64,000 bases of DNA from Candidatus Poribacteria bacterium (GCA_965222225.1 CBDCTK010000002.1:4680643-4744642), one strand, 5' to 3'; counted from the first letter of the stretch, positions 1 through 64,000 are shown. The notes: generated from the sequence alone by a model not told the origin. Program-made: numbers and translations.

Positions 1-331
1 CAAAAGGAAGGGATGGGCTGTTGGGCGCTACGGAATCGTCCTACGCACGACCAATGGCGGATTTAAGTGGGAAGCCGAACCGAGTGGCGTAACCTCCAAC
101 CTTTACGACATTGCGGCAGTCTCCAAACAGGATATTTATGCGGTAGGAGCCAAAGGGATGATTCTTCACTCTGCCGACGGTGGAGAAACCTGGAAGCAGC
201 AACATACGGATATTGACAACGACCTTTACACAATTGTTCGCCCGCAAGATAGTGATACTCTTTGGGTTGTTGGTCAGTGGGGAGTAGTGTTGCGCCAAAG
301 AGTTGGCAGTGTTAAAATGTCAATGCGGTGA
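1..331 (+). CDS. C-terminal fragment of a BNR/Ycf48-like beta-propeller repeat protein (5' end outside the window)
   Basis: Reading frame from nt 2 is open to TGA at 329-331. Its translation (…GMILHSADGGETWKQQHTDIDNDLYTIVRPQDSDTLWVVGQWGVVLRQ…) shows the repeated 'hydrophobic-x-S/T-x-DGG-x-TW' BNR/Ycf48-type motif. The antisense ORF 41..298 is judged spurious. Confidence 0.45.
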   Translation, partial: KRKGWAVGRYGIVLRTTNGGFKWEAEPSGVTSNLYDIAAVSKQDIYAVGAKGMILHSADGGETWKQQHTDIDNDLYTIVRPQDSDTLWVVGQWGVVLRQRVGSVKMSMR

Positions 332-590
332 AGAATCAGCACGCATGTGCTGTTATTACCATTGAAGGTTGTTTGCTTAAATGGGTGCCATGAAAGACAG
401 CTTCTTGCATTCACGCAATCGGAGAGCGATTTTCCACTTCACGATATTACAGGGACGATCGTGATGTTGAATTCAACTGGCGTACGCCTAGAGTTGGGTG
501 AGGATGTGAGAAACTCCCGCTGATTGTCCGGGAATACCCATAAGACGCGGAGCACCGTTCAACCCAACCTACGCACTAGGATTCAGAACC

Positions 591-1421
591 GTGGACAAAG
601 AGCAAGCACTTCCCGCCAAACCTCTACCTCGCGATGTCTTGAATGTTGTTTTGAAGGATTTTTGTCAAAACGGCGCAACGATTATCCGAAATGTGCTCTC
701 ACGAGAAGAGTGCGAACGGATAGTCGCGCGTGTTGACGAAATCTTTTCCGAGCCTTACTTCATGCGGATGCGTAATGTCAAAGACACTCGGCAAGATGAC
801 AAAGTTCCTATCGTCGTGCATCGCCTCTTTGAATGCGACCTCATGTTTCGCGATTTGCTGGTGCGTGAGCCGATTATTAGTATTGCCGAAAGCGTTTTAG
901 GTGAGCACTGCCACTGTATTGCTCAAGGTTGTATCCTCAACCGAAAAGACTTAGGTATCAACCGATTTCATGTTGACGATGGTATAGAATTTCCTATCAC
1001 ACCTGAGATGGAACGGCACGACCCAAGGCTGCGGATGCCTGTGCTCCGTATGTCCGTGCAAATTGCCCTGACCGATCAGGATGATGTCAAATACGGTCCA
1101 TCCCAATTCGTTCCGGGTAGCCACTACTCCGGAAGGCAACCCGATGGGCCGGAGTTTCCAACCTTTGATGGCAAAGAGCCTATCTCACTCCTCATGAAAG
1201 CTGGGGACCTTTATCTGCTCAATGGACAAACATGGCATCGAGGCGCGCCAAACCAGACCAATCGGGTTCGCTATCTGTTCCACCAAGTCTATGGACAACG
1301 CTTCGTCGCGCAGCGGTTTTGGCCCTACTTAAATTACCGTATGTCCGACCACGTCTTGGAAGGTGCCGATGAACGTCTGCTGCGTGTCCTTGGAAAACAT
1401 CCGGAAATGGCTTATGGTTGA
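591..1421 (+). CDS. Phytanoyl-CoA dioxygenase (PhyH) family Fe(II)/2-oxoglutarate-dependent dioxygenase
   Basis: 276-aa ORF whose length and motif arrangement match the PhyH family as I recall it. It has His/Asp metal-ligand context (…FHVDDGIEF…) and a C-terminal …TWHRGAPNQTNRVRYLFHQVY… block (distal His plus Arg for 2OG). The start is probably GTG at 591. Confidence 0.75.
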   Translation: MDKEQALPAKPLPRDVLNVVLKDFCQNGATIIRNVLSREECERIVARVDEIFSEPYFMRMRNVKDTRQDDKVPIVVHRLFECDLMFRDLLVREPIISIAESVLGEHCHCIAQGCILNRKDLGINRFHVDDGIEFPITPEMERHDPRLRMPVLRMSVQIALTDQDDVKYGPSQFVPGSHYSGRQPDGPEFPTFDGKEPISLLMKAGDLYLLNGQTWHRGAPNQTNRVRYLFHQVYGQRFVAQRFWPYLNYRMSDHVLEGADERLLRVLGKHPEMAYG

Positions 1422-1610
1422 TATACGCTGTCGTTCGCGGCGAATCTGATAAATTCAATTAAAACCTCCCCGCAATTTCGTACATGTACGGAGCATACAG
1501 GTGTAGGTCTTCTACTATTAATTTCACAAGAAATCTAAGATGAATCGTGAAGTTGTCTAGTGTTGAGCGTTAAACCGAGCAAAATCTTAGAGTAATCTGC
1601 ATACCCGAGA

Positions 1611-2582
1611 ATGAAATCAAGAGCCAAATTGAGCGGAGCACTAATAGTTTCGATACTGTTGCATGCAATTGTTGGCGCAATAGGATTTTACTTTTGGATT
1701 GATTCAGGCCCTGCCAATCAGCAAGACTCCATCAGCGCGGTCTTTATGAAGGTTGATAAGCCGAAACTTAAGCGCAAGACCGCCCCAAAACGAGCGCGCA
1801 TTCGCAAGAGAACCTCCGACCAAACTAACTCACCTAGACTCAAGGTGCTGACTAGCAATGCCCCAGTGACCTCGCGCGGGGTTGTTTCAGCAACAACGCC
1901 GACAGAATTTAGCGCAACAGGATCGTTAGACCTCAGTGACGGCATGGGTTTAGACACAAACAGTGTTGAATTCAATCAGGGTACACCACAGATTGGACGA
2001 GTGATCGAGAATTCGGTTGGGCGAATGCCGAACAAAGATGCCCGTCTTAAGAGCCGCCTAGTCAAATTTATCGAAAGACAAGAAGGGCCTCAACAGATCG
2101 CATATTGCGTGGATTTATCGTCTAGTATGCTGGGATTGACGCCACGAAAACTGAAAAAGATACTGTCTATCATGCAGGATTCGCTCACATTTCTTGAACC
2201 TCATGACCGATTCAACATCATCACATTCGGCAGCGAAATTAACTTCCTTCGTGATGAGTTCATACCTGTAACCGACGATGGGGTTTTGGAAGGAACATCT
2301 TACTTCGAGACGCTATCACCCAGAAAAAGTGACACGTATGCCGACAAGGATATGATTGAGGCAATTCAAGAGATTCAGAAAATACCCCACACCGTTGTTG
2401 TTCTATTTAGTGACGGAATCTTGACTTCCGGTGTTCCAGATCCGAATAAGATTCGGCAAACAGCGGCTGCGAGTGCACGAATCTTTACGATGGGAATCGA
2501 AATGCCGGAAGACTTTCCGGGTGCCGTTATGCTTTCCATGCTCGCAGCTGACAGTGACGGAGAATTCTGGTTGGTTGACTAA
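1611..2582 (+). CDS. Membrane-anchored von Willebrand factor A (vWA) domain protein
   Basis: N-terminal single transmembrane helix (LSGALIVSILLHAIVGAIGFYFWI). It is followed by a Lys/Arg/Pro-rich linker and then a vWA fold with the MIDAS motif D-x-S-x-S (CVDLSSSM) and a downstream conserved T/D (…IITFGSE…, …VLFSDGILT…). Confidence 0.7.
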   Translation: MKSRAKLSGALIVSILLHAIVGAIGFYFWIDSGPANQQDSISAVFMKVDKPKLKRKTAPKRARIRKRTSDQTNSPRLKVLTSNAPVTSRGVVSATTPTEFSATGSLDLSDGMGLDTNSVEFNQGTPQIGRVIENSVGRMPNKDARLKSRLVKFIERQEGPQQIAYCVDLSSSMLGLTPRKLKKILSIMQDSLTFLEPHDRFNIITFGSEINFLRDEFIPVTDDGVLEGTSYFETLSPRKSDTYADKDMIEAIQEIQKIPHTVVVLFSDGILTSGVPDPNKIRQTAAASARIFTMGIEMPEDFPGAVMLSMLAADSDGEFWLVD

Positions 2583-2968
2583 AAACCGAACTGCTACTTG
2601 TCCTTTGATGATTGTATAATCATCCGCCTTCAAAATCCGTCAGACGCCAAATCCTCCTAGTTCATATTTATCATGCGAACACCGTTCATATCCGCTTGAA
2701 CGCTTGAACCGAGGATTTCCTTTCTACTGAGCGTCAGCTGCACATTGTATGACTCCAATACCGAGTTTCGCGACCGCAGCTATGTGTAAAGTACCGCTTG
2801 CCTTCTGACACGAGATGCGTTATACTTTCAAACGTAGGAGAAAGCCCGCTAAAATGGCAGTCTACAAACGAGCATACGCACCGTCAGTACAAGTTTCAAT
2901 AATCTCTAGATGCGCGTTGACATCGCCTACCTACATATGTCGGCACATATTTAATAAGGAGAGTGAAA

Positions 2969-3628
2969 ATGCCACTAAGAATCAACGGCGAAGCCCCGAA
3001 CTTTACAGCCAAGACCACTCAAGGCACTATAGATTTTCATGAATGGATTGGGGACGGTTGGGCAGTGCTGTTTTCCCATCCGAAAGACTTTACCCCGGTT
3101 TGCACAACCGAGTTGGGATATATGGCGGGTCTGGCGTCTGAATTCGCAAAGCGTAACTGCAAGATTATCGGTCTTAGCGTCGACCCCGTGGAAGACCACG
3201 TAGAATGGTCAAAGGACATTGAAGAAACACAAGGACACGCCGTCACCTATCCAATGATTGGGGACACGGATTTGGCAGTAGCTAAACTGTATAATATGTT
3301 ACCTGCCGATGAACCTGGGACATCAGAAGGACGCACGGCTGTCAACAATGCGACGGTGCGCTCCGTATTTGTGATTGGCCCGGACAAAACAATCAAACTC
3401 ATGCTGACGTATCCAATGACCACCGGGCGTAACTTTGACGAAATCCTCCGTGTCCTTGACTCAATGCAGTTAACGGCGAATCGTAAAGTTGCAACGCCGG
3501 CGAACTGGGAAATGGGTGACGATGTGATTATCGTGCCGGCTGTATCCGACGAGGAAGCAAAGGAAGTATATCCCGATGGGTGGAAGACTGTTAAGCCTTA
3601 TTTGCGTATGGTTTCTCAACCTGATTAG
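2969..3628 (+). CDS. Peroxiredoxin (1-Cys/Prx6-like thiol peroxidase)
   Basis: Peroxidatic Cys motif DFTPVCTTELG and the conserved W/R context (…VDPVEDHVEWSKDI…). The AAGGAG RBS sits 8 nt upstream of ATG 2969; the ORF track starts 6 nt earlier at a GTG. Confidence 0.85.
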   Translation: MPLRINGEAPNFTAKTTQGTIDFHEWIGDGWAVLFSHPKDFTPVCTTELGYMAGLASEFAKRNCKIIGLSVDPVEDHVEWSKDIEETQGHAVTYPMIGDTDLAVAKLYNMLPADEPGTSEGRTAVNNATVRSVFVIGPDKTIKLMLTYPMTTGRNFDEILRVLDSMQLTANRKVATPANWEMGDDVIIVPAVSDEEAKEVYPDGWKTVKPYLRMVSQPD

Positions 3629-3836
3629 ACAAACCAGCTAATACGCTTTCTTGCGAATTGAATGTGTTTCAATTGCGTCGGACCATACGCTAAAACTTGT
3701 CCATGGGTTAGTCAAGAAAAGGGGACGAAGAGTTGATTGTCCTCTTTTCGCCTAGCCGATGATTTAGCTCATCCTCAATGCCAAGTTTTGCACCGAAATT
3801 CTTGATGTTTCAATTTAAGGCAAAGCTTTTTATTGC

Positions 3837-4679
3837 ATGCACTATCTCACCCGCCAAGTAGCATTCGAGGCCTCACACGCTCTTCGCATCCCCGAACTTA
3901 GCGATAAAGAAAATTACGAGTTGTTTGGCCCCGCCGCCAACGACCATGGCCACAACTATGTTGTGGAAGTGACGATCAAGGGAATGGTTTCTGACAATGA
4001 TGGGATGGTCATCAATCTCGCGGATCTTGACCAACTCCTTAGGGATAAGGTTCTCACTCATTACGATCATAAATATATAAACCTCCAACATCCGGTATTT
4101 GCAAACGATTCGCATCTACAACCTACTGCCGAAAACATAGCAATTGAGGTATGGAACACGTTTGAGTCACGTTCACAATCGACTAACTTGCACCGCGTTC
4201 GAATCTACGAAGATACGGCTCTGTTTGCCGACTATTTTGGAGAGAAACGGATGGTTTATCTCACCAAAGTTTATGAATTTAGCGCATCGCATCGTTTACA
4301 CAGCCAACTCCTGAGTGATGACGAGAATCGGAAAACATTTGGCAAGTGTAACAATCCACATGGGCATGGCCACAACTATGTTCTTGAGGTCATGATTAAG
4401 GGAGAGGCTCACCCCAAAACAGGAATGGTTGTTGACTCCGGATTCCTTGATGAATTTGTTAAAAAACAGATTCATGCGCGATTCGACCATAGACATCTGA
4501 ACCTTGACACACCCGAATTCGAGGCTCTTAATCCAACCTCCGAGAACTTTGTGAAGGTGATTTGGAATCTTCTTGAAGAACCCTTAAAACCCATTATCTT
4601 GCATAGGCTTCGATTGAAAGAAACGCCTAGGAATCATTTTGACTATTACGGCGAATCGCCAGAGGTTGATTGTCCATGA
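3837..4679 (+). CDS. Tandem-duplicated 6-pyruvoyl-tetrahydropterin synthase (PTPS/QueD fold), two domains in one 280-aa protein
   Basis: Second half carries the eukaryote-type PTPS active-site block [18 protein letters not shown] (Cys plus Zn-binding His triad). The first half has a degenerate copy, [13 protein letters not shown], where the Cys is replaced by Ala. Both halves share the N-terminal …F-x-A-[AS]-H-x-L motif (FEASHALR / FSASHRLH). Confidence 0.8.
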
Positions 4680-5371
4680 ATGATACTACAGAAACAGAAT
4701 TCACGTCGGAACCTGAAGCCCTTGATGCTAAGGAGGCTGCGTCACAAGCCGCCGAACATCGGGCAATGCACCACCCGTATGCCAGCGCATCGGTCGAAGA
4801 TGAATTCGCTTTGGCGAATCCCCAACTGGAAAACATTTACGCAAATATCTTGATGCAGATCGGCGAGGATCCCTCGCGAGGTGGGCTCATCAGAACTCCC
4901 CGTCGCGCATCTACGGCACTTTCCTTTCTGACCCAGGGGTATCATCAAGATTTTAAGGAGATTTTGAATGGCGCCATTTTCAATGAAGACTACGACGACA
5001 TGGTCATCGTAAAAAACATTGAGTTCTACAGTTTGTGCGAACACCATATACTTCCGTTTTTTGGCAACTGCCATGTGGGCTATATCCCCAGCGGAAAGAT
5101 TATCGGTCTAAGCAAAATACCTCGAATTGTGGATATGTTTGCTCGCCGGTTGCAGGTACAAGAACGTTTGACTGACCAGATTGCCAAGACGTTAGATGAA
5201 GCACTTCAACCGCTCGGAGTTGCAGTAGTCATTGAGGCGCAACATATGTGTATGATGATTCGTGGTGTCGAGAAACAGAATTCCAAGACAATAACAAACG
5301 TTATGTTAGGGGCATTCAGAGATAAAGATTCAACACGGTCAGAATTTATGCAAAGCTGCCAGTCGACATGA
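4676..5371 (+). CDS. folE: GTP cyclohydrolase I
   Basis: Conserved FolE core (…[57 protein letters not shown]…, Zn-binding CEHH…C). ATG 4676 overlaps the PTPS stop (ATGA), implying translational coupling. The ORF track starts at an upstream TTG. Confidence 0.9.
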
Positions 5372-5522
5372 ATTCTAGCCGAAATCCTTGAGGCGAACTC
5401 GTACCCCTTAATATTGCGCCGAATACGGTATCGCGATGAATTCAACTACGCGAAGATGGGCTGGCGAACACACTTGATTTCACGAATCATGACGCGTAGT
5501 ATGCGCGGCAAGTCGATCGTCC

Positions 5523-6248
5523 ATGGATGAACAGACACTAAAGAATCAAGTTGCAATTGTTACCGGCGCATCCCGCGGTATTGGTGCCGAGACCGCGATT
5601 GCATTTGGCAAAGTTGGGGCGAAAGTTATATTGGCTGCACGGACAAAGCCTGATGTAGAAGCGATTGCTCACCGCATCCGCGAGAATGGGGGTGAGGCGC
5701 TGGCAGTGACTGTTGATGTTACTCAGTCAAAACAGGTTGAGCGGTTAATACACTCAGCTGTCGAACGTTACGGTCAAATTGATATTTTGGTGAATAATGC
5801 CGGGCAGGGTAAGTTTGGGAAGGTTATGGAGTTCGAGTTGGCTAGCTGGGACACCGTGATTGAGTCAAATCTCACTAGTCTCTTTCTCTGCTCGAAATGT
5901 GTTCTTGGACCGATGCTCAGCCGCAAATCCGGGCAAATTATCAATGTTTTGTCCGTGGCTGCAAAAATCACCTTTAGCGCTGCAGGTGCTTATTGTGCGG
6001 CTAAAGCAGGTGCCTTGGCTTTGACTAGAGTCTTATCGGAAGAAGTGCGCGGGGAAAACATCCGGGTGACAGCAGTGTTACCGGGAGCCACTCACACGTC
6101 GTTTTGGGACGGGATGGATCAACATCCGGATTTCGACCAGATGTTGAAGCCAACGCACATAGCAGCGGCAATTCTGTCAGTTGCGAAGCAACCCTTGGGT
6201 ATGGTTATCGAGGAAATAAAAGTAACGCCACCGCTCGGCATCTTGTAA
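5523..6248 (+). CDS. Classical short-chain dehydrogenase/reductase (SDR); candidate sepiapterin/pterin reductase given its neighbours
   Basis: TGASRGIG cofactor motif, NNAG, and the catalytic Y-x-x-x-K (…AYCAAK…). It sits immediately downstream of PTPS-folE on the same strand. Confidence 0.8.
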   Translation: MDEQTLKNQVAIVTGASRGIGAETAIAFGKVGAKVILAARTKPDVEAIAHRIRENGGEALAVTVDVTQSKQVERLIHSAVERYGQIDILVNNAGQGKFGKVMEFELASWDTVIESNLTSLFLCSKCVLGPMLSRKSGQIINVLSVAAKITFSAAGAYCAAKAGALALTRVLSEEVRGENIRVTAVLPGATHTSFWDGMDQHPDFDQMLKPTHIAAAILSVAKQPLGMVIEEIKVTPPLGIL

Positions 6249-6288
6249 TTATGGCCGTTTGTGCGCTGAGCACAACTTGCCCTAAACC

Positions 6289-7713
6289 TTATCTCTGGGA
6301 TTCAGATTTCCCGAAGTTTCCCGCTTTGCAGCGTATCCGAACTTTCCGGATGCGACGTGAGTCAGCGTCCGAAATCGTGATAACCAAATCATCCGATTCG
6401 ATTTTGACACCCGGTTTTGGAATGCTCCCCGTTCGATCAAGAATGTAACCCGCTACGGTCTCGTAATCTCCTGGCGGGATTGGCACCCCATACTGGTCCG
6501 ACAGAACACCAATTTCTGTTCGCCCATCGCATTCCAATAGACGCGGGCTAATCACGTGGAGAATCTCGGGTTCGTCCCGTTGGTCGCGTTCATCGAACAT
6601 TTCGCCTACGATTTCCTCGACCAAATCTTCCACGGTGCTTAATCCCACAATCCCTCCATATTCATCCACGACGAACACCATAGTATGATGGCTCTGCTGA
6701 ATTTCCTTAAGAAGGACATTTGTAGGCTTTGATGCCGGAACAAATTGGAGATCGGGTCGAATAAACGATTCAAGTTTTTGGGAGTTGTCATTCGAATAAA
6801 TAACGTCGAGCAGGTGAACAATCCCGATAATGTTGTTGACTTGATCTTCATAAACGGGTATACGAGAAAAGCCCGCTTCTGCCGCGATTTTCAAGAAGGT
6901 GTCAACGTCTATGTCTTTATCAACGGCAACAATGTCAACCAAAGGTACCATTACCTGCTCCACAGTGCGATTGTGAAGATTGAGAACACTGTGAATCATT
7001 CGTCGTTGGTCTTCCAAGATTCCACCGGATTGTTCTCCCATCGATGCTAACAGTCGCAATTCGTCACGTTGGGCATCGGGTGAAGCCGGAGCCGTTTGTC
7101 TTTCCCCCATTCGGACAAGGAAGCTAGTCAGGTACGTTATCCCATTAACGATTGGACGTAAGATGATATTGGACATTCTCAACGGAACTGCATAGCGTAG
7201 CGCGAGGGAGTTGGCTTTCACCCGAGAAATTGTCTTCGGTAGAAGTTCGCCGAATACCAAGATTATCGCGGTGGTAATTAAGGTTGCCGCTGCCTGTTCG
7301 TTTGTCCGCAATTTCGTTACTACTGTCTGGGTTATTGTAGACATCTGCAGCAGTGCAATTACAAATAACAACCCCATCTGAGATGCCAATACATTCGCGA
7401 TATTAGTGCCGACCAACGTCATCCCAAGAGTCTTCTCAGGTGTATCAACCAGTTTCTTCACAATCTGGGCTCTCTTATTCCCCTGTTCGGCGAGCTGATA
7501 TATCTTAAGTCTATCAAGAGAAACTGTCGCCGTCTCTGAACCCGAATAGAAAGCTGATAGAACAACAAAAAATATCAGACCACCCAAGAGAAAAACGAAT
7601 CGGAGGAGGTTATTTTCCAATGCCGCCTCTAGCCCGCCAGGACCAGTCGCGCCAGCCAGAAATAAGCAACAAACCAAGATGAAGGCAATTCTAAAAATAT
7701 TAACTCGACTCAT
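6289..7713 (-). CDS. CNNM/CorC-HlyC family transporter (DUF21 membrane domain + CBS pair + CorC_HlyC C-terminal domain)
   Basis: Four predicted N-terminal TM helices typical of DUF21, a central CBS-pair region, and a C-terminal CorC_HlyC-like block (…GDYETVAGYILDRTGSIPKPGVKIESDDLVITISDADSRRIRKVRIR…). Confidence 0.8.
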   Translation of the reverse strand: MSRVNIFRIAFILVCCLFLAGATGPGGLEAALENNLLRFVFLLGGLIFFVVLSAFYSGSETATVSLDRLKIYQLAEQGNKRAQIVKKLVDTPEKTLGMTLVGTNIANVLASQMGLLFVIALLQMSTITQTVVTKLRTNEQAAATLITTAIILVFGELLPKTISRVKANSLALRYAVPLRMSNIILRPIVNGITYLTSFLVRMGERQTAPASPDAQRDELRLLASMGEQSGGILEDQRRMIHSVLNLHNRTVEQVMVPLVDIVAVDKDIDVDTFLKIAAEAGFSRIPVYEDQVNNIIGIVHLLDVIYSNDNSQKLESFIRPDLQFVPASKPTNVLLKEIQQSHHTMVFVVDEYGGIVGLSTVEDLVEEIVGEMFDERDQRDEPEILHVISPRLLECDGRTEIGVLSDQYGVPIPPGDYETVAGYILDRTGSIPKPGVKIESDDLVITISDADSRRIRKVRIRCKAGNFGKSESQR

Positions 7714-7822
7714 AGTAGTAACATCTTCGGTGCGGCCAATTCACTCTCTGTGCAAGGACTCTTGAAATCGAATCGTCATAGATATGACAAACGCCGATAT
7801 TGCGTTGGCGTTAATGTTCCGC

Positions 7823-9211
7823 CTACTCGGTGGTTTCTAAAACAGGTTCAGTTTGTTGTGGTAGCGTCATAATTACAACACCAACGAAGTTTCCTTCCAT
7901 CGCGGCAATCTCAAATTGGATACCGTTTTCATCCTGCTCAGACTCTCCAACCGCCGGCACACGACCAAAAAGAGCAAGAACATATCCTCCAATGGTGTCG
8001 GCGATGTCTTCGTCAAGCGTTAGTCGCAATTGTTGGTTTGTAGACTTTACGCTGACTCTGCCGGAAACCTCAATGAGCGAAGGGTCGTCCGGACTTGAGA
8101 TTATGTTAGGAGACTTTAGCGCGGTGTCATGTTCATCGACAATGTCGCCAACCAACTGTTCGAGGATGTCTTCGATTGTGGCAATACCAGAAACACCGCC
8201 GTATTCATCCAAAAGGATTGCCATTTTCGTCTTCTGCCGCGTAAGCTCCAGCAGAAGATCGGCGAGTTTCATCGTTTCAAGAACAAAAACGGGTTGACGT
8301 ACAAGTGTGTTTTCTACCTCAGAACCTGCGAGAAGATGACGTCGGATGAGGAATGTCTCTAAAGTCATCCTCCGGATGTCCACACGCCGCCACAGGGGTA
8401 TGTCCTTGACCTGAAAAACTCCGCATACGTCGTCTATCTGCTTCCGGTAGACCGGGATTCGGGAGAATCCAAACTCTTGGGCTTTCGCCAACGCTTCTTG
8501 GATTGTCGCCGAGATCTCAAGTGCAATCATCTCTGTTCGCGGCTCCATAATTTCTTTAGCTTCGATTGCCCGCAATTCAAGGACATTGCTAAGGATTGTC
8601 CGTTCATCAGCTTGTAGTCCCTTGACATGGTCCATGTCAAGAATGGTCTTGAAGTCGCCAGTGGTCAAGCGTTCTGTTTTTGGGGTATGGCTAGCGCCAA
8701 ACAAAGGCGTTAAGAAATCGACGATAATGCGCAGAAAAGCGCGCAAGGGTGAGATCACTATGGACAAACTCCATAGTGGTCGCGCGATGATGCGGGCAAA
8801 GAACTCCGGATGTCTGATGGCGTGAGTTTTGGGAACAATCTCTCCGAAAATCAATAATGGTGGGACAATCAATACCGTGCCAACAATAAACTCAGCTACA
8901 TGTTGAAGGGTGTGATTGTTGAGTTTCTGGAGGTGTTCAAAAAACGGCAAATCACGAATTAGCCAATAAGCTATCGTTGCAAACGCTACATTGACAAGAG
9001 TGTTGCCGAGTAAGAGAGTGATGAATAAGCGGCGGGGATTATCGACGAAATTGACAATAGCAATGCTATTCTTCCTCTTTTCGGTCCGAAGACGTTCTAC
9101 CTGAACTTTCGTCAGTGCGCATAAAGCGGTCTCTGACCCCGAGAAAAAGCCGGAAAGAAAAAGAAGCAGCCCCAATCCTATCAACTGGGGCAAGGGTTGG
9201 TCAATTTCCAT
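7823..9211 (-). CDS. CNNM/CorC-HlyC family transporter, tandem paralog of the upstream gene
   Basis: Same DUF21 + CBS + CorC_HlyC architecture (…GEIVPKTHAIRHPE…; C-terminal …DTIGGYVLALFGRVPAVGESEQDENGIQFEIAAMEGNFVGVVIMTL…). Confidence 0.8.
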   Translation of the reverse strand: MEIDQPLPQLIGLGLLLFLSGFFSGSETALCALTKVQVERLRTEKRKNSIAIVNFVDNPRRLFITLLLGNTLVNVAFATIAYWLIRDLPFFEHLQKLNNHTLQHVAEFIVGTVLIVPPLLIFGEIVPKTHAIRHPEFFARIIARPLWSLSIVISPLRAFLRIIVDFLTPLFGASHTPKTERLTTGDFKTILDMDHVKGLQADERTILSNVLELRAIEAKEIMEPRTEMIALEISATIQEALAKAQEFGFSRIPVYRKQIDDVCGVFQVKDIPLWRRVDIRRMTLETFLIRRHLLAGSEVENTLVRQPVFVLETMKLADLLLELTRQKTKMAILLDEYGGVSGIATIEDILEQLVGDIVDEHDTALKSPNIISSPDDPSLIEVSGRVSVKSTNQQLRLTLDEDIADTIGGYVLALFGRVPAVGESEQDENGIQFEIAAMEGNFVGVVIMTLPQQTEPVLETTE

Positions 9212-9445
9212 GTTTGATGGATGTCAAAAATGGGCCGGCATATAGAAATGCCGATGATTTGCACGTTCCATGCGGCAGGAATCCCGCGTGCGTCTTAGCG
9301 GAGGACAATCGGGTGCTTGAGGACGCGAATACACGACGTATTCAAACTTGTGAATCCCCAGAGGCACACCCCTCGATTTCGGCAAATCCGCGCTAATTGT
9401 AGCACATCGCCCTGCCAATAACAACAATAATTCGATTATTTAGCA

Positions 9446-9474
9446 TTGACAGTAAAGTAATTTTGTGTTACCCT
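9446..9474 (+). promoter_or_regulatory. Putative sigma-70-type promoter for the Ser/Thr kinase gene (TTGACA-N17-TACCCT)
   Basis: TTGACA at 9446-9451, a 17-nt spacer, and TACCCT at 9469-9474, about 55 nt upstream of ATG 9531. Sequence inspection only. Confidence 0.35.
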
Positions 9475-9530
9475 CTCCTTCGCACGAGAAGAAAATCCGA
9501 GTGCATTCAGTCGGACGAGGAGATATAACT

Positions 9531-11597
9531 ATGCAAATCAACGGATTGGTCCTGGGAAAATATCGGATTGAAAATTTAATCAACAACGGCAGTTTCGCCT
9601 CCGTTTTCCGCGCAAAGGAAGAACTTACAAATCGTATTGTAGCTATCAAGGCATTACCCAAATCCGTTTATCCGTCGGGACGATTGCGCTATTTGTTGGC
9701 TGAACTGAGGTCCATGACGTTGAATTGGGGACATGAAAACATTGTCTCCATTCATACAGTCGAACCGGGTGAAGATGAATATATCGCTTTTATCGTTATG
9801 GAGTACATAGACGGCTCCACACTGCATGAGCGAATGACCGCCGAGTCGTTTTCCCCAAGTCGTGCAGTCAATATTGCCTTAGATATTTGTCGAGGGCTTA
9901 CCGCTGTGCATGCACAGAACATCATCCACCGAGATATCAAACCTCAGAACATCCTCTTGACGTCCGATGGCACAGCGAAACTCGGCGATTTCGGTGTGGC
10001 ATGTATACTTGAAGCAACGGACGACATTGCGGCAACGGTCACAGGCACTCGGAAATACATGGCGCCTGAGCAGTATGACGGAGAATACGATTCTCGCGTA
10101 GATCTCTATTCGTTAGGATTGGTTCTCTATGAGATGCTGACCGGGCGATATCCATTCCGAGGACGAAATCATGATGAAATAAAGATAAAAAAAATTGATG
10201 CAGTAATTGAGTTCGATCATGAAGTGCCCGAGGAATTGCACGGTTTTCTACAGAAGGTATTGCACAGAAATGTCAACTCGCGCTATCAGAGCGCTACGGA
10301 AATGTATCACGATTTGGATGCCATTCGTGCCACGTGGTATGCAAAGATAGTGCGCGAAGAGTTGGCCCAATCGCCGAATGCAAATACGTCCAATGAAATA
10401 CTTTTCAGAATGCGAGAGGACCTACGACTTTCGCCTGATTTGGCGCGTTGGATTGAACTAGAAATTCATTACCAGCACCGAATTGAAGAGGAGCGGAAAA
10501 AACGACACCAGCTTGAACAGGAGACTAGCGCATGCTATGAACGTGCTATATATTATATCCATCAACACAATCCGGTCGATGCGTTACGAGAACTACAAGA
10601 AGCGCATAGTCATTACTTGACGGAAATCGGACTTTCAAATCAAGTAAAGAAAATCTTCAGGTCATTAGTGGACGCATTCACGATTGCCAAAGTTCCTTCC
10701 AAGGCAGATGAAATAGTGCGTATAGTTGAACAGTTGCCTGCCAATGAGGTGGAGGAACTTAAAACTTGGTTCTCTCAACGAATGCTCCCTAACCACGTTG
10801 ACCAATCTGACGATATACCGGTTTCGACAGGAAGCGACATAGAGGACGACAGTTCGGATCTTCCGCTGGCGCCTCCTGCCGATTCCTCCCCAACGCAACC
10901 ACTTCTCGCAGAGTCTGTATTGCGGTCGCTACATGAGAAGACAAAATATCCTCACGAGAGAGCGGCCGCTCAAATTTGCCGCATGGCTGAAAACTTTACG
11001 CGACAGAAAAACAAACGCGCACGTTCCGAATATAAGAAACTTGCAGAATTTTACGTCCAGTCTGCTATGCACTTTATCGACACGGACGATTGGGAATTGG
11101 CTGCGGACTGTTACGCGCGCGCGCGGTTGGCTTATGTTGCGGCTAAGCGCACTGGAAGTGCTAGAACAATGGCAAACAAGGCAGGGGACTGCTATGCCAA
11201 ACTTGCTGAGGCAATGAGCAGACGACAACTTTGGGAAGAGGCTGCAACTCAATGCGTCCTATCAGCCGACCATTTTAAACATGGAGAGTCCGAGGAGACG
11301 GCTGAAGAAGGCTGGTCAAATGCAACGATTTATTATTTGAATGCCGCTGAAAACGCCTGTTCGGCTGGAGACGTTGAGCGTGTCAATATCTATTGTCAGA
11401 AAATCTTCGTAATCGCCGAGAGCATCAAGCGACCTTCAAAAGCCGCAGCGGCGGCACGGAGACTAATGGGTGAGATAGAGAGATCTATTACAAACCCGCT
11501 CCACACCAGCCTCCAGGATTCCGAGCGTAATCCTTCGAAGTCGGTAGTAATGCACGGAGAAATCTTGCCAGTGAACCAGTGGCAAGCAAGAGGATAA
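9531..11597 (+). CDS. Hanks-type serine/threonine protein kinase with a long C-terminal helical (TPR-like) domain
   Basis: Kinase subdomain motifs: VAIKAL (VAIK), HRDIKPQNILL (catalytic loop), DFGVA, APE. An acidic linker (DDIPVSTGSDIEDDSSDLPLAPPADSSP) precedes ~250 aa of predicted helical repeats. The probable start is ATG 9531 (MQINGLVLGKYRIE…); the longer 9465 ORF is not needed. Confidence 0.8.
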   Translation: MQINGLVLGKYRIENLINNGSFASVFRAKEELTNRIVAIKALPKSVYPSGRLRYLLAELRSMTLNWGHENIVSIHTVEPGEDEYIAFIVMEYIDGSTLHERMTAESFSPSRAVNIALDICRGLTAVHAQNIIHRDIKPQNILLTSDGTAKLGDFGVACILEATDDIAATVTGTRKYMAPEQYDGEYDSRVDLYSLGLVLYEMLTGRYPFRGRNHDEIKIKKIDAVIEFDHEVPEELHGFLQKVLHRNVNSRYQSATEMYHDLDAIRATWYAKIVREELAQSPNANTSNEILFRMREDLRLSPDLARWIELEIHYQHRIEEERKKRHQLEQETSACYERAIYYIHQHNPVDALRELQEAHSHYLTEIGLSNQVKKIFRSLVDAFTIAKVPSKADEIVRIVEQLPANEVEELKTWFSQRMLPNHVDQSDDIPVSTGSDIEDDSSDLPLAPPADSSPTQPLLAESVLRSLHEKTKYPHERAAAQICRMAENFTRQKNKRARSEYKKLAEFYVQSAMHFIDTDDWELAADCYARARLAYVAAKRTGSARTMANKAGDCYAKLAEAMSRRQLWEEAATQCVLSADHFKHGESEETAEEGWSNATIYYLNAAENACSAGDVERVNIYCQKIFVIAESIKRPSKAAAAARRLMGEIERSITNPLHTSLQDSERNPSKSVVMHGEILPVNQWQARG

Positions 11598-12013
11598 TGT
11601 GGCGGGCATGTAACAATCATATACTTAATGGCTCCGCTCGGGCCGAGAGTTATATTGAAGGATAGTGCCCCCAGTAGTTGCGAATCTGAACTACCTCCCC
11701 ATGAGGCATACGTGTTACTTCTCAGCCGGTATACCAGTTTCTCAAACTATGCACTAGCGACGACGATTAATGGATATTCTTGCGCTTCACGTATAGCTCT
11801 TTTTGCTCGGTGTCAAACTTTTCCGGCTTACCTGCCTTTTTGACTTCTCTCCTTATACCTTGCGTATCAATCTGTGTCTTTTGCCACTTGCATACACATG
11901 TCTTCGTCAATGATGTCGCCAATTCGCGTAATCATGAAAATGGATTAGCCGATTCTCGATTAGTGTCCAGTGTGAAGACACGGGGACATCCAGAAATCCG
12001 AAAAAGAGCCACT

Positions 12014-12607
12014 TCAGCCGGAAGTCTTTGCCCATAGTTCTTCGGAGAACATGCTCTTAAGCGTATTGGATTGATCCGGCATGATAGGCAAACCTAGCTT
12101 GGGGAAAATTCTGCTCCAACGCTCAGGATGATCAACATCAATGTACACGGGAACGAAGTCGAGATTCAAATAGGTCTTGATAGCAGGCAAACGGAAATCG
12201 TCTGTACCAAGAATTGCACACTTGAAATTGCGGTGTTGGAAAAAGTGCAAAACGCAGAGCGTCACGGATTTGCCCAGTCGCTGTCCGGTGTGCTCAGGAG
12301 TCACGGCGACCATGTGCACCGAACCCATCTCGGATTCTCCGGGGACAAGGATACGCGAATACGTAGTGCCTACCGGTGTACCTTGGCAAGTCACAAAGTA
12401 AAGACCGTCAGGATCGAATAACGATTTACGGCCAATGTCTTTGTAAAAATCAGCGGTTGTGAATGTTATACCGAACGATGCGTTAATCACATTGACCCAA
12501 TGGGCATCATCACCCTCCTCGTAAGTTCGTATTTCGTACCCGTCCGGGACTTTGATTTCCGGCAACCCATTGAGGTTTGGTCGAACCATCCTGAGTTGTT
12601 TTGGCAT
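12014..12607 (-). CDS. GNAT family N-acetyltransferase
   Basis: Acetyl-CoA binding motif A (…VAVTPEHTGQRLGKSV…). ATG at 12607 is preceded by a GGAGG RBS (…AAAGGAGGATTGCGAATG). The longer 280-aa ORF upstream of it has no RBS and no coding-like composition. Confidence 0.7.
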   Translation of the reverse strand: MPKQLRMVRPNLNGLPEIKVPDGYEIRTYEEGDDAHWVNVINASFGITFTTADFYKDIGRKSLFDPDGLYFVTCQGTPVGTTYSRILVPGESEMGSVHMVAVTPEHTGQRLGKSVTLCVLHFFQHRNFKCAILGTDDFRLPAIKTYLNLDFVPVYIDVDHPERWSRIFPKLGLPIMPDQSNTLKSMFSEELWAKTSG

Positions 12608-12920
12608 TCGCAATCCTCCTTTATAGTCATTTGCATTCATATTTACACATATTGTCGATTGTATGTTAACCCAAGTTGCCAGTAGTAGGCATACTCCGTA
12701 TGCTGTACCCCTTGAGTAAGGAAAGTCGGGAACGCAGATCTGCGTTCCCGACAATCTGAAGTACGTAAGTCGTAAGTCAATTACATTCATGTTCCAACAT
12801 TTTGTGTAATTCTTAGTTGCAATGGCTATAAGAGCTGAGTTCCTAGTTTCACGCACAATTATACAACACTCATGCCTGTAAAGTTAAGGCAAAGCTTGGG
12901 GTTCAAGTAGAGCTTAAAAT

Positions 12921-13439
12921 ATGCCGAATATCATTTTAGTTGGATTCATGGGTACAGGTAAAACGTCTGTAGGACGGCGACTGTCTCAGTGTTTGGGGAT
13001 GCCTTACCTTGATACTGACGAGATTATTGAACAAAGTGCCGGACGGCGTATCACCGACATCTTCGCTCAACATGGTGAATCGTATTTTCGTGAACTGGAA
13101 AGCGAGGCGGTTCATAAGATTTCGGGTTTGGACAAGCACGTAATCTCGACCGGCGGAGGAATTGTGCTTCGGACTGAAAATCTGGCGATTCTTATGCGCA
13201 ATGGGCTAGTTTTCTGCCTTACGGCAACGTCAGAGGAAATTTGGGCACGGGTGAAGAACGAAACACATCGACCATTGCTAAGAGCACCGGATCCCGTAGA
13301 AAAGATACGCGAGATGCTTAAAGCCCGCGAGGCATATTATGCTTTAGCCGATTACACAATTCAGACTGACGGCGTACCAATTGAGCAAGTCACGGATGAA
13401 GTTATAGAGGTGTTCCAAAATGCCATCAATTCGCGTTGA
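12921..13439 (+). CDS. aroK: Shikimate kinase
   Basis: Walker A GFMGTGKTSVGRRL, LID/shikimate-binding region, ~170 aa. Overlaps aroB by 20 nt. Confidence 0.85.
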   Translation: MPNIILVGFMGTGKTSVGRRLSQCLGMPYLDTDEIIEQSAGRRITDIFAQHGESYFRELESEAVHKISGLDKHVISTGGGIVLRTENLAILMRNGLVFCLTATSEEIWARVKNETHRPLLRAPDPVEKIREMLKAREAYYALADYTIQTDGVPIEQVTDEVIEVFQNAINSR

Positions 13440-14511
13440 ACTACGCGAGAACAGTTATCCTATTATTGTCGATCAGGAAATTTTAGGCAAGACAGGTGAA
13501 CTACTACGATCGCAAACGAAATCGGAAAAAGCTATCGTGATTGCGGATGCCTTCGTGAGCCGCCGATACGGGGGCGAGGTCCTAGAGGGCTTATCGAATG
13601 CCGGTTTTGATTCTCGCATGACGGAGGTTCCCTCAGGCGAAGAGCATAAGTCGCTCGAATGGTTCGGCAGATTGCATGATCAGCTTGTCAGCCATCGCAT
13701 GGACCGCACATCAACACTTATCGCGCTCGGCGGCGGCGTCATTGGTGACCTTGCCGGATTCGTCGCTGCTACATACATGCGCGGTATTTCGTATGTCCAG
13801 ATTCCAACGACATTGCAGGCTCAGGTCGATGCGAGCGTGGGAGGCAAAACCGGCATCAATCACCCGAACGGAAAAAACCTTATCGGTGCGTTTTATCAAC
13901 CGAAACTCGTGCTAATTGATGTAGCAACGCTGAGAACGTTATCTTCTCGCGATGTTCGTGCGGGATTAATCGAAGTCATCAAACATGGCGTAATTATGGA
14001 TGTGCCGTTATTCGATCAGATTGAAGAGAACCTTGATGCCATTCTTAATCTCGACTCAGATATCATTATCAGCGTAATCGCCAGATCGTGTGCGGACAAG
14101 GCCGAAGTTGTCGCAGGCGATGAGAAGGAAAACCACTTGCGAATGACGCTCAATTATGGCCACACCTTTGGCCATGCGCTTGAATCCATCACGAATTACA
14201 ATGTATATCGGCACGGCGAGGCGGTTGCAATCGGCATGAACTGTGCCGCTCAACTCGCTTGTAACCTTGGCATGTTGTCACTATCCGATTTGGAACGTCA
14301 AAAACGGCTCATCCAACGTACCGGACTTCCCACGGGTTTCCCAGAAGAAATACGATCGGACACACTGCTTGACGCCATGTATCTTGACAAGAAAGCGAAG
14401 CGCGGAAAACTGAACCTCGTGCTTCCAACAAGAATTGGCGAAGTAGATATCCGCGATGACATCAATGATTCAGATGTTCTACACGCAATTTCACAGTGCA
14501 TAGAAGATTAG
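13420..14511 (+). CDS. aroB: 3-dehydroquinate synthase
   Basis: NAD-binding GGGVIGDLAGF, and metal/substrate residues in …QIPTTLQAQVDASVGGKTGINHPNGKNLIGAFYQP… and …NYGHTFGHALE… . Confidence 0.9.
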   Translation: MPSIRVELRENSYPIIVDQEILGKTGELLRSQTKSEKAIVIADAFVSRRYGGEVLEGLSNAGFDSRMTEVPSGEEHKSLEWFGRLHDQLVSHRMDRTSTLIALGGGVIGDLAGFVAATYMRGISYVQIPTTLQAQVDASVGGKTGINHPNGKNLIGAFYQPKLVLIDVATLRTLSSRDVRAGLIEVIKHGVIMDVPLFDQIEENLDAILNLDSDIIISVIARSCADKAEVVAGDEKENHLRMTLNYGHTFGHALESITNYNVYRHGEAVAIGMNCAAQLACNLGMLSLSDLERQKRLIQRTGLPTGFPEEIRSDTLLDAMYLDKKAKRGKLNLVLPTRIGEVDIRDDINDSDVLHAISQCIED

Positions 14512-14568
14512 TGGTGCTGTCGCTACGTGAGAGGCGAAAGTAGTAACAGGTAATTATGCTGCGAAGGT

Positions 14569-15193
14569 TCAACTATCGTCTAGTCCAAGTTCAACTGCGA
14601 TTCCTTTCATGGCATCAATAACAAATTCGATGTGTTCCTTAAGCGGGATACCAACATCCTCTGCACCGTTGTGGATGTCTCCTCGATTCACGGTGCGCGC
14701 AAACGCTTTGTCTTTAAGTTTTTTCTGCACCGAGGAAATCTTTACTTCGGCAATCCTTCTGTTTGGGCGAACGAGTGCTACGGCAGTTACAAATCCAGCC
14801 AACTCATCGACAGCATAGAGGGTTTTGTCCATCAAGCTCTTTCGTTCAAGTCCAAGGTAATCGGCATGTGAGCGGATTGCATATATCACGTCAGGCGGAT
14901 AACCCTTTTCCTTGAGGATTTTCGCTCCTATCTCTGGGTGTTGGTCGGGACGGGTACATCTCATAGTCGAAATCGTGCAAAAGCCCGACAATCCCCCATT
15001 TTTCTTCATCTTCACCCCATTTCCGGGCATAAACCCTCATGCATGCTTCAACAGCTAAGGCGTGTTTGATTAATCTGTCCTTTTGAGTATATTCATGAAG
15101 AAGTTCTAAGGCACTATCTCTATTCATCAGCCAATTTCCTTGATAACGCGTTCTTGCATGGCGAACAATCATCTGTTTTCTCGACACCAACAA
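14569..15193 (-). pseudogene. HD-domain phosphohydrolase (HDIG-like) split into two overlapping ORFs by an apparent frameshift
   Basis: ORF 14891..15193 has the N-terminal HD motif (…GIVGLLHDFDYEMYP…). ORF 14569..15030 in another frame continues the same family (…HPEIGAKILKEKGYPPDVIYAIRSHADYLG…). They overlap by ~140 nt, with the switch near 14930-14950. Confidence 0.5.
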
Positions 15194-15230
15194 GCCCTAA
15201 CGGTTAACCAACCGACAGTTCTTACCCGCA

Positions 15231-16835
15231 TCAACTCACCATTCTAGGCTGCTTATCCCGGCAAAGTACGACGTGTTTTTTCCAGTTAACATCGTCGCGC
15301 TCGGGGTAGTCTTCCCGATAGTGCGCACCTCGACTCTCCCTCCGAATAATTGCGGCTTCGGTAATCAAATTCGCAACGTCAAGCATGTTTTGAAATTCAA
15401 ACGTCGCCACACTGGACCACGAATGTGCCTGATCCATCTCTCGCAAAACGTCACGTGCGACTTTAAGGTTCGCTTCCAATCTCAGAATACCAACGTCTTC
15501 CCACATCAATTGACGAATCTTTTCCTTGCCGGATTCCACGTCAAACGAGTTGGTAGTACCGTAGCTATTCTCCGTTCGAACCTGAACTTTCTCAAGGATT
15601 CTATTGTCAAGTCGTTGGGCGTAATCGACTGCGGATTCTGCCGCGCGCGATCCAAATACTATACACTCCAGCAAGGAATTGCTTGCGAGCCGATTTGCAC
15701 CGTGGACTCCTGTACATGCCACTTCACCACACGCGTATAGCCCGTTAATATTTGTCTCTGCATCCAGATTGGTTCGGATGCCGCCCATCATGAAATGCGC
15801 GCCTGATCGGACAGGGATGAGGTCCTTGGTGATTTCGAGTCCGTAATGTTGGCAAGTGTGGGAGATTGTCGGAAAGCGTCTCTGAATGAAGTCGGGCGAT
15901 AGATGTGTAATATCAAGGTAGACACACGGAAAACCTGTTGACTGCATTTCATTCAGGATCGCCCGGCTGACAACATCGCGGGGACCGAGTTCCGCATTTT
16001 CATGATATCTTCGCATGAATTGTTCACCGCGAATGTTCACCAGAACTCCTCCTTCACCGCGAACCGCTTCCGAGATTAAGAAATGAGGTGCGCCATCCAG
16101 AAAAAGGGTTGTCGGATGAAATTGAACGAACTCCATGTCCATCATCTCGCAGCCCGCACGCCACGCGGCAGCGAAACCATCCCCTGTCGCCACTTCGGGA
16201 TTCGACGTGCATTGATAAACGCACCCTAGTCCTCCGGCTGCGAGAATCGTGACTTTGGCACGGATCCAATGTACCACGTTATTAACAAGCGCAAGCACAC
16301 CATAGCAAGTTTCTTCCTCCGTGACGAAGTCGATGGCAAACGCGTTTTCAACCACCTTTACATGTTTCTGTTTCCGGAGATGGTTGACCAAGACATCAGT
16401 TGTCTCTATGCCGGTAGCATCACCTCGATGGACAACACGGCGCCGTTGATGAGCTCCCTCCCTGGTAAAGCCAAGAGTGTCACCCTCTTTGTCAAACTTT
16501 GCGCCCCATTTAATCAATTCCGAAACCCGTTCAATGCCCTCCTCTACCATGACTTGAACGGCCGATGGATTGCATATACCTACCCCCGATTTGAGAGTGT
16601 CCTCAACGTGGGAGTCGATTGTGTCGTCGACATTCATCGCAACGGCAATGCCACCTTGGGCATAGCGCGTGCTACTCTCCTTCAGTGCGCTCTTGGTCAT
16701 CAGAAGCACACTGCCATGTTGGTTGGCTTGAATCGCTGCTCGCAGCCCGGCACTCCCACTTCCGATTACCAAGAAATCGGTGTCGATTATGGGTAGTGCC
16801 GAGGTGTCAAATTGAAGTATATGTCGGCTATTCAT
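15231..16835 (-). CDS. nadB: L-aspartate oxidase (FAD flavoprotein of the succinate dehydrogenase/fumarate reductase family)
   Basis: N-terminal FAD motif DFLVIGSGSAGLRAA. Length of 534 aa and the C-terminal …RESRGAHYREDYPERDD… block are typical of NadB rather than SdhA/FrdA. Confidence 0.7.
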   Translation of the reverse strand: MNSRHILQFDTSALPIIDTDFLVIGSGSAGLRAAIQANQHGSVLLMTKSALKESSTRYAQGGIAVAMNVDDTIDSHVEDTLKSGVGICNPSAVQVMVEEGIERVSELIKWGAKFDKEGDTLGFTREGAHQRRRVVHRGDATGIETTDVLVNHLRKQKHVKVVENAFAIDFVTEEETCYGVLALVNNVVHWIRAKVTILAAGGLGCVYQCTSNPEVATGDGFAAAWRAGCEMMDMEFVQFHPTTLFLDGAPHFLISEAVRGEGGVLVNIRGEQFMRRYHENAELGPRDVVSRAILNEMQSTGFPCVYLDITHLSPDFIQRRFPTISHTCQHYGLEITKDLIPVRSGAHFMMGGIRTNLDAETNINGLYACGEVACTGVHGANRLASNSLLECIVFGSRAAESAVDYAQRLDNRILEKVQVRTENSYGTTNSFDVESGKEKIRQLMWEDVGILRLEANLKVARDVLREMDQAHSWSSVATFEFQNMLDVANLITEAAIIRRESRGAHYREDYPERDDVNWKKHVVLCRDKQPRMVS

Positions 16836-16895
16836 AAGTGTTTTATCGGAGAGAAATGAAACCTGTATGAACTCGAATCTCCTCTATTTCTAAAC

Positions 16896-17306
16896 TCATA
16901 GTCCTTTTCCCACCTTTACCACTTTGCCGCTTCCGTCGGCGACTAGCGTTCCATCTTCCAACGTGATGTCCGCCGCAGCTTCGATGAGTCGTTTAGTGTT
17001 CCTAACCCGTCTTGCGTTGATGAATAGCTTTTTCCCCGTGGGCGCTGGGCTCTTGAATCGAATCTCAAGTTGGGCGGTCACAGCCGGGCTACCGAAACTG
17101 GCAATCCCTACGTAAGTAATTGCTTCATCCAATAGAGTGCTAAGTATTCCGCCGTGCATCACACTCGCCCATCCTTGGAAGTGATTGGGCGGCGTACACA
17201 CAATCTGTACGGTTTCACCATCTTGTGAGATGTTTGGAGTAACTTGCAAGCCGAAAGGATTATGTTTCCCACAAACAAAGCAACGATCATTATTTTCAAT
17301 TTCCAT
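16896..17306 (-). CDS. PaaI/YbgC-type hotdog-fold thioesterase
   Basis: …HFQGWASVMHGGILSTLLDEAITYVGIA… signature of the PaaI/4HBT family; 136 aa. Confidence 0.75.
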   Translation of the reverse strand: MEIENNDRCFVCGKHNPFGLQVTPNISQDGETVQIVCTPPNHFQGWASVMHGGILSTLLDEAITYVGIASFGSPAVTAQLEIRFKSPAPTGKKLFINARRVRNTKRLIEAAADITLEDGTLVADGSGKVVKVGKGL

Positions 17307-17360
17307 TCGATGCGTCCTGTATTTGGTAACTACATATTTACTTAAGGTAGTGAATCTAGC

Positions 17361-20006
17361 TCATTCTAGCATATTGAGGTTTGACTCTAGTTTTTCCGTT
17401 TCCGATTCAAACCTGTTGAGCAAGTCCTGTTTCTGCATCACGACTGCCTTGGGCGCACGTTCAATGAATTTCGGATTATCGAGTGTTTTTTGTGTGGCAG
17501 CCAGATCTGCGGTCAACTTACTAAGGCGCTTCTGTAGACGATTTCTTTCCGCGTCAATGTCAATCACCCCAGCCAGCGGGACGTAAATAATCAAATCATC
17601 CACTACTGCTGTAGCGCAAGCAGCCGGTTTTTCTAGGGACTCGGCAATTGAGAAGCTTGAGATTCGCGTGAATGAGGGAAGGTAATCTTCAAGGTGCGTC
17701 TCAAGCAGATTGCGATTTTCGGCGTTGGAGGCTTTAATCAGGATTTCCACTTCGCTAGATGGAGCCACATTCATCTCACCACGAATGCTACGAATACTGT
17801 CGATGACGTTCATGATCGTCTGCATTGCGTTTTCCGACGCCGGGTCTTCCCATGTAGGGTTCGGAACGGGCCAAGGCGCAACCATGATGCTGTCTCCCTC
17901 GTGTGGCAAGCGTTGCCAAATCTCTTCAGTAAGGAACGGCATGATTGGATGCGACAAACGCATTGTGCGTTCGAGAATATCAGATGCAATGGACTGAACC
18001 GTCTGCTTGGAGCTTAAATCATCGGTATAGTATAACCGTTGCTTAATCAGTTCGATATACCAATCGCAGAACTCATGCCAGAGAAATTCATAGAGAGTAT
18101 GCGCGGCATCACTGAAACGGAACTCCTCAAGATACGCCGTCATATTCTTCGTTGTAGCGTTGAAGCGACTACGAATCCAACGATCGCATAAGTACAGATT
18201 ATCATTTGAAATCTCGGTTCTTGACTGATCGAAGTCGTCAAGATTCATCAACAGGAAACGTGAGGCGTTCCAAATTTTGTTGGCGAAACGCTTTCCTGCC
18301 TCAATTTGTGATTCTGGTAGCGGCATGTACGGATTTGGAAGCGTACAAAATACCAGAGCGAAACGAAAAGCATCGGCACCGTATTTGTAGATTGTTTCAA
18401 TCGGATCGATGGTGTTGCCGCGAGACTTGCTCATTTTCTGCCCATGCTCATCGGCAACGAGAGCGTGAATATAGACCTCCCGAAACGGGACTTCGCCGTG
18501 GCATTTCAAGCCCAGCATAATCATTCGCGCCACCCAGAAGAAAAGAATGTCCCAACCGGTAACCAGTACAGAGGTCGGATAAAATGACTTTAGGAGGGAG
18601 GTTGATTCGGGCCAACCCATTGTCGAAAACGGCCATAGCCCGGAACTGAACCATGTGTCCAACACGTCTTCTTCTTGGCGCAAGTCTCGACAGCCGCAGG
18701 TACACTCTTGAGGCGTTTCGACCGCTGCAATGACCTCTCCGCAATCGCCGCAATACCAAATTGGCAGTCGGTGTCCCCACCAGCGCTGGCGCGAAACTGG
18801 CCACGGCAGAATGTTTTCCATCCAGTGATAAAACCGTTTCTCCTCACGTTCGGGAATGAATACAACCTCGCGGTTTCGGACGGCTTCAATTGCGCGTTCC
18901 GCGAGTGATTTGACGTTGATGAACCATTGCAGTGAAAGGTACGGCTCGACGATAGTGTCACAACGGTCATGATGTCCAACGGAATGTGGGTGTGGAACGA
19001 CCTTCATGAGTAGACCGCTATCACGTAGATTTTCAACTAATGCTTGTCGGCAGTCAAATCTGTCCATTCCCTGATATTCCGAGCCTGCAAACTGATTGAG
19101 TGTTCCGTCGGGATTGAAGATATTGATTTGAGGGAGATTGTGCCTAAGACCAAGTTCGTAATCATTCGGATCGTGGGCAGGTGTCACTTTGAGCGCACCT
19201 GTCCCAAATTCCCGGTCCACATATTCATCTGCAATGACAGGAATTTCGCGCTGGACGAGCGGCAGAAGCACTGTTTTGCCGATGGCGTGCTGATAGCGCT
19301 TGTCCTCCGGGTGAACCGCGACCGCTGTATCACCTAGCATCGTCTCCGGACGAGTCGTCGCGATTTCCAAAAACTCCTCCGAATCCTTAATCGGGTACTC
19401 AATGTGATAGAAGTTGCCATCTATCTCAATTGATTCGACCTCCAGATCGGAAATTACAGTTTGACAGTTGGGGCACCAGTTTGCCAAGTACGTGTCGCGA
19501 TAAACCAACCCATCGTCGTAGAGCCTGACAAATGCCGTTCGAACGGCTTTGGACAGGCCTTCGTCAAGCGTGAAACGTTCGCGTTCCCAATCGCAAGAGC
19601 AGCCGATTTGGCGTAGTTGCTCAATAATTGTCCCGCGCGATTCATTTTTCCAGTTCCACATTCGATCGATAAATTTCTCACGTCCAAGAGCTTCCCGAGA
19701 GGTTCCCCAATCCGCCAGTTTCTGCTCCATGATAATCTCGGTAACGATTCCCGCATGATCGGTGCCCGGCATCCAAAGAGCATTGTAACCTTGCATCCGT
19801 TTCCAGCGAATCAGCACATCTTGCAGTGTGTTGTCGAGTGCGTGTCCAACGTGAAGATTTCCAGTGATGTTGGGAGGAGGAATTACGATGGAGAACGACG
19901 GCTTGTCGGATGTATCGGCGGCATGGAAGTAGTTTTCATTCAGCCAAAACTGATACCATTTCGCCTCGATTTCCTGCGGAGAATAGGTTGTCGGGATATC
20001 CGTCAT
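17361..20006 (-). CDS. valS: Valine--tRNA ligase
   Basis: HIGH-class motif PPPNITGNLHVGHAL, KMSKS (KMSKSRGN), editing domain, and a C-terminal coiled-coil; 881 aa. Confidence 0.95.
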   Translation of the reverse strand: MTDIPTTYSPQEIEAKWYQFWLNENYFHAADTSDKPSFSIVIPPPNITGNLHVGHALDNTLQDVLIRWKRMQGYNALWMPGTDHAGIVTEIIMEQKLADWGTSREALGREKFIDRMWNWKNESRGTIIEQLRQIGCSCDWERERFTLDEGLSKAVRTAFVRLYDDGLVYRDTYLANWCPNCQTVISDLEVESIEIDGNFYHIEYPIKDSEEFLEIATTRPETMLGDTAVAVHPEDKRYQHAIGKTVLLPLVQREIPVIADEYVDREFGTGALKVTPAHDPNDYELGLRHNLPQINIFNPDGTLNQFAGSEYQGMDRFDCRQALVENLRDSGLLMKVVPHPHSVGHHDRCDTIVEPYLSLQWFINVKSLAERAIEAVRNREVVFIPEREEKRFYHWMENILPWPVSRQRWWGHRLPIWYCGDCGEVIAAVETPQECTCGCRDLRQEEDVLDTWFSSGLWPFSTMGWPESTSLLKSFYPTSVLVTGWDILFFWVARMIMLGLKCHGEVPFREVYIHALVADEHGQKMSKSRGNTIDPIETIYKYGADAFRFALVFCTLPNPYMPLPESQIEAGKRFANKIWNASRFLLMNLDDFDQSRTEISNDNLYLCDRWIRSRFNATTKNMTAYLEEFRFSDAAHTLYEFLWHEFCDWYIELIKQRLYYTDDLSSKQTVQSIASDILERTMRLSHPIMPFLTEEIWQRLPHEGDSIMVAPWPVPNPTWEDPASENAMQTIMNVIDSIRSIRGEMNVAPSSEVEILIKASNAENRNLLETHLEDYLPSFTRISSFSIAESLEKPAACATAVVDDLIIYVPLAGVIDIDAERNRLQKRLSKLTADLAATQKTLDNPKFIERAPKAVVMQKQDLLNRFESETEKLESNLNMLE

Positions 20007-20117
20007 CAGCGGGTATGATGCCTCCTATCGGTATACGATAAATTCGTGAGTATGAGATCTGTCGGTCCAGGTGGTGGTCTTGATTAAACACGGCACACGT
20101 CCATTTTACCATCTTAA

Positions 20118-21890
20118 TTAGACCCAGTTTAACAATTCCGGGAAACGATCCATTGCTTCCCGCCAAATATAGGTTTCAATCTCTCCTGCTGTGGAAAGTT
20201 TCATGATTTCGGCGACGAGGTATTGTGCGTCTTGAAGGGAAATTGAGCTTATGACCTTTTTAATCTCGGGAATTACCGTCGGGCTCATGCTGAGTTGTTC
20301 GTATCCCATGCCGATTAGCAGCACGCTCAACACAGGATCGCCCGCCATTTCTCCACAAACAGTAATGTCAATTCCCGCGTCTAACGCAACATGAAGAACA
20401 TTTTGGATTAAGCGAAGGACAGCTGGATGCAGAGGTTCATAAAGCGGCAGCGTTTCCTCGTTGCGCCGATCAATCGCTATCGTGTACTGAATGAGATCGT
20501 TTGTCCCGATACTGAAGAAGTCGACTTCCTTGGCAAGAAGATCGGCGCTAATCGCCGCGGCGGGGAGTTCAATCATCGCGCCGATTTCAATCTGGGGATC
20601 AAAAGGGATTCGCTCTTCTGCCAACTGTGCCCGCGCTTTCTCAAGATGCCATTTTGCCTCACGCAATTCGTCTAACCCGGAAATCATCGGAAACATTATC
20701 TTGACGTTTCCGTAATCGCTAGCTCTCAGTATAGCGCGTAGTTGATTCATGAAGATATCGGGATATTTCAAACAAAGACGAATTGAACGCAAACCCATCA
20801 AGGAATCCATGCTGCTCCCGAGATTTAGATGTGGGACCAGTTTGTCGCCTCCAATGTCTAGGGTGCGGATTGTTGCCGCTTCAGGACTGACCTGTTCTAC
20901 CATGTGTCGGTAATCTTCAAACAACTCTTCCTCTGAAGGCAAGTCTTCCCGGTCCATATAAAAGTATTCCGTTCGATACAGTCCAACGCCCTTGGCGCCA
21001 TATTTCCGAATCAGTTCAATTTCCTCAAGGAATTCAATGTTAGCAGCTATTTCGATTTGTCTGCCATCGGTCGTCTGAAGATCGACGGCGCGTAGCGCGG
21101 AAAGATCGACCTCAACCTTGTCATACTTTGCTCGCTCAGTTCGGTACTCGTTAATTTGCTCTTCATCCGGCCACATGATGATGCGCCCATGTGTGCCGTC
21201 AACCACCATTTGGTCGCCGGTTTCGGCTTTTGTGATAGCGGATCCAACGCCGACGATGGCGGGAATGCCTAATGAGCGTGCCAAGATCGCTGTGTGAGAG
21301 ACGCGCGTGCCAGCCTCAGTCACAAACGCAAGAACTTTGGTTTTGCGCATTAGCACGGTATCTGAAGGCGTAAGATTGTGTGCGACAACAATAACTTCGT
21401 TTTCTTGATTGAAGAGATCCAACCGCTCCTCTCCCATCAGGAGGGATACAATCTGTTGCACGAGATCGTATAGGTCCACAGACCTTTCACGAAAATACGG
21501 GCTCTCTGATTGAGAGAAGACATCTATGAATTCGGCGCCGACATCTACAACAGCGGCTTCCGCGTTGACGTGGTGGGTTGCTATATGGCTTCGAATATGC
21601 TCCACCATCGTTGGATCTTCAAGCATCATGATATGAGCTTGGAAGATATCTGCACCGTCGCTATGCGCATCCAAGTGAAGACGTTGACGAATTGCTCGGA
21701 GGTCCTTTTTGACCTGCTTTACGGCATGGAGAAAGCGGTGTATTTCAGCCGGAACACCGTTGGCAGGGATGCTATGACGAGGGATGTCCACGCGGTCGTG
21801 GATGCGGAAAACCTCTCCGATAACGACGCCGGGTGAAGCTGCGAGTCCAGAAAGGACGGTAGAATTGCCTTCTGCTGATTGGGATGTCAT
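20118..21890 (-). CDS. ptsI: Phosphoenolpyruvate-protein phosphotransferase (PTS Enzyme I)
   Basis: Phosphohistidine region …EAGTRVSHTAILARSLGIPAIVG…, PEP-utilising C-terminal TIM barrel (…LGLYRTEYFYM…, …MIELPAAA…); 590 aa. Confidence 0.9.
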   Translation of the reverse strand: MTSQSAEGNSTVLSGLAASPGVVIGEVFRIHDRVDIPRHSIPANGVPAEIHRFLHAVKQVKKDLRAIRQRLHLDAHSDGADIFQAHIMMLEDPTMVEHIRSHIATHHVNAEAAVVDVGAEFIDVFSQSESPYFRERSVDLYDLVQQIVSLLMGEERLDLFNQENEVIVVAHNLTPSDTVLMRKTKVLAFVTEAGTRVSHTAILARSLGIPAIVGVGSAITKAETGDQMVVDGTHGRIIMWPDEEQINEYRTERAKYDKVEVDLSALRAVDLQTTDGRQIEIAANIEFLEEIELIRKYGAKGVGLYRTEYFYMDREDLPSEEELFEDYRHMVEQVSPEAATIRTLDIGGDKLVPHLNLGSSMDSLMGLRSIRLCLKYPDIFMNQLRAILRASDYGNVKIMFPMISGLDELREAKWHLEKARAQLAEERIPFDPQIEIGAMIELPAAAISADLLAKEVDFFSIGTNDLIQYTIAIDRRNEETLPLYEPLHPAVLRLIQNVLHVALDAGIDITVCGEMAGDPVLSVLLIGMGYEQLSMSPTVIPEIKKVISSISLQDAQYLVAEIMKLSTAGEIETYIWREAMDRFPELLNWV

Positions 21891-22105
21891 AGCCTTTTAG
21901 CCGGGGAAAAGATTAGTCGTGTTGGTTGAAACGGGTTTGAGACTATACCGGGATGGTATTATCCGTTACCGATGAACGTCGAATCCGAAACACGTTCAAG
22001 GCATTGCCGTAGGCAGCTTGCTTCTGGAGATTGGCTCGCATCCAACGGTCAATTGCGGTTTGATTTCATTACGAATCGGAAATTACTAAACCAAGGGTGG
22101 GACAA

Positions 22106-22372
22106 TCATGTTTCAATGAATCCACTTTCAATCAGCGCTGCCAGTTCTTCAATGGCTTCCTCTTCATCGGTGCCGTCGGTAGTAATGGTTAGCTCCGTTC
22201 TTTCCCCTGCCGCCAACATCATTATGCCCATGATGCTCTTCGCATTCACCTTCATCAAACCTTTTTGAAGATAGATGTTAGACACAAAGCGACTGGATGT
22301 TTGAGCAAGCATTCCGGCTGTTCGCAGATGTAAACCGAGTGAATTCCGAACGGTAACCACTTTTTCGCGCAT
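22106..22372 (-). CDS. ptsH: Phosphocarrier protein HPr
   Basis: 88 aa. Active-site His15 region (NSLGLHLRTAG) and the regulatory Ser46 context (NAKSIMGIM) that HprK recognises. Confidence 0.75.
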   Translation of the reverse strand: MREKVVTVRNSLGLHLRTAGMLAQTSSRFVSNIYLQKGLMKVNAKSIMGIMMLAAGERTELTITTDGTDEEEAIEELAALIESGFIET

Positions 22373-22565
22373 GAATAAACCCCATGAAACACTAGGAATC
22401 AGAGATGTCCGTCGTCATTGACCTATCTAATAGTGTGTTCCATCCTCCTTACAGTTTCGACTGCGACAAGTTGAGCGAGAATTGGGAGGAAACCACACAT
22501 AAGGCAGCAGCGGTCTTGTACACTGTCGGATCATCTCGTGACATTCCAATATTAAGTTGGAATTG

Positions 22566-22967
22566 TCAAACCGCAGTTGGATCCAATCCACAATCAATGA
22601 TACCTGCTTTGCCGCTTTCACATGCGGATGCCGCAAGCGCATTGAGATTGAGTTCGGATCGGTGTGCCAGCACTTTCAGCAACATCGGCAAATTTAGACC
22701 GGTGACAACTCGAACCCCATTACCACGAAACAGAGAAAGACTCATTTGACAATCGCTCTCCCCAAAGATACCGGCAAGAATTAGCACACCGTCTTGTTGC
22801 TGAACACGAGAGACGGCTTGCGTAAGGTGTTGCAAGATTTCCTCTTTGCCCTCTTGCGGCATAACATCAACTGCAACGACCGCTTCTTGCTTGCCAAGAA
22901 CGCTTTCTGCAGCATCCAAAAAAGTTGTTGCGAGTTTTCCGTGAGTGGTAATTATGATACTAACCAT
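22566..22967 (-). CDS. PTS EIIA component, mannose/fructose/sorbose (EIIA-Man) family
   Basis: N-terminal IIITTHG phosphohistidine motif and overall similarity to the ManX IIA domain (…VLILAGIFGESD…, …NLPMLLKVL…). Confidence 0.7.
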   Translation of the reverse strand: MVSIIITTHGKLATTFLDAAESVLGKQEAVVAVDVMPQEGKEEILQHLTQAVSRVQQQDGVLILAGIFGESDCQMSLSLFRGNGVRVVTGLNLPMLLKVLAHRSELNLNALAASACESGKAGIIDCGLDPTAV

Positions 22968-23069
22968 TTACTCCCGATGTGCCTCGGGTAAACATTTCCC
23001 ATACCATGATGAGCTAGGAGCAGAGGTTGTCTCAATCGTAACATTTTCGGATGCAGACGCGACGGAGAC

Positions 23070-24083
23070 TTATCGTTTTCCATCTGACGGATGAACAATC
23101 TCGCGATGGAGGGTTTCATGTCGCCATTGATCGAGCACAACTTCGTCATTCTTATCCTGTGTCATTTCTACGAGGGCACTGTCAAATTCTTTTGCTGCGT
23201 CCAAGCCTAATTTATCGCCCCAGAAACTCATGGCAGCAACCTCGATCAGGTTCGCCAAATTTCTTCCGGGACGCACGGGTATTACGACATGTGGCAGTCT
23301 CTCATTATGAAATATGTACTCATCATCTCTAACTCCAGTTCGATTGTACGCCTTCTCTTTGTTCCAAGGTTCAAGAGTGGCGACAAGCTCAACTTGTTTG
23401 CGATCGCCCACCGCCGTTACGCCAAAAAGTGCGACAACATCAATAATTCCTATTCCCCGAACTTCGATGTAGTGCTTGAATGGTCGAGGACGAATACCAA
23501 AGACGCGATGCTCCGACACTTTCTTCAGTAGCACGGTATCGTCAGCAATAACACGATGACCACTCTGCAGGAGTCCAAGTGTGCATTCGCTCTTGCCAAT
23601 GCCACTCTGACCTAAAATCAACACGCCGACGCCGAAAACATCAACCAGATTCCCGTGTACATACTCCGAAGGCCCAAATTCGTCTTCAAAGAAAAGGAGC
23701 AGGCGCGTCGTGAACGTTGAGGACGCAAGGACTGTTGTCAAAACCGTAATCTGATTTCGATTGGCAAGGTCAATCAACTCTTCTGGCGGACACAATCCGC
23801 TCGTAACAACAATACAAGGAAGGGGATATGAAAGTAATTGATTTAACACATCGAAACGGGCTGTAGCGGAAAGACTTTCTAAATATCCGACTTCACCGTG
23901 TCCGAAAATCTGAACGCGATCGTGCCCGAAGTGTTCGTAATAACCACAAAGTGCCAAGCCGGGGCGATTGGATTCTGCGGTCTTAATCTGCCTATCTAAC
24001 CCTGCCTCACCAGCCACGACATCCGTTTGTAGTTCATGCCCTGCATATTTGATTAGATTGCGTACCGTTACATGCTGTTTCAT
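23070..24083 (-). CDS. hprK: HPr kinase/phosphorylase
   Basis: Walker A/P-loop GVGVLILGQSGIGKSECTLGL, and the downstream HprK signature …RGIGIIDV…; 337 aa. Confidence 0.9.
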   Translation of the reverse strand: MKQHVTVRNLIKYAGHELQTDVVAGEAGLDRQIKTAESNRPGLALCGYYEHFGHDRVQIFGHGEVGYLESLSATARFDVLNQLLSYPLPCIVVTSGLCPPEELIDLANRNQITVLTTVLASSTFTTRLLLFFEDEFGPSEYVHGNLVDVFGVGVLILGQSGIGKSECTLGLLQSGHRVIADDTVLLKKVSEHRVFGIRPRPFKHYIEVRGIGIIDVVALFGVTAVGDRKQVELVATLEPWNKEKAYNRTGVRDDEYIFHNERLPHVVIPVRPGRNLANLIEVAAMSFWGDKLGLDAAKEFDSALVEMTQDKNDEVVLDQWRHETLHREIVHPSDGKR

Positions 24084-24101
24084 TGAAGCGATTCCAGGAG
24101 G

Positions 24102-24671
24102 TCATGAAAATTCGGGTTCCACCCACCCGTATTCCCCACCATCTGTTTCGTAGAGTAGATTCACTTGTGATGTTTCCGCGTTCACAAAAAGTAGCAGCGA
24201 ATCTTCGGAAACCTGCAACTCCATTGCCGCGTCTTCAACCGTTAGCGGCTTGGATGCAAATTTGTCCGTAACCTTTACAATCGGTGCAGATGCAGTAGGC
24301 GAATCGTCGCTTGCTGCCGCTGCAGACGATGTCGCCGCGTCTTCGTTCAATTGGGCCGCGACATCGCGATGTGATTGGCGATGTCGCCAATCCTTCATCC
24401 GTTCCTTATGACGTCTCACTTGCGATTCAACACGATTTAGGGCAGTGTCAAGCGATTCAAAAACGTCGTGCGTCTCAATCCGCGCATGAAATGTCGTTTT
24501 TCGGGCGAATAAAGTCAATTCCGTGCAATATCGAGATTTTTCCTGTTCAATGACGACCTGTAACTCATCAAGAAAGTTGAAAACCCCTTCGAGTTTACTC
24601 GCCCGTTTCTCTACAAAACTCCGCACGTCATCTGTGATTTGGACGTGACGGCCGGTAAAAGTTATCTGCAT
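24102..24671 (-). CDS. hpf: Ribosome hibernation promoting factor, long form (RaiA/HPF with C-terminal dimerisation domain)
   Basis: N-terminal MQITFTGRHVQITDDVRSFVEKRASKLE… (S30AE fold) plus a linker and C-terminal domain; 189 aa. Confidence 0.85.
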   Translation of the reverse strand: MQITFTGRHVQITDDVRSFVEKRASKLEGVFNFLDELQVVIEQEKSRYCTELTLFARKTTFHARIETHDVFESLDTALNRVESQVRRHKERMKDWRHRQSHRDVAAQLNEDAATSSAAAASDDSPTASAPIVKVTDKFASKPLTVEDAAMELQVSEDSLLLFVNAETSQVNLLYETDGGEYGWVEPEFS

Positions 24672-24746
24672 ACCAAGAACCTCGTTAACTGATTGTGATT
24701 CTAATTAAATAATTTGATGATGACTACAGTGTCAAAATCTATGCTG

Positions 24747-26474
24747 TTACCACGCCTGTTTTCTTTTGCTTGTCGAGAGTATATTAAGTTCCTCTCGGTA
24801 CTTCTGGACCGTGCGTCTAGCAACATGAATTCCTTGTTTTCCTAGCGCATTGGCGATTGCTTGATCGCTGAGTGGCTTTGCCGTGTTTTCTCCATCGATC
24901 ATTTCCTTAATTTTATCCTTGACTATTGTTGAGGAAACACTCTCTCCCGAGTCGGTCGGCAAGTACGTGCTAAAAAAGAATTTCAGTTTATATATTCCTT
25001 GTGGTGTCTCGACATATTTGTTTGATGTGACTCGGCTGACCGTGGATTCATGAACGCCTGCCATTGCCGCAATCTCCTTGAGCGTTAAGGGCTTTAATCC
25101 TGCAGTCCCCTGATCCAGAAAATCCGCCTGAATCTTAAAAATAGCTTCAGTCACACTTACTATCGTCCTGCGACGTTGATTGATACTGCTAATAAAATCA
25201 ATCGCCGAACTACGATGCTGTTCTAGCCACTTCTTTGTTTCGCCATTAACCTTCCCATTTTGGCCGCGCAGCATATTTACATAAAACGGGTTCAGTCGTA
25301 GCCGAGGCATTCCATCGTCATTCGTAAGGAATTGGTATTCCCCACTGATTTTTTTGATGGAAACCTCCGGGATGATGAGACGAGAGGGGTTATTACCGTT
25401 TCTTAGATACTTGCCCGTAGGGTCTGAAAAATAGCGACCCGGATATGGCGCAAGGTGGCCAATGAACTCCTTTGCTTTAATTACTTCCTTAATGTCCACC
25501 TCAAGCCGCTGCGCAATTCGTGGAATCTGGTTGTTCATGAAGTCTTCAAAGTGGTTCCTGAGGATTGCTTCGGCGACGGGATTGTGCGTTTCGTTCACCT
25601 TCATTTGGATCAGCATTGTTTCAGGGACTGTCCGAAACGCAATACCAATCGGTTCAAAATTCTCTTGAATATACTCAAGCACTTCCTCTACATGTTCAAC
25701 ATCACAACCGATAGCACCGGCAATCTCCTCAAACGTGAGATTATAGACTTCTAGTCGGCCATTCTCATGTCTTACCGTGTATGTCTGTTTGTTCTCCTCA
25801 TCGACTATCTTCCATTTGCCTTCCTCTTTTCCTAGTACAATTGTGGAGTTAGTAGACAGCGAAATTTCGTCACTTGACAACTCTTGGCGGAGGTGACGTT
25901 CGAGAACCTTACGTAAACCGTCGGAGAGGTACGCATCATCCAGGTCGTTCTTGTATTTGGAACTTATTACGAAGAGGGGCATCTTCAGCTGCCCGTCATC
26001 GTTCAAGTTGCCGATAATCTGCTCACCGATAGCTTTTTCAATGTCCGACATCAGTGTGACGCTAAGTTGGGCAAGCAAGAATTCGTGCAACGATTGTGTC
26101 CCAGCAACATCGGATTGTGGTCCATCTTCATCGTCCGCCTGTTGGAATGAGGTTTGCTCGCTGACGTTCGCGATATCATCAAAGACGGCATCCCAGTCAA
26201 TGTCCGGCTCCTTATCTTCCTGATCCAAACTTTTTTCCGGTTCGTTCCATTCGGTATCCGGATCCAACTCTGTTGTCCCAACAAGGTCTTCAATATCTAG
26301 TTCCTCGGTTTGAATTTCATCTTCTTCTAGCAGAGGGTTTTGTTCCAACTGTTGCGTCATGAACTGGTTAAGTTCCAGTTGCGGCATAAGCAGCACTTTG
26401 ATCGCCTGCTGCAACTTCGGTGTCATAATTAATTGCTGTTTCAGGGTTGCAACCTGTCGTAATCCAAGGTTCAT
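24747..26474 (-). CDS. rpoN: RNA polymerase sigma-54 factor
   Basis: Gln/Leu-rich region I (…LKQQLIMTPKLQQAIKVLLMPQLEL…), an acidic region II, and the C-terminal RpoN box (…HVARRTVQKYRE…) with HTH. Confidence 0.95.
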   Translation of the reverse strand: MNLGLRQVATLKQQLIMTPKLQQAIKVLLMPQLELNQFMTQQLEQNPLLEEDEIQTEELDIEDLVGTTELDPDTEWNEPEKSLDQEDKEPDIDWDAVFDDIANVSEQTSFQQADDEDGPQSDVAGTQSLHEFLLAQLSVTLMSDIEKAIGEQIIGNLNDDGQLKMPLFVISSKYKNDLDDAYLSDGLRKVLERHLRQELSSDEISLSTNSTIVLGKEEGKWKIVDEENKQTYTVRHENGRLEVYNLTFEEIAGAIGCDVEHVEEVLEYIQENFEPIGIAFRTVPETMLIQMKVNETHNPVAEAILRNHFEDFMNNQIPRIAQRLEVDIKEVIKAKEFIGHLAPYPGRYFSDPTGKYLRNGNNPSRLIIPEVSIKKISGEYQFLTNDDGMPRLRLNPFYVNMLRGQNGKVNGETKKWLEQHRSSAIDFISSINQRRRTIVSVTEAIFKIQADFLDQGTAGLKPLTLKEIAAMAGVHESTVSRVTSNKYVETPQGIYKLKFFFSTYLPTDSGESVSSTIVKDKIKEMIDGENTAKPLSDQAIANALGKQGIHVARRTVQKYREELNILSTSKRKQAW

Positions 26475-26490
26475 GATTCGCTCCTCAAGA

Positions 26491-27243
26491 TCATCGGTTC
26501 AAGGGGCCGCTTCTGAGTTCGAAATTATGTCCGAAGTATAAATCTCGCGCCAACTGGTTACCAACCAACTCCTCGGGAGTACCGGTCAGCGTGATTTTAC
26601 CATCAGCAATCAAGTAAGCTCTATCGACAATTCCAAGTGTTTCTTCCGCATTGTGATCGGTAATCAAGATTCCAAGGTCCCGACTGCGCAGGTGCAAGAT
26701 GAGTTGCTGAATATCTTGTACGGCAATCGGGTCGATTCCCGAAAACGGTTCGTCTAGCAAGATAAAGGACGGAGAAGCCGCCAAGGCTCGCGCAATTTCT
26801 GCCCGTCGACATTCTCCGCCTGAAAGCGTATACGCCTTGCGATTCGCCAAGTCAGAGATGCCGAGTTCCTCCATAAGCTGTCCCGCACGTCGTTTGCGCT
26901 CGTCTTTGGGGATATCAAGCACCTCAAGAATTGACATTAGATTTTGTTCAATCGTCAACTTGCGAAAGATGGATGTTTCCTGCGCGAGGTACCCTATTCC
27001 AAGCCTTGCTCTTTTGTACATGGGCAAGAAAGTGATATCTCGATCGTCGTAGATAACCTGTCCGGCGTTGGGACGAATCAGCCCGACCACCATATAGAAT
27101 GTGGTGGATTTCCCGGCGCCGTTTGGTCCAAGCAAGCCAACTATCTCTCCGGTTTCAACATCAAGATCCACCTGATTGACAACAATCGGTCCTGTACGCG
27201 AATATCTTTTTATAAGTCCCCGAGCTTGAAGTCGGCTCGACAT
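26491..27243 (-). CDS. lptB: LPS export ABC transporter ATP-binding protein
   Basis: Walker A GPNGAGKST, ABC signature LSGGECRRAEIARALA, Walker B ILLDEP. It sits immediately downstream of LptC/LptA-like genes and upstream of rpoN, the canonical arrangement. Confidence 0.9.
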   Translation of the reverse strand: MSSRLQARGLIKRYSRTGPIVVNQVDLDVETGEIVGLLGPNGAGKSTTFYMVVGLIRPNAGQVIYDDRDITFLPMYKRARLGIGYLAQETSIFRKLTIEQNLMSILEVLDIPKDERKRRAGQLMEELGISDLANRKAYTLSGGECRRAEIARALAASPSFILLDEPFSGIDPIAVQDIQQLILHLRSRDLGILITDHNAEETLGIVDRAYLIADGKITLTGTPEELVGNQLARDLYFGHNFELRSGPLNR

Positions 27244-27303
27244 ATATGTTTTACCCCAATTCGTGTTGCGCCGATACGTTGAATCAAAACCGTGCTGCCG
27301 CAG

Positions 27304-27975
27304 CTAGTTTTGCTTTGGTAACTCTTCGTCTTTCGTCGTCGATTCCGCACTTTTCTTTTCTCGCTTCATTCTAACCTTGAATTTGACGCCACCGTCCGCT
27401 GTTTGCTTTCCGGTGCGTCTATTGAAGGTAAAATGTTTGGCTTCCAATCGATCGGCGTTTTGAAGAACGACGACATTGTCCCGGAGATCGACAGTATCAT
27501 CAGTGTGGTTTATGATTGCGTGTTCGCATGTGGCAAAAATATCCTCGTCGCGGATTTCAACGTTTCGCTCTGCAACCGTTTTGGAATATTCGCCGGTCCC
27601 AATGTCTTCATGCATGGTTACCTTATCTGCGTTTAGAAAACCGTTAGGTCGCTTCATCCTAACGTTCCCAGTCCAGATGGAAATGCCTTTCTTCTCATCG
27701 CGATTAAAGTTTTCGGCGAATATCTCGATCATCTCCTCATCATCCGATGTGTCAACCGAATCAGACTCAACTTGCTCTTGTGCGGCGGTAGTCGTTTCGA
27801 GTTCCTCCGCGTATGCTTCGTGTGAGAATGCGAAGAGACTGAGGCAAAAACCAAGAGCCCAAACAAGTGCTATCATCCCTCCCGCGGTCCAAGCGCGAAA
27901 ACCGAGACGGGCTCTGCACATGGTGGCTGATGTTGTTTTCCGTATTTCACCGATTTGATTCATTGACCTTTTCAT
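27304..27975 (-). CDS. lptA: LptA/OstA-family periplasmic LPS transport protein
   Basis: Signal peptide, then an OstA-like beta-jellyroll sequence (…FKVRMKREKK… is the C-terminal tail). Assignment rests on position between lptC-like and lptB. Confidence 0.55.
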   Translation of the reverse strand: MKRSMNQIGEIRKTTSATMCRARLGFRAWTAGGMIALVWALGFCLSLFAFSHEAYAEELETTTAAQEQVESDSVDTSDDEEMIEIFAENFNRDEKKGISIWTGNVRMKRPNGFLNADKVTMHEDIGTGEYSKTVAERNVEIRDEDIFATCEHAIINHTDDTVDLRDNVVVLQNADRLEAKHFTFNRRTGKQTADGGVKFKVRMKREKKSAESTTKDEELPKQN

Positions 27976-28573
27976 CCTTCGGATTAATCCTGAACAGCGT
28001 ATTCTTCATCGTGAGTTTCTCTAGTGATGGACTAGCTTCCAGCTCATTCCCGGTTGCGGTTGAATCCCCACGCACGATTTTTGACATGTTAGGCGCATAT
28101 AATTTGCCGTCTTGATCTCTCCAATGGAGTTCGTCCGTATATAGTTTCCCATCTTGGCTTTCACCAACAACTTGGCCGAACAGTTGGATATCATTCGACC
28201 TCTTGATGATTTCGCCACGATTACCTGTAAGTGTAATCTTCAGTTCACCGTCTTCAAAAATTTCGACAGTTGGCTCTTTTACTGCTATTATCTTCTTTAA
28301 GATTGTCGCCTCAGAGCCAACAAGCACCCATTTTACAACCCCCGCCTCGGTATGGCTTGTCGAAAACCCGTGGAGTGTTTGTTGGGGAATCTCCTCCGCG
28401 AATTGCGCGACATCCCCTTGTCCAGTGTCACACCCTAGCCCACAGAATGTGAGGGTGGTTATTAAAAGGGGCAAGAACCCCCAGCTCCAGTGTCTGGTTT
28501 CAGTTAAATGAGTTGAAATCAAGAAACGACTAGGAATCAATGAAATCTCCGAGCTGCCTTTTCCATCGCTCAT
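27947..28573 (-). CDS. lptC: LptC-like membrane-anchored LPS export protein
   Basis: Single N-terminal TM anchor, ~200 aa, and it lies directly upstream of lptA-lptB. Family assignment is mostly by context and size. Confidence 0.45.
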   Translation of the reverse strand: MSDGKGSSEISLIPSRFLISTHLTETRHWSWGFLPLLITTLTFCGLGCDTGQGDVAQFAEEIPQQTLHGFSTSHTEAGVVKWVLVGSEATILKKIIAVKEPTVEIFEDGELKITLTGNRGEIIKRSNDIQLFGQVVGESQDGKLYTDELHWRDQDGKLYAPNMSKIVRGDSTATGNELEASPSLEKLTMKNTLFRINPKDEKVNESNR

Positions 28574-29507
28574 GCATCCAGATCCACTGTTCGGGATAGC
28601 GCCTCACATAGGATTCGATTATCTTGGTGAACATCTGAGTGTTGATCAGGAAGTCTTGGTCTCGATTGCCGGTACTCTTTAGATCCAGCGGAGGCCCAAC
28701 AATCACGCGATGTGTATCATCAGGTTGCCGAATAATGAAAGTTGGCAAAATCGCCGCGCCGGTTTTGAGAGCAATCGCTACGGGACTGTACGGTGTATGG
28801 GCGGAACGCCCGAAAAAATCAACAAAGACGCCGTTTACGCTTGTATCCACATCCGCCAGAACACCAATCAGTTCATTGCGTTTCAGGCAACGCAGAATGT
28901 CGCGGGCTGTGCTGTCGCGGTCAATGGTGGAGTAACCGGCGGCTTGCCGCCAACCACGAACCAGACCATCTAAGCGTTGTGACCTAAGTCGTCGAGCTAT
29001 CGGCGTCAAAGGCGCTACTTGTTCCACGAGGCTAGCCGCCAAAAGTTCCCAATTACCGAAATGCCCGGTAAGGATTATTGCTCCCTTGCCTTGCGCCAAT
29101 GCGCCGTCAATATGGGCTTTGCCCTCGAAAGTAACAATCTCTCGATTCTTCTTGCTCGAAGTATGCGGAAAACGGATAAACTCAATGAGATTCTTCCCCA
29201 GATTTTGGAAACTGCGGCGGACAATGCGTTTGGTGGAAGCTCCACCCTTTAACTTAAGGCTGAGATTGATGTGTTTCTCGGCGAGCGCTCTTTGTTTGGA
29301 GGCAAACCGATAAGCAACAGATCCGAGAAAAGCCCCGAAGGATAGCGCAATTTTGCGAGGAAACACGACAGCACATGCGCAAACCAGTTTCGCAGTGAAC
29401 CTATAACTGGAATCCTTCAAAAAACGCCGCATACCCCGGTTGTGCGAGAATATGCATCGCACGCTGGCAATCAAATCTTGGTCTACGTTTTTCCAAAGCC
29501 CTAGCAA
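28530..29507 (-). CDS. Lipid A biosynthesis (Kdo2-lipid IVA) acyltransferase, LpxL/HtrB lysophospholipid acyltransferase family
   Basis: Catalytic H-x4-D/E variant motif in …ILTGHFGNWELLAASL… and the downstream …IGVLADVD… block; N-terminal membrane anchor. Confidence 0.75.
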   Translation of the reverse strand: MLGLWKNVDQDLIASVRCIFSHNRGMRRFLKDSSYRFTAKLVCACAVVFPRKIALSFGAFLGSVAYRFASKQRALAEKHINLSLKLKGGASTKRIVRRSFQNLGKNLIEFIRFPHTSSKKNREIVTFEGKAHIDGALAQGKGAIILTGHFGNWELLAASLVEQVAPLTPIARRLRSQRLDGLVRGWRQAAGYSTIDRDSTARDILRCLKRNELIGVLADVDTSVNGVFVDFFGRSAHTPYSPVAIALKTGAAILPTFIIRQPDDTHRVIVGPPLDLKSTGNRDQDFLINTQMFTKIIESYVRRYPEQWIWMHERWKRQLGDFIDS

Positions 29508-29884
29508 AAGCTATACCATATATCGGCGTGTATTATAGCAGATAGTAAGATTGAATAACAAGCTGATTTGAGTCATCTACCATCAGGGCAATCGCATCTA
29601 ACTTTGCGGCATAGGGGCATCGAAAACGAGAGAACGAGATACGTGAAAATGCCAAATCTAGGCGTGGAAAGGGTGAGATTGAATTAAATTAAAGAGATAT
29701 AGAGAAGGGAAATCAGGGATTTAATGATTGAAGATTGTTGCGATAAACCAACCGTAGGAGATCGAGCGAACGATCAACTGAGTGGATGGCGAAGGCGATA
29801 GCTTTTCTCCGAAATTCACGCCATTGATACACTACCATTTTAGAGAAATGGTATTAGTTGCAATGACTATAAAATCGGGTGGGA

Positions 29885-30514
29885 TTAATTGGAATTGTGG
29901 GCGGAGTTGGAGTCCTCAAAAAGCAACTCCCGCCGTATCCACGACACAACGTCATGGATACCGGCTCCATCACGCAAATTGGTAAAGACAAAGGGCTTGT
30001 CACCGCGCATCCGTTTCGTGTCTCTCTCCATGACGCCGAGATCCGCCCCCACGTATATCGCCAGGTCAATCTTGTTGATAACCAGTAGATCGGAGCGTGT
30101 TAGGCCCGGACCGCCCTTTCGCGGAATTTTGTCTCCTCCGGCGACATCTATGACGTAAATTGCGGCATCCACGAGTTCCGGGCTGAAAAAGGCGGCGAGA
30201 TTATCCCCGCCGCTTTCGAGAAATAGAATATCCAGATTGGGAAAATCGCTACTCATCTGATCGACCGCCTCAAGATTGGCAGAAATGTCCTCGCGGATAG
30301 CCGTGTGCGGGCAGCCGCCGGTTTCTACGCCGAGAATTCGTTCCTTTGGCAACGCTTCAAGGCGTGTGAGTATCTCCGCGTCTTCGCGTGTGAAGATGTC
30401 ATTCGTTATTGCCGCCAACTCATAGGTATCACGCATGGTCTTGCACAACTTTTCTATGAGCGCGGTCTTGCCCGATCCGACGGGGCCTCCGATGCCGATT
30501 TTCAGCGGTTTCAT
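29885..30514 (-). CDS. ureG: Urease accessory GTPase UreG
   Basis: [18 protein letters not shown]-loop, the UreG-specific ESGGDNL motif, and NKIDL (NKxD). Confidence 0.9.
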
Positions 30515-30575
30515 TACGGTTTTGCCTTTACGGTTTCAGTCTAGTGGTTCGCTTAACGTAGGTGTCAGGACTAAA

Positions 30576-31274
30576 TTAGGAAATGAAGAGCCTCGAATAT
30601 AGACCTTCGTGCCGCATACTCTGAATATCAAGTCCGGGTGTAAAGCCGCCTAGATTACCTATGTCCGCGGTCTGTGCGAACCGAGAAATCTCTAGGAGAT
30701 TGGCGCGAAGGTGCTGGATGACCCGCTGTCCATCCGTTGGTTTGAGTGGAATCAACCGTACCGCAGCAGACACCTGGCTTACGACGAAAGCGTGAAGATA
30801 GCCAAGCAGTGTCGAGCGCAGGTCAATCTTCGCAGCGGACGCGACCAAGCCGTACGCGATGGCATGGTGCCCGGCGCATTTTCCCGATTGAATCCGTTTC
30901 ACATATTCGTCCAACATCTCACTCTCTGCAAGTGTTGCGGCGTTGCGGAGAAACTGTTTTCCAATTTTGACACTCGCCTCTCGCAATTCACGAGAAATCG
31001 TCATCGCCGTTAGGCGTTGGTCAAGGTCGACAATCTGCTCAATCTCAGTCGCGTTATACGTTAACGAAACCGCAAGAGCATCGCCAGTTTGCATTCCCTG
31101 AAAGAGGATAGAGCGGAGAAAGCACTCAAGCGTTTCGCGATCGTGGACGTGCCCATCTTGGACATAGGTTTCCAACCCGAAGGAGTGGGCAAACGCGCCT
31201 ATCGGGAAAAAACTGTCTGTGAACTGAAGGAGAGCCAACAGGGACTCGCTCGTTATCGACGTATCAGTGGACAT
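30576..31274 (-). CDS. ureF: Urease accessory protein UreF
   Basis: …LLALLQFTDSFFPIGAFAHSFGLETYVQ… UreF signature. The start is placed at ATG 31274 (MSTDTS…), overlapping the ureE stop. Confidence 0.75.
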   Translation of the reverse strand: MSTDTSITSESLLALLQFTDSFFPIGAFAHSFGLETYVQDGHVHDRETLECFLRSILFQGMQTGDALAVSLTYNATEIEQIVDLDQRLTAMTISRELREASVKIGKQFLRNAATLAESEMLDEYVKRIQSGKCAGHHAIAYGLVASAAKIDLRSTLLGYLHAFVVSQVSAAVRLIPLKPTDGQRVIQHLRANLLEISRFAQTADIGNLGGFTPGLDIQSMRHEGLYSRLFIS

Positions 31275-31713
31275 GGGCGTGGGGAGCGGATTGGCGGGCA
31301 ACGTGTGTGAAGACACGCTCCTCAATAGTGTAATGGAATCCTAACCGGAGGAATTGATTCTCAAGGACGGGTTCATAAGGAACGAGAATCGCGCCGTCAT
31401 CGAATCCGACGGGACGATGCAGGTTTCCCATCTGGTAGCAGACAAGACCGTAATTCTCGGTCGTTTCAGGACGAAGAACAAACACTTTTTCGGGCAGCCC
31501 TTCAACGACAATTTCAACTTCGGCATCCCGATACAAGATATCTCCGGGAGATAATACCGTCCCGGTGGGAAGTGCGAGACCTACCTCTCGTCCGGCTTCG
31601 GTTCTGAGTCGCTGGCGGCATTTTTGCCGGGCTTCCCAATCCAACCTTACGACATCGCGCTCTGGCGACGGGAATTTGACAACTTGTGTGACAATCTTTT
31701 GGACGAGGAGCAT
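31264..31713 (-). CDS. ureE: Urease accessory metallochaperone UreE
   Basis: UreE N/C domain pattern and a His-rich C-terminus (…QSAPHAHVH). Confidence 0.7.
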   Translation of the reverse strand: MLLVQKIVTQVVKFPSPERDVVRLDWEARQKCRQRLRTEAGREVGLALPTGTVLSPGDILYRDAEVEIVVEGLPEKVFVLRPETTENYGLVCYQMGNLHRPVGFDDGAILVPYEPVLENQFLRLGFHYTIEERVFTHVARQSAPHAHVH

Positions 31714-31725
31714 TGACCTTCTGGT

Positions 31726-32217
31726 TTATGATAATTCAAGGATTAGATTGTGAATTGAGAACCCGCGTTCTTCATCCACCGTTCGCTGCTCATAATCGAT
31801 CCATACTTGGGTTGGATACCCCAACTCGGAGTGATATTCTGCCGAGATAGTATGGGAATTTGCGTCGATTGCCGACTGTAGAAGATTGAACAGCCCATCC
31901 ATCGTATGGTAGCGTTCAATAGCGACGTCAAGAGGTATTGGAACATCGTCTTCGACAAAAGCGGCGCTGTGAATCCGATTTTCGCGCACCGTGATATTGA
32001 CTTGGGCGACAAAGTCAATACTGCAGAAGCAGAACCATTGGAAATTAAATTGATAGTTGGACGCCATTTCCGAGTCCCACTTCTTTCGATTGCTATCTAG
32101 CTGTGATTGGGTATCAACATGTCGGTCGTCGCCTAGTTTAAGAATATCACATCCACACAGCGGCGCGAGCATAAAGTATAACACGATTATGCGAAACAAC
32201 ACGTGCCTATTCTTCAT
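31726..32217 (-). CDS. Hypothetical lipoprotein
   Basis: Signal peptide with lipobox (…FMLAPLCGCDIL…), 163 aa, no recognisable catalytic motif. Confidence 0.4.
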   Translation of the reverse strand: MKNRHVLFRIIVLYFMLAPLCGCDILKLGDDRHVDTQSQLDSNRKKWDSEMASNYQFNFQWFCFCSIDFVAQVNITVRENRIHSAAFVEDDVPIPLDVAIERYHTMDGLFNLLQSAIDANSHTISAEYHSELGYPTQVWIDYEQRTVDEERGFSIHNLILELS

Positions 32218-33097
32218 TCCGGATTTCCTCCCTGCCTAGTCACGTTGGGGGGGGTAGACTTTACCCTTTCCCGCAAGCTGTACCAATTCCCTTCAGGGTC
32301 CAAGAAGATGGCGAACTTGCCCCAAGGCATTTCTTTAGGTTCTTGAGAAAATTCTACTCCTCGCCCAGCCATTGACTCGTGGGTTACTGTAATATCTTCG
32401 CATTCAAACCCGAGAGACGGCTTCCGTTCATCCCAATCTTCCATCATGCTTTTCGCGTAGATGACGATGCAGGAATCGGCGCCCGGCGGAGCCATTTCAA
32501 TCCATCGGGCTTCAGGACCCATAGGCAGATCTCTTCGGACTTCAATTCCCACCTGTTCTCCCAAAACTGGATGGCTGCCTCCTGATCTGTCACATAGACG
32601 GCAGTTGTAGCTATTTTTTCAATTGGTGTACCATAATCCAAGTACGACATGGGTGTTTCGTTCAAGCGAAACGAAACTTCAAATGGAGATAGACCGCCTT
32701 CTGTTAGATAGAACTTCGCCTGCAATATGAAATCGTTTATTGAGCCGGTTACCGATCGGTTAAGCGCCTTCGAAAAACGGACGATATCCACTGATGGAAC
32801 GATGAACTTCTCAAATATCGATTCATTTCCGGCCGAACGAATGACATCACTCATATAGTCTGTAACCCCCTCCAGGAACATACGATCGTCCCTCAGTCCT
32901 CGACCGAACATCACCATAGAATAGAGCGAGATTGTGTTGGTAATGGGCACGTATTGGGTACGGTCGGCGGTGAACAGATGTACGGACCAATCCGCAAATG
33001 GATTAAGATCAACCGGCAAAATCTGGTCAGGAGTCACGTGTATCTTCTTGCCCAGTTTGGTTGAAATTCGAAATATCACGCTCTCGTCCCTTCGCAA
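32214..33097 (-). CDS. Unknown N-terminal domain fused to a VOC/glyoxalase-bleomycin-resistance fold domain; split by an apparent frameshift
   Basis: ORF 32444..33097 ends with the first beta-alpha-beta-beta-beta module of a VOC fold (…IATTAVYVTDQEAAIQFWENRWELK…). ORF 32214..32564 in another frame carries the second module (…CIVIYAKSMMEDWDER…GFECEDITVTHESMAGRGVEF…GNWYSLRER). They overlap by ~120 nt. Confidence 0.4.
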
Positions 33098-33351
33098 TGT
33101 TCCGTCATTGGCATCGCTGATTGGCGTACATTTTCCAATGACGTTTCAGTGCCCTAATGTTGCGCAAACAATATCGCCAAGCACTCCGCCTTAATGAAGC
33201 CCTTGATTTCCAAATATGTATAATCTATGTATTTACAGGATTTCATTCTGTCTAGACCGCATATTATCCACTGTTAAACCCCTCGCGAAACGTAAATTCG
33301 GTCAAGCTAATGTTGCCGATACTGCACGGTTCTGTGTTCACCACTGTCCGA

Positions 33352-33930
33352 TTATGAGGCATCCTGAACCATGTTGGCAAGCTCTGCGGCGAGTGATGAC
33401 CACCACGACTCACCGGCTTGAATACGCAACAGATGTGTGTTGCCCGGTACGTCGTTTGCTCCCAACCCGCGCTCGATAATCTGCGTGTGTGAATCCAGCT
33501 CCAGCCACTTGGCAAGGCTACCTTCCAATCGTTCAGGCGAGCGAATGATGTAAAGACCCACAATCTCCGCCGCATCCAAGTCCAAGAGGAAATCAATATT
33601 CCAGAACAAGGTCTTGCCCTGTTTCGGGAGCAGATTCCCATGTCCCAAACTGCACTTGGCAAACTGTTCCAACATTATTCCTCGGATCCGGTGCGGCTGG
33701 CTGTCGCCACTGCGCGTTGCGTGCCGAATAAGCCGCCTAGCCAATGAAGTCGCGCCTTTCTCCGAGAGTGCGGAGCCGACGTAGGCATAGTCCCCGGCGG
33801 GCAGTGAAATTAGTTTCCCTTTCTTGAAGCGTCCGAATTGTAATGAGGTGTCTTCTTTGAGGTGAATCCGCAGGACATACGTTCCTGCCTGTGATTCATC
33901 GCCGATGAGAACGATAGGAGGGATTTTCAT
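33352..33930 (-). CDS. DUF123 (GIY-YIG-like, 'Uri superfamily') domain protein
   Basis: …GTYVLRIHLKEDTSLQFGRFKKGKLISLPAGDYAYVGSA… and …TLFWNIDFLL… match the DUF123 signature as I remember it (GxYxL… YVGSA… HWHIDYLL). Confidence 0.55.
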   Translation of the reverse strand: MKIPPIVLIGDESQAGTYVLRIHLKEDTSLQFGRFKKGKLISLPAGDYAYVGSALSEKGATSLARRLIRHATRSGDSQPHRIRGIMLEQFAKCSLGHGNLLPKQGKTLFWNIDFLLDLDAAEIVGLYIIRSPERLEGSLAKWLELDSHTQIIERGLGANDVPGNTHLLRIQAGESWWSSLAAELANMVQDAS

Positions 33931-33954
33931 TGAATCACCGAATCCGTGATAGAT

Positions 33955-34784
33955 TCATTTTCTTCTATGCACCTCAATCCAATCCACAGCAAAATCTACC
34001 ACCTCACGCTGTGGCATGAGTTGGCAATCTGCTAGACCAACCCTCCCTTGGTGAACCACGTTTCCTGCATCGGAATTCACAAAGGCGTCGCCGATGCGCT
34101 CAAAATCAGAAGCGTCCAAGTCTACATTGTCGAAGGTGGTCCAAGTCCTCACACCCGACGTGAAAATTGGCGCGCCTTCCTGCACGATGTGTTTGGTTGG
34201 ATAAGTCGCCCGATATTCTGCGAGGTGCAGAGACGAATTGCGTTCATGGCCGACGCCGAGGAGAAGCACATGGCCGCCCAAATCGTAGACTCTGGCAAGT
34301 GGTGATCCTTCGCCCATGCCAAATGTCAGGGAATGATTGTCCGTGATTTCCTTCGCGTTGGCTCCAAACGCACAGAACGAAACATGCGGGTGCGCGCTGC
34401 GGAGGACTCCGCTTTGCTTTCGGAAGGTTTCAGCAATAATCCCCATTGAGCGAGTCGGGGTCAAATCCGGACGGTAGGCTGGCATCGTCTCACGTATGAT
34501 GCGCCACCATGACTCGGAGACTGGCGGGCTCTCCCATCGTCCCGGATCGCTTAGGCCTGTTGAGTGGGCAGGCATCACAAGCGTTCCGGCGGAGCCCACA
34601 AAACGTGCTGAAGGGCAATGATGACGGCTACTGGTCCGCCACACACCCACCCCATGGCGCTCAGGGAGGAATGAACCAACAGCACCATCCCCGCTTCAAC
34701 GCCAAGGGCGCTGAAATCCGTCTGCAGCGAATCGGCCGTCGCGGGCACCTCTGTTTTCTGGATAGCCGCATGTTCAGTTGTCAC
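33955..34784 (-). CDS. Aminoglycoside N3-acetyltransferase (AAC(3)) family protein; split by an apparent frameshift
   Basis: N-terminal piece 34575..34784 (…LGVEAGMVLLVHSSLSAMGWVCGGPVAVIIAL…) and C-terminal piece 33955..34650 (…GTLVMPAHS…PPVSESWWRIIRETMPAYRPDLTPTRSMGIIAETF…SPLARVYDLGGHVLLLGVGHERNSSLHLAEYRA…) together cover the whole AAC(3) fold. The frame switches near 34610-34650. Confidence 0.6.
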
Positions 34785-35821
34785 GGCGTTCGGAACACAT
34801 AACTCACAATCATTACAGCGAGATAAGTGGCAATCAGCACAACTCCGAAAGGTCGTTTCAGTGTATCACCGGAGGTGAAGATACCGACCCGAAAGACGAC
34901 CAAGATAAACAACATTGCTGGGAAAAGGATGCGGAAGAAGTGACCTGAAGCTACCAGGCCTCCACTCGTCACAGCGGCTGATGCCCCGGCGACAAAGAGC
35001 ACATTGAGAATGTCGGCACCGATGACATTTCCGACTGCCAATTCACCGTGCCCACTTCTGGCGGCAGTAACCGCAGTAACGAGCTCGGGAAGTGAGGTCC
35101 CAAACGCCACAATCGTCGCCGCGATAATACTTGGGGGAACGTGAAGTTGTATGGCAGTTTCTTTCGCGGTGGGTATAAGAATCCATGAGGACGCCACGAC
35201 GACTGCAATGGCAAACACCAGCTTGGCGAGCACGAAAAACGCGTTGGAATTGCTTTCGGCTGATTCTACCTCCTCGGCGACCGAATCTTGATTCGCATTG
35301 CGAGCCCATCGAATCGACTGCCACAGGTAGGCGACTAGGAGTATCAAAAACGCGAAACCCATGAATTGCGGGAGATGCCTTCCGTCTGTGCCGACAAAAA
35401 GGCAGGAAACAACCAGAAGAACACCTGCACTGAGTTGCAGCCAACCTTGACGGTTCACAATCGTTCGGTTAAGCGTCAGGGGAGCGATTAAGGCGGCGGT
35501 ACCAAGTATCAGTCCCGTGTCGCAGATGATTGAACCAACCGCGTTTCCCAAGGCGAGATCTGGCGTACCCTTGATTGCCGCAAGAACCGAGACAGAGGCT
35601 TCGGGAGTTGTTGTTCCCAAACTGACGATAGTCGCACCAATCAGTACTTTGGGAATTCCCCAGCGCACGGACAAGATTACGGCTTCCTCAACGAGCCAGT
35701 CCGCCCCTTTGCTTAGAGTGTAGAGGGTAACGGCGATGACAATGAAGAGAGCGTACAAAGGCAGGTTTTCTATGATGCGGTGAATCATCTCTTCCATCAC
35801 GCACCTCCATTCACATGACAA
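34781..35821 (-). CDS. Ca2+/cation antiporter (CaCA family, YrbG-like Na+/Ca2+ exchanger)
   Basis: Two internally repeated membrane halves each with an alpha-repeat (…GATIVSLGTTTPEASVSVLAA… and …GTSLPELVTAVTAARSGHGELAVGNVIGADILNV…). The true start may be an internal Met (MEEMIHRII…). Confidence 0.75.
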   Translation of the reverse strand: MSCEWRCVMEEMIHRIIENLPLYALFIVIAVTLYTLSKGADWLVEEAVILSVRWGIPKVLIGATIVSLGTTTPEASVSVLAAIKGTPDLALGNAVGSIICDTGLILGTAALIAPLTLNRTIVNRQGWLQLSAGVLLVVSCLFVGTDGRHLPQFMGFAFLILLVAYLWQSIRWARNANQDSVAEEVESAESNSNAFFVLAKLVFAIAVVVASSWILIPTAKETAIQLHVPPSIIAATIVAFGTSLPELVTAVTAARSGHGELAVGNVIGADILNVLFVAGASAAVTSGGLVASGHFFRILFPAMLFILVVFRVGIFTSGDTLKRPFGVVLIATYLAVMIVSYVFRTP

Positions 35822-37299
35822 ATCGCACGGTCTAGTCTATGCAACACCTTGTCTCTGCCTAGTAAGGCGATAATTTCAAATAGACCTGGCCCATAAGAAA
35901 CCCCGGTAAGAGCGATTCGCAAAGGCTGCATGGCTTGGACACGCTTGACGCCGTTATTGTCTGTATATTTCCAGATTGCGGATTCAACCTCTTCAAGGTT
36001 GAGCGTCTTGAGGGACTCCATCACATCGCGCAAGCCTTGCAGTATGCCAAGCACCGAATCCTTCTTCCACCATTTCTTAACCGCCTTCGGGTCATACTCA
36101 AAGCTGTCGACAAAGAAATAACTCGTCTGCGCAACGATGTCTGCTAATGTCGTGAGCCGATCCCCTACCGATTCAACAATGTTCTCTAGCCAAGCCCTGC
36201 GGGTTGGCGTAAGGTCAGTCTTCAATAATAATCCCTCCTGTTGTAAGAAAGGAATCACGGCATCGGTCCGTGTCGCTATATCCATGTCCATAATGTAGTG
36301 TCCATTTAACCATTGTAATTTCTGGATGTCGAAGACACTGTTGGTCTTTCCAACCCGTCCCAAGTCAAACTTCTCTATTAGCCCATCAATTGAGAAGATT
36401 TCCGTCTTATCATCATAAGACCAGCCTAGCCGCACCAAAAAATTGATTACTGCCTCCGGAAGATATCCATCCTGCCGGTACTTTCCCACAGAGACAAGAT
36501 CTCCGTGACGCCGCTTGCTGAGTTTTTCACCCTTTGCGCTATTGAGCACAAGCGGGACATGCGCGAATTGAGGCGGCTTCATACCCAGCGCCCGAAAGAT
36601 TAAAACCTGCTTCGGCATATTGTTGACGTGATCCGCGCCTCGGATAACATGCGTAATCCCCATTTCCAGATCATCAACCGTCGATGTCAGATTGTATAGC
36701 GGTGATCCGTTCGATTTCACAATCACTTCATCTTGGAGTGCGTCCGCTTCAACTCTAATATCGCCAAGAATCAAGTCTTCCACCGTAATCGGCTCAGGGG
36801 GAACTTTGAGTCGTACAACCGGTCTGCGTCCCTCTGCTTCCAATCTCTGACAATCTGCGGGCGTCAAGTTGCGGCATTTGCCCGTATAGGTCTGATCTCG
36901 CTTTTCAGCCCTTGCCTGTTCGCGCATCTCCGCCAATTCTTCCGGCGAACAGTAACAACGATAGGCGTTGCCGTTATCCAGCAGTTGTCTCACATATTCC
37001 TGGTAAATCACATTTCGCTCAGATTGAACGTAAGGCGCATGCGATCCTCCGACAGTTGCACCTTCATCCCACTCAAGGCCAAGCCACTTTAGCGATTCGT
37101 AGATTTCTTGCATCGATTCTTTGGTCGATCGCTGTTCGTCCGTATCATCGATTCTAAGGACGAACGTGCCTCCATGATGCCTTGCAAAAAGCCAGTTGAA
37201 TAGCGCTGTTCTCGCCGAGCCAATGTGGAGAAATCCTGTTGGCGAGGGTGCGAATCGCACCCGGACTGGTGAATCTTCCATCATAGTAATCGAAATCAA
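35797..37299 (-). CDS. gltX: Glutamate--tRNA ligase
   Basis: HIGH-region variant FAPSPTGFLHIGSARTALFNWLFAR, KMSKS-equivalent (KLSKR), and an anticodon-binding C-terminal domain; 500 aa. Confidence 0.9.
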   Translation of the reverse strand: MISITMMEDSPVRVRFAPSPTGFLHIGSARTALFNWLFARHHGGTFVLRIDDTDEQRSTKESMQEIYESLKWLGLEWDEGATVGGSHAPYVQSERNVIYQEYVRQLLDNGNAYRCYCSPEELAEMREQARAEKRDQTYTGKCRNLTPADCQRLEAEGRRPVVRLKVPPEPITVEDLILGDIRVEADALQDEVIVKSNGSPLYNLTSTVDDLEMGITHVIRGADHVNNMPKQVLIFRALGMKPPQFAHVPLVLNSAKGEKLSKRRHGDLVSVGKYRQDGYLPEAVINFLVRLGWSYDDKTEIFSIDGLIEKFDLGRVGKTNSVFDIQKLQWLNGHYIMDMDIATRTDAVIPFLQQEGLLLKTDLTPTRRAWLENIVESVGDRLTTLADIVAQTSYFFVDSFEYDPKAVKKWWKKDSVLGILQGLRDVMESLKTLNLEEVESAIWKYTDNNGVKRVQAMQPLRIALTGVSYGPGLFEIIALLGRDKVLHRLDRAICHVNGGA

Positions 37300-37347
37300 C
37301 TCCCTTTGTATTGTATGTACGTATCCTAAACCACCAGAATTTTAATT

Positions 37348-39102
37348 TTATGAAGTGTGCTTCTGTGTTTTCTGAATCTTCGCCCACGTATCTCGAAGTG
37401 TTACCGTCCGATTGAACACCGGCTTGTTGTCAGAAGAGTCGAGATCTACACAGAAATAACCCCTCCGAAGGAATTGGTAGTAGCTGCCAAGTTTTGCGTC
37501 AGCAAGGCTTGGCTCAACTCTAGCTGAATCCAGTATCTGCAACGAATTGAGGTTGAGATAATCAGTAAAATCGCGTCCCTCCTCAACGTCGTTAGGATTT
37601 TCCTTGCTGAATAGGTGTTCATACAGGCGCACTTCAGCCTCAATAGCGTGGGGAGCAGAGACCCAATGTAACGTGCCGCGGACTTTACGGCCGTCTTCAG
37701 ACCAACCCCCGTGAGTCGTCGGATCGTAGGTGCAGTGGACTTCGACGATCTCACCGGTATTTTCATCCTTAACGACACGCTCGCATTTGACGTAATAGGC
37801 GTGTTTGAGACGCACCTCACGTCCCGGCGCCAGACGAAAATACTTCTTTGGCGGATCTTCCATAAAGTCCTCGCGTTCAATATAGAGTTCCCGCGAGAAA
37901 GGGATTTTACGCGATCCCATCGTCGCATCTTCCGGATTGTTTTCAGCCTCTAGAAATTCGACCTCTCCTTCCGGGTAGTTGTCAATAACGACTTTAAGCG
38001 GATCTAACACTGCCATGACACGCAGTGCACGCTTGTTGAGATCTTGACGGAGGCAATATTCGAGTAATGAAATTTCGACTAGATTATCGGCTTTTGCAAT
38101 TCCAATCCGTCTGCAAAAGTCTCGGATAGCCTCCGCGGTGTAGCCACCTCGGCGTAAGCCCGCTAACGTAGGCATCCGGGGATCATCCCACCCGTTAACA
38201 TACCCATCTTCCACTAATTGAATCAGTTTTCGTTTACCGAGTACGGTATGGGTAAGATATAATTTCGCAAACTCAATCTGTTGCGGGTGATAGATATCCA
38301 ACTGATTGAGGAACCAGTCGTATAGAGGACGATTGATTTCAAATTCAAGAGAGCACAAAGAATGCGTAATACCCTCAATAGAGTCTGAAATACAGTGCGT
38401 AAAGTCGTACATGGGGTAAATGCACCACTCATCGCCTGTATTGTGATGCGTCGCGTAAAGAATTCGATACATCACGGGATCACGCATGACCAAATTGGGG
38501 GATGCCATGTTAATTTTTGCTCTGAGAGTGCGAGTCCCCTCTTCAAATTCTCCTTTTCTCATGCGCTCAAACAGGTCAAGGTTTTCTTCTACGGAGCGGT
38601 TACGAAACGGACTATCCACTCCCGGCTCGGTCAATGTCCCCCGATATTTGCCGTAGCTAATCTCTACTGCCGTTAGGTCACAAACATAAGCTACGCCCTT
38701 TTTGATTAACTGCACGGCATACTGGTAGAGTTGCTTGAAGTAATCTGACGCATAGAACTCGCGATCTGCCCAATCGAAGCCAAGCCACCGAATGTCCTCT
38801 TTGATCGACTCCACGTACTCAACATCTTCCTTGGTGGGATTCGTGTCATCGAATCGTAGGTTGTAGAGTCCACTGTAGTCTTCTGCGATTCCGAAGTTGA
38901 TGCAAATGGCTTTTGCGCTTCCAAGGTGTATATAGCCGTTCGGCTCGGGCGGGAACCGCGTATGCACTTGACCGCCGTGTTTATCCGTCTTTAGATCTTC
39001 CTTAATTATTTGTCGGATAAAGTCAGTGGGCGCCGCAGAAGAACCAACAGAGTTGTCTTTGTTGTCAACCCCGCCTTCTTTTGCGGTCGTTTCATGTGTC
39101 AT
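37348..39102 (-). CDS. glnS: Glutamine--tRNA ligase
   Basis: …[44 protein letters not shown]… GlnRS signature; 584 aa. Tandem with gltX. Confidence 0.9.
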
Positions 39103-39466
39103 TGATTCTCTCCTCTAGATGGCGAAAAGCGTTCCGTTCAAGCCTTTCAATTGACCAAGCCGCTGTCAAGAGATTGATTGGGATTCATACAGCCCGGTCT
39201 GTTTTTTATACGTTTGTTGGTGACACTAGGTGATATAACATTATACCACAGGCATTGCGGGAAGTCACGCAAGACCTTTGGGGAATCCCAAGTAGAGCTA
39301 TCGGGAGGATACGAATCGTACCTGTACAGAGATTCATTTGCACCAAACACAGCGCTTGATAGATTGGGGCGGGTGTGTTATAATCCGCGGCGATTACCTC
39401 GCCTAGTCTAATCACATGATGTCATCGCGCGTCTAACAGAAACCTTTTTGCGGAGAAACATTCCTT

Positions 39467-42400
39467 ATGTCACGAAAATTAATTATTGTATTTTTCATCA
39501 TCATAGGCACAATCTGCAGTTTTGAGAGTATTGCCCAGTTTTTTCCGGACGCGGCAGTCCAAACCTCGCTTCACAAACTAGACTCCGTATTAAAACCGCT
39601 TGTCATGAGACACCCAAGCACTCCTCAGAAAGGGTATGCCTCCCCGTTCATACATTACTCTGAATGGTATGGTACGGATGTAATCAAAGTGATGCTATTA
39701 ATGTCGGACTCGCCGCACACACTTCGCACTCTCGGTGTGGAGTTGCAATCGGTTATTCGATTGAACTATCATTCGCACGGTTTCTTGGTCACAGCGGATC
39801 TCCCTGTTGATTTACTACCCGAAGTTGCAAATATGCGGAATGTAACCTATATTCACGCTGCCCGGCAGGCTAAATTGGCTGCTCCTACCTTAGATATAAG
39901 TGCTCTCGCTACCGGCGCGAATCAGGTATGGGAAAGCAATCCCACCTATACCGGGAAGAATGTCGTCGTCGGCATCATTGATACGGGCATTGATTGGTCC
40001 CACGAAGATTTTAAGAATCCGGACGGTAGTTCGAGAATCTTGTGGATCTGGGATCAGACCCAGACAGCAACAGGTCAAGTCCCTCAAGATTTTGGATATG
40101 GGACAGAATGGACGCAAATGCAGATTAACGAGGGAACACCGAATCAGAACGACTATGATGGACACGGCACTCACATCGCTTCGATTGCCGCCGGTAACGG
40201 CAGAGGTACGGGCGTGCAACGCTCCGCTCCGAGATTTGTGGGGATGGCGCCCGAGGCAGACATCATCGTGGTGAAATCCTACCTATTCGAGAATGAGGTG
40301 TTGGATGCAGCGCGCTATATCTTTGAAAAAGCGGATTCGCTTGGAAAACCGGCGGTGGTAAACATGAGTTTCGCATACCAGATAGGACCGCACGATGGGC
40401 GGACGCTTTTGGAACAGGGGTTGAATCAACTTGTTGAAGAAACGTCCGGCAGGGCAATTGTTGCGAGCGCGGGGAACAGAGGGGAGAGTACAATCCATGC
40501 CGGAGCAGTTCTATTGCCTCCGGATGGAGAAAACTATCCAAAGCTAATTCCGGTGCCAGATTTTAATGACTCTAGCACGTATGTGAACATCTGGTATTCA
40601 TCCAAGGATTCCATTTCCGTGCGGGTGAAAGTCCCGGGAACCAATCGGGGAGAAACAGTCGATTTTGAGTGGGTGCCGCCCGGACAGGTGGATACTTTTG
40701 ATATCCCGAAAGGCCCGTGGGAAGGCGCGACGTTGATTGTCGATTCTCAACAGCAACATCCCCTCTATCCGGATCTCTCCTTCATCGTCATTTGGCTTTG
40801 GAATGGCGGTGACATAAGCCTGCCACTCGATCGGTACGAAATGACGATCGAGCTTGATGGACCAGAAGTCGCATTCGACGCTTACTATTTTTCCGGCCAA
40901 ATCGACGGCGGGTTCAGAACAGACAGTCCTGACACATGGCTAATCCCGGGCGATGCCAATAAAACCATCGCCATGCCGTCCACGGCAAGAGGTGTCATCA
41001 GTGTCACCTCCTTTGTCACACGAAACGACTGGGTGGACAGATTTGGCTTCAGTAGGGTGGTTGATGCAACTGTGGGCGAAATTTCTAGCATATCCAGTAT
41101 CGGACCAAGTCGTGATGAGGAAAAAAAGCCCAATCTCGCTGCACCGGGAGAGATGATTGTTGGAGCTCTCGCCGGACGGAGTTGGGGATATCCGCCATTG
41201 GTTATTGAAGATCAAAGTCATATCGCGCTCCGCGGATCAAGCGTTGCTGCTGCACATGTCACAGGTGCGGTGGCACTCATGCTGCAGCAAGAACCGGGGA
41301 GAACGGTGGGAGAGTTACAACGGCTTCTGATTGAACGTGCTGTCGATCGCGGCGATCCGGGCTGGGACAGACATTGGGGGGCGGGGCAACTGAATATCCT
41401 GGCATCATTGGACGTTCCTGCAGTCCCACAGGGCTTTACCGCTGTTGCTGAAGATGGATCGGTGCGTTTAAGTTGGATGGCAAATTTTGAATCCAACATC
41501 GCCGGGTATAGGCTTTACATCTCTGACCAGATACTTGACCTTGGTAATGTCGAGACCTTTAGGTTAACAGACCTCCAGAACGGTGTACCAATCGTAGTTT
41601 CGTTAAGCGTATTTAACACTGCTGGGAATGAGAGCGCCAAGACCAGGGCTCTGATTGTTATCCCAACAGCGAATCCGTCCGGAGAAGACACCACTTCTCC
41701 AACTCCCCCCACGGGTTTGATTGCGACACCTGCGGATGGAGTGGTTGGACTAAGCTGGACAGCGAACCCGGAGCCGGACGTTGCCGGTTATATAGTTTTG
41801 TTTGGTGGTACTCCCGGAGAGTATTTTGCGCTCTTTGAGGCGCAAGATCAAACCTTTATTCAAGTAACGGGAGCAGACAATGATGTGCCCCTCTATGCTG
41901 CCGTTGCTGCTTTTGATTCGGCCGGAAATTTGAGCGAACCCTCTGAAGAAGTAGAAGTCACTCCCACGGCGCAAGATTTCACATTTATTCCCGACCAAGA
42001 AGGATGGCCGCTTCAAACAGAGAGCGAGGTGTTTTCCTCACCGGTGCTCGTCGACCTTGATGGAGACGGCACGCTTGAGATTATTGTAGGTTCTAAGGAT
42101 GGCTTGCTCCAAGTTTGGAATCATGACGGCTCACCAGTTGCCGGTTGGCCGCAAGATACCGATGGCGAACTGATAGCCACTCCATCGGTGGGCGACCTAG
42201 ACGCAGATGGCAGTCTCGAAATTGTGCTACCGGTCGAGCAACGAGTTTATATCTTTCGCGCCGATGGCACACCTTTCAACGCGGAATGGCCAAAACGCTT
42301 CAGGAGTCGCATTGTCGCCGCGGCTACCCTCACTGATCTCGACAAAGATTTTGACAAAGAAATAATTATTGTTACCAAAACGGATGGCGTGCATGTACTT

Positions 42401-43918
42401 CATCATGACGGAGACGACCTTGACGGGTGGCCACAGGAAATAGAGGATTACGGCTTATCCCCGGCGGCAGTAGGCGATCTAAACCGAGACGCTTCGCTAG
42501 AGCTTGTTGTCACGACGAGTGGTGCCAATGTATACGCATGGGAAGCCGATGGTACCGCATTGGAGGGATGGCCAATTGAACCACGGCCAGGAACCGGAGC
42601 TAACGCGCCGCCGGTTCTGGCAGACATGAACTCCGATGGACTTTTGGAAATTATCGTGATGTTCAGGAACGGGAGTATCTATGTTCTTTCTCAGAAAGGT
42701 GAAGTCCGAGACGGATGGCCCCAGCGGATAGGATATACACCATATGCGGCACCGGCGGTCGGCGATTTGAACAGTGATGGGCAGCTTGAGATCATCGCTG
42801 GCGATTTGGGTACTTCAAGCATAGTCGCTTTTAATGAAGACGGTACATTGGCGCCGGGATGGCCAATTTCAATTTTCGGATCGACGGTTACATCGATTCC
42901 TGTACTAGGAGACATAAACGGTGATGACGAAATTGAGGTCGTCGTTGCAACCAACTGGGGAAGTTTCTTTGGACAATTACACGCCTTCAGTTCCGGCGGT
43001 GTCGAACTGGACGGTTGGCCCCTGATTACCACGGGAAATCTGCAATCGTCACCAGCCATCGGCGACCTTGACAATGACGGTGATATCGAACTATGCATCG
43101 GCTCTCTGCGCGCGCCCGACGAGGATGCATTTATTCCTGGCGCGGTGTACATCTGGGATTTGGAAGGGCAATCCGCGGATGCGCCGATTGAGTGGGGCAT
43201 GTTTCAGGCAAATCCGGAACACACCGGTGTTTACGTCAACAACCTCCCGCCGCCAAACGTGTTCGCGGCGTTTACGGGTAAGCGTGAATTCAATCAGATT
43301 CGTCTGAACTGGACAACTCAGGGAGAATACGGCAATCTGGGCTGGCGAATCTACCGCGGCGAGATGCCGGACGGGGAGTTTAAACCCCTCATTGACGCAT
43401 ACCGGTCAACAATTGACCGCCCGGTTGAGGTGTTGGTAAAAGGCAGAGGATACAGTAACTCCGAACGCGATTATGTCTTCTTTGACGAGGACACATCTCC
43501 GCTTAAATCCTATTCCTATTATCTGGAGAACAGAGGGCTATTGGGCAGAATCAGCCTTTCACCGATTGTCACAATTGAGGGCTTGAAAGCCGTCACCATT
43601 GGTGGACTCAAGACCGAACTTTATCAGAGTTTCCCCAATCCCGGCAACCCCGAAACGTGGCTTCCCTTTGCACTTGGAGCCACCGCGAACGTTTCGGTTG
43701 CCATACGCAGCACTTCAGGCGAGTTAGTAAGGAAACTGGATTTGGGAGAGAGGCCCGCAGGACTGTATTCCACCAAGTCAAACGCGGGGCATTGGGACGG
43801 TCAAAACGAGCTAGGTGAAACAGTCGCCAGTGGTATCTACTACTACACATTTACGATTTCCGACCGCGACGCCTCCCACGCGCAGGAGATGACGCGGCGG
43901 TTAGTAATTCTGAAATAG
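39467..43918 (+). CDS. Giant secreted subtilisin-like (S8) serine peptidase with FN3 domains, an FG-GAP/VCBS beta-propeller and a T9SS (Por) C-terminal sorting domain
   Basis: Signal peptide (MSRKLIIVFFIIIGTICSFESIAQ). S8 catalytic triad blocks: Asp (VVVGIIDTGID), His (HGTHIASIAAGNG), Ser (GSSVAAAHVTGAVALM). There are at least two FN3-like modules (…VRLSWMANFESNIAGYRLY…, …LSWTANPEPDVAGYIVLF…) and about 8 FG-GAP repeats (DLDGDGTLEIIVGS, DLDADGSLEIV, DMNSDGLLEIIV, DLNSDGQLEIIAG, DINGDDEIEVVVAT, DLDNDGDIELCIGS…). The C-terminal ~80 aa fit the T9SS sorting-domain pattern (…LYQSFPNPGNPETWLPF…VAIRSTSGELVRKL…AGHWDGQNELGETVASGIYYYTF…LVILK). Confidence 0.85.
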   Translation: MSRKLIIVFFIIIGTICSFESIAQFFPDAAVQTSLHKLDSVLKPLVMRHPSTPQKGYASPFIHYSEWYGTDVIKVMLLMSDSPHTLRTLGVELQSVIRLNYHSHGFLVTADLPVDLLPEVANMRNVTYIHAARQAKLAAPTLDISALATGANQVWESNPTYTGKNVVVGIIDTGIDWSHEDFKNPDGSSRILWIWDQTQTATGQVPQDFGYGTEWTQMQINEGTPNQNDYDGHGTHIASIAAGNGRGTGVQRSAPRFVGMAPEADIIVVKSYLFENEVLDAARYIFEKADSLGKPAVVNMSFAYQIGPHDGRTLLEQGLNQLVEETSGRAIVASAGNRGESTIHAGAVLLPPDGENYPKLIPVPDFNDSSTYVNIWYSSKDSISVRVKVPGTNRGETVDFEWVPPGQVDTFDIPKGPWEGATLIVDSQQQHPLYPDLSFIVIWLWNGGDISLPLDRYEMTIELDGPEVAFDAYYFSGQIDGGFRTDSPDTWLIPGDANKTIAMPSTARGVISVTSFVTRNDWVDRFGFSRVVDATVGEISSISSIGPSRDEEKKPNLAAPGEMIVGALAGRSWGYPPLVIEDQSHIALRGSSVAAAHVTGAVALMLQQEPGRTVGELQRLLIERAVDRGDPGWDRHWGAGQLNILASLDVPAVPQGFTAVAEDGSVRLSWMANFESNIAGYRLYISDQILDLGNVETFRLTDLQNGVPIVVSLSVFNTAGNESAKTRALIVIPTANPSGEDTTSPTPPTGLIATPADGVVGLSWTANPEPDVAGYIVLFGGTPGEYFALFEAQDQTFIQVTGADNDVPLYAAVAAFDSAGNLSEPSEEVEVTPTAQDFTFIPDQEGWPLQTESEVFSSPVLVDLDGDGTLEIIVGSKDGLLQVWNHDGSPVAGWPQDTDGELIATPSVGDLDADGSLEIVLPVEQRVYIFRADGTPFNAEWPKRFRSRIVAAATLTDLDKDFDKEIIIVTKTDGVHVLHHDGDDLDGWPQEIEDYGLSPAAVGDLNRDASLELVVTTSGANVYAWEADGTALEGWPIEPRPGTGANAPPVLADMNSDGLLEIIVMFRNGSIYVLSQKGEVRDGWPQRIGYTPYAAPAVGDLNSDGQLEIIAGDLGTSSIVAFNEDGTLAPGWPISIFGSTVTSIPVLGDINGDDEIEVVVATNWGSFFGQLHAFSSGGVELDGWPLITTGNLQSSPAIGDLDNDGDIELCIGSLRAPDEDAFIPGAVYIWDLEGQSADAPIEWGMFQANPEHTGVYVNNLPPPNVFAAFTGKREFNQIRLNWTTQGEYGNLGWRIYRGEMPDGEFKPLIDAYRSTIDRPVEVLVKGRGYSNSERDYVFFDEDTSPLKSYSYYLENRGLLGRISLSPIVTIEGLKAVTIGGLKTELYQSFPNPGNPETWLPFALGATANVSVAIRSTSGELVRKLDLGERPAGLYSTKSNAGHWDGQNELGETVASGIYYYTFTISDRDASHAQEMTRRLVILK

Positions 43919-43964
43919 TCTAATGGTCAGGCAGATGGAAGACACTCATAGCTGTTTCCCGATC

Positions 43965-43988
43965 GGCTTGGATTGCCACATCCAAGCC
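43965..43988 (+). terminator. Putative hairpin terminator downstream of the protease gene (9-bp stem GGCTTGGAT / ATCCAAGCC, 6-nt loop)
   Basis: Perfect inverted repeat 43965-43973 / 43980-43988 lying 47 nt after the stop. It is followed by only a short TT, so it is weak as a rho-independent terminator. Confidence 0.3.
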
Positions 43989-44192
43989 TTGACCGATGAA
44001 CTCCTCAATCCGCGGGAGCGGTACGTCGTGCACACTATCTCGTTGACTAATACAGTAATTCTGAACTAGTGAGTTGAGGACGCAGATATTCTGGGATACA
44101 GCACCATCTAGAGAACCAAGTTCAGAGAAACACTCACTTTCTTTGCACGCGTAGCCAAGTCACACTGTCGGACGACTCTCACGGCTCGTCAG

Positions 44193-45059
44193 CTAATGGT
44201 CGTTGCGCAATCTGGACGGTTCCCCATAGTTCCCGTCAGGCAGGCGAGAGGGGAAGTTGTATTGGGGATTCGTCAACAATGCGTAAATCTGCGGATCTCG
44301 CTCCCGCACCAATTCCGTCGTGTACAGACGCCATTCATCGCCAATTTCACCTGCCCGTCCAGGGAAATTCTGTCCACCCAAAATTGATGTTAACGCCCAA
44401 TAAATATACTCGGTAATTTGACAACCGTAGTCGCATGTTTCGTCGTAATAGGTAAACCACGCACTTTTGGGATAGGAACGGGGGACTTGCCTGAAATGTC
44501 CGCCTCTAGCGATGTCCATCGCCTCGCCAACGGCTGTATTTGCCCTCTCGCCGAAGACAGTGGGATAGACATCGGCGTAACCCGCGCTAGTAATTAAGTG
44601 CAGTATTTCCTCCAAAGCGGCATCGAATCTCCCCTCTGAGGCCCCGTTGGGGTGTGTTTCCTCGCCGTACAAATCCTGTAAACTCATCGCGTCCAGCACA
44701 TGCTCCGGAATGTAAGCTTCTAGCTCCGTTTCCTCCCGGTCACGCTCGGTAGCAAACATGATAATTGAGGCGCGGTTTCGCCGCATCTGTGCTACCACTA
44801 TTGGATTGTCGGGCACACCATCTTCGTCGTTATCCAGATATTGAGCTAACACATGCGCCGCGTGCAGCACTTTCTCATTGGGAGTCTCCGCCGTGGCATA
44901 CACCCTAATCCCAAACACGGATACTTGTATCTTGAAAACGTGTAAAAACCCGCTGGGCGCATCATTACTAAGAGGCAGAATTTTCAAAGGCGTGGTCATC
45001 TTGTCTTGGGGGCCATTACTCATGTAGATCAGAGCGCTAACTAGAAACATGTATCTCAT
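44193..45059 (-). CDS. Hypothetical exported protein
   Basis: 288-aa ORF with a hydrophobic N-terminus (MRYMFLVSALIYM…) and an acidic DNDEDGVPDNP segment. I recognise no family motif. Confidence 0.35.
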   Translation of the reverse strand: MRYMFLVSALIYMSNGPQDKMTTPLKILPLSNDAPSGFLHVFKIQVSVFGIRVYATAETPNEKVLHAAHVLAQYLDNDEDGVPDNPIVVAQMRRNRASIIMFATERDREETELEAYIPEHVLDAMSLQDLYGEETHPNGASEGRFDAALEEILHLITSAGYADVYPTVFGERANTAVGEAMDIARGGHFRQVPRSYPKSAWFTYYDETCDYGCQITEYIYWALTSILGGQNFPGRAGEIGDEWRLYTTELVRERDPQIYALLTNPQYNFPSRLPDGNYGEPSRLRNDH

Positions 45060-45186
45060 ACGATTGTTAATGGACAGGATTTAGAAGGTGGGTACAATTC
45101 AGCCGAATAGAGGTATCTCTGCTTCATCCACGTTTTCTTGTTAACAGTCGGAGAACGATTTCGCTCTCACCACATATGCTCCCGAC

Positions 45187-45203
45187 GGTGGGCAGTGCCC
45201 ACC
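45187..45203. promoter_or_regulatory. Perfect 17-bp palindrome GGTGGGCAGTGCCCACC in a divergent intergenic region (candidate operator)
   Basis: 8-bp arms around a single central base, located between the divergently oriented 44193..45059 gene and the Gfo/Idh/MocA gene (start 45327). Confidence 0.3.
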
Positions 45204-45326
45204 CTACAAGAGTGATAGAACAAAAGCCACGATCCATGGCTCCACGAAAATATCGTTGAAAGTTTTCTCCAAAGCGGTTTATAATGGTCGAATTAAGCAA
45301 AACAGGCAAATGAAGAAAGGATAGCC

Positions 45327-46352
45327 ATGTCTGGCACATCTGCTACACCAGCTTACCAGGTCGGTATCGTGGGGACAGGCGGAATCGCAAAGGCACACGG
45401 CAGAGCATGTAAGGAACTCGAATGCGCGGAACTCTCTGCCATTTGTGACATTTCCGAGGAGGCCTTGCATCGTTACGCCGAAGCATTTGGCGTGACGCGT
45501 CTTTATCCCGACCTCGATCAAATGCTGACTAGCGAAGAACTCGATGTCGTAATCATCGCCAACTGGGGAGCTTTTCATGCAGAAACCGGCATTCAGATTG
45601 CCAAGTCACGCCATGTCAAAGCCATACTATGTGAAAAGCCGTTTACATCAACGGCAGCGGAGGCGGAGCAGTTCGTAAAAGCGGCGAAAGCAAATGGCGT
45701 GCTCGTTGCCGAAGCTTTCAAGTTCCGTCATCATCCGATGCATCTAAAAGCGAAGGAACTCATTGATGCAGGGGAAATTGGAGAAGTAAAGACAATGCGC
45801 AGTACGTTCTGCACCGGCGGCAAGGGCGGGGGACCTGAAACTCGCCGTCCGGAAATGAACTGGCGCTTCAACAAGGCAAAGGGCGGTGGTAGCATCTATG
45901 ACCTGGGTTGCTACTGTATTCATCATGCACGCTTTATTTTCGACGCGGATCCTGTTACGGTCTTTGCGATTCAGCAGCCGGGAATTGAGGTTGATGATGC
46001 TATGTATATATTACTCGCCTTCCCGGGTGAACGAACCGCACAGATTTCCGTCGGATTCAATTCGTCAGGGGCACAATACGCCGAAATATGCGGAACAAAG
46101 GGAATGTTGCGGCTTGACAGAATCTGGAACAACGAGAAACGACCCGTGTCAATCGAGAAACAGACAGTTGATGGATCAGAATCCATTGAATTTGCCCCGG
46201 TGTTTCAGTTCACGAATCAACTCCGACACCTCTGCGACTGTTTGACAACGGGACAGCCGCATCGTATTTCACCCGAAAACAGCATTCATCAGATGAAAGT
46301 GATTGATGCGGTTCTCGAATCAGTAGAGACCGGGAACGTGGTGGCGATTTGA
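45327..46352 (+). CDS. Gfo/Idh/MocA family NAD(P)-dependent oxidoreductase
   Basis: N-terminal Rossmann VGIVGTGGIAKAHGRA, the EKP motif (…ILCEKPFTS…), and a C-terminal alpha/beta domain; 341 aa. Confidence 0.85.
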   Translation: MSGTSATPAYQVGIVGTGGIAKAHGRACKELECAELSAICDISEEALHRYAEAFGVTRLYPDLDQMLTSEELDVVIIANWGAFHAETGIQIAKSRHVKAILCEKPFTSTAAEAEQFVKAAKANGVLVAEAFKFRHHPMHLKAKELIDAGEIGEVKTMRSTFCTGGKGGGPETRRPEMNWRFNKAKGGGSIYDLGCYCIHHARFIFDADPVTVFAIQQPGIEVDDAMYILLAFPGERTAQISVGFNSSGAQYAEICGTKGMLRLDRIWNNEKRPVSIEKQTVDGSESIEFAPVFQFTNQLRHLCDCLTTGQPHRISPENSIHQMKVIDAVLESVETGNVVAI

Positions 46353-46415
46353 GAAACCGGTGGACAGCGCCACTCTGGCTAAGGTTCTTCAATAGGTACA
46401 CCCCGTGATTGGTCC

Positions 46416-48278
46416 CTACCGGGTCGCATGTGCCATAATCTCGGTCATGCGTGCGACAAACTCGGTCGGAGAGTCCATATTCCCGTCAATCAATAGCGCC
46501 CCTTCATAAACCTGCAGAATACAACTCTTGAGGAGCGACTCATCACCATTGTTTTCGTGAATGTGAGCCAGGTTCTTAATCAGCGGGTGAGAGGGATTAA
46601 TCTCAAGAATCTTCTTGGAGCCGGGGATATCTTGGTTCATCATTTTCATCATCCGTTCCATTTCTCGATCCATTCCGCTGGCTCCGACCACGAGGGTTGC
46701 CGCCGAATCGACAAGCCGCTTAGACTCGACCACATCCTCTACCTTATCACCAAGTGTTTCTTTGAATAGCGAAAAAAGCGACTTGGATTCATCCTCGGTT
46801 AAGCTATCCGCCTTGCTCTCTTCATCGGACTTAAGGTCAAGATCTGCGGTCTCGATTCCTTTTATCGGTTTTTCGTCGTAATCATGCAACTGCGGAATAT
46901 TAAAGATATCGGCTGGGTCAATGAAGAACAAGACTTCAATTCCCCTTTTCCTGAAATATTCCAGATTTGGATTTAGTTCCACCGCCGCTCTGCTCTCGCC
47001 AGTCAGGTAGTAAATCTCCGTCTGATCTTCCTGCATGCCAGCCACATAGTCCTTGAGCGAAGTGAGTTTCCCTTTTTCGGTTTTTGTGGATTCAAATCGC
47101 AAGAGGTCGATCAGTCGATCCCGGTTTCCAAAATCTGTGCTGAGTCCGGTTTTGAACAGCAACCCAAAGTTGGTGAAAAATTTGTCATACTTCTCTTGGT
47201 CATTCTTTGCCCAATCCTCCAGAAGCGACAAAATTCTTCCGGTAAGCACATTTTTGATTTTCCCCATTATCGGGCTGACTTGGGTAACTTCACGAGAAAC
47301 GTTTAACGGCAAATCTTCTGTATCCACTACCCCCGCGACGAAGCGCAAATACTCAGGCAGTAATTCCTTGCAGTCGTCTTGGATGAAGATTCTATTTGCA
47401 TAAAGTTGCAATGACTTCAGTTCCTCTCCCCTCAAAAAATCGAACGGGGCGGTTTCGGGCACGAAAACCATCGCCTTGAAATTAACCTGCCCCTCAATCG
47501 ACAAATGCAGATGTCCGAGTATCGGGTTGAAGTCGTTGGATATGAACTTATAAAATTCTTCTAAGTCTTCATCGGTCACTTCGTTTTTGTTTTTCTGCCA
47601 CAGTGCGCTTATGGTGTTTACCTGCTCGCCGTTGACATGAATTGAGAAGTCTGCGAAGTTGGAGTATTTCTTAATAATCTCGTTTACCCGGTATTCTTCA
47701 CTGAACTCCTTCGCATCGTCCTTTAGTTTGAACGAGATTTTCGTTCCTCGCTCCTCACGCGGGAATTCTTCAACGGTGAATTTGCTCGCTCCCGTCGATT
47801 CCCACCGATACCCCTTTGACCCTGGATCCGCATGTCGGGTTTCGATGACCACCTGATCAGTCACCATGAACACGGAATAAAAACCTATGCCGAATTGACC
47901 TATCATGTTCGCGTCGAAGGGTTTGCCCTCCTCTTTCAATCTCTCCAAAAATGCCACTGTGCCGGAACTTGCAATGGTGCCGATTCTGGAGACGAGATCT
48001 TCTTTCGTCATGCCGATGCCGGTGTCGGCAATCGAAAAGGTTTGTGTCTTCGAGTCAACACTGATGCTGATTCGCAAAGGGGCATTGGGACTTACAATGT
48101 TTTTATCCGTTAACTGTCTGAAACGCACCAGATTTAGAGCATCGGAAGCGTTGGAAATCACTTCGCGGAGAAAGACTTCGCTATGGCTGTAGAGAGAATG
48201 AACGATCAGATGAAGAAGTTGCTTCATCTCCGCTTGGTATTCAAATTCCTCTAACGCTTCAAGTTTGTCACTGGACAT
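46416..48278 (-). CDS. htpG: Molecular chaperone HtpG (Hsp90)
   Basis: GHKL Bergerat motifs (…VFLREVISNASDALNLVRF…, …IADTGIGMT…, …GQFGIGFYS…). The start is placed at ATG 48278 (MSSDKLEALEEFEYQAEMKQLL…), preceded by a GGAGGA RBS. The longer ORF to 48377 is not needed. Confidence 0.9.
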   Translation of the reverse strand: MSSDKLEALEEFEYQAEMKQLLHLIVHSLYSHSEVFLREVISNASDALNLVRFRQLTDKNIVSPNAPLRISISVDSKTQTFSIADTGIGMTKEDLVSRIGTIASSGTVAFLERLKEEGKPFDANMIGQFGIGFYSVFMVTDQVVIETRHADPGSKGYRWESTGASKFTVEEFPREERGTKISFKLKDDAKEFSEEYRVNEIIKKYSNFADFSIHVNGEQVNTISALWQKNKNEVTDEDLEEFYKFISNDFNPILGHLHLSIEGQVNFKAMVFVPETAPFDFLRGEELKSLQLYANRIFIQDDCKELLPEYLRFVAGVVDTEDLPLNVSREVTQVSPIMGKIKNVLTGRILSLLEDWAKNDQEKYDKFFTNFGLLFKTGLSTDFGNRDRLIDLLRFESTKTEKGKLTSLKDYVAGMQEDQTEIYYLTGESRAAVELNPNLEYFRKRGIEVLFFIDPADIFNIPQLHDYDEKPIKGIETADLDLKSDEESKADSLTEDESKSLFSLFKETLGDKVEDVVESKRLVDSAATLVVGASGMDREMERMMKMMNQDIPGSKKILEINPSHPLIKNLAHIHENNGDESLLKSCILQVYEGALLIDGNMDSPTEFVARMTEIMAHATR

Positions 48279-48905
48279 AATCGGAAAGATCCTCCTATTG
48301 TTGATGAAGTTATAGTTTATGCATGATTGTTGATTTTGAACACATACAATATACTGCCTTGGAAGCAGAATCGGCAATCAAATTGTTGGCGTCGGAAGGT
48401 AATTTAAAAGAATTGGCATCTACCCCACCGCAATCACAGAACATGAATCCTCGTAGAAGGCTTATCGTTACTCGACACTCACGGTCAGCGCGGAAAACCG
48501 TATCGTGAAGAAGCGTCCGCCTTCTGTTTCCTCTATGTGAATAGGACTTCCGTAGGGTACACCGTCAGTCTATCGTGTTCCGTCCGTGAGGACACATCAT
48601 TGGCAGCAGGTCGAACGCTTCGCATCAATCCTGGCAGGAATGTGGCGAACCAGGCGTTGTCAGACCAATTTCAGATAACTCGGACAAATCATCCCAGTCA
48701 CAGTCCAAGCAGAATAACTGGTTGTCGCCAATGGATTTAATTGAATTGCGTTCACAATTTGGACATAGCATTTTTTGACCTCCCGCCCAAGAAACGATGC
48801 GAATCTTATTGAGGTTGCAAGAGTTGAACTTGCAACGGCAGCAAGCAATTGAATCCACCCCGGCGCGAAATGGGGCATTGGGTGTAATGGAACGCCGTCA
48901 GTGAA

Positions 48906-50426
48906 TCATAGACTATCGAGTTCTTTAACAGCCTGGATGCCGCTATCTAACGCTTCAAAAAGCAGTGGTAATCGGCTATTGTCTACCCCGGCGTAGACTA
49001 GATTAGGTTCAGATCGACGCGGGTTCTTATCCCTGAATAGGTAATGAGGTTTAGGAACCGGCATTGCGTGTCCAAGCACCTTTATGAAAACCCGATCCAC
49101 CAAACTGCTAACCTTTCGATTAAAAAATAGGTCGATCGTCTCTACCGTCTTATGGACAATCTCCTGAGCGTTGTGCCGAATATTCGTAAGATACGGTCTC
49201 TGGTTGGGCTGGAAGCAGTAGTATGCCGTAAACACCCGTGAATCACCTACGCGAAGTTGAGAGGCGCTATCCACGAATCCCATGAAGGTCGCATCTTGGC
49301 TCAAGAACTCGTTCTGCCAAAACGCCTCCGCCCGGAGATTCTCCTTAAGAACGATGTTAAGCACCAACCAAGGCGCATATATGTTATCTTGAAAAAGATG
49401 GGCGTCGGGCGGAAACACATATTTTAGCGCATGTTTCCCTCCGGCGTAGATTACATTTCGTGCAAGGTAACGGTCAATCCGAGAGTTCTCAATATTTATT
49501 ACGGTAACTTCGAAGCCGTTCTCAACTCTCTGAATACGCCGCACCAAGCGATTTGTCTTGATATTATCGCTGGGCAACACCGCCGCCATCTTGTTGACAA
49601 AGTAAGTGTTCCCCGCCGCCGGCGAAAACAGTTCCACGGATTGCGTGTAGTAAGGTCTACAAGCATAGTAGTGGATTCCGGCGAGTGCAGAGACCGTCTC
49701 CGCGCCGGCGCCGTAGTCGTCCCTCATCTGGTAGTCAACCCCCTGTTTGAAGGATGGAGTTAATCTCAAAGTACGCTCAAGAAAGTCAAGAAAGCTTATT
49801 TCATCAAGCGACCATAAATCCTCCCGAATGATTCGCGTCGGCAGCTTCATCTCGCCCAGATAGGGAAGCACTAACTCCAAGAAATCAGTTTTGAGTTGCC
49901 CCGGTTCAAGGAGTTCCTCTCTTAATCCATTTGAGGTAAGGGTTTGGCCCTCCCGCTCGGCATTAATCAGATACTGTCGGTCGACAAAATTCCACGCCTC
50001 AACCAATTTATTGTAACGAATTACTCCCAGTTCTTCAAGGAAGTTTAAGGTTTCGCTGCCGTAATAGTTTGGGTAGGCTAACTCGTAATGCGCACCTTGT
50101 GAAAACACTTCACCGGCGTGAGATTCGCTCGCCGAAGTGCCGCCGAGTTGCGTGGATAATTCGCAGAGGACGAAGTCCCTGTCCCGGAGTTGGCATGCCG
50201 CCGATAGCCCGGAGATGCCGCCGCCCACGATAAGATAATCCGTAGAGAACGTGTTCCCTGTTGGCAACGCGGCGCTATCCAAGATTAAATGTCCCGCCCG
50301 CATGTCCGATTTGATGGATATCTCATACGCTTGCCGATTGGGCTTATCGGATGTTGAATCGCATGATTGACTGAGGATTCCTGCGAGGGCGAGTGAGGAA
50401 AGCTTAATGAACGTTCGACGGTTCAT
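48906..50426 (-). CDS. Tat-exported FAD-dependent oxidoreductase (amine-oxidase/phytoene-desaturase-like fold)
   Basis: Twin-arginine signal MNRRTFIKLSSLALAGILSQSC, then the dinucleotide motif DYLIVGGGISGLSAACQL and a second FAD contact near the C-terminus (…VYAGVDNS…). Confidence 0.6.
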   Translation of the reverse strand: MNRRTFIKLSSLALAGILSQSCDSTSDKPNRQAYEISIKSDMRAGHLILDSAALPTGNTFSTDYLIVGGGISGLSAACQLRDRDFVLCELSTQLGGTSASESHAGEVFSQGAHYELAYPNYYGSETLNFLEELGVIRYNKLVEAWNFVDRQYLINAEREGQTLTSNGLREELLEPGQLKTDFLELVLPYLGEMKLPTRIIREDLWSLDEISFLDFLERTLRLTPSFKQGVDYQMRDDYGAGAETVSALAGIHYYACRPYYTQSVELFSPAAGNTYFVNKMAAVLPSDNIKTNRLVRRIQRVENGFEVTVINIENSRIDRYLARNVIYAGGKHALKYVFPPDAHLFQDNIYAPWLVLNIVLKENLRAEAFWQNEFLSQDATFMGFVDSASQLRVGDSRVFTAYYCFQPNQRPYLTNIRHNAQEIVHKTVETIDLFFNRKVSSLVDRVFIKVLGHAMPVPKPHYLFRDKNPRRSEPNLVYAGVDNSRLPLLFEALDSGIQAVKELDSL

Positions 50427-50536
50427 GGTAGGAGCGACATGCTTGTCGGGATTGTCAAAGTAGGACTAATACATCGGAGATTGTAGGGAAACAAGAACAA
50501 TGGAACGATTTTTCTCACCGTAACCGGACTAGCACC

Positions 50537-53500
50537 TTATGCTGCCCAACGCTCCGACAAAACTTCGGCTTGCTCCAAGACGGTTTCAGCGGCTTTAGCT
50601 TGTTTATCGGGTGGATAGCCGTATTTCCGCAGAATTCGCTTCACCAATCGGCGCAGGTTGGCGCGGACGCTCTCCTTCATCGTCCAGTCGATGGTCACGT
50701 TGTTTCGGACAGTTTTCACAAGTTCAGCCGCAATAGTGCACAAGGTCTCATCTCCCAACACTTGCACGGCGCTGTCGTTGGTCTCAAGTGCGTCGTAGAA
50801 CGCCAATTCATCGCTCGAAAGCCCCAACTCCTCGCCGCGCTCTACCGCCTCACGCAACTCCCTTGCTGTTTGGATAAGCTCCTCAATCACCTGCGCGGCT
50901 TCTATTGTCCGGTTTTGATAAGCGCGAATTGATTGTTCCAACATCTCCGCGAATGACCGCGATCTTACGACATTCTGCCGTGAATGCGTCTTGATTTCAT
51001 CGTTGAGCAACTTATCCAAGAGTTCGACTGCCAGGTTCCTTTGCGGTAAGTCCCGCACCTCCGCGAGGAATTCGTCGGAAAGAACTGAGATATCGGGCTT
51101 CTCCAATCCGGCGGCGGCAAAGATGTCAACCACCCCTTCGGGAACGACAGCTCTTGATACCAACTGCTTGATTGCCAGGTCCGCCGCCTCGGACTGCGTT
51201 TCTTCTCTAGCCGTCAGCTTTTCCAAGACACCGCGCACCGCTTGGAAAAAGGCGACATCGTCGCGGATTTCAATTGCCCTTTCGTGCGGCACTACTAGCG
51301 AAAAGGCTTTGGAGAGCGCAGTGACCTCATTCAGTAGGCGGGTTTTGCCATCTTCCAAGCCCAAGATATGCTCTTGAGCGGCGGGCAGTAGCCTGAGGCG
51401 TTCCTCGGTGTTTCCGTCATCCCACGACGACCAATCTAATCCGTGGAACAGCCCACAGCAGATTTCGTGTTTTTCCATCATTACGGCAATGGCTTCGGCT
51501 TTATCAATGGATGGCTCCCCTTTTCCTCCGCTGTCAGTGTAGTCCGCCAATGCTCGCTTGAGATGGTAGCCAATCCCGATATAGTCCACAATAAGACCAC
51601 CGGGCTTTTCGCCGAAGACGCGATTGACGCGCGCGATGGCTTGCATAAGGGTGTGACCTCGCATCGGCTTGTCAACATACATCGTGTGAAGGCTAGGCGC
51701 ATCAAATCCGGTCAGCCACATGTCGCGGACAATCACAAACTTCAACGCATCATCGGGATTCTTGAACCGAACCGCCAGCTCTTCGCGCCGCGCTTTGTTG
51801 CGGATATGCGGTTGCCACGACTCGTCCTCCGACGCTTCGCCCGTCATTACAACCTTAATAATCCCCTGCGTGTCCTCCTCATCATGCCAACCCGGACGCC
51901 TTTCCACAATGGCGTTGTAGAGATCGACGCAGATACGGCGGCTCATGCAGACCACCATCGCTTTGCCGTCCATCGCATCCAACCGCTCCTCGAAATGCGT
52001 GATGATGTCATCGGCAACCAGAGCCAGACGCTTCTCCGTTCCGACCAGTGCCTCAAGTTGAGCCCATTTGGATTTGAGTCGCTCCTTGTGCCTTTCCTCC
52101 TCCCCTTCGGTCACCTCCTCAAATTCCGGGTCAACATGGGGCTTCTCGTTCTCGTCCAGCTCAATTTTGGCGAGTCGGCTCTCGTAGTAGATTCGGACAG
52201 TGGCACCGTCATCAACCGCTTGTTGGATATCATAGATGCTGATGTAGTCTCCGAATACGTTTCGGGTGTTGCGGTCCGTTCCCTCAATCGGGGTGCCGGT
52301 AAAACCGATAAATGAGGCGTTCGGAAGCGCGTCGCGCATGTGACGGGCAAATCCGTCAATAAAATCATACTGGCTGCGGTGGGCTTCGTCCGCAATGACC
52401 ACAATGTTCCGTCGATCGGGCAGTTCAGGCAAGCGGAGTTCTTCATCTTCGGGAAAGAACTTCTGCACCGTGGTAAAAACTACACCGCCCGAAGCAACTC
52501 TCAAGAGTTCGCGCAAATGTCCCCTGTCTCGCGCTTGTTCCGGCGTTTGTCGCAAGAGTTGGCTGCACCGAGCGAACGTACCGAACAGTTGATCGTCCAA
52601 ATCGTTGCGGTCGGTAATGACGACCAGTGTCGGGTTTCGCATCTCCGGGCGCCGGATGATACCCCCGGCGTAGAATGCCATAGTCAGGCTTTTGCCCGAA
52701 CCTTGCGTGTGCCAGATAACGCCGCAGCGTTTGTCCCCGTCTGGGCGCGACGCCTTCACGGTAGCATCGACCGCCGCTCTAACGGCGTGGAATTGGTGAT
52801 AACCGGCAATCTTCTTGGCAATCGTATCGCCTCCCGTTTCCTCAAAGACAATGAAATGACTAAGATAGTTTAGGAACCGCTCCTTGTCAAAGAGGCCCTT
52901 GATTGTTACCTCAATTTCCGGATCTGTTGATGCGGCTTCCGTTTCTCCCTCAATTGTTCGCCACGGCATGAACCGCTCCCGATCCGCCGTCAAAGAGCCG
53001 ACGCGGGCCTCCACCCCGTCGGAAACAACAAGCGCCTCGTTATACGTGAACAGCCGCGGAATTTCCCGCTTGTAGGTCTGAAGTTGGCGAAAAGCGGACC
53101 ACACGGTGGCGTTCTCGTCGGTCGGATTTTTGAGTTCAATCACGCCTAACGGGAGTCCGTTTACAAACAACACGATATCCGGTCGGCGTTCACTATTTTC
53201 CACGACGGTGAACTGGTTAACCGCCAGCCAGTCGTTGTTTTCGGGACTATCGAAATCCAACAACTGCACACGGTCACCGTGCATTGTGCCGTCGGAATCC
53301 CGATATTCGACCTCTATGCCATCAACCAACATGAGGTGAAATGTCCGATTGTTTTGAAACAATGAGGGGGAGTTTGGAGAATGGACTTTTTGAACGGCTT
53401 CCTCTTGCGATACGGCGGGGATGTTCGGATTCAGGCGGCCAACCGCATCGCGCAAACGACGCTCTAGCACCACGTCCTCGTATCTTGAGCGTTCAGCATC

Positions 53501-53605
53501 GGAAGTGTCCGGGCCGATGTCGGGACCGTGCAAGACGGAATAACCCATACCAGCGAGCCAATTCAGTGCGGCTGTTTCGATGTCGGATTCGGTGATGCTA
53601 TTCAT
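50537..53605 (-). CDS. hsdR: Type I restriction enzyme R subunit (endonuclease/helicase)
   Basis: N-terminal PD-(D/E)xK nuclease region, SF2 helicase motifs (GSGKSLTM Walker A; DEAH in …[10 protein letters not shown]…), 1022 aa, and the typical HsdR C-terminal helical domain. Confidence 0.9.
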
Positions 53606-53655
53606 TGATTCTTGACGTTCAGTATTATTGCTAACGGTTTATTTTTGTAAGAGGG

Positions 53656-54893
53656 TTAATGTGACGAGTTAACATGAAGGCTTTCACCCTGTATTGGACC
53701 ACCTGAATTGGTCAACGGATCCCCAACCTCAAAGAAACCCTCCATCCAGAGGTGTCCTAACTTCCCTCCTGTCTCCATGAATTGATGAATTCCGCGCATG
53801 TCCACCGTGCGTTTGCAAACCGTAAACCCCTCCTCATCTCGATACAGTACCCACACCTCGTCGGCGTGGAGCTCGTTGATAAAATAAGGAAATGGGTAGT
53901 AATCATGAGTTGAGACGAGGCTGACGCCCCACGGCACTCGTCTGTCAAACTAGGCAACAACCGTGGATGTAAGTGATTTTCAGGTTCTCCAATACCGATA
54001 AAGGGGGCAGGCTCTGGATCATGTAGCAGCGTGAGATACGAAAGCAACTTTAACGTGCCCTCCGAGGTAAACTTCGCCAAGATGGATTGCTCAAACGGTG
54101 CATCTTTTATCTGCAACAACAAGCGACCATCCGCCATCAGTTCTGCGTCTACCTTTTCTAGTCGTGGCACCTGATTTGACATAATTGAGAGAATCTTTCG
54201 CAAACGGCTTGGGTGCTGTTCTTTCAAATACTGGATAACGTTCGCCAGATTGTCTCCTGTTTCTGAAAGCTGCTCTCGCGGCCCCGTTGCTTCAACTCCG
54301 CGTGTGGCATCAATGGAAAGATGGGAGAGATGCCAGCCAGTAATGAAACGACGAAGGGGCCCAAGACGTGGGTAGCGCGACAATTGGCCAAGAGTGCTCG
54401 CAGCAAGTGTTGACGAATCATCAAACTGTTCATCGGTTTGCTCCGCTTCCTCATCTGGCATTTCACCCGCGATGACTCGTCCTGCGCCGTGACGAAAATC
54501 AAGAAAACGAAACGGCTTCCCCCGATTGCCGCGCCGCCAACTCATCCATTCGGATTCCACAAAGGGGCCCTGTACTCCTTCATCAATGGCTAGATGATAG
54601 GTGATAATTGGCATTCCCGGTTTCTCACGATATTTCAAATCAAATTCAATTGCTCCATCACTTCCCCGTGTTCGCAGATGCTTAAACCGCCCTCTTTTAT
54701 CCCAGGCACGGCGCAATCCGATTGTGAAACATTCGGAGAGAAACGCAAATACATCAAGTAGCGTGGACTTTCCACTGCCATTGGGACCCGAGAAGACTGA
54801 AAGCGGCGTTATTTTTCGTAATTGCACATCCCGCAGAGAGCGGTAATCTTTCACGCGTAATGACTCAATGCGGGGAACGGTTTGTTGCAGCAT
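53656..54893 (-). CDS. ABC-type AAA ATPase (AAA_15/AAA_21-like, OLD/abortive-infection-type); split by an apparent frameshift near 53890
   Basis: Start ATG 54893 (MLQQTVPRIESLRVKDYRSLRDV…). Walker A SGPNGSGKST, Walker B/D-loop …FIGIGEPENHLHP…, and the H-loop …SQLMITTH. The sequence then continues in another frame as (S)PYFINELHADEVWVLYRDEEG… (ORF 53656..53937), matching the usual TTHSPxLL…EVWVL continuation of this family. Confidence 0.6.
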
Positions 54894-54936
54894 CTGAATT
54901 GCCTCTATGGCTACCCTGACATGGCGACTATTTGTT

Positions 54937-56052
54937 TTACCCCTGTTGCGGCGTAGTATAGCGAGCAACAAATTTGCTACTGTCAATATCCGGCTGTCCT
55001 TGTCGGGCATAGAAGGAGGAGAAGCGCGCGACAATATCCTTTACAAAGAAAGGCGAAATCTGGATTGAGGGTTTTTCAAACTTTTCGTCGAATTCGTTTT
55101 TAGTCAGCGCGTTCATTTTTCTGAAATTAAGAAACCCACCGTCAAAAAAATCTGTTTTCGGCAACCAGTGGTAGTAAAATGTGTAATTGTTGTTGAATAC
55201 CGCCTTGAGTGTTTCTTTCGTCTTCTCCCTTTTCCTCTTCTCGTCGCGCATCCTCTTAACACTAACCAATGCCTTGTCTACAATATGATTTTCTTTTTCA
55301 ATCTCAACGAGGAGAATACGATCTGTCCTGAATTCACCGTTACTTTTGAAAACGAGATCGCACGCCGGACTCAACACCACGAAAGGCTGATCGCTCGTCT
55401 CGTCTTTCACAATACTCCCGGTTGTGATATTGCTCGACAACGGTGGATGGAGGTAGACCTCTTCTGGAAAACACCGTTCGTCACCTTCCTCAAGCAGTTG
55501 AAATAAGTGATTCAAGGTGTATCGGAGAAGAGCCTTTTCGGTTCGCTCTGAATCTTCTTTTCCATAAGAAATCCAGGTTTGTATCTGTGACCGAAGGTTT
55601 TTGAGAAAAACTTCATTTAGTCGCTGTTCGATTAGTCCTCTGCCACCCATGATGTGGGTTAATCCCGTATCAAAAATCTCCCAAAATCGGTCTAGAAGTT
55701 CGTCATACCGAGTTTTCCCTTTTTGGAAAACGCTAAGGAGCATGATTTTTTTATTCAAAGTGTAATCTGAATTGCCCGGGTTTGCCGTAAATATGGCAAT
55801 TGGAATGCGGAAAAACGACTCTTCGATCTTTTTGATAACCTGATTCCCCTCATCACCTTCATTCGCTAGTTTTAAATCGATAATCGCACCATCAAAAGAG
55901 TTGTCCAACAGTTCTAATGCTTTATCAAGAGTTTTGCATCCAACCGGTTCAATATCTCGATTCTTTTCATCAACGTATCTTTCCACAGAATCCTTGCACG
56001 CCTCAAGATCTTGTTCGTCGTCTTCCACGATTAGCAACCGTAACTTGCTCAT
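54937..56052 (-). CDS. Receiver (REC) domain protein with an uncharacterised ~250-aa C-terminal domain (candidate effector)
   Basis: N-terminal CheY-like receiver: acidic pocket LLIVEDDE, phospho-acceptor Asp in …DGAIIDLKL…, and a conserved T/K (…IAIFTANPG…). Residues ~120-371 carry no motif I recognise. The start ATG overlaps the upstream kinase stop (ATGA). Confidence 0.6.
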   Translation of the reverse strand: MSKLRLLIVEDDEQDLEACKDSVERYVDEKNRDIEPVGCKTLDKALELLDNSFDGAIIDLKLANEGDEGNQVIKKIEESFFRIPIAIFTANPGNSDYTLNKKIMLLSVFQKGKTRYDELLDRFWEIFDTGLTHIMGGRGLIEQRLNEVFLKNLRSQIQTWISYGKEDSERTEKALLRYTLNHLFQLLEEGDERCFPEEVYLHPPLSSNITTGSIVKDETSDQPFVVLSPACDLVFKSNGEFRTDRILLVEIEKENHIVDKALVSVKRMRDEKRKREKTKETLKAVFNNNYTFYYHWLPKTDFFDGGFLNFRKMNALTKNEFDEKFEKPSIQISPFFVKDIVARFSSFYARQGQPDIDSSKFVARYTTPQQG

Positions 56053-58226
56053 TTACCATTCTCCATCTTGGGCTGAAGTCTGAAATAGGCGCCTTCATCG
56101 GACTCAAAGGCTTTCAACTCAAGACCGTTTCGCTCTGCGGCTTCAGAGGCTATCGCCAGCCCAAGCCCCGTTCCGTCCGGTTTGGTGGAAAACTCAGGTT
56201 CAAAGATGACTTCATTTTCGATGAGGCTCGGTTCAATTCCCGGTCCGCTATCTCGATAGTCAATATGGGACAGAGAGTTACCATCGGTCACGAGTTCGAT
56301 TTTAATTTGCCGTTTGGTTCCTTTCTTTTGGCTCATCCAATAAAGACTGTTGTCGATAAGATTTGTGAAAACCACGTAGATGTCTTGAGACCAAGCGGAG
56401 AATTTAAAGCTGTCAGTACCTCTGATTTCGGTAGATACATCTTCGGATTTCATCTCGTTTTCAAAAACTGAGAGAGTATTCTCTATTGTCTTCTTCAACT
56501 CCAGTGGTTTTTTGGCGGCACGTTTTCCCGCGGCTAGTGGATTAAGTCTTCCGAAGAGTTTCACGAAAATCTCCATATTTTCCTCAACACCATCGGCAAT
56601 CGACAGCATTTTTTCAAGTTTTCCCAGATCCCCGGTTTCCTGAAATCTTTCTCTCCAGTATCTGAGATTCGGTATTTGGTTCCGAAAGTAGCTGAGCGGT
56701 TGGCTGCCTTCATGGACTATGACATTAAGGATTTTCCCTAGAGTGGCTTGCCCTTGGTAAACCCTAAGAGCTTGCCTGATTTCATTAGCATCCCTGCCCT
56801 TATCTTTTTCTACCTGGCCAACGATTTCAATAATTCGATCGATGGTTGGTTGATTGCACCCATCTTCGGTGAGTTGCCTCCGTATGTTCCGTTTCAACGC
56901 ATCAAAGGAGAAAAGCCGTCCCAGCTCCCGTTCCACCTTGATAGCAGGCCGACTCAATCCTGCTTTTCTTCTGTACTCATAACGCCGCCTTTCCAGTTGC
57001 CTGATGACCGCCAGTGTGACTTCCTTCAGCCGATTGAACGCCTCATTCTCTTTAAGCCCGTCCCGAGCGCTTTTTTCCTCCAAGCCGGACCACTCGACCG
57101 AATCAATGTGCACATATCCTATGACTTGATTGTTAGCAATACAGAGTGACGGATTCTGTACGCGTCTCGCGTTCAGTTTCAACCAGTCAAAATCGGCATC
57201 GCCAAGCGGTCGGATGCGGAAGCCGTTCCGATAAACGCCGATACCGTTGTATGCATTCAGAAGCTGTCTCGCCTGATTTTTCCCGACATAGTTGCCCGAT
57301 TCCTCCTTTAGTCCTCGTCCAATCAAAGATTCAATGGCATCGTTGTCGCGGTCATACACACAGATTTCAATTTGAAACTCGCCGCAGCCAGTAGAATTTT
57401 CAAAATCAAATGACACTTCCTCCCTTATATCAAAGTCGATCTGTACGTCGGGAACGTTACGGGCTTTCTGTGATGAGTACGTCAGAAAACCTTTACCATT
57501 TTTTCCGATGTTCCCCGAGATCCTGTAGTCATAGAGATCGAAAAGTAAATAGGGTTCGATCTCTTTCTCAAAGTCCTCCACGCCCGGAAAACCCCGAACT
57601 TTCAAGTTTATACGAAATTCATCATCCTTAAAGACGCTACTCACAGGTGATTTTAGTTTCTTCAACTCAAACTGGAGCTCCTCAAACCGTTTCTGATCCC
57701 ATTCGGCGAGAAGCTGATTATTTCCATTGATGGTCAGTCGTGTGCCTGGTGACTCCGATACCTTCGTTGTTTCAATGGGAATTCCCACGTCATCTAGATA
57801 TTCAGCAGACTCGAATTTGTTCCATTCAAAAGATGCCGTAGTTTTCTCTCCTTCTGGAGTCACAGTTTCGAAAAACAAATCTGTGCCGAGAATGGATGCC
57901 GCATACCGTCCCACACCCTTATTTCCTTGCATTACCCTTCCCCCACGACTGATGCGTTTGTCAAATTTGTCCCGCGTTGACGGCACCATCCATTTGTCGA
58001 TGACATCGTCCCTCGACATCCCGTGACCGTGATCTGAGATAATGATAGAATATCCACTGCGAGTAGGAGATTTCTTGAATTCCACCTGCACATCCGGAGA
58101 GTCTGCATCATACGCGTTTTTTACGAGTTCGACAACAGCCGCAGAATTGTCGTGAATTAGGTCTTTTCCGATAGTCAGAACGTGCCGCCCCGCGGGCCTA
58201 ATTTTATGAGTTGTATTGGCGTTCAT
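56049..58226 (-). CDS. Cytoplasmic histidine-kinase-like protein with an additional N-terminal Hsp90/MutL/MORC-type GHKL ATPase module
   Basis: N-terminus (start ATG 58226, GAGGAGG RBS): GHKL N-box/G-boxes …AVVELVKNAYDA…, …IIISDHGHGMS…, …GNKGVGRYAAS…. The middle has an H-box-like VHEGSQPLSYF. The C-terminus is a canonical HATPase_c: N-box NLIDNSLYW, G1 DSGPGI, G2 GTGLGLAI. No TM helices. Confidence 0.6.
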   Translation of the reverse strand: MNANTTHKIRPAGRHVLTIGKDLIHDNSAAVVELVKNAYDADSPDVQVEFKKSPTRSGYSIIISDHGHGMSRDDVIDKWMVPSTRDKFDKRISRGGRVMQGNKGVGRYAASILGTDLFFETVTPEGEKTTASFEWNKFESAEYLDDVGIPIETTKVSESPGTRLTINGNNQLLAEWDQKRFEELQFELKKLKSPVSSVFKDDEFRINLKVRGFPGVEDFEKEIEPYLLFDLYDYRISGNIGKNGKGFLTYSSQKARNVPDVQIDFDIREEVSFDFENSTGCGEFQIEICVYDRDNDAIESLIGRGLKEESGNYVGKNQARQLLNAYNGIGVYRNGFRIRPLGDADFDWLKLNARRVQNPSLCIANNQVIGYVHIDSVEWSGLEEKSARDGLKENEAFNRLKEVTLAVIRQLERRRYEYRRKAGLSRPAIKVERELGRLFSFDALKRNIRRQLTEDGCNQPTIDRIIEIVGQVEKDKGRDANEIRQALRVYQGQATLGKILNVIVHEGSQPLSYFRNQIPNLRYWRERFQETGDLGKLEKMLSIADGVEENMEIFVKLFGRLNPLAAGKRAAKKPLELKKTIENTLSVFENEMKSEDVSTEIRGTDSFKFSAWSQDIYVVFTNLIDNSLYWMSQKKGTKRQIKIELVTDGNSLSHIDYRDSGPGIEPSLIENEVIFEPEFSTKPDGTGLGLAIASEAAERNGLELKAFESDEGAYFRLQPKMENGK

Positions 58227-58389
58227 AACTGATTGCCTCCTCTTTTCCGCGGTGTTTAATCCCATGAGGTTTAGTCCGTAGCACAAACGATTGAAAAGTC
58301 AATTTGCTTGAATGCCGGCTGAATCATACCGTGAACGTATCTAGAGATTAAGAAATGATGCAGGGACTAGATACACCAAACAGCGGAGA

Positions 58390-59403
58390 TTATATCAAGT
58401 CAAAGAGATGCTGATGCGTAATTTCCGTATGGAACCAAGCTCCATAGGCACTGCGCAACCAGATTTCGGACGTACGAATCCAATCTCTCCAAGCATGCTC
58501 CATTTGTGCACGTTCCACATTCAAGACGCTCCAGAGCATCGGCAGCGACTGCGGCTTCTGAATTAGTAGAGAAATCGCACGTTGGTTTACTTCGGTGCCC
58601 TCAGACACAAATGTCAACGGAATCTCCAAGTAGGGATTGAAATTTGAGGGTAGACTTTCCTCATTGCCTGAAGCAATGTTTGCCGCTAGTTCATGAATAT
58701 GCAGTGCCAGATAATACGCAACTAGTGAAGCACGGTATTCAAATTCATCGCCGAATATGTGTGATAACCACTCCCATCCTGGCCTTTCATACGCTCCGGC
58801 CAAATATTTCCAACCTTTTACGCAATTTCCACCAGAATTACCACTAATCGACTCGGCGTACCCCCTTAATTCACTTCTTTGCCATAGATAAAGGTGCTTT
58901 GATGCATCTGCAACAGGAATCTTCGTTCGTGCAAGATCTAGGGCAAGGTCGAGTTGACCTGTTAACAGGCTAAGCCCTCCGTGGAGACTGTGGTAGACAT
59001 ACCCTAGTACATCAGGAATGTTAGACCATGTTGTGTTACTAGTACGGTTCCATCCCGGGATGTTCATCAAATCATAAATCAAAGACTTTTGATCCTTAAG
59101 TTCCTCTTTGCAGGATTCAACTCCCATTAAGGCAACAGAAATTAAGGGGGAGATGACATTGACGCCACCGTCTACAATCTGAAACAACTTCTCGAAATCC
59201 GGTTCTTGTCCATCCAACTCCCTTTCTCGCCATTTTACCAAGGCTTTGAGCACACTTGGTTTAATTCGTTTCATGAGTTGACGCCACCCAAGCACATCTC
59301 CCGCACGAGCAAGTTCAAATGCTACTGAATAAGCGTCGGATGCCGATTCAACGCACTCCGGGATTTCAGGTAATTGGGCGAAGATTTTAGGATATTCATC
59401 CAT
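58390..59403 (-). CDS. Hypothetical protein (337 aa) in the hsdS-hsdR insert
   Basis: Predicted all-helical protein with no recognised family. It has a C-terminal R-x4-H (…ERAQMEHAW…) reminiscent of HEPN-type signatures, but this is weak. Confidence 0.35.
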   Translation of the reverse strand: MDEYPKIFAQLPEIPECVESASDAYSVAFELARAGDVLGWRQLMKRIKPSVLKALVKWRERELDGQEPDFEKLFQIVDGGVNVISPLISVALMGVESCKEELKDQKSLIYDLMNIPGWNRTSNTTWSNIPDVLGYVYHSLHGGLSLLTGQLDLALDLARTKIPVADASKHLYLWQRSELRGYAESISGNSGGNCVKGWKYLAGAYERPGWEWLSHIFGDEFEYRASLVAYYLALHIHELAANIASGNEESLPSNFNPYLEIPLTFVSEGTEVNQRAISLLIQKPQSLPMLWSVLNVERAQMEHAWRDWIRTSEIWLRSAYGAWFHTEITHQHLFDLI

Positions 59404-59470
59404 TTTTTGTCTCCAATGTCATACGGATATAAACCGCCTAAGTTTAAACGTCATGCAAAAGCCGAAAAAG

Positions 59471-59731
59471 TCAATCAACGTGAATCTCCCCTGACAAAAG
59501 TTTCGGCAGCAGTGCCTCTCGAATTTGGGAAAGAGTGTGTGATTGATGAATGTTTTCGATAATTCTCCCAATGAGTGGTCGTATTAAATCGCTGTATTTT
59601 TGAGCGATTTCAAGTTGGGGCAGCACGAATTCATACTTTGACATGTCTCTCCAATTGGTTCGTGGCATTCTTGTACCCGTGGAATGAGCGTCAGTATAAG
59701 CAACGAATTCGTCACAGGACACAATCCCCAA
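59471..59731 (-). pseudogene. hsdS: Detached 3' fragment of hsdS (end of the second target-recognition domain plus the conserved C-terminal helix)
   Basis: …SQIREALLPKLLSGEIHVD is the conserved HsdS C-terminal coiled-coil motif. It is in a different frame from the main hsdS ORF and separated from it by ~185 nt. Confidence 0.5.
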
Positions 59732-59916
59732 AACAACATCGAACCATTCTGATTTAATCGGCTGGACAACTAGAATGTCGGTTGAGCAAACCCCATCGGT
59801 CGGCGCAACGCCGACCTTGTGAAAATAAGGTCGAAGTTTCCCAAAGAGGATTTCACCCTTTCTGAATCGAGATTTATTGCTGCCGATTCCGTCGGCAGTT
59901 TGCCATTCAGAGAGAG

Positions 59917-61131
59917 CTATACTCCGCTTGACATATGCTCTAATCCGATATAAACGTCGCTTGAGTCGATTTGGTTAACGTTTGCACTACGTCGAACATT
60001 TTGTGCAATTTCTCCGAGTGTTCCAACCTCCCACCCCTCCGGAATCTTCCCCAACGGCGAATCTTGAAAAGCAGAAGGGAATATGGTGGCGGTTTCCGCG
60101 TCCATGCCAACGGGCTCCCGCCCCTCCATCTTTGCCCGCACGGGATCTAAATCCACAAACCACGACTTGAAGATTGCCTTTGCCATCGCCTCCAGCGTCT
60201 CGTTCATCTGCCGATTAAGTTCGATCTTGTCGTCAAGTGAGCCTAGGATGTTGGCAATCCGGCGTTGCTCAGGAAGAGGTGGTAATGCAACAAGAAAAGA
60301 TTCAATGTGCGCTTTGGTAAGCGCTTTTCTTGTCCCTCCAGAATCGTGACCTAGCACGTAGGCTTTAACCCGCGGAGCACTCAAGTATTTTTGAAGGAAA
60401 GTGCTATTTAACCTATCAGAAGTTCGTATAACGGCAACATGTTGATTCACTCTCGCTGGTAGGGTCCATTTTGGAACAACGCAGCAACGAGCAACTGAAT
60501 CTCCTGTGATGTTCAAAAGCACATCATCTTCTTGTATATCTACCCGCCGTAATTTATATGCTGCAGATTCATCAATGTGGGCTAATCCATCTCTACTGAA
60601 TTCATGATCGTAGACGTTTTGGCTACGGATCAAACTCACTCCTTCCGATTTATAGACGTTCTTCCCGCCTCTAGGCGTCGCGCCAGTGCTTATAAATGAC
60701 GTTACGTCCGCTAAACGAACAACCTCCCAACCGGTAGGCGGCGCTCCTAGGGGTAGTGATTTTAACAATAGCTCATTTATTTTGGCACTTTGATTCTGGG
60801 TATTTTTTGAATTCGTGCATTCACCTGCAGTCTTCGCTTGGCGTATTACCTCATATTCCTCAGCAATCACGTGCTTGAACCCATCTGATAGCACATGCCA
60901 ATCTAACACATCAACCCGAATTGGAAGGTCGGATTCCTCGAATGCCTCTTTCAACTGACGCATGCGCCTTAGGCTGAACGGCTCACTACCGACAACTGCA
61001 AGATCTAGGTCTGAATAATCCTTTGCTGTCCATGTCATCCGTGATCCATAGGCGCGAACCTCGCATTCGGGGGCATGTTCCGTCAGTATGCGTTGAACTG
61101 TTTCAAGATATTTGGGATTAAGGTCAATCAT
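59917..61131 (-). CDS. hsdS: Type I R-M specificity subunit HsdS (truncated in TRD2) with an in-frame N-terminal MNT-type nucleotidyltransferase domain
   Basis: aa 1-98 are a minimal nucleotidyltransferase (…[24 protein letters not shown]…VDVLDWH…). From ~aa 120 it is HsdS (…[18 protein letters not shown]…, central conserved …[44 protein letters not shown]…). It ends ~45 aa into the second TRD. The start overlaps the hsdM stop (ATGA). Confidence 0.65.
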
Positions 61132-62738
61132 TGTGTGCTTTTATGCCCGAACATTCTCAGACTATGCCCAATTGCCTCGTCCTGTCGTCTTGCCTCTGCC
61201 ATCTGATCCGCCAGTCGTTCCGTCAAGAGGGCTATTTTCTCCTCAAACGGCTCGTCATCGTCCTCCTGAGCCTCGGCGCCGACGTAACGTCCGGGGGTCA
61301 ACACATTTCCGTGCTCGTGTATCTCTTCCAAGCTGGTGCTCTTGCAGAAACCCGGGATGTCCGAATATTCACCCGCTCCCTCGTCGCTGCGCCAAGCGTG
61401 ATAGGTGCTGGCAATGCGGGTTACGTCTTCTTCACTGAGTTCCCGGTGCACACGGTCAATCATGGCGCCGAGTTTCCGGGCGTCAATGAACAGCGTTTCC
61501 TTCCTCCGCTTTCGAAAACGAGAATCCTCTTTATTTCGAGCGAGAAACCAAAGGCACACGGGTATCTGCGTCGAATAGAACAGTTGCCCCGGCATCGCGA
61601 CCATGCAATCGACCAAGTCGGCTTCAATGATATTCTTGCGGATTTCGCCCTCGCTGGTAGTGTTGGAACTCATCGAACCGTTTGCCAGCACGAATCCGGC
61701 GATGCCATCGGGCGCGAGGTGATGGATGAAGTGTTGTACCCACGCAAAGTTGGCGTTTCCTGTTGGAGGCACCCCGTAAACCCAGCGCCTGTCCTCACGC
61801 AGTCGCTCGCCTCCCCAGTCGCTGCTATTGAACGGCGGATTGGCGAGGATGTAATCAACTTTCAGGTCGGGATGAAGTTCGCGGTGAAAACTATCGGCGT
61901 GCTCAACCCCAAGATTGGCGTCAATGCCGCGAATGGCGAGGTTCATCTGCGCCAGTTGCCAAGTGGTCGGGTTGGACTCCTGTCCGAAGATTGAGATATC
62001 GTCGCGTCCTCCGCCGTGCGCTTCAACAAAGGCTTCACTTTGGACGAACATGCCGCCCGACCCACAGCACGGGTCGTGCACTCGTCCTTTGTAGGGCGCA
62101 AGCATCTCCACCAGCACCCCCACCACGCAGCGTGGCGTGTAGAACTGGCCGCCTCTCTTGCCTTCTGCGCTGGCAAATTGTGAGAGAAAGTATTCGTAAA
62201 CCCTACCCAAGATGTCCTTCGATCGATTCTCCTCCTCTCCCAAACCGATTGTGCCAATCAGGTCAACTAGCTCGCCAAAGCGACGTTTGTCAAGCATCGG
62301 GCGGGCGAAGTTCTTTGGCAGAACACCTTTAAGACGAGGGTTCTCTCCTTCAATGGCACCCATGGCTTTGTCAACTAGCGTGCCTATTTCCGGTGTTTTG
62401 GCGCGGGCTTGCAGATAGGACCAGCGTGCTTCTGTCGGGACGTAGAAGATGTTTTCCGCAAGGTATTCATCTCGGTCTTCCACAAACTCGTAACGAAAGG
62501 ATTCTTCTTCAAGATAATATTCACTCTCAGAATTAGCGGATTGTTTAAGTAGAAAAGCGTGTCGTTCCTCAAAACGGTCCGAGATGTACTTGAGGAAAAT
62601 CAACCCCAATACGACGTGTTTGTATTCCGCGGCATCAAGATTGTTGCGGAGCTTGTCGGCGGCTTGCCACAAGGTGGCTTCAAAACCGAGCGTCGCCCCG
62701 TTTCCGTTTGGTTTTGACTTTCTCTTGTTTCTTGCCAT
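61128..62738 (-). CDS. hsdM: Type I R-M N6-adenine DNA methyltransferase subunit
   Basis: HsdM N-terminal helical domain, SAM motif I (…[13 protein letters not shown]…), and catalytic motif IV NPPF (…[14 protein letters not shown]…); 536 aa. Confidence 0.9.
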
Positions 62739-62958
62739 TCAGTTATCCTCGTGCACAATTTGTGACGCCGGACGGGTGTCTCCCGTTGAAGTCATGCTAC
62801 CGCCAACTCTACCCTTTCACCGTACCACGACACCTTCCTAGAAATGGAGGCACACTTCACAACACTTAGAGCCTGTTTGAATAATCGGTGGCAAAGCCAT
62901 TTTGGTCATTTGTAGAAAGTTTCTTCATGTTTTCATTGTTGGCTGCTACATACCTATG

Positions 62959-63099
62959 GGATCCCTATCGCACTCGCTATCCACTCGCTTGAGCGCTGCT
63001 GGCGCTTTCAAAGGCTGGTAGGATTTCTATCGCGCTCATTATTCATTCGCTTGATCGCAGGGGATCTCTATCGCAGTCATTATTCATTCCTTTGATCGC
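62959..63099. repeat. Three imperfect direct copies of a ~38-bp unit (GGATCYCTATCGCRSTC…CGCTTGATCGC) upstream of hsdM
   Basis: Copies at 62959-62996, 63021-63058 and 63062-63099; the last two are separated by only 3 nt. A separate short duplication CACATAATGT-CACATAATGT lies at ~63172-63192. Confidence 0.6.
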
Positions 63100-63302
63100 A
63101 CCCTACAAACTATGTCATCGTCCGCGGCGGTTAGAAACCAGCAATCTTTACGCTTCCATTGCCATATTTCCTCACATAATGTCACATAATGTCACAATTT
63201 TTTAATTTATCTTATCGCGCTAAGATCCTGTTTGAAAAAGAAGAAAGTTGTCTGAAGGGTTGATGATTACGTTTACTCATTGGAGCAGTTCATTCTGAAC
63301 CA

Positions 63303-64000
63303 ATGAAAGGAGTAAACATCAACCGCACGAGTTATCCCAGTGATTTGACCGATACACAGTGGGAGAAACTGTTACCATTTCTGCCAACACCTCAACCCTT
63401 AGGCAGACCTCTCAAGTGGGAGATGTGTTTAATCATCAACGCCATCTTTTATGTCGTCAAGTCCGGTTGTCAGTGGCGAATGCTACCCCATGATATGCCA
63501 CCGTGGCAAACCGTCTACTACCGTTTCAGAAAGTGGAAAGCCGACGATACATGGCTCTTGATTCATCAGGCACTTCACGAACAAACACGTTGCGATGCTG
63601 GCAAAGAACCATCACCGACAGCAGCTATCATCGACAGCCAATCCGTTAAGACGACGGAATTAGCGGCGACTAGAGGATTTGATGGTCACAAGAGAGTCAA
63701 AGGACGCAAACGACATCTAGTAACTGATACGATAGGTGTTCCATTGATAGTCAAAGTCACTGACGCCAATGTCAGTGACAATCAGATAGCTATTGAATTA
63801 CTAACAGAAGTGTTTAGCTGGTACATAACAATTCAGTTGGTGTGTGCCGATGCTGCCTATCGCGGAGAATTAGAAGACTGGTTATATCTAGCTCATCAGT
63901 GTCAACTGGAGATTGCATCTACGCTAGGGCAGCAGGGGTTTGAAGTTGTCCCGTTACGATGGATTGTTGAACGCACATTTTCTTGGCTTGGCTGGTTTCG
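63303..64000 (+). mobile_element. IS5-family DDE transposase gene (3' end outside the window)
   Basis: Translation from ATG 63303: MKGVNINRTSYPSDLTDTQWEKLLPFLPTPQPLGRPLKWEMCLIINAIFYVVKSGCQWRMLPHDMPPWQTVYYRFRKWKADDTWLL…. This is the characteristic IS5/IS427-group N-terminal region, and it continues to the DDE region (…IIDSQSVKTTE…). Confidence 0.8.

Follow-up and report, generated by a model that had tools for sequence, protein, structure and literature searches.

An in-frame fusion of a minimal nucleotidyltransferase to HsdS in a decaying Type I restriction-modification operon

The minus strand of the 64-kb stretch of DNA analysed here (the window) carries a Type I restriction-modification (R-M) operon whose specificity gene poses a question: why does hsdS begin with a nucleotidyltransferase of the antitoxin type, without a toxin gene beside it, and break off within its second target-recognition domain (TRD2)? 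The best overall explanation, at a probability of about 0.7, is that the gene belongs to a family of fused HsdS proteins, that its HEPN partner has been lost, that intact members may act as tethered antitoxins, and that the window copy is truncated.

Layout of the operon and of the fused reading frame

Additional defence genes separate hsdS from hsdR in the window's Type I R-M operon, whose closest relatives are found in Candidatus Poribacteria genomes. Its genes and the parts of the fused frame are as follows.

61128..62738, minus strand: hsdM, 536 aa, intact; its stop overlaps the start of MNT::hsdS (ATGA)
59917..61131, minus strand: MNT::hsdS ORF, 404 aa; a HI0073-type minimal nucleotidyltransferase (MNT) in frame with HsdS
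60838..61131, minus strand: MNT domain, residues 1-98; HI0073 type, with GSX10DXD and a third Asp
60742..60837, minus strand: disordered linker, residues 99-130; holds an A6 run at 60803-60808 (T6 on the plus strand)
59932..60741, minus strand: HsdS residues 131-400; they comprise TRD1, the central conserved helix (286-326) and ~45 residues from the start of TRD2
58390..59403, minus strand: 337-aa ORF; TIR-less C-terminal part of the SEFIR/TIR proteins (505-511 aa) of sister loci
56049..58286, minus strand: double-GHKL ATPase, 745 aa; HATPase_c_3 (49-162) and HATPase_c (635-742) (Pfam)
54937..56052, minus strand: receiver-like protein, 371 aa; N-terminal Response_reg at E 0.0012, below the cutoff (Pfam)
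53656..55034, minus strand: AAA_21/AAA_15 ATPase; HEC-01A at E 3e-128, profile positions 2-346 of 406 (PADLOC); frameshifted at about 53891
50537..53605, minus strand: hsdR, 1022 aa, intact; HSDR_N, SWI2_SNF2 and T1RH-like_C (Pfam)

A preliminary description of the locus had held that hsdM and hsdR are intact, that the first 98 codons of hsdS encode a complete MNT and that no stop codon separates the two parts of the frame, and all three statements are borne out. The hsdM product matches HsdM_N and N6_Mtase over their full length (Pfam) and MTase_I at E 2e-221 (PADLOC), while that of hsdR covers positions 3-1019 of the 1029 in the PADLOC profile REase_I. Within the 404-aa ORF, Pfam places Polbeta/NTP_transf_2 at residues 12-97 and Methylase_S at residues 132-314, and the stretch joining them is stop-free on translation. 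The MNT shows the catalytic motif GSX10DXD (as defined in PMC7641770) in the form G29-S30-x10-D41-x-D43, together with D74, and it matches HI0073 by sequence (PDB 1NO5, E 2.5e-22). It is not a small stand-alone antitoxin, being in frame with HsdS.

An intact twin of the protein exists. P0001 (553 aa) is an exact-length, essentially identical match to the reconstructed window protein and is encoded on L001, a metagenome contig that shares 97.8% identity with the window over 10.2 kb. The AlphaFold model of this twin (mean pLDDT 88.9) comprises a compact MNT (residues 1-97) followed by a canonical HsdS, and residues 101-115 between them are disordered (pLDDT < 50); the MNT is thus modelled as a separate domain on a disordered tether. 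In Foldseek searches with the same model, HI0073 (1no5) was matched at a TM of 0.96 (rmsd 1.0 A, 43% identity) and MntA antitoxins were also found; the HsdS part matched 1yf2 (E 3e-23) as well as 2y7c.

The 337-aa ORF has no family match of its own; it shares 58% identity (blastp) with residues 177-509 of the L082/L085 proteins, which occupy the same locus position and match SEFIR and TIR_2 (Pfam); the TIR domain is missing from the downstream gene in the window and in L001. The 745-aa and 371-aa genes overlap by 4 nt, and several Poribacteria loci have both of them in the same place, between hsdS and hsdR. PADLOC holds no model for the 337-aa, 371-aa and 745-aa proteins, the 745-aa protein giving only weak sub-domain matches to two Type II REase models. 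The AAA ATPase gene lacks one C at about 53891 relative to L001, in a non-homopolymer context, which is the second lesion of the island and is present in the window only; no HEPN domain was matched in its product, and a PrrC/RloC-type ABC-ATPase-HEPN protein is absent from the operon. A Schlafen gene (AlbA_2 with HATPase_c_4, 584 aa) is found at 26 related loci, as a rule within or next to the hsdM-HEPN/MNT interval (L002-L004, L006-L010, L082-L087 and others), and is absent from the window and L001; a 584-aa ORF at 37348..39102 was considered as its relocated copy and rejected, as it gave no tblastn match and resembles glutaminyl-tRNA synthetase by eye. Membership of the MADS system was likewise rejected (MAD3 at 81.8 bits against a cutoff of 420, MAD5 at 23.9 against 400; NCBIfam). 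The alignment of the window (52454-62667) with L001 is a mosaic, with 0.1-0.7% divergence over hsdM, hsdS and the 337-aa ORF, 1.8% over the HATPase gene, 4.6% over the receiver-like gene and 3.1% over hsdR, a pattern suggesting that the M-S segment was recently transferred or recombined.

The break in hsdS and variants at related loci

Comparison with the twin locates the break and the remainder of the gene.

59927..59931, minus strand: frameshift site; TCAAG in the window against TCAAAG in the intact twin (blastn, window against L001)
59917..59919, minus strand: premature TAG, after four aberrant codons (SSGV) past the shift
59471..59929, minus strand: rest of hsdS in the neighbouring frame, residues 402-553; remaining TRD2 and C-terminal conserved helix
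59471..59731, minus strand: 86-aa ORF that holds the C-terminal part of hsdS

The lesion is the absence of one A, CAAG replacing CAAAG at about 59928-59931; L001 reads ATG TCA AAG CGG where the window reads ATG TC AAG CGG, and this is the sole difference there. HsdS (PF01420) is consequently not one uninterrupted frame in the window, given the one-base deletion at 59927-59931 and the stop at 59917. Both TRDs and the central and C-terminal conserved helices are nevertheless all encoded within 60741..59471, on the same strand as hsdM and hsdR. Aligned by tblastn, P0001 residues 1-401 fall at 61131..59929 and residues 402-553 at 59929..59474, the latter at 100% identity; the neighbouring frame is open from 59974 to its stop at 59471 (three-frame translation) and includes GKLRPYFHKVGV ... 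LLPKLLSGEIHVD.

These results recast much of what had been proposed for the break. The frame does end ~45 aa into TRD2, as first described, after residue 400 and four aberrant residues. Part of TRD2 had been thought missing, but nothing is lost, since residues 402-553 align completely in the neighbouring frame; similarly, no coding gap underlies the 185 nt that seemed to separate the C-terminus, a figure that was measured up to the first TTG in the downstream ORF. Suspicion had also fallen on the A6 run at 60803-60808, which is in its fusion-keeping state (the family norm) and is not the lesion. As regards the suggestion of a decayed or rearranged gene, decay is upheld in the form of a one-base frameshift, while TRD shuffling left no sign at the break.

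With all 152 codons past the break intact, two readings of the lesion are left: an inactivation by mutation that happened very recently, or a consensus error. Under the second possibility, the organism's MNT::HsdS would be intact at 553 aa and its R-M system would work. Besides the perfect identity of those codons to the twin, this possibility can call on the position of the lesion within a short A run and on an apparent G4/G5 indel in the AAA gene of the low-coverage sister contig L001, which indicates that such errors occur in this data type. Against it, the run merely goes from A3 to A2, the second one-base deletion (53891) lies outside any homopolymer, and independent, clearly real hsdS disruptions occur in related loci. 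Furthermore, the rest of the window (~50 kb) has a coding density of 91% and no other split-ORF signatures, which argues against a generally error-prone assembly. An error is therefore a possible but less probable account: the second window-only lesion, the decay of related loci and the otherwise clean window tip the judgement towards a frameshift that is likely to be real and very recent, and the window copy is probably a recent pseudogene.

If the frameshift is real, the 404-aa product could conceivably be a functional half-HsdS that dimerises and directs methylation of a symmetric site. Truncated Type IC HsdS proteins (EcoDXXI, EcoR124I) work as dimers, which provides a precedent, and the window frame resembles these half-size deletion derivatives in ending after TRD1 and the central conserved helix. 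In addition, a sister species keeps a 350-aa allele without TRD2 residues ~351-469 in four assemblies (L002 and three others), which consists of the MNT, TRD1 and the central helix (L002 10001-11336; P0122, P0123, P0125, P0126) and is a possible natural half-HsdS. The window product differs from the EcoDXXI and EcoR124I derivatives in that it keeps a TRD2 stub and an N-terminal MNT; any such function is putative. It retains a 45-residue TRD2 fragment and four aberrant residues, it lacks the C-terminal helix, the modelled partner of the central helix, and further genes of the island are also decaying; a working half-HsdS is accordingly judged improbable for the window, and loss of function by the frameshift is preferred.

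A different single-base variant affects the linker. Its A run is A6 in the window and in L001 (both fused) and AAGAAA in L002/L004. In L082-L087 (six HiFi-style contigs from three samples) it is A7, ~280-300 nt into the MNT ORF, and a separate 119-aa MNT and a 451-aa HsdS are encoded in overlapping ORFs. Among close strains, a one-base homopolymer change thus toggles between the fused and the unfused state. Phase variation of Type I hsdS genes is known in some bacteria, and the nearby A6/A7 toggle might invite the view that the break itself serves to regulate specificity, as a programmed or phase-variable switch working through ribosomal frameshifting or slipped-strand mispairing, but this is very improbable: programmed frameshifting was rejected in the absence of a slippery heptamer at 59927-59931, where there is just an A2/A3 run, and the window contains no long simple-sequence tract and, by tblastn of P0001 over its 64 kb, no other hsdS fragments, silent copies or (inverted) repeats of the shufflon type.

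The fusion as a family trait and its HEPN partner

The fusion is not peculiar to the window. Relatives of the reconstructed protein include dozens of full-length proteins (517-582 aa, 42-81% identical) with both Pfam domains, and many of the 150 best MNT matches among 1.84 billion protein representatives are at least 480 aa long. In a species survey, an MNT-only profile was run against one genome per species; there were 531 confirmed matches, and the best 80 were analysed. Of these 80 loci, 64 encode an MNT::HsdS that is uninterrupted and at least 480 aa long; the 80 belong mostly to Candidatus Poribacteria and Dehalococcoidia/Chloroflexota and also include Latescibacterota, Nitrospirae, Acidimicrobiales, Verrucomicrobia, Neisseriaceae and others. 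An alignment of 80 full-length fusions shows G29, S30, R31, S40, D41 and D43 to be invariant and D74 to be kept in at least 90%, with highly diverse TRD1 types and a disordered linker, some 30 residues long, that varies in length and sequence. The spread over 64 of the 80 loci, the many TRD1 types and the invariant catalytic residues together mark MNT::HsdS as an old and conserved architecture and not the product of a local deletion. Some relatives carry tandem MNT domains before HsdS (L054 10001-11884; P0159, P0198; 627-638 aa).

Two plasmids in RefSeq illustrate the fused and unfused forms. Zymomonas mobilis ATCC 10988 pZMOB01 encodes HI0074, a 527-aa "subunit S" with an N-terminal MNT, and hsdR; Acetobacter ascendens pAP1447-1 encodes hsdM, a HI0074-like gene, a 105-aa MNT, hsdS and hsdR without fusion. 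HsdSp of Z. mobilis ZM4 pZM32, for which two CDD superfamilies are given in its paper, was considered as an experimentally proven MNT::HsdS and set aside, the fusion being unconfirmed (annotated length 373 aa, order R-M-S). No explicit account of an MNT-HsdS fusion was found in the searchable literature, a scope that leaves out subscription journals and REBASE.

The partner of the fusion became apparent from neighbour clustering of the 80 loci, which revealed a gene of ~138 aa directly upstream. It matches PF08780 NTase_sub_bind (E 1e-31 to 1e-34) and TIGR01987 HI0074; the HEPN protein that it encodes carries RX4HXY, and its stop sits 8 nt inside the MNT::hsdS ORF (...LEARND* on ATGATTGA). PADLOC has no model that matches this partner. 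Among the 80 best of the 531 matches, an intact HEPN frame with RX4HXY lies upstream of the MNT in 62 loci, and the HEPN gene occurs together with a full fusion in 54. A second HEPN subtype (...RIDTTHDYD...MTGEPWE), mainly of Dehalococcoidia, ends 6-9 nt before the MNT start without overlap and was seen upstream of the MNT in L039, L043, L055, L059, L065, L067 and L078.

In the window, tblastn found no HEPN gene anywhere in the 64 kb and no RX4HXY gene adjoins the MNT, which agrees with the earlier remark that no partner gene follows the MNT. The identity and place of the expected partner have to be revised: it had been taken for HepT and sought downstream, but it is a HI0074-type HEPN protein (PF08780) rather than a DUF86 HepT, and in related loci it lies upstream, between hsdM and MNT::hsdS. 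A hidden HEPN was also considered in the 337-aa ORF (Rx4H as RAQMEH) and discarded: the homologue from L082 has REQMEN and does not keep the His, and the ORF corresponds to the C-terminal portion of a TIR protein.

The window, L001-L004, L011 and L049 lack the HEPN gene (in the last, an unrelated upstream ORF bears an Rx4HxY motif), and graded remnants of it are found: 81 aa in L014, an internally deleted form in L013, 27 aa in L036 and 7 codons in L011. The window itself may retain a trace of the gene.

61124..61138, minus strand: hsdM/MNT junction; GCA CAC AAT GAT TGA, read as A-H-N-D-stop in the HEPN frame

This junction matches the HEPN tail ...LEA(H/R)ND* on ATGATTGA in L005, L007, L012, L013 and others, and is proposed as the right edge of a HEPN deletion that left about four HEPN codons; as the evidence spans only 15 nt, it is suggestive and not conclusive. 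Taken together, the graded remnants and the window junction indicate that HEPN was lost while the fusion stayed: the gene appears to have been deleted in the window lineage and was probably lost several times across the loci. The toxin gene being lost and one base of hsdS missing, the MNT::HsdS of the window operon is a decaying member of an under-described family.

The earlier proposal that a deletion removed HepT and thereby fused the MNT to hsdS consequently holds only for removal of the partner. As a local event it could draw on the lack of a HEPN gene in the window and on the MNT standing directly before hsdS in unfused operons, but 64 of the 80 species loci have the fusion and mostly retain the HEPN gene as well, HEPN lies upstream of the MNT and not between MNT and hsdS, and the linker residues of the window are common to sister loci, where unfused variants read them as the HsdS N-terminus; fusion by such a deletion is hardly tenable.

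In the HEPN-less lineages, the MNT remains under purifying selection (median dN/dS 0.17 over 97 codons only; 0.11-0.25 for HEPN-less pairs with a similar, possibly shared, junction). The role of a pure antidote to a cis-encoded HEPN does not predict such selection on an orphan MNT, and the MNT may therefore have another partner. Candidates would be a trans-encoded HEPN, an R-M protein or a defence-island protein.

Proposed mechanism and significance

Poly-AMPylation of the RX4HXY tyrosine by MNTs with GSX10DXD neutralises the RNase of HEPN toxins, PF08780 pairs included (PMC7641770), and HEPN genes in R-M operons have been proposed as a PrrC-like second line of defence that is released when restriction is disabled (PMC3710099). 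By analogy, the HEPN protein of intact family members would most likely be an RNase toxin, which the MNT domain, judging by its motifs, would neutralise by binding and tyrosine AMPylation. Tethered to HsdS, the MNT would keep the HEPN RNase silent, and because the antidote is covalently part of HsdS, control of the toxin would be tied to the presence or state of the R-M complex. Through this coupling, the cell could become addicted to the R-M locus, or the toxin could serve as a PrrC-like back-up, set off once restriction is disabled. A more specific form, in which HEPN and MNT::HsdS would make up a guard module whose toxin is released on R-M loss, proteolysis or phage inhibition, and in which the orphan MNT would act on a second substrate, is regarded as doubtful. 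No experiment on any MNT::HsdS was found in the searchable literature.

The arrangement can be placed among known systems. It shares with the HI0073/HI0074 AMPylation pairs a close HI0073 homologue with GSX10DXD in the window and, in related loci, a PF08780/TIGR01987 partner with RX4HXY (the signature motifs of PMC7641770). Those antitoxins, however, are free proteins of < 150 aa, whereas here a Type I specificity subunit begins with the antitoxin domain, the order in relatives is HEPN then MNT with an 8-nt overlap, and the window is without HEPN. The unfused hsdM-HEPN-MNT-hsdS-hsdR operon of A. ascendens pAP1447-1 agrees in gene order, in the HI0073/HI0074 subfamilies and in its Type I context; it differs in that its MNT stop abuts the hsdS start, while here the stop is absent and a variable linker joins both, and in that the window has no HEPN gene. 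By gene order and domain content, the window fusion can be read as a fused variant of this known hsdM-HEPN-MNT-hsdS arrangement. The latent anticodon nuclease PrrC of the EcoprrI Type IC operon is similar by analogy (PMC3710099), as a HEPN RNase in a Type I operon with a proposed R-M control. Unlike the present case, PrrC is an ABC-ATPase-HEPN fusion encoded between hsdS and hsdR without an MNT; control here would be exerted by an HsdS-tethered nucleotidyltransferase.

For annotation, the locus offers the lesson of a single-base frameshift in an otherwise complete gene. HEPN/MNT pairs in Type I operons are already known from comparative genomics, and their functional link to restriction is a proposal. 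The decay series (HEPN deleted, MNT unfused by A7, TRD2 frameshifted or deleted) shows which parts go first. Furthermore, the occurrence of the fusion in a cultivable host (Z. mobilis ATCC 10988 pZMOB01) provides a tractable test construct. The fusion of an antitoxin to HsdS across several phyla is the strongest genomic hint that both systems may act as one machine.
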